Below are positions 1 to 21,933 of a DNA stretch of 21,933 nucleotides, piece by piece; positions within the stretch are counted from its first letter, which is position 1; the number at the start of each line of letters is the position of its first letter. The DNA lies in the NCBI GenBank assembly GCA_031372565.1, contig JANMLN010000170.1, forward strand, positions 1 through 21,933, in the 5' to 3' direction. The notes beneath the pieces are model-generated. The model did not search any database. It was not told the DNA's origin and was given only the letters and a program-made list of their open reading frames with translations. This DNA is from Gemmatimonadota bacterium. GTDB taxonomy: Bacteria > Gemmatimonadota > Gemmatimonadetes > Gemmatimonadales > Gemmatimonadaceae. The position numbers and the translations under genes are program-made.

Positions 1-140
1 AGATGGTGATGCCGGGGGACAACATCCAGATGACGATCGAGCTGATCACGCCGATCGCGATGGAAGAGTCGCTGCGCTTCGCGATCCGCGAAGGCGGGCG
101 CACGGTCGGTGCCGGCGTCGTCACCAAGATTCTCGCGTAA
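1..140 (+). CDS. tuf: Elongation factor Tu, C-terminal fragment (gene begins upstream of window)
   Basis: Frame from base 3 reads [49 protein letters not shown] (TAA 138-140), the typical EF-Tu C-terminus; not in ORF track. Confidence 0.97.
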
Positions 141-161
141 CGTTTTCCTCAGGATATCCCA

Positions 162-470
162 ATGGCAGGTCGCATTCGCATCCGGCTCAAGGCGTTCGAT
201 CACGCCGTCATCGACCAGGCGTCGGCGGACATCGTGCGCACGGCGGAGAAGACGGGGGCTCAGGAGAGCGGCCCGATACCGCTGCCCACGAAGACGCAGC
301 GTTGGACGGTGCTGCGGTCGCCGCACGTGGACAAGAAGAGCCGTGAGCAGTTCGAGCTCAAGACGCACAAGCGCGTGATCGACATCCTCGATTCGCGTGC
401 TCAGACGGTGGACGCGCTGACGAAGCTCGATCTGCCTGCAGGTGTGGACGTCGAAATCAAGGTGGAGTAG
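162..470 (+). CDS. rpsJ: 30S ribosomal protein uS10
   Basis: [32 protein letters not shown] motifs; AGGA SD upstream. Confidence 0.98.
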
Positions 471-476
471 CAGACC

Positions 477-1151
477 ATGATCGGCATCATTGGCAAGAAG
501 CTGGGGATGACCCAGCTGTTCAACGAGGCGGGGCAGCAGATCCCGGTGACGGTCGTGGAAGCGACGCCGAACACGGTCACGAAGGTGACGACGGCGGGTT
601 TCCAGGCGATCGAGCTCGGGATGGGCAGCCAGCGTCTGGCGCGTCCGTCCAAGGGGAAGGAGCGCACGCCCCGCGGTCGCCGCGCGAACCAGGCGGAGAT
701 CGGCCACGCCAAGAAGGCGGGGCTCGAGGCGCCGCCCGCCGTGCTCAAGTCGGTGCGACTCGATGATGCGCCGGGGAAGAACCCGGAGATCCCGACCTTC
801 GAGCTGGGCCAGAAGCTGACGGTCGAGATGTTCGCGCCCGGCGACATGATCAAGGTCACGGGCACGAGCAAGGGTCGCGGCTTTCAGGGCGTCGTCAAGC
901 GCTATGGCTTCGGCGGCGGTCCGAATACGCACGGCAACACGAAGCACCGCCGTCCCGGTTCCATCGGACCTGGCACGGACCCGTCGCGTGTCATCAAGGG
1001 CAAGAAGATGCCGGGCCACTATGGCGCGGCGCAGCACACCCAGACGCACCTCCGCGTCGAGAAGATCGACGTGGCCCGTAACCTGATCTATATCCGCGGC
1101 TCTGTGGCCGGCCCGAAGTCGGGCATCGTGCTCATCCGCAAGCAGGGCTGA
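477..1151 (+). CDS. rplC: 50S ribosomal protein uL3
   Basis: GKKLGMTQ, GTSKGRGFQGVVKR, PGSIG...KGKKMPG motifs; operon position. Confidence 0.97.
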   Translation: MIGIIGKKLGMTQLFNEAGQQIPVTVVEATPNTVTKVTTAGFQAIELGMGSQRLARPSKGKERTPRGRRANQAEIGHAKKAGLEAPPAVLKSVRLDDAPGKNPEIPTFELGQKLTVEMFAPGDMIKVTGTSKGRGFQGVVKRYGFGGGPNTHGNTKHRRPGSIGPGTDPSRVIKGKKMPGHYGAAQHTQTHLRVEKIDVARNLIYIRGSVAGPKSGIVLIRKQG

Positions 1152-1155
1152 TCCG

Positions 1156-2007
1156 ATGAGTGAACAGAACTTCGAGGCGAAGGCCTTCACGGCGCAGGGC
1201 ACGGCACGCGATGCCGTGTCGTTGCCAGCCGCGCCGTTCGACGGCACGGTCAACATGCCGGTCATGCACCGCGCGGTCACGGCGTACCTGGCCAACCAGC
1301 GTCAGGGCACGGCCGCGACCAAGACGCGCCGGTACGTGGTGGGCGGCAACCAGAAGCCCTGGAAGCAGAAGGGTACTGGCCGCGCCCGTCAGGGCTCGAC
1401 GCGCGCCCCCCACTTCGTGGGCGGCGGCACGGTCTTCGGTCCGCATCCGCGCGACTATGACCTCGGCCTGCCGCGGCAGATGCGCCAGCTGGCGCGCCGC
1501 AGCGCCTTCAACGTCCGCGCCCGCGAGAACGCGGTCCACGTGATCGATGCGTTCAGCTGGGATGCGCCGCGCACGGCCAACATGATCGCCCTGCTCGCGC
1601 GTCTCGACGTCGCCGGCAAGAAGGTGCTCGTGCTGACCGACGGCGTGAAGACGAACGTGTATCTCTCCGGCCGCAACATGCCGAACGTGCTCGTGATGCC
1701 GTACTCCGACGCCAACACCTACCACATCCTGTGGTCGACAGTGGTGCTGGTGGAGGCTGGTGCGATCGGGCACACGCTCGCGCCGGTCACCGAGTCGGCA
1801 CCTGCGCCCGTCAAGAAGAAGGCGGCAGGCCCGAAGGCGCCCAAGGACGCGAAGCTCGTGAAGGCTGAGGCCAAGCGCGAGCGTCAGGCGGCCGCGAAGG
1901 TGCCGGCAAAGAAGAAGGCAGCGGCCCCGAAGGCCGAGGCCGAGGCCGCGCCGGCCGCGAAGAAGACGGCAGCCAAGAAGGCCGCCCCGAAGAAGAAGGA
2001 GCAGTAG
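1156..2007 (+). CDS. rplD: 50S ribosomal protein uL4 with long Lys/Ala-rich C-terminal tail
   Basis: KPWKQKGTGRARQGSTRAPHFVGGGTVFGP motif; operon position. Confidence 0.97.
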   Translation: MSEQNFEAKAFTAQGTARDAVSLPAAPFDGTVNMPVMHRAVTAYLANQRQGTAATKTRRYVVGGNQKPWKQKGTGRARQGSTRAPHFVGGGTVFGPHPRDYDLGLPRQMRQLARRSAFNVRARENAVHVIDAFSWDAPRTANMIALLARLDVAGKKVLVLTDGVKTNVYLSGRNMPNVLVMPYSDANTYHILWSTVVLVEAGAIGHTLAPVTESAPAPVKKKAAGPKAPKDAKLVKAEAKRERQAAAKVPAKKKAAAPKAEAEAAPAAKKTAAKKAAPKKKEQ

Positions 2008-2010
2008 CCG

Positions 2011-2301
2011 ATGTCGACCCTCCATCGCACCATCGTGCGTCCGCTGATCACCGAGAAGAGCTCCGTGGCCTATCAGGCGCGCGGGGAGTACACCTTCGAA
2101 GTGGTGGCCGACGCGACCAAGACGTCGATCAAGCAGGCGATCGAGACGATCTTCGGCGTCCACGTGACGGGCGTCTGGACTTCCCGGCAGCGCGGCAAGG
2201 CGCGCCGGGTGGGACAGACCACGGGCCGCCGTTCCCACTGGAAGAAGGCGATCGTGACGCTGAAGGCTGGCGAGACGATTCCTGACGTCTTCGAGGGTTA
2301 A
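2011..2301 (+). CDS. rplW: 50S ribosomal protein uL23
   Basis: RPLITEKS ... WKKAIVTL motifs. Confidence 0.96.
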   Translation: MSTLHRTIVRPLITEKSSVAYQARGEYTFEVVADATKTSIKQAIETIFGVHVTGVWTSRQRGKARRVGQTTGRRSHWKKAIVTLKAGETIPDVFEG

Positions 2302-2307
2302 CGCGCC

Positions 2308-3138
2308 ATGGGTATTCGCCAGTTCAAGCCAGTGACGAAGGGGACGCGGTTCCGTTCCGTGTCCGACTTCGCCGAGATCACGCGCTCGACGCCAGAGAAG
2401 TCGCTGGTCGAGCCGCTCACCAAGAGCGGCGGCCGCGACAATCACGGTCACATCTCGATGCGCCGCCGCGGTGGCGGTCACAAGCGGATGTACCGCAAGG
2501 TCGATTTCAAGCGCAACAAGCATGGCGTGCCGGCGACGGTCACGCACATCGAGTACGACCCGAACCGCTCGGCGCGCATCGCGCTGATCACGTACGCGGA
2601 CGGGGAGAAGCGCTACATCCTGCACCCGAAGGGACTGGCCGTCGGCGACACCGTGGTGTCGGGGCCGGGCTCGGACGTGCGGACGGGGAACACCCTGCCG
2701 CTGGGTGAGGTGCCGCTCGGCACGGACGTGCACAACGTGGAGCTCGTGCCCGGGAAGGGCGGCCAGTTGGCGCGGTCGGCCGGCGTGTCACTGCAGGTGG
2801 TGGCCAAGGAAGGGGACTACGTGACGCTGCGCATGGCGTCCACCGAGATGCGGATGCTGCACCATCGTTGCCTGGCGACAGTCGGCGTGGTGGGGAACGC
2901 GGAGCACGAGTTGATCTCGTGGGGCAAGGCGGGCAAGACGCGCTGGAAGGGGCGTCGCCCGAAGGTGCGCGGTGAAGTGATGAATCCTGTGGACCACCCG
3001 CATGGTGGCCGCACGCGCGGCGGCCGGAACGTGGTGAGCCCGTGGGGCAAGAAGGAAGGCGTGAAGACACGCAACAAGAAGAAGCCGTCGCAGCGCTTGA
3101 TCGTGCGCGGCCGCAAGCGTGGCAAGGCGACGCAGTAA
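2308..3138 (+). CDS. rplB: 50S ribosomal protein uL2
   Basis: [34 protein letters not shown] motifs. Confidence 0.98.
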
Positions 3139-3156
3139 CCGGGGACTCCAGAGACC

Positions 3157-3468
3157 ATGGGACGCAGCATTCGCAAGGGACCGTTTGTCCATGAGAGCCT
3201 CCTGAAGAAGGTGGCCCAGATGAACGCCCGCAGTGAGAAGAAGGTCATCAAGACCTGGTCGCGCGCGAGCACGGTGCTCCCCGACTTCGTGGGCCACACG
3301 TTTGCCGTGCACAACGGGAACAAGTTCATTCCCGTGTACGTGACGGAAAACATGGTGGGGCACAAGCTGGGTGAGTTCGCGCCGACGCGCCTGTTCCGTG
3401 GTCACACGGCGCAGGGCAAGGTGTCGGATTCGAAGGCGAAGCCGTCACCAGCCAAGGGAGGCAAGTAA
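3157..3468 (+). CDS. rpsS: 30S ribosomal protein uS19
   Basis: [28 protein letters not shown] motifs. Confidence 0.98.
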
Positions 3469-3471
3469 CCC

Positions 3472-3834
3472 ATGGCGATGCAGGCACACGCGATTCAGCG
3501 TACGGCGCGTCAGTCGCCGTACAAGATGCGGCTGGTCATCGACCAGATCCGCGGCATGAATGTCAACGAGGCGCTCGCGCTGTTGACGTTCTCGAAGAAT
3601 CACGCCGCGGTGCAGATCAAGAAGGTGCTCCAGAGCGCGGTGGCGAACGCCGAGCAGGCGGCGCGCCGTGACAACACGCCGCTGGACGTGGACATGCTCT
3701 ACGTGCAGAAGGCGATCATCAACGAGGGGCCGAAGCTGAAGCGCTTCATGCCGGCCGCGATGGGCCGCGCGACCCCGATCCACAAGCGTACGAGCCACGT
3801 CGAGATTGTCGTGGCCGCCAAGGAAGGTCGCTGA
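3472..3834 (+). CDS. rplV: 50S ribosomal protein uL22
   Basis: [38 protein letters not shown] motifs; start could be ATG 3478. Confidence 0.97.
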
Positions 3835-4493
3835 TGGGACAGAAGACGAATCCGATCGGATTCCGCCTGGGCGTCACGAAGCAGTGGCGTTCCCGCTGGT
3901 ATGCCGGCCGTGACTTTCCGGCGCTCATCAAGGAAGACGAGCTGCTGCGGAAGTACCTGAAGGCCCGACTCGCGAACGCCGCGATCTCGGACATCACGAT
4001 CGAGCGGAAGCCGGGGAAGGTCGTCGTGACCATCCACACGGGCCGTCCCGGCGTGGTGATCGGGAAGAAGGGCGCCGAGGTGGACAAGCTGCGCGACGAA
4101 CTGGCGCAGCTGACCGGCAAGGAAGTGGGCGTGAACGTCGAGGAGATCAAGCGTCCCGAGGTCGAGGCGCAGTTGGTGGCGGACAACATCGCCCAGCAGC
4201 TGGCGCAGCGCATCTCGTTCCGCCGCGCGATGAAGCGCGCGGTGCAGAGCGCGATGCGGATGGGCGCGCTGGGGATCAAGGTGAAGGCGGGTGGCCGTCT
4301 GGGCGGCGCGGAGATCGCGCGCGTGGAAGGGTATCATGAGGGGCGTGTGCCTCTGCACACGCTGCGCGCCGACATCGACTATGCGACGAGCACGGCGAAG
4401 ACGACGTTCGGCACCATCGGGATCAAGGTGTGGATCTTCAAGGGTGAGATCGTGGACGACCGCCGTGGTTCGACCTTCTCTTCCGACGCGTGA
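3834..4493 (+). CDS. rpsC: 30S ribosomal protein uS3
   Basis: [15 protein letters not shown] motif [29 protein letters not shown] overlap with rplV. Confidence 0.98.
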
Positions 4494-4503
4494 GGATTGA
4501 CCG

Positions 4504-4932
4504 ATGCTGAGTCCGAAGCGCGTCAAGTTCCGCAAGATGTTCAAGGGTCGCACGAAGGGGCTCGCCACGCGTGGTGCCGAGGTGTCATTCGGTCACTACG
4601 GGTTGCAGGCGCTTGAGCCGGGGTGGGTGACCAACCGGCAGATCGAGGCGGCCCGTGTGGCGCTCACGCGTCACATCAAGCGTGGCGGCAAGGTGTGGAT
4701 CCGGATTTTCCCGGACAAGCCGATCACGAAGAAGCCGGCGGAAACCCGCATGGGCAAGGGCAAGGGGTCACCGGAAGGCTGGGTGGCCGTGGTGAAGCCG
4801 GGCCGGATCCTGTTCGAGCTGGAGGGGGTGACCCCGGAGATCGCCGTGAAGGCGATGGCGCTCGCGCAGGCGAAGATCGGGCTCAAGACGAAGTTTGTGG
4901 CTCGCGAGGAGGCGAACAACAATGAAGGCTGA
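4504..4932 (+). CDS. rplP: 50S ribosomal protein uL16
   Basis: [26 protein letters not shown] motifs. Confidence 0.98.
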
Positions 4933-5134
4933 AGACCTGCGCAACCAGTCGGATGAGGAGCTTCGCCGCAAGCTGGCCGAGCTCACCGAGGAGCGCTTTC
5001 GTCTCCGCTTCCGCGGCGCGACCCAGCCGCTAGAGGATCCGTTGCGCCTGCGCGTGATCCGGAAGGCTGTGGCACGCATCAACACGATCCTCCGCGAACG
5101 CGCGCTGTCGGTTAGCGCCGGCGCGGGCCGCTAG
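4922..5134 (+). CDS. rpmC: 50S ribosomal protein uL29
   Basis: MKAEDLR...LRFR...[14 protein letters not shown]; start moved to ATG 4922 behind GGAGG SD, overlapping end of rplP. Confidence 0.93.
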
Positions 5135-5150
5135 GAGGAACCGAGGACCG

Positions 5151-5432
5151 ATGGAACCCGTGAGCCAGGAACAGACGACCCCGCGGCCGGCGCGCAAGAT
5201 GCGCACCGGGCTGGTGGTCAGCGACAAGATGCAGAAGACGGTGGTGGTGGCGATTGAACGTCGCGTGCCGCACCCGGTCTATGGCAAGATGGTGACCCGG
5301 ACGACGCGCCTGAAGGCGCACTGTGAGGACAACAGTGCGAAGGCAGGTGATACCGTGCGGATCGTGGAGACCCGGCCCTTGTCGAAGGACAAGCGGTGGC
5401 GCGTGGTCGAGATCGTCGAACGCGCGCGCTAG
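5151..5432 (+). CDS. rpsQ: 30S ribosomal protein uS17
   Basis: [31 protein letters not shown] motifs. Confidence 0.97.
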
Positions 5433-5444
5433 GAGAAGCGGACC

Positions 5445-5813
5445 ATGATTCAGCAGGAGAGCGTGGTGAAGGTCGCGGACAACTCGGGCGCGAAGCGTGC
5501 GCTCGTGATCCGCGTCCTCGGGGGCACCCGGCGGCGCTATGCGGGACTGGGCGATACCGTGATCGTGGCGGTGAAGGACGCCCTCCCGAACGGAACCGTG
5601 AAGAAGTCGGAGGTGGCGCGCGCCGTGGTGGTGCGCACCGTGAAGGAGACCCGTCGGAAGGATGGCAGCTACATCCGCTTCGACGAGAATGCCGTCGTGA
5701 TCATCAACGAGAATGGTGAGCCGCGGGCGACGCGCATCTTCGGGCCGGTGGCCCGCGAGCTGCGCGAGAAGAAGTACATGAAGATCGTCTCGCTGGCCCC
5801 GGAGGTCTTGTAA
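5445..5813 (+). CDS. rplN: 50S ribosomal protein uL14
   Basis: MIQQES-VADNSGA ... [11 protein letters not shown] ... SLAPEVL. Confidence 0.98.
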
Positions 5814-5814
5814 C

Positions 5815-6216
5815 ATGCGCGTACTCAAGCATCGCGCGACCGAGGGTCGCCTCCGCAAGGTGCGTCACGCGCACGGCGCGGAGCGGACCAAGACGCGCAT
5901 CATGAAGGGCGACGTGGTGAAGATTCTCCGCGGCGACGACAAGGGGAAGGAAGGGAAGGTGTTGGAGATCCTTCCGAAGACCAACCGCGTGCTCGTCGAG
6001 GGGATCAACATCGTGAAGCGCCACCAGCGGGCGCGGAGCGCCGAGGAACAGAGCGGCATCATCGAGAAGCCGGCGCCGATGGCGCTGTCGAACGTGATGC
6101 TCATTGACCCGAAGTCCGGAAAGGCGACGCGCATCAGGGCGCGGATCGATGCTGACGGGACGAAGGAGCGGCTGAGCGCGAAGTCGGGCGAGTCGATCGC
6201 CCGGCCGGCCCGCTAG
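5815..6216 (+). CDS. rplX: 50S ribosomal protein uL24 with basic N-terminal extension
   Basis: KOW motif [31 protein letters not shown]. Confidence 0.95.
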
Positions 6217-6234
6217 CCCCCAGAGGACAGAATC

Positions 6235-6921
6235 ATGGCGACCAAGGAAAAGAAGGGCGCGGAGAAGGGGAGCAAGGCGTCGGCCGGGTCTGGCAAGGGC
6301 CAGCGCCAGGGGTCGATGCTCCCGACGTCGCACGCCGGCAGTGACCGGCCGGTGCCGGCGCCCCGTCTCAAGGCGCATTACACCGATCAGGTGCGCGAGC
6401 GCCTGAAGAAGCAGTTCAGCCTGGAGAACCCGCACCAGATCCCGAACCTCGAGAAGGTCGTGATCAATGTCGGGCTCGGCGAAGCGATCAAGCAGCCCAA
6501 GCTGCTCGACGTGATCGTCGAGGAGCTCGCGCTGATCACCGGCCAGCGTCCGGTTCGCAAGAAGGCGAAGAAGTCGATCGCCAACTACGGACTGCGCGAG
6601 GGGCAGGAGATCGGGGCGGCCGTCACGCTGCGCGGCACGCGCATGTGGGAGTTCGTCGACCGGTTCATCTCGACGGCGGTGCCACGCATCCGCGACTTCC
6701 GCGGGCTGGGCACGCGCTCGTTTGACGGCCGCGGGAACTACTCCGTGGGCATCAAGGAGCAGATGATCTTCCCGGAGATCAACTTCGACAACGTCGACTT
6801 GATCCACGGCATGGACATCACGTTCGTCACGACGACGAATCGCGACGACCACGCGCTGGCACTGTTGAAGGAACTTGGCATGCCGTTCCGCGGCGAAGAC
6901 CGCGCCGCGAACGCCCGCTGA
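6235..6921 (+). CDS. rplE: 50S ribosomal protein uL5 with ~40-aa N-terminal extension
   Basis: ITGQRP, PRIRDFRG, SFDGRGNY, IFPEI motifs; GAGG SD before ATG 6235. Confidence 0.97.
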   Translation: MATKEKKGAEKGSKASAGSGKGQRQGSMLPTSHAGSDRPVPAPRLKAHYTDQVRERLKKQFSLENPHQIPNLEKVVINVGLGEAIKQPKLLDVIVEELALITGQRPVRKKAKKSIANYGLREGQEIGAAVTLRGTRMWEFVDRFISTAVPRIRDFRGLGTRSFDGRGNYSVGIKEQMIFPEINFDNVDLIHGMDITFVTTTNRDDHALALLKELGMPFRGEDRAANAR

Positions 6922-6936
6922 GCCAACGAGGATCCC

Positions 6937-7242
6937 ATGGCGAAGAAGAGCAGCATCGAGAAGAACGACCGCCGCAAGGCGACGGTCCTGCAGTACGCGG
7001 AGAAGCGCCGGAAGCTGAAGGCGATCCTCCGGGACCCGAAGGCGTCCGAGGCCGACAAGGCCAAGGCGTACACGGCGCTGATGAAGCAGCCGCGCGACGC
7101 CTCCGCGACGCGCGTGCGCAACCGGTGCAGCATGACCGGCCGTTCACGCGCCTACATCGGCACCTTCGGTCTCGGCCGCATGGCGTTCCGCGACATGGCC
7201 CTCAACGGGCTGATCCCCGGCGTCCGCAAGGCGAGCTGGTAA
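6937..7242 (+). CDS. rpsN: 30S ribosomal protein uS14, long (101 aa) form lacking the zinc ribbon
   Basis: MAKKSSI ... [14 protein letters not shown] ... [11 protein letters not shown]; only one Cys. Confidence 0.97.
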
Positions 7243-7265
7243 GCTCGCCTTCGCACGCCTTCACC

Positions 7266-7299
7266 TCCTACAGGTCCGGCTGGACCGGATACCATAGGA
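7266..7299 (+). promoter_or_regulatory. Candidate uS8-binding mRNA hairpin (16S helix-21 mimic) covering the rpsH Shine-Dalgarno
   Basis: UCCUA-C-A-GGUCCGG-(CUGGA)-CCGG-AUA-CC-A-UAGGA; 3' arm contains AGGA 7 nt before ATG 7307. Confidence 0.65.
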
Positions 7300-7306
7300 C
7301 TCTGAC

Positions 7307-7708
7307 ATGAGCATGACCGACCCGATCGCCGATATGCTGACGCGTATCCGGAATGCTTGCGGAAGCAATCACCGGCGCGTTGACCTTCCGGCGAGCAAGA
7401 TGAAGACGGAAGTGGCGCGTCTCCTCAAGGAGAACGCCTTCATCCACGACTACCGCCTCGTCGAGAATGACGAGGGCCGTCCGATGCTGCGCGTGATCCT
7501 CAAGTACGCGCATGGCGGCCAGTCGGTGATCCGTGAGCTGCACCGCGTGTCGACGCCGGGCCTGCGCAAGTACGTGGGCGTGAGCGAGATCCCGCGCGTG
7601 CGCAACGGGCTCGGCATTGCCATCCTCTCGACCTCGCGCGGACTGATGTCCGACCGCGAGGCGCGCGCCTCCCGTACCGGCGGCGAACTGCTCGCCGTCA
7701 TTTGGTAG
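7307..7708 (+). CDS. rpsH: 30S ribosomal protein uS8
   Basis: MSMTDPIADMLTRIRNA, RVSTPGLRKY, GLGIAILSTSRG motifs. Confidence 0.98.
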   Translation: MSMTDPIADMLTRIRNACGSNHRRVDLPASKMKTEVARLLKENAFIHDYRLVENDEGRPMLRVILKYAHGGQSVIRELHRVSTPGLRKYVGVSEIPRVRNGLGIAILSTSRGLMSDREARASRTGGELLAVIW

Positions 7709-7716
7709 GAGGCACC

Positions 7717-8256
7717 ATGTCGCGAATTGGAAAGCGCCCGATCCCGCTGCCGGCGGGGGTGACCGCCACGATCACCGGGCACGATATCAAGGTGAAGGGC
7801 CCGAACGGCGAGCTGTCGCGTGCGCTGCACCCCGAGCTGGTGGTGGAAGTCACGCCGACCGAACTGCTGGTGAAGCGTCCGTCCGAGGAGACGCGCCACA
7901 AGGCGCTGCACGGACTGACGCGCACCCTGGTCGCCAACATGGTCGAAGGGGTGACCAAGGGCTATCGGAAGGAGCTGCAGATCACGGGCGTCGGCTACAA
8001 GGCCGAAGTGAAGCCCTACGGGCTGTTGCTCTCGGTCGGGTACTCGCACACGATCGAGGTCAAGGCGCCGGCGGGGATCAAGCTCACCGCGCCGCAGCCG
8101 ACGCAGGTGCTCGTGGACGGAGCCGACAAGGAGAAGGTTGGGCAGGTGGCTGCGGAGATCCGCAACCTGCGTCCGCCCGAGCCGTACAAGGGCAAGGGAA
8201 TCAAGTACGCCGGCGAAGTAGTCCGGCGAAAGGCCGGCAAGGCGGGGGGTAAGTAA
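7717..8256 (+). CDS. rplF: 50S ribosomal protein uL6
   Basis: MSRIGKRPI, HGLTRTLVANMVEGV, RPPEPYKGKGIKY; start ATG 7717 after AGGAGG. Confidence 0.98.
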   Translation: MSRIGKRPIPLPAGVTATITGHDIKVKGPNGELSRALHPELVVEVTPTELLVKRPSEETRHKALHGLTRTLVANMVEGVTKGYRKELQITGVGYKAEVKPYGLLLSVGYSHTIEVKAPAGIKLTAPQPTQVLVDGADKEKVGQVAAEIRNLRPPEPYKGKGIKYAGEVVRRKAGKAGGK

Positions 8257-8259
8257 GCG

Positions 8260-8613
8260 ATGCGAGTTCGTAATCCGAAGACGCGCCAGGAGCTGCGCGC
8301 GCGCCGTCACCTGCGCGTACGCAAGCGCGTGACCGGTGTCGCCGAGCGCCCCCGGCTGGTGGTGTTCCGTTCGCTCAAGCACATCATGGTGCAGCTCGTC
8401 GACGACGTCGCGCGGCACACGCTGATGACGGTGAGCGACCAGAAGCTCACGGGCAAGAAGATGGAGAAGTCGGTGGCGGTCGGAAAGCTGATCGCCGAGA
8501 AGGCCAAGGCGGCTGGGATTGCCAAGGTGGTCTTCGACCGTGGCGGGTACAAGTTCCATGGCCGAGTGAAGGCTGTGGCCGATGGCGCCCGAGAGGGCGG
8601 CCTGGAGTTCTGA
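8260..8613 (+). CDS. rplR: 50S ribosomal protein uL18
   Basis: [41 protein letters not shown]. Confidence 0.97.
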
Positions 8614-8615
8614 TC

Positions 8616-9398
8616 ATGGCTGAAATCGGTGGGTCGGGCGTGCCAGGCGGCGCAGGTGGCAACCGTGCTCCGTCGGCGCGTAGCGGCGGCGGGCGTGGTG
8701 GTCCCGGTGGTGGTCGCGGGCGCGGTGGCCCGGGCGCAGGGCGCGGCGGACCGGGGCGTGGAGCTCCGGGCGGCGGTGCGGGCGGCCGTGGCGGCGATGG
8801 TCGTGGCGCGCCGGGTGGCGGCGGGGATCGTTCCCGCGGTCGTGACGGTGGTCGTGGCGGCGCCCCGCAGGGCGATCGCGAGGGGAGCGATCTCCTCGAG
8901 AACGTGATCGCGATCAATCGCGTCGCGAAGGTGGTGAAGGGCGGCCGCCGGTTCTCCTTCAACGCGCTGGTCGCCGTTGGCGACGGGCAGGGGAAGGTGG
9001 GCTATGCGACCGGCAAGGCGAACGAAGTGTCGGAGGCTGTCCGCAAGGCGGTCGACGGGGCGCGTCGCCACATGGTCCAGATTCCGCGGACGGGCAACAC
9101 GATTCCTCACGAGATCATCGGCCAGCACGGCGCCGGTCGCGTCTGGATGAAGCCGGCCGCGCCGGGTACCGGTGCGATCGCGGGGGGCGCGGTTCGCGCG
9201 ATCCTCGAGTGCGCCGGCATCACCGACATTCTCACGAAGAGCCTCGGCTCCACCAACCCGCATAACATGGTGCGGGCCATGATGGACGGGCTGACGCAGC
9301 TGACGACGGTAGAGCAGATCGCGAAGGAACGCGGGCTCGACGTCTCGGCGTTGCAGTATCGTTCGCGCGCCAAGGTCAAGGAGGTGACGCATGGCTAG
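8616..9398 (+). CDS. rpsE: 30S ribosomal protein uS5 with ~90-aa Gly/Arg-rich N-terminal extension
   Basis: [42 protein letters not shown] motifs. Confidence 0.96.
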
Positions 9399-9645
9399 GA
9401 CATTCGTGTGGCACCGCACGCGCGGGCCCAAGCACACCCCGAAGGAGCAGGCGCCGACGACCGGCATGGTCGAAGTCCGTCAGGTGAAGAGCGGGATCGG
9501 CCACCCGGCCGTGATGCGCCGGACCTTGGCGTCGATCGGTCTGCACCACCACCAGGACGTTGTCGTGAAGCAGGACTCTGCTTCGCTGCGCGGCCAGATC
9601 AAGCACGTGCGTCACCTGGTAACGGTGACGCCGGTGAAGGAGTAG
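9391..9645 (+). CDS. rpmD: 50S ribosomal protein uL30 with N-terminal extension
   Basis: VRQVKSGIG...TLASIGL...[11 protein letters not shown]; strong AAGGAGGT SD before ATG 9391; position between rpsE and rplO. Confidence 0.92.
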
Positions 9646-9651
9646 TTGACG

Positions 9652-10110
9652 ATGAGCGAGCACATCGGCCTGCACAACCTCGTTCCCGCGCCCGGTTCCC
9701 ACCGGAACCGCAAGCGCATCGGGCGGGGTCCCGGCTCCGGCCACGGCAAGACGTCGGGCAAGGGGCACAAGGGCATCAAGGCGCGCTCGGGCCACCACGG
9801 CCATGGCGGCAACAAGCCGCACTTCGAGGGCGGGCAGATGCCGCTCACGCGCCGCATTCCGAAGCGCGGGTTCACCAACCCGTTCAAGGTGACGTACGAC
9901 GTGGTGCGTCTGGACGAGCTGGACCGCCTGCCGGCGGGAAGCGAAGTCAGCCACGATTCGTTGGTCGAGGCCGGGCTCGCCCGGGCCGGCCATCCGGTGA
10001 AGGTGCTCGCCAACGGCCTCATCGCCAACGCGATCACCATCAAGGGCATCAAGGTCAGCACCGGGGCGAAGGAGAAGATCGTCGCCGCGGGCGGCCGCGT
10101 CGAGGAGTAG
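9652..10110 (+). CDS. rplO: 50S ribosomal protein uL15
   Basis: RIGRGPGSGHGKTSGKGHKG, FEGGQMPLTRRIPKRGF; start ATG 9652 (or TTG 9646). Confidence 0.97.
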   Translation: MSEHIGLHNLVPAPGSHRNRKRIGRGPGSGHGKTSGKGHKGIKARSGHHGHGGNKPHFEGGQMPLTRRIPKRGFTNPFKVTYDVVRLDELDRLPAGSEVSHDSLVEAGLARAGHPVKVLANGLIANAITIKGIKVSTGAKEKIVAAGGRVEE

Positions 10111-10111
10111 G

Positions 10112-11446
10112 ATGGCCCAGTCCAATCCCGCCGAAGCACTGGCGAACATCTATCGCACGCCGGAGCTCTGGGAGAAGATCACCTTCACGTTCGTGTGCCT
10201 GCTGATCTACCGGATCGGCGCGCACGTGACGGTGCCTGGGGTCGATGTCATCGCCCTCACGGACTTCTTCCAGAACCAGAGCGGGAAGGGAGGCCTCCTC
10301 GGCCTCTATGACCTGTTCGTCGGCGGCGGGTTGTCGCGCGCGACGGTCTTCGCGCTCGGCATCATGCCGTACATCTCGGCGTCGATCTTCTCGCAGATCG
10401 CGGGCGCGGTCTTCCCGCAGGTGGACAAGCTCCAGAAGGAAGAAGAAGGGCGCAAGAAGATCACCCAGTGGACGCGCTACGCGACCATCGTCCTCGCGGC
10501 GGTGCAGGCGTGGGGCTTTGCGCTGTTCACGGAGTCGCTGCAGGGCGCGGTGGCCACCCCCGGCCTCGGCTTCAAGGTGCAGATGGCGCTCGTGCTCACG
10601 TGCGGCGCGATCTTCGTGATGTGGCTCGGCGAGCAGATCACCGAGCGCGGGCTGGGGAATGGCGCGTCGCTGATCATCTTCTTCTCGATCGTCGAGCGGT
10701 TCTGGCCCGGCATCTTCCAGACGTTCAAGTTCGTGTCGACGGGCGCCGTCGGCCTCTTCTCGCTCGTCGTGCTCGGGCTGGTGATGGTCGGCGTGGTGGG
10801 CGGCGTGGTGGCGATGACGCTCGCGGCACGCCGCGTTGCGATCCAGATCCCGCAGCGCACGATGGCACGCGGCCGGATGCGCGAGGCTGCCCGCAACTTC
10901 ATCCCGCTGCGCCTGAACTCGGCCGGCGTGATGCCGATCATCTTCGCGAGTTCGGTGATCGTCGTGCCGGGCGCCATCGCGCAGTTCTCTGGCAACCAGG
11001 CCGCACAGGGGGTCGCGGAGTATCTCGCGCCCGGCACCTGGATGTGGTACGTGCTGCAGTTCGGGCTGATTCTGTTCTTCACGTACTTCTACACGTCGAT
11101 CATCTTCAATCCGATCGACCTGGCCGAGAACCTGAAGAAGCAGGGCGGGTTCGTGCCGGGGGTCAAGCCGGGCGCGAAGACCGCCGAGTACATCGATGAA
11201 GTGGTCACGCGCATCACCTTCCCGGGCGCGCTGTTCCTGACCGTGATCGCGCTCATGCCGCAATTGATCGCCCAGTGGATCAACGTTCCCTTCCAGTTCG
11301 GCGGCACCTCGCTGCTGATCGTCGTGGGCGTGGCACTGGACACGATGGCGCAGTTGCAGCAGCATCTGCTGCTCCGGAAGTATGACGGCTTCATGAAGAA
11401 GGGCCGCGTCCGCTTCCGCGGGCGCCAGACGATGGGCGGCTTCTAG
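10112..11446 (+). CDS. secY: Preprotein translocase subunit SecY
   Basis: FALGIMPYISASI, WLGEQITERGLGNGASLIIF, AGVMPIIFA, FGGTSLLIVVGVALD; multiple hydrophobic segments. Confidence 0.98.
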   Translation: MAQSNPAEALANIYRTPELWEKITFTFVCLLIYRIGAHVTVPGVDVIALTDFFQNQSGKGGLLGLYDLFVGGGLSRATVFALGIMPYISASIFSQIAGAVFPQVDKLQKEEEGRKKITQWTRYATIVLAAVQAWGFALFTESLQGAVATPGLGFKVQMALVLTCGAIFVMWLGEQITERGLGNGASLIIFFSIVERFWPGIFQTFKFVSTGAVGLFSLVVLGLVMVGVVGGVVAMTLAARRVAIQIPQRTMARGRMREAARNFIPLRLNSAGVMPIIFASSVIVVPGAIAQFSGNQAAQGVAEYLAPGTWMWYVLQFGLILFFTYFYTSIIFNPIDLAENLKKQGGFVPGVKPGAKTAEYIDEVVTRITFPGALFLTVIALMPQLIAQWINVPFQFGGTSLLIVVGVALDTMAQLQQHLLLRKYDGFMKKGRVRFRGRQTMGGF

Positions 11447-11456
11447 CAAGACCGTC

Positions 11457-11486
11457 GGCACCCTTCGCCCGGCGGCGAAGGGTGCC
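11457..11486 (+). terminator. Perfect 13-bp GC-rich hairpin after secY (terminator-like or mRNA-stabilising; no U-tract)
   Basis: GGCACCCTTCGCC-CGGC-GGCGAAGGGTGCC, 10 nt after secY stop. Confidence 0.55.
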
Positions 11487-11519
11487 CTGAGTTCACCATA
11501 GTCCGATGGGTGCCCACGC

Positions 11520-12155
11520 ATGATCATCGTTCTCCTCGGCCCTCCGGGGGCCGGCAAGGGCACGCAGGGCGAGCGTCTCGTGACGCGTCTGGGCGTCCCC
11601 AAGGTTGCGACGGGCGACGTGCTGCGGGCCGCGGTCAAGGCTGGCACGCAGCTCGGCCTCGAGGCCAAGGGGTTCATGGATCGAGGCGACCTGGTGCCCG
11701 ATCGCGTGATCCTCGGGATCATGAAGGAGACGCTGTCGTCGCCGGAGACCGCCAAGGGCGTGATTCTCGACGGCGTGGTTCGCACCGAGGCGCAGGCCGA
11801 AGGGTTGTACTCGATGCTGCTGGAGATCAAGCGCCCGCTCGACGTGGTGTTGGTCTTCTCGATCGATGACGACGAGCTGGTTCGGCGGTTGTCGGGGCGC
11901 ACGACCTGCGATTCGTGCAGCACGCCGTTCATGGGCGTTGCGCCCGGTGCCACCTGTCCCAAGTGCGGCGGCACGCTGGTGCAGCGCGCGGATGACGCTG
12001 CCGAGGCGGTCCGCCGCCGCTTGCAGGTGTACGCGGCGCAGACCGAGCCGGTGATTCACTGGTTCCGCGATCACGGTGCCCGTGTGGCAACCGTAGATGC
12101 CGTGGGCACGCTGGATGAGGTGGAAGCACGTGCGTTGGCCGCCATCGGCCGCTAG
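11520..12155 (+). CDS. adk: Adenylate kinase with four-Cys LID domain
   Basis: GPPGAGKGTQ P-loop, GDLVPD, CDSC...CPKC LID, QRADD. Confidence 0.96.
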   Translation: MIIVLLGPPGAGKGTQGERLVTRLGVPKVATGDVLRAAVKAGTQLGLEAKGFMDRGDLVPDRVILGIMKETLSSPETAKGVILDGVVRTEAQAEGLYSMLLEIKRPLDVVLVFSIDDDELVRRLSGRTTCDSCSTPFMGVAPGATCPKCGGTLVQRADDAAEAVRRRLQVYAAQTEPVIHWFRDHGARVATVDAVGTLDEVEARALAAIGR

Positions 12156-12176
12156 CGCGTGGGACGTGATGTGGCG

Positions 12177-12224
12177 CCGTCATCGAGCGCAGAAGCAGGT
12201 CCTTCGCTTCGCTCAGGACGACGG
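12177..12224. repeat. REP-like extragenic repeat, copy 1, with degenerate inverted partner
   Basis: AGAAGCAGGTCCTTCGCTTCGCTCAGGACGACGG (12191-12224) matches 16736-16769 at 33/34 nt; CCGTCATCGAGCG (12177-12189) is an imperfect reverse complement of its 3' end. Confidence 0.8.
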
Positions 12225-12253
12225 GGGGTGTGCATGACTCAGGGCGGCATGCC

Positions 12254-13006
12254 GTGATCCAACTCAAGAGCGAGCGCGAGATCGAGGTCATGGCGGAAGG
12301 CGGACGGATCCTCGCCGCGACGCTGGACTTGATGCGCCGGTCCGTGCAGCCGGGCATGACCACGGCAGACCTCGATGTCATTGCGGAACGGTTCGTCGCG
12401 CAGCACGACGGCGCAGTCGCCGCGTTCAAGGGTCTCTACGGCTTTCCGCGTCATGCCTGCATTTCCGTGAACGAGGAGATCGTGCACGGGATCCCCAGTC
12501 CCAAGCGCGTGCTGAAGGCGGGTGACATCGTTTCCCTCGACTTCGGCGTGAAGTATCAGGGGTACTACACGGACGCGGCGATCACGGTGCCCGTGGGAAC
12601 GATCAGTGCCGACGATGCGCGACTGCTGGATGTGTGCGAGCGCTCGCTGCATGCGGGGATCCAGGCGGCCATCGCGGGCAATCACATCGGCGATATCGGC
12701 GCGGCGATCGCGGCGGTGGTGAAGTCGGCCGGGTTCACGACGGCGGATGACCTCGTGGGGCATGGCGTCGGCACCGGGCCGCACGAGGATCCGCAGGTGC
12801 CGAACTTCGGGAAGCCGAAGCGTGGAACGCGGCTGGTGCCCGGGCTCACCATCGCGATCGAACCGATGGTGAACGCGGGCGTGAGCGGGACGCGGACATT
12901 GAGCGACAACTGGACGGTGGTGACGCGCGACGGGAAGAAGAGTGCGCACTTCGAACACACGGTCGCGGTGACGGACGCGGGGCCGCGGATCCTGACGGCG
13001 GCGTAG
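12254..13006 (+). CDS. map: Type I methionine aminopeptidase
   Basis: CISVNEEIVHGIP, GDIVSLDFG, GHGVG..PHEDPQV, IAIEPMVN, SAHFEHTV; start placed at GTG 12254 (IQLKSERE) by family analogy. Confidence 0.96.
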   Translation: MIQLKSEREIEVMAEGGRILAATLDLMRRSVQPGMTTADLDVIAERFVAQHDGAVAAFKGLYGFPRHACISVNEEIVHGIPSPKRVLKAGDIVSLDFGVKYQGYYTDAAITVPVGTISADDARLLDVCERSLHAGIQAAIAGNHIGDIGAAIAAVVKSAGFTTADDLVGHGVGTGPHEDPQVPNFGKPKRGTRLVPGLTIAIEPMVNAGVSGTRTLSDNWTVVTRDGKKSAHFEHTVAVTDAGPRILTAA

Positions 13007-13031
13007 GGCGTCGCGTCGGTTCGAGGTGGCA

Positions 13032-13058
13032 GGGGGCGGCGCCGGTAGCGCTGCCCCT
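13032..13058. terminator. GC-rich hairpin between convergent map and hydrolase genes (possible bidirectional terminator)
   Basis: GGGGCGGCGC-CGGTA-GCGCTGCCCC stem with one G-U pair, between stops at 13006 and 13065. Confidence 0.5.
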
Positions 13059-13064
13059 CGTCGT

Positions 13065-13841
13065 TTACGCCAGGCCGGCGCGCATGAAGTGCGCCTCGAG
13101 GCTCGGACGCACCCGGGCGCTATCCGTGAGCGGCGCCATGTGCGAGGCCTCGGCGATCTCGTCCAATGCCGCGTGCGGGTTCGCCCGCGCCAGCCCGTGC
13201 GCCATGGCCACCGCGGGGCGTCGGGTGGCCGCGCCGTACGCGATCGTGAGCGGCGACGCGCGGTGCCAGTCCGCGAAGGTGTCGGTGCCGTAGAAGATGT
13301 CGTACAGCTCGGCCACCAGCTTTCCACCGACGGCCGTGACCCCTGCGCGCGCCTTTGCCGACATGCGATCGAAGGTGCCCGCCCCGTTCCAGTAGTCGAT
13401 GAAGCCGCCACACCACGCTTCGAAACCGGCGAAGTCGGCAGCAAGAGACTCGGGCGACGTGAAGAACGCCAGCGCTTCTGCCCGTGCCTCGGGGTCGGAT
13501 GCCGGGTCGTTGCGCAGCGCACCGAAGATGACCGGTTCGTAGACCCAGATGGAGCGCAGGATCGGCGCGAGCTCGGCGGCGAGGCGGAGCGCGACCAACC
13601 CCCCGTACGAGTGGCCCACGAGATGAAGCGCCGTCACGTCTGCCGGAAGCAACGCGCGCACGTGCGCCGCGTCAGCGCTGAGTCCGATCCGTTCCCCGAG
13701 GGCGACCGGCGGATTCGGCGGATACCCGAGCAGGGACGGTGCGATGACGCTCACGCCGGCGAGCGCCGGGATGCGCTCCAAAAAGCGCCACATCGAGGCT
13801 GGCGAGGCCGACGAATGCAGGGCGAGGACGACGGTGCTCAT
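13065..13841 (-). CDS. Alpha/beta fold hydrolase
   Basis: LALHSS N-terminal strand, GHSYGG nucleophile elbow, YEP, C-terminal ASHMAPL catalytic His. Confidence 0.9.
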   Translation of the reverse strand: MSTVVLALHSSASPASMWRFLERIPALAGVSVIAPSLLGYPPNPPVALGERIGLSADAAHVRALLPADVTALHLVGHSYGGLVALRLAAELAPILRSIWVYEPVIFGALRNDPASDPEARAEALAFFTSPESLAADFAGFEAWCGGFIDYWNGAGTFDRMSAKARAGVTAVGGKLVAELYDIFYGTDTFADWHRASPLTIAYGAATRRPAVAMAHGLARANPHAALDEIAEASHMAPLTDSARVRPSLEAHFMRAGLA

Positions 13842-13881
13842 GAGCGAGGAGGCTACGGCCAGCGCGGTGCACTGCCGAGGG

Positions 13882-14166
13882 TCAGGCGCCGTCGGCTTGC
13901 GGCTCGGCGTCGATCATGGGAGGTGGCACGACGGGGACACCCGGCGGCGTACGGCCGGCTGGGGCCATGGCCGGCGCGTCGTCGGCGGTACGGTCGGGCA
14001 CGTCGTGTTCGCGGGAGACGATGGCGCGTCCCTGCCGCTTGAGGGCATCGCGGAGGAGGAACTCGATGTGTCCGTTGACCGACCGAAGCTCGTCAGCGGC
14101 CCACGATGCGAGGGCATCGTGGACCGCCGGGTCGAGCCGCAGCAGGAAGGGTTTGCGCGGGGCCAC
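13882..14166 (-). CDS. Arc-like ribbon-helix-helix DNA-binding protein with Pro-rich tail
   Basis: RKPFLLRLDPAVHDALASWAADELRSVNGHIEFLLRDAL fits the RHH pattern (alternating strand, helix, RSxN, helix); lies just downstream of SPFH gene. Confidence 0.85.
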   Translation of the reverse strand: MAPRKPFLLRLDPAVHDALASWAADELRSVNGHIEFLLRDALKRQGRAIVSREHDVPDRTADDAPAMAPAGRTPPGVPVVPPPMIDAEPQADGA

Positions 14167-14201
14167 CGGACGTCAGTGCGCGCGGAACGACAGCGGCATC
14201 A

Positions 14202-15068
14202 TCAGTACATCGAGCCGGCGTTGACCACCGGCTGTGTCGAGCGTTCGGAGCAGAGCACCACGAGCAGGTTGCTCACCATCTGCGCTTTGCGCTCGTCATC
14301 AAGCTCCACGATCTTCTTCGCGGAGAGCAGCTCGAGCGCGTTCTCGACCATGCCCACCGCGCCCTCGACGATCTTGGTGCGCGCGGCGATGATGGCGCTC
14401 GCCTGTTGGCGCTGGAGCATGGCCTGCGCGATTTCCGGCGAGTAGGCGAGATGGCTGATGCGCGCCTCCACCGCCTCGACACCGGCCTTGGCCAGTCGCT
14501 CCTGAATGGCGAGCCGCAACGCGATGGACACCTCGGCCATGTGCGTGGACAGCGACTCGGCGCCCGAGTCGTGGGCGTCGTACGGGTAGCTCGACGCCAG
14601 CCCGCGCACGGCCGACTCGCTTTGCACGGTCACGTACTTCTCGTAGTCGTCCACCTCGAAGAGCGCCTCGGCGGTGTCGATCACCTTCCACACGACCACC
14701 GCCCCGATCTCGATCGGGTTGGAGTGGGAATCGTTCACCTTGAGCTTCTGCGTCTCGAAGTTCCGGACGCGGAGGGAGATCTTCTTCTTGGTGAAGAACG
14801 GATTGGCCCAGAACCAGCCGGGGGTCTTGATCGTGCCCTTGTAGGTACCGAAGAGGACGAGGACGCGCGCCTCGCCGGGTTCCACGATGAAGCTGCCGCA
14901 GGCACACACGAAGGCGACCATGCCGAGGGCGAAGCTGCCGAACGTGCGCAGCGGATGTGCATTGACGGCTCCGGCCATGACGCCGCCGGCGGCAACGAGC
15001 ATGAGCGCGACGAAGATGAGGAGCATGAGCGCGCCTGAGGGGGCGCGGAACTCTTTCTCTCGAAACAC
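14202..15068 (-). CDS. SPFH/band 7 domain membrane protein
   Basis: Two N-terminal hydrophobic segments, FGTYKGT...[42 protein letters not shown]; start moved to GTG 15068 (GGAG 8 nt upstream) because ATG 15107 lies inside the promoter. Confidence 0.92.
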
Positions 15069-15097
15069 AGGAGGAACTCCGGTAGGGTGACATCTAA

Positions 15098-15126
15098 ACG
15101 ATATCATATGGATATCATGGTGTCAA
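15098..15126 (-). promoter_or_regulatory. Sigma70-type promoter of SPFH-RHH operon with overlapping GATATCAT direct repeats
   Basis: Minus strand TTGACA (15126-15121), 17-nt spacer, TG-n-TATCGT (-10 at 15103-15098); GATATCAT at 15100-15107 and 15111-15118. Confidence 0.75.
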
Positions 15127-15194
15127 GGAATCCCGTATCGCGGAGAGAGGGTTCCCCCGATGTCCAAAGATGACAAGCAGTTGCATCGTTGCCC

Positions 15195-16688
15195 ATGGGA
15201 AAAAGCCTGGACAGGGATTCCTTCACCGACGCGGAGTTCAGCGAGTTCGCCGAGCGAACACGCGAGCAGTTGAAGGCGCTCAGCTTTCTGCTGGAGCGTG
15301 ACGGGTTTGGCGAGGGAGCCACGAGCGTGGGCGCGGAGCTCGAGCTCGACATCGTGGATGGCGAGGGTCGACCGCTCGGGATCAATCGCGCCGTGCTCGC
15401 GGAGGCGCTGGATCCGCGCTGCACGCTGGAGCTCGACCGGTTCAATCTCGAGATCAACCTGACCCCGGTGATCGCGGCCGGCACTCCGTTCTCGCGTATC
15501 GGAGCGGAGATGAAGACCCTGATGGGGCTCCTTGGCGAAGCGGCTGAGCCACGCGGTGGGCGCATCGTGGCGGTGGGAATCCTGCCGACGCTCATGGAGA
15601 GCGACCTGCAGCGCGACGCGCTGACCGACCTGCCTCGTTATCGCGCGCTCTCGAACGGTCTTCGGCGCTGGCGCGAGGCGCCGTTTCGGCTGCGCATGGA
15701 TGGTGCCGATCCACTCGACATCACGGCCGACGACATCACGTTCGAGGGGGCGAACACCTCGCTGCAACTGCACCTTCGCACGTCGGTGGCGGATTTTGCC
15801 CGCACGTACAACGCGGCGCAGCTGGTGACACCGGTGGCGCTCGCCATCGGCTCGAATTCACCGGTGTTCTGCGGGCACCGGTTGTGGGACGAGACGCGGG
15901 TGGCGCTCTTCAAGCAGTCGCTCGATCATCGCGACGCCGAAGCGGTGCGGCGTCGGCTGCCGGCGCGCGTGGCGTACGGATATGGCTGGGTGCGGCAGGG
16001 GGCGTGGGAGCTGTTCGCCGAGGCGGCGTCGCTGTACCCACCGCTGATTCCGCGGCTCGAGGATGAACGCGAGGACGCCTTGGGGATGGCGCGGACTGGC
16101 GGCGCCCCCGCCCTGCGCGAGCTACGCCTGCACCAAGGCACCGTGTGGCGGTGGAACCGGGCGATTTACGACTCCGGCATGGGTGGGCACCTGCGGATCG
16201 AGTTTCGGGCGTTGCCGGCGGGGCCCACGACGGCCGACATGATGGCGAGCGCCGCGTTCCTGATCGGGCTCACGGTCGCATTCCGCGACCGGGTGGATGC
16301 CTTGCTTCCGTCGATGCCGTTCCTGTACTGCGAAACGAACTTCTATCGGGCGGCGCAGGACGGGATCGAGAGCACGCTGCTCTGGCCGGAGGCGGATGCA
16401 CCGAGTCCGCGGATGGTCAGCGCGCGTGAACTGGCCGGGCGGCTGTTGCCGCTGGCGGCGGAGGGGTTGGCGACGCTTGGCGTCGATGACGCGGAGATCG
16501 CGCGGTGCCAGGACGTGATCGAAGGGCGCCTCGCGACGCGCACGACGGGGGCGAGATGGCAGCGACGCGCGCTGGCACAGCTCGGAGACAAGCAGCCCAC
16601 GCCGGAGATGCTACAGCGGATGCTGGAGGGATATCTGGCGGAGGCGCGCACCGGGCGACCGGTGCACGAGTGGCGCGAGACGGTGTGA
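15195..16688 (+). CDS. Glutamate-cysteine ligase family 2 (GCS2) / carboxylate-amine ligase
   Basis: VGAELELDIVD, ELDRFNLEINL, NTSLQLHL, SNSP, RWNRAIYD, HLRIEFRALPAGPT; start ATG 15195 preferred over TTG 15189; substrate not determinable. Confidence 0.85.
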   Translation: MGKSLDRDSFTDAEFSEFAERTREQLKALSFLLERDGFGEGATSVGAELELDIVDGEGRPLGINRAVLAEALDPRCTLELDRFNLEINLTPVIAAGTPFSRIGAEMKTLMGLLGEAAEPRGGRIVAVGILPTLMESDLQRDALTDLPRYRALSNGLRRWREAPFRLRMDGADPLDITADDITFEGANTSLQLHLRTSVADFARTYNAAQLVTPVALAIGSNSPVFCGHRLWDETRVALFKQSLDHRDAEAVRRRLPARVAYGYGWVRQGAWELFAEAASLYPPLIPRLEDEREDALGMARTGGAPALRELRLHQGTVWRWNRAIYDSGMGGHLRIEFRALPAGPTTADMMASAAFLIGLTVAFRDRVDALLPSMPFLYCETNFYRAAQDGIESTLLWPEADAPSPRMVSARELAGRLLPLAAEGLATLGVDDAEIARCQDVIEGRLATRTTGARWQRRALAQLGDKQPTPEMLQRMLEGYLAEARTGRPVHEWRETV

Positions 16689-16735
16689 GGTCGGAGTGAG
16701 CGCGGGGAAGGACGTCGGTGTTGCAGCGGAGGGGG

Positions 16736-16784
16736 AGAAGCAGGTCCTTCGCTGCGCTCAGGACGACGGATCGCTCAGGACGAC
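16736..16784. repeat. REP-like extragenic repeat, copy 2, plus partial tandem copy
   Basis: AGAAGCAGGTCCTTCGCTGCGCTCAGGACGACGG (16736-16769), then TCGCTCAGGACGAC (16771-16784) overlapping the ftcD stop. Confidence 0.8.
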
Positions 16785-18295
16785 AGGGTCTGCTCGATCA
16801 CGTCCTGCGCGACCCGCGATGCGGCACTGGCACGCGCGAGTGCCGTGGCAACCGCTGCCGCGAGCGGCGCACCGCGCGGGTCCGAACCGAGCAACGCCAC
16901 ATTGATCCGCACGTTGTAGGCCGCGCCGCGCGCGCCCGCTTCGGCGAGCAGCGCCGCCACACCGGCGTCCGACACCGCGTTGCTGTTGCCGTCGCGTGCG
17001 ACCACCGCCGCGAGCTCGGCCGCATCCGCGCAGGCTTCGGCCGTCTCGAGTGGAACGCGCGCCGCTTCGACGAGCGCGTCGGCGATCTTCGCATCGCGTC
17101 CCTCGGCGCCCGGGCCGTCCTTGGGCAGCTTGTACGCGTTGCTCACGCCGGTGTACGCGTCGGCGTCCTGCTGCACGAGGGCTGAGCAGCGCGTGACGAG
17201 CGCGGCGGCCTTGATCGCCAGCGCCTTCATCTCGGGTTCGACGCCTGCGTACTTCTTGCGACCGATGGTGAGTCCCGCGACCATCTGCGCGAGCGCCGCG
17301 GCGAGCGCGCCCGCATGCGCGCTCACGGAGCCGCCGCCCGGAACGGGGGCCGGACCGGCGATGTCGCCCAGGAAGCCGCTCACGGACGTGCCACCGCTGA
17401 CGGCGTCGCGCACCTTGCGATCGAGCACCTGTGCGGTCGTGAACTGGGTGAGCTGCAGATGACGAGCGGCGGCGTCGAAGAGCACCTTCTCGGGGACGAG
17501 GCCGACGATCTCGCTCCAGGTGGGCGAGACGCCGCGTGCCTCGGCTTCCATCTTCACCATGTCGAAGGCGCGATGGAGCGGTGTCTTGTCGGTGTCCACG
17601 AGGTTCATGGAGACCTGCGCCTGCCCATCGACTTCGAGGCCGAGCCCCTTCACGTAGCGAAGTCCACCACTCGAGCCCCGCACGGCCTTGGCGACGTCCT
17701 TGGCCACGGCGAGGTTCTTCGCATCACCCAGATAGACGTTGTACGCCACGAGGAACGGGCGCGCGCCGTTGACCGTGGCGCCCGCGGTCGGGTGCACGGC
17801 GTTGGGCCCGAAGTCCGGGATGCGCGCCGGGTTGGTGCCGATCTCCGTGCGCGCGAGTTCGAACTCGCCGCGACGGATGTCCGCGAGGTTCTCCCGGTCC
17901 GCTCGCGTGGCGGCGCGCTCATACAGGAAGACCGGGATCTGCAGCGCGCTGCCGACCTGCTCGCCGAGTGCACGCGCGAGCGCGATGCAGTCATCCATGG
18001 TGGCGCCTTCGAGCGGGATGAACGGGACCACGTCCGTTGCACCGATACGCGGATGTTCGCCCGCATGCGTGGTGAGGTCGATGAGGTCGCGCGCCTTCGC
18101 GATGCCGGCAAACGCGGCGGCCACGGCGTGCTCTGCGCCAACGACGAAGGTGCAGACGGTACGGTTGTGACTGGCGTCGCTCGATACATCGAGCACGACG
18201 ACAGACGGGACCGCCGCGATCGCGTCACGGATGGCGGCGATGACCTCGGGGCGGCGCCCCTCGGAAAAGTTGGGCACGCACTCGATGAGCTTCAT
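16775..18295 (-). CDS. ftcD: Bifunctional glutamate formimidoyltransferase / formiminotetrahydrofolate cyclodeaminase
   Basis: N-terminal LIECVPNFSEGRR, GEHPRIGATDVVPFIP, GARPFLVAYNV, QVSMNL; C-terminal cyclodeaminase PVPGGGSVSA, GNSNAVSDAGVA, YNVRINV. Confidence 0.95.
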   Translation of the reverse strand: MKLIECVPNFSEGRRPEVIAAIRDAIAAVPSVVVLDVSSDASHNRTVCTFVVGAEHAVAAAFAGIAKARDLIDLTTHAGEHPRIGATDVVPFIPLEGATMDDCIALARALGEQVGSALQIPVFLYERAATRADRENLADIRRGEFELARTEIGTNPARIPDFGPNAVHPTAGATVNGARPFLVAYNVYLGDAKNLAVAKDVAKAVRGSSGGLRYVKGLGLEVDGQAQVSMNLVDTDKTPLHRAFDMVKMEAEARGVSPTWSEIVGLVPEKVLFDAAARHLQLTQFTTAQVLDRKVRDAVSGGTSVSGFLGDIAGPAPVPGGGSVSAHAGALAAALAQMVAGLTIGRKKYAGVEPEMKALAIKAAALVTRCSALVQQDADAYTGVSNAYKLPKDGPGAEGRDAKIADALVEAARVPLETAEACADAAELAAVVARDGNSNAVSDAGVAALLAEAGARGAAYNVRINVALLGSDPRGAPLAAAVATALARASAASRVAQDVIEQTLSS

Positions 18296-18304
18296 GCGCG
18301 AAAG

Positions 18305-19117
18305 CTACAGCACGCCGAGGAGCCAGTCATGGAGCACGCCGTTGCTGGCGACCACCGGCGTGTGCGCGACGGGGCAGTCGGCACCGTCGAGCGTGGTGAC
18401 ACGCCCGCCGGCTTCGCGCACCAGCAGCAGGCCGGCCGCGATGTCCCACGGCGCGAGCTTGAGCTCCCAGAAGCCATCGAAGCGACCGCACGCAACGTCG
18501 GCCAGATCGAGCGCCGCGGCGCCCGCACGCCGTACCCCGGCCGTGCTCGCGAGAATGCGTGGCAGCTGTGCCATGTACGCCGGTATCTGTTCGCGGTGCT
18601 TGAACGGGAATCCGGTGCCGAGGAGCGCGCGAGCCGGGTCGCGCTCGGTCGAGACGTGGATTGGTTGTCCGTTCCGACGGGCACCACCGCCCGCGGTGGC
18701 GGTGAACAGCTCACCGGTGGCAACGTTCAACACGACGGCAGCGGCGATCTCCCCGTCCACGAGCGCGCCGATGGACACCGCGTACCACGGGAAGCCGTGC
18801 AGGAAGTTGGTGGTGCCATCGAGCGGATCGACGACGAACGCCGTGCCCTTGGGGGGCACCGTGGCATCGGGCGAGAGTTCCTCGCCGATGACGAGCGCGC
18901 CGGGATGCCGTTCGAGCAGGACCTTCCGGATGAGTTGCTCGGCACCTTCGTCTGCCACGCTCACGAAATCGGACGGGCCCTTCTCGGTGACGACGAGCTG
19001 CTCGCGCGTGAGCGCATGCGTGCGCAGCAGTTCGGCTGCTTGCGCCGCTGCCGCGACCGCGCTGGCGAGCAGGGCGCGATGCGGTGTGCGCGACGGTGTG
19101 GGCGTTGCTTGCTCCAT
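18305..19117 (-). CDS. suhB: Inositol monophosphatase family protein (SuhB-like)
   Basis: DFVSVAD, GEE, VDPLDGTTNFLHG, RRAGAAALDLADVACGRFDGFWE, PWDIAAG; start ATG 19117 after GGGAG; orthology to suhB likely but unverified. Confidence 0.88.
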   Translation of the reverse strand: MEQATPTPSRTPHRALLASAVAAAAQAAELLRTHALTREQLVVTEKGPSDFVSVADEGAEQLIRKVLLERHPGALVIGEELSPDATVPPKGTAFVVDPLDGTTNFLHGFPWYAVSIGALVDGEIAAAVVLNVATGELFTATAGGGARRNGQPIHVSTERDPARALLGTGFPFKHREQIPAYMAQLPRILASTAGVRRAGAAALDLADVACGRFDGFWELKLAPWDIAAGLLLVREAGGRVTTLDGADCPVAHTPVVASNGVLHDWLLGVL

Positions 19118-19143
19118 GTGGAAACGCTCCCTACCTTGCGCCC
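19109..19143 (+). promoter_or_regulatory. Predicted promoter giving a leaderless trpS transcript
   Basis: TTGCTC (19109-19114), 17 nt, TACCTT (19132-19137), 6 nt, ATG 19144; no SD. Confidence 0.55.
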
Positions 19144-20124
19144 ATGTCACGCATCTTCAGCGGCATCCAACCCTCGGGGGAGCTGCACATCGGGAACTAC
19201 CTCGGCGCGGTGAAGAACTGGGTGTCGATCCAGTCCCGCCACGAGAGCTTCTTCTGCATCGTGGACTTGCACGCGATCACGGTTCCGTACGAGCCCGCGG
19301 TGCTTCGCGAGCGCACGCACGCGATGGCGTTGACGCTGTTTGCCGCCGGACTCGATCCGTCGCGCACGTCGGTGTTCGTGCAGAGCGCGGTGCGGGAACA
19401 TACCGAGTTGCAGTGGATCTTCAACACGGTCACCCCGCTCGGCGAGCTCGAGCGCCAGACGCAGTACAAGGAGAAGTCGGCACGGCAGGAGCAGGTCATG
19501 GCGGGGATCCTCAATTATCCCGTGCTGCAGGCCGCCGACATCCTGCTGTACCGGGCCGATGTGGTGCCGGTCGGAGAGGATCAGGTGCAGCATCTCGAGC
19601 TGTCGCGCGTGCTGGCGCGGAACTGGAATGCCCGCTTCACGGCCGGCTTTTTTCCGGAGCCACAGCCGCTCCTGGCGCCGACGCGGCGCCTGATGGGCCT
19701 GGACGGGCAGGCGAAGATGTCCAAGTCGCTCGGCAACACGATCGGTCTGATGGAAACATCCGAACAGACGTGGGCCAAGCTGCGCCCGGCGGTCACGGAT
19801 CCTGCGCGCGTGAAGAAGACGGACCCGGGCAATCCCGACATCTGCAACATCTTCCAGTTGCACAAGGCATTCTCGCCCGAGGCGACCGTCACGCACGTCG
19901 CTGCCCAATGCCGGAGCGCGGGGTGGGGGTGCATCGACTGCAAGAAGGTGCTGCACGAGCAGATGACCGCGGAGCTGACGCCCATCCAGGCGCGCGCGCA
20001 GGAGATGTCGGCCGAGCCGCACCGGTTGGCTGACGCGCTGGGCGATGGCGCGGCGAAGGCGCGCGCGGTGGCGAGTGAGACGATGCACGCGGTCCGTGAT
20101 GCGATGGGACTGGCCGGAGGATGA
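19144..20124 (+). CDS. trpS: Tryptophan-tRNA ligase
   Basis: FSGIQPSGELHIGNYLGA (HIGH), YPVLQAADILLY, VPVGEDQVQH, KMSKS; start ATG 19144. Confidence 0.97.
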   Translation: MSRIFSGIQPSGELHIGNYLGAVKNWVSIQSRHESFFCIVDLHAITVPYEPAVLRERTHAMALTLFAAGLDPSRTSVFVQSAVREHTELQWIFNTVTPLGELERQTQYKEKSARQEQVMAGILNYPVLQAADILLYRADVVPVGEDQVQHLELSRVLARNWNARFTAGFFPEPQPLLAPTRRLMGLDGQAKMSKSLGNTIGLMETSEQTWAKLRPAVTDPARVKKTDPGNPDICNIFQLHKAFSPEATVTHVAAQCRSAGWGCIDCKKVLHEQMTAELTPIQARAQEMSAEPHRLADALGDGAAKARAVASETMHAVRDAMGLAGG

Positions 20125-20816
20125 TGGTGGACCAGATGATGTCGAAGGGGATGCAGGAGATGGTCCAGGTGCTGCGCCTCGACCTGACGGCCACGCTCCT
20201 CATCGCGGTCATCCTTGGCGGTGCCATCGGGATGGAGCGGCAGTTGGCGGGCAAGCCGGCCGGGCTTCGCACCAACATCCTGATCTGTGTCGGCACGACG
20301 CTGCTTGGCGACCTCTCGATCCGGATGGGCGGCGTGGGAGGACATGCGGGCCCGAGTCCGTCGATGATCGCGGCGCAGGTCATGAGCGGGATCGGCTTTC
20401 TCGGCGCCGGCACCATCATGAAGGAAGGGGGGATGGTCCTGGGGCTGACTTCTGCCGCGACCATCTGGATCGTGGCCGCGATCGGCCTCTCGCTCGGGGC
20501 TGGACATCGGCTCGAGGCCGCTGGAACCGCATTCATCGTGATGCTGACGCTCGCAGCCCTCGGGCCGCTGGAGCACAGGCTGTTGCGGGCGACACGGATC
20601 GTGCCCGCGACGGTTCGCGCCCACCCCGGCACTGCGCTCTCGGTGCTGACGGAGAGCCTGGCCTCCTACGGAGTGAAGGTGCGGCACTCGGCCACCTACG
20701 ACCATTCGATGGACCGCGTCTTCGAGCTGGTGCTGGCGGGCCCGGCGTCCCAGATCGACATCATCGAGCAGGTGCTGCGGCAGCGGCCGGATGTCTTCTC
20801 GGCCCGTATCGGGTAG
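20121..20816 (+). CDS. MgtC/SapB family membrane protein with C-terminal ACT-like domain
   Basis: GGAIGMERQ...KPAGLRTNILIC, IAAQVMSGIGFLGAGTI, GLTSAATIW; ATGA overlap with trpS; several alternative ATGs. Confidence 0.92.
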   Translation: MMVDQMMSKGMQEMVQVLRLDLTATLLIAVILGGAIGMERQLAGKPAGLRTNILICVGTTLLGDLSIRMGGVGGHAGPSPSMIAAQVMSGIGFLGAGTIMKEGGMVLGLTSAATIWIVAAIGLSLGAGHRLEAAGTAFIVMLTLAALGPLEHRLLRATRIVPATVRAHPGTALSVLTESLASYGVKVRHSATYDHSMDRVFELVLAGPASQIDIIEQVLRQRPDVFSARIG

Positions 20817-20827
20817 CTTCCCCGATC

Positions 20828-21933
20828 ATGGAACGGATCATCAAGGCGGCGGTCGATCGGGGAGCGACGGACCTGCACATCAAGGCCGGCGACGTCTTCC
20901 GTGCGCGGATCAACGGCCAGCTCGTGCCGCTGACCAAGCAGGCGCTCACGCCCGAGCAGACCAAGGCCATCGCGCTCCGCCTGATTGCGAACGAGGAGGA
21001 CCGCGCGCGTATTGACCGGATCCTCGACTACGACTGCTCGTGGGGTGCGAGCGGGATCGGGCGGTTCCGGGTGAACATCCTGCGGCAGCGGTCCAGCTTC
21101 ATGATCGTGCTGCGCGTCATTCCGTTCGAGGTGCCCAGCATCGAGAAGCTGGGACTGCCGCCGCAGTTGGAGAGCGTGGCACTGGCGGAGCGCGGCCTCG
21201 TGGTGGTGACGGGGCGGCGCGGTGCGGGCAAGTCGAGCACGGTGGCCGCACTCCTCCACCACATCAACCAGTGCGTCAACCGGCACATCGTCACGCTGGA
21301 GAGCCCGATCGAGTTCCTGCATCGCGACTTGCAGTCGAGCGTGACGCAGCGCGAGGTCGGGGTCGATACCGGGACGTTTCGCGAGGGAATGCGCGCTGCG
21401 CTGCGCCAGGATCCCGACGTGATCGTGATCGGCGACATGCGTGACGTGGAAACCATGGACACGGCGCTCAAGGCGGTCGAGACCGGGTTTCGCGTCATCA
21501 CCTGCCTCGATGCGAACGATGTGCCTATGGCGCTGCAGCGCATGATCACGCTCTTTCCGCTGGAGGAGCAGGAGCATGCGCGTGTGCGCCTGGCCGAGGC
21601 GCTGCACTCGGTCGTGGCCCTGCGGGCCGTGTCGCGCCCGGAGGGCCAGGGGCGCACGAATGCCGTCGAGCTGCTGCTCATGACGCCGATGATTCGCGAT
21701 GTGCTCATCGAGGGGACGCGCATCGGGGATTTGCGCGAGCTCATGGCGGCCGCGCGCGAGCAGTGGGGCATGCAGACCTTCGACCAGCACCTGATCGAAC
21801 TGGTGGAAACGGGGACGATCACCGCCGATACCGCGCTCGGTGCGGCCTCGCGCGCGAGCGAGATGGAGGCGGTGGTCGGCCACTTGCGTCGTCGCACCCC
21901 GCTCGGCACGCGCGCGGTGACGCCGCCCGCGGG
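20828..21933 (+). CDS. PilT/PilU-family type IV pilus ATPase homolog with degenerate catalytic motifs (3' end outside window)
   Basis: Hand translation: MERIIKAAVDRGATDLHIKAG...GRFRVNILRQR...VTGRRGAGKSST...TLESPIEF...QREVG...ALRQDPDVIVIGDMRD...GMQTFDQHL; open to window end, so absent from ORF track. Confidence 0.92.
   Translation, partial: MERIIKAAVDRGATDLHIKAGDVFRARINGQLVPLTKQALTPEQTKAIALRLIANEEDRARIDRILDYDCSWGASGIGRFRVNILRQRSSFMIVLRVIPFEVPSIEKLGLPPQLESVALAERGLVVVTGRRGAGKSSTVAALLHHINQCVNRHIVTLESPIEFLHRDLQSSVTQREVGVDTGTFREGMRAALRQDPDVIVIGDMRDVETMDTALKAVETGFRVITCLDANDVPMALQRMITLFPLEEQEHARVRLAEALHSVVALRAVSRPEGQGRTNAVELLLMTPMIRDVLIEGTRIGDLRELMAAAREQWGMQTFDQHLIELVETGTITADTALGAASRASEMEAVVGHLRRRTPLGTRAVTPPA

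Follow-up and report, generated by a model that had tools for sequence, protein, structure and literature searches.

The question raised by this locus is why a ribosomal protein gene cluster that is otherwise closely packed contains a gap of 64 nt directly in front of rpsH, the gene encoding uS8. The window, by which we mean the whole analysed stretch of 21,933 nucleotides from a Gemmatimonadota bacterium (contig JANMLN010000170.1), carries on its + strand an S10-spc ribosomal protein cluster that runs from rplC (477) to rplO and is followed by secY, adk and map, as assigned from open reading frames and Pfam matches. The spacer at 7243-7306 lies between rpsN (uS14, 101 aa; 6937-7242, + strand; Pfam Ribosomal_S14, E = 3.8e-23) and rpsH (uS8, 133 aa; 7307-7708, + strand; Pfam Ribosomal_S8, E = 1.1e-45). 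As an earlier sequence-only reading of this DNA had pointed out, no other neighbouring ribosomal protein genes here lie so far apart, all remaining gaps from rplC to rplO measuring at most 18 nt. The rplX-rplE gap reaches this value of 18 nt with the start of rplE taken at 6235, and this start is considered real because the MATKEKK N-terminus is kept in relatives; a start downstream of 6235, which would give a longer gap, was rejected since the N-terminus is conserved. A start of rpsH earlier than 7307 is excluded by an in-frame stop at 7295-7297. Downstream, the AUG of rplF at 7717 is located 8 nt past the rpsH stop, and the genes rplF-rplR-rpsE-rpmD-rplO (7717-10110, + strand; open reading frames and Pfam) follow each other with gaps of no more than 8 nt or with overlaps. 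A promoter and terminator scan of 6800-7500 yielded nothing within the rpsN-rpsH spacer.

The sequence-only reading had proposed that the spacer holds an autoregulatory leader in which a mimic of 16S rRNA helix 21, the uS8 site, controls translation of rpsH. The comparative analysis reported here supports this proposal through a conserved core, compensatory changes, a fixed position and identity to helix 21, and we conclude from these sequence comparisons that 7266-7299 is probably a cis-acting uS8 translational operator, a hairpin with an asymmetric internal loop that copies the uS8 core of helix 21. The uS8 protein would then be the repressor and rpsH the first regulated gene.

To assess conservation of the spacer, the S8 protein of the window was scanned against genome contigs, and the best 80 of 597 confirmed matches were taken. 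The S8 proteins nearest to that of the window bear Gemmatimonadetes or Gemmatimonadaceae names. The closest among these 80 are eight loci, L001-L008, with S8 proteins that are 74-82% identical to that of the window and adjacent coding DNA that has diverged by 0.15-0.27 substitutions per site. In a tree calculated from 1400 nt beginning at the rpsH start for 19 of the 81 sequences (17 Gemmatimonadota and two outgroups), the window and L001-L008 form a clade, and the separating branch has a support of 1.000. The nine members thus represent one clade and are mostly metagenome-assembled genomes. Their rpsN-rpsH spacers are long (64, 169, 174, 157, 129, 81, 99, 51 and 124 nt for the window and L001-L008) and unalignable save for one element that ends 7-17 nt ahead of the rpsH AUG. 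On its 5' side, the shared element consists of a lower stem of 5-6 bp, a bulged purine, one covarying pair and an invariant GUCC, and on its 3' side of an invariant GGA, a U (7/9) or A (2/9), an invariant AC, the base that completes the covarying pair and the 3' strand of the lower stem. Conservation of the core in relatives, on which the proposal had been staked beforehand, was found at the same place before rpsH in all nine, and in every member the conserved structure lies immediately upstream of the rpsH ribosome-binding site or overlaps it. Within the best 80 of 597 matches, neither the eight Gemmatimonadota that are more distantly related nor the 64 remaining loci contain the element. Six of these Gemmatimonadota (L009, L012-L014, L016 and L017), with S8 proteins 61-66% identical to that of the window, have rpsN-rpsH spacers of only about 1-16 nt.

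In the window, the element (7266-7299, + strand; 34 consensus positions) is intergenic throughout, and the 5' part of the spacer (7243-7260) is not conserved among relatives. Its lower stem is formed by U7266-A7270 and U7295-A7299. The 5' strand of this stem (7266-7270) belongs to an anti-SD-like stretch at 7261-7270, of which 7261-7269 are identical to 9 nt of the E. coli 16S rRNA 3' terminus, while the 3' strand (7295-7299) holds the sole SD-like element, AGGA at 7296-7299, 7 nt before the AUG. Above the lower stem, C7271 stands opposite A7294 as a mismatch (594/645 equivalent), and A7272, the equivalent of A595, is unpaired; among the nine members this position is A in six and G in three. 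The 5' half of the core (7273-7276) starts with G7273, the equivalent of position 596, which covaries with 7293, and continues with G7274, U7275 and C7276, the equivalents of G597, U598 and C599, all of them invariant (9/9). In the 3' half (7288-7293), G7288 and A7289 correspond to G639 and A640, U7290 corresponds to U641 (U in seven members, A in two), A7291 and C7292 are the invariant equivalents of A642 and C643, and C7293 is the covarying equivalent of position 644. A reading of the sequence bore out the pairs that had been described for this core, namely G7273-C7293, G7274-C7292 and U7275-A7289 with U7290 and A7291 unpaired, as well as the lower stem with its C7271.A7294 mismatch and unpaired A7272. 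It likewise agreed on the apical part, where CCGG at 7276-7279 faces CCGG at 7285-7288 across a 5-nt loop at 7280-7284. The apical hairpin proper (7277-7287) contains the pairs C7277-G7287, an invariant C-G, G7278-C7286 and G7279-C7285. Beyond the invariant C-G pair, its length and sequence vary in relatives, the shortest form being a tetraloop and the longest a 32-nt insert, and four members have only three base pairs and a tetraloop above the core.

For comparison with the rRNA, E. coli helix 21 was read from rrsH, where the E. coli position equals the locus position minus 71. The residues that had been given for this helix (A595, A596, G597, U598 and C599 on one side; G639, A640, U641, A642, C643 and U644 on the other) are correct. 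The leaders share with helix 21 (E. coli nt 588-651) the asymmetric loop, the bulged purine at 595, the 596-644 pair, the pairs G597-C643, U598-A640 and C599-G639, and the unpaired positions 641 and 642, seven bases being identical in 9/9 members. The core accounts for nine of the 13 columns that are invariant in the alignment; these nine correspond to G597, U598, C599, G639, A640, A642 and C643, together with a C-G pair where E. coli has A600-U638. Both the alignment and the counted pairs support an asymmetric internal loop with the bulged 595 purine and unpaired 641/642 in all nine leaders. Equivalents of A642 and of the G597-C643 pair, which the S8 site requires (PMC4176348), likewise occur in 9/9, and a Watson-Crick equivalent of 596-644 occurs in 8/9, the exception being L002 with A.C. 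The only other deviation among the core bases is an A at the 641 equivalent, which L002 shares with L008.

As the S8 site is described in PMC4176348, it contains two base triples, A595-(A596-U644) and (G597-C643)-U641, and A642 is invariant and makes the sole conserved base-specific S8 contact. At the bases of the first triple, which is predicted to form in the leaders, three states occur: A-(G-C), A-(C-G) and G-(C-G). The G-(C-G) state of L004, L005 and L007 equals the triple G595-(C596-G644) of Thermus thermophilus helix 21 (PMC4176348). On the protein side, Tyr and Ser-Thr-Ser of S8 contact G597 and A642 (PMC4176348), and the S8 of the window, when aligned with E. coli S8, retains these RNA-contact residues. 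Unlike helix 21, the leader is part of an mRNA, its 596-644 equivalent is mostly C-G or G-C as opposed to A-U in E. coli, its lower helix is an SD/anti-SD-like pairing, and a short variable apical hairpin replaces the 39-nt distal part of helix 21.

Covariation in the spacers of related genomes had been named as a check on the structure. Pairs were counted on a MAFFT alignment (A1) that was not fitted to the structure, and the 11 pairs that had been described gave 99 cells over the nine sequences. Of these cells, 92.9% were paired, compared with 80.5% in shuffles, none of 500 reaching the observed value, and with 33-54% when the partners were slid against each other. Changes on both sides were found in four of the 11 pairs, and the covariation score was 0.346 versus 0.110 in shuffles (again 0/500 reached the observed value). 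Pair 13-61 is A-U in four members, C-G in three, G-C in one and U.G in one, and the sisters L001 and L007 differ here by a full flip from C-G to G-C. The pair equivalent to 596/644 is C-G in six members, G-C in two (the window and L003) and A.C in L002. This covariation favours the S8-like register over the G.U register predicted by RNAalifold, which breaks in two of the nine sequences. L002 and L004 also contain G.U pairs that on the opposite strand would become A.C mismatches, indicating that the + strand is the functional one.

A further co-change concerns the bases equivalent to 595 and 645 (A1 columns 15 and 60; window 7272 and 7294), which are both A in five members, A and C in L003, and both G in L004, L005 and L007. 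In the tree, L004 and L007 are each placed with an A/A sister, and L005 stands apart. No Watson-Crick relation underlies this co-change, for which a tertiary constraint or the closing of a C-G pair is a possible reason.

On its own, GTCC-N(3-33)-GGAWAC is a common pattern, with two matches in the window versus 1.73 expected and occurrences in 35 of the 80 loci. What is above chance is that, across relatives, it is conserved and covaries at a single fixed location. In L010, the rplX-rplE gap contains a GTCC...GGAAAC match that was rejected as a chance occurrence: its flanks are non-complementary, and the sister locus L011 reads GCCC. We also applied a structural descriptor that generalises the leader family and asks for a purine followed by a paired N, then GUC, one further pair, GAWAC and the partner N, with at least four of five lower pairs formed. 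A scan of 525 kb on both strands gave 16 matches, compared with an average of 7.8 over 20 shuffles. Leaders account for eight of the 16 (L002 fails), and one is E. coli 16S nt 597-643, the sole match in that rRNA; the descriptor test was not blind, as the E. coli sequence was already known when the requirement for GUCC/GGAWAC was loosened to GUC/GAWAC plus one pair. A covariance model of the element, R1, identified the window element as a unique match (37.1 bits, E = 1.5e-8; next E = 0.74). Over the 81 other loci (502 kb), only the eight training loci scored, followed by E values of 0.81 and 9.4. Applied to E. coli 16S rRNA, R1 missed helix 21 and gave its best match elsewhere (E = 3.3), since the SD-type lower stem dominates the model and the long distal part of helix 21 is penalised. 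Neither the covariance model nor the descriptor revealed a second copy in the window, including the region near rplE (6235).

For 7261-7309, RNAfold predicted a structure of -14.5 kcal/mol minimum free energy that contains the lower stem and apical hairpin described above but pairs G7274 with U7290, and the S8-like structure is calculated at -13.1 kcal/mol. Stability was not above chance compared with shuffles, either for 7261-7309 (z = -1.55; 16 of 200 shuffles fold equally well) or for 7243-7320 (z = -0.58). Nor did Rfam 15 match anything in the spacer, in a gathering scan of the window or in an E-value scan of 6200-7800. The case for the element therefore rests on comparison. The silence of Rfam carries no weight, because the E. 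coli S10/spc stretch with the known S8 operator is also unmatched. The sequence-only reading had further mentioned a competing GGUCC/GGACC hairpin. It can indeed form in the window, but it is weaker (-8.5 kcal/mol alone and -11.2 kcal/mol with the lower stem), and since a GUCC/GGAC version is possible in only one of the eight relatives (L005), it does not constitute a conserved switch.

The same reading placed the rpsH SD within the lower stem, and this holds for the window, where the SD bases 7295-7299 are paired with a probability of 0.92-1.0, and for five of the nine members overall. Specifically, the strongest anti-SD match lies inside the stem in the window, L003, L004, L006 and L008. In L001, L005 and L007, however, the strongest SD-like stretch is found 1-4 nt downstream of the stem, and L002 is ambiguous. 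As SD occlusion applies to about half of the members, the common rule is rather a uS8-type helix within the region that the 30S subunit must occupy. In initiation complexes, the 30S subunit covers a region that includes the 7-17 nt before the AUG. An element whose helix ends inside this region has the position expected of a translational operator.

The pairing of the SD raises the alternative that the hairpin acts independently of any protein, sequestering the SD and thereby tuning or lowering the translation of uS8 relative to uS14, with the resemblance to helix 21 being incidental. Such a role would be in line with the identity of 7261-7269 to 9 nt of the 16S 3' tail, with the high pairing probability of the SD bases and with the covariation of the lower stem. 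Plain occlusion, however, does not need an invariant asymmetric internal loop, and the strongest conservation is found in the loop core and not in the SD, which is outside the helix in three of the nine members. Moreover, all seven invariant positions that have a helix 21 counterpart match it, and it is only there that the descriptor matches E. coli 16S rRNA. We therefore regard a protein-independent hairpin as unlikely.

In the uS8 operator that we favour, free uS8 would bind the internal loop when 16S rRNA is limiting. Binding would clamp the helix, the 3' strand of which is the rpsH SD in the window or ends 1-4 nt before the SD in some relatives, and the clamped helix would block the 30S subunit or trap it at rpsH so that initiation does not occur. 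Translation of the packed genes from rplF to rplO, which are candidates for co-repression, would be expected to fall along with that of rpsH through translational coupling.

A different output is conceivable as well: uS8 might bind the leader and thereby cause mRNA cleavage or decay, as in the retroregulation of E. coli spc, or the leader might serve for the local capture of newly made uS8. The location of the SD outside the helix in three of the nine members is compatible with such an output, and in E. coli S8 destabilises the mRNA and through this also affects upstream cistrons, as outlined in the spc section of a 2024 review (PMC10931766). Against it stands the observation that in all members a distance of 7-17 nt separates the end of the helix from the AUG, so that decay or capture as the main output appears improbable to us, even more so than a protein-independent hairpin. 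That the resemblance arose by chance, or that the leader is a GC-rich intergenic hairpin inherited from a common ancestor as a remnant with no role, is very improbable despite the insignificant fold z-scores, the frequency of the bare pattern and the small sample, given that the core is invariant while the remaining spacer has diverged past alignment, that several independent compensatory changes have occurred, and that position and strand are fixed in 9/9.

The uS8 operator proposed here shares its principle with the E. coli spc S8 operator, an rRNA-mimicking site in the spc mRNA at a translation start to which the downstream genes are coupled (PMC3616713, PMC10931766). Its placement differs, as had been anticipated from the sequence: the element precedes rpsH, whereas the E. 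coli S8 site is located at the start of rplE (PMC3616713, PMC10931766). The E. coli operator lies almost entirely (~100%) inside coding sequence and overlaps the rplE start two genes upstream, whereas the Gemmatimonadota element is intergenic. Since the latter does not overlap rplE, both rplE and rpsN would escape direct control. The E. coli site also has extra bulged bases that the element lacks, and it belongs to a different phylum. Homology to the gammaproteobacterial S8-interacting RNA (Fu et al., 2013) was not found, R1 giving no match on E. coli spc DNA (L082). The element seems to have an origin separate from that of the E. coli S8 operator.

Two further systems offer partial parallels. 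The uS7 operator in the rpsL-rpsG spacer of the str operon is similar in that the repressor binds an rRNA-like intercistronic structure 5' of its own gene (PMC10931766), although the protein, the RNA and the operon all differ. In yeast, Rps22, the uS8 homologue, regulates itself via a stem with two bulge loops in the 5'-UTR intron of RPS22B (PMC13232506). Unlike the leader, this eukaryotic structure inhibits splicing, and in the comparison given in that study the authors could not align it with the bacterial site (PMC13232506).

Feedback by uS8 on spc is a textbook case that is known only in E. coli and close relatives. The E. coli operator overlapping the rplE start has, as described in PMC3616713, a narrowly gammaproteobacterial distribution, and the spc section of the 2024 review calls spc regulation in other species unknown and notes a lack of progress in phylogenetic studies (PMC10931766). 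In Eckert and Weinberg 2020 (PMC7247131), S8 is named in the reference list only. Our full-text literature search found no S8 operator before rpsH, in Gemmatimonadota or outside Gammaproteobacteria. What was computed here is a conserved structure with compensatory changes, identical in its core to helix 21 and located 7-17 nt from the rpsH AUG in one Gemmatimonadota clade. With somewhat less confidence than we attach to the operator itself, we lean towards the broader conclusion that this is the first uS8 autoregulatory operator outside Gammaproteobacteria, evolved independently in one Gemmatimonadota clade, with a feedback unit of rpsH-rplO and not rplE-rplO, and with variants that amount to a mutational series of the S8 base triples. 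The leader variants at 595-(596-644) and at 641 (U or A) may track changes in each organism's own helix 21.

If this is true, the same solution of rRNA mimicry arose twice for uS8 as a convergent operator, at another cistron boundary, in a poorly studied phylum and with a changed set of controlled genes. A gap in Rfam would be closed as well, since none of its models scores as an S8 operator even on the E. coli stretch. As the element is small (34 consensus positions) and wholly intergenic, it should provide a clean system for binding and reporter work.

Several additional observations were made on rpsN-rpsH spacers. The 5' spacer parts of the relatives contain long inverted repeats in L001 (2832-2950) and L002 (2827-2940) and, in L004 (2872-2950), a 9-nt unit repeated in tandem about seven times, whereas neither feature occurs in the short spacer of the window. 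In the Longimicrobiales loci L010 and L011, rpsN is missing between rplE and rpsH, where there is only a 58-nt gap (2940-2997). Among the Bacillaceae loci, including L018-L036, many Bacillales carry a tiny CCCG-loop-CGGG hairpin, or variants of it, that abuts the rpsH SD in a spacer of 28-34 nt, about 30 nt ahead of rpsH and without the S8-like core. Long rpsN-rpsH spacers of 84-250 nt also occur in L039, L066, L057, L044, L056, L065, L069 and L075. The hosts are Desulfobacterota-like genomes, a Lachnospiraceae and Acidobacteriota, and some of these spacers show obvious inverted repeats; no match to the covariance model or the descriptor was found at rpsN-rpsH in these other phyla.

Several ribosomal proteins of the window are unusually long. 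The N-terminal extension of uL5 (rplE, 6235-6921) comprises about 40 aa, is rich in Lys and Gly, starts with MATKEKK and is kept in the window and L001-L008; that of uS5 (rpsE, 8616-9398) is Arg/Gly-rich and about 90 aa long, and uL4 (rplD, 1156-2007) has a C-terminal extension of about 75 aa. The ribosomal protein cluster ends after map, and the remainder of the window extends over 13007-21933. None of the tested long + strand open reading frames past map gave a Pfam match for infA, rpsM, rpsK, rpsD, rpoA or rplQ, and a T2SSE domain (type II/IV secretion ATPase) was identified at 20045-21931.
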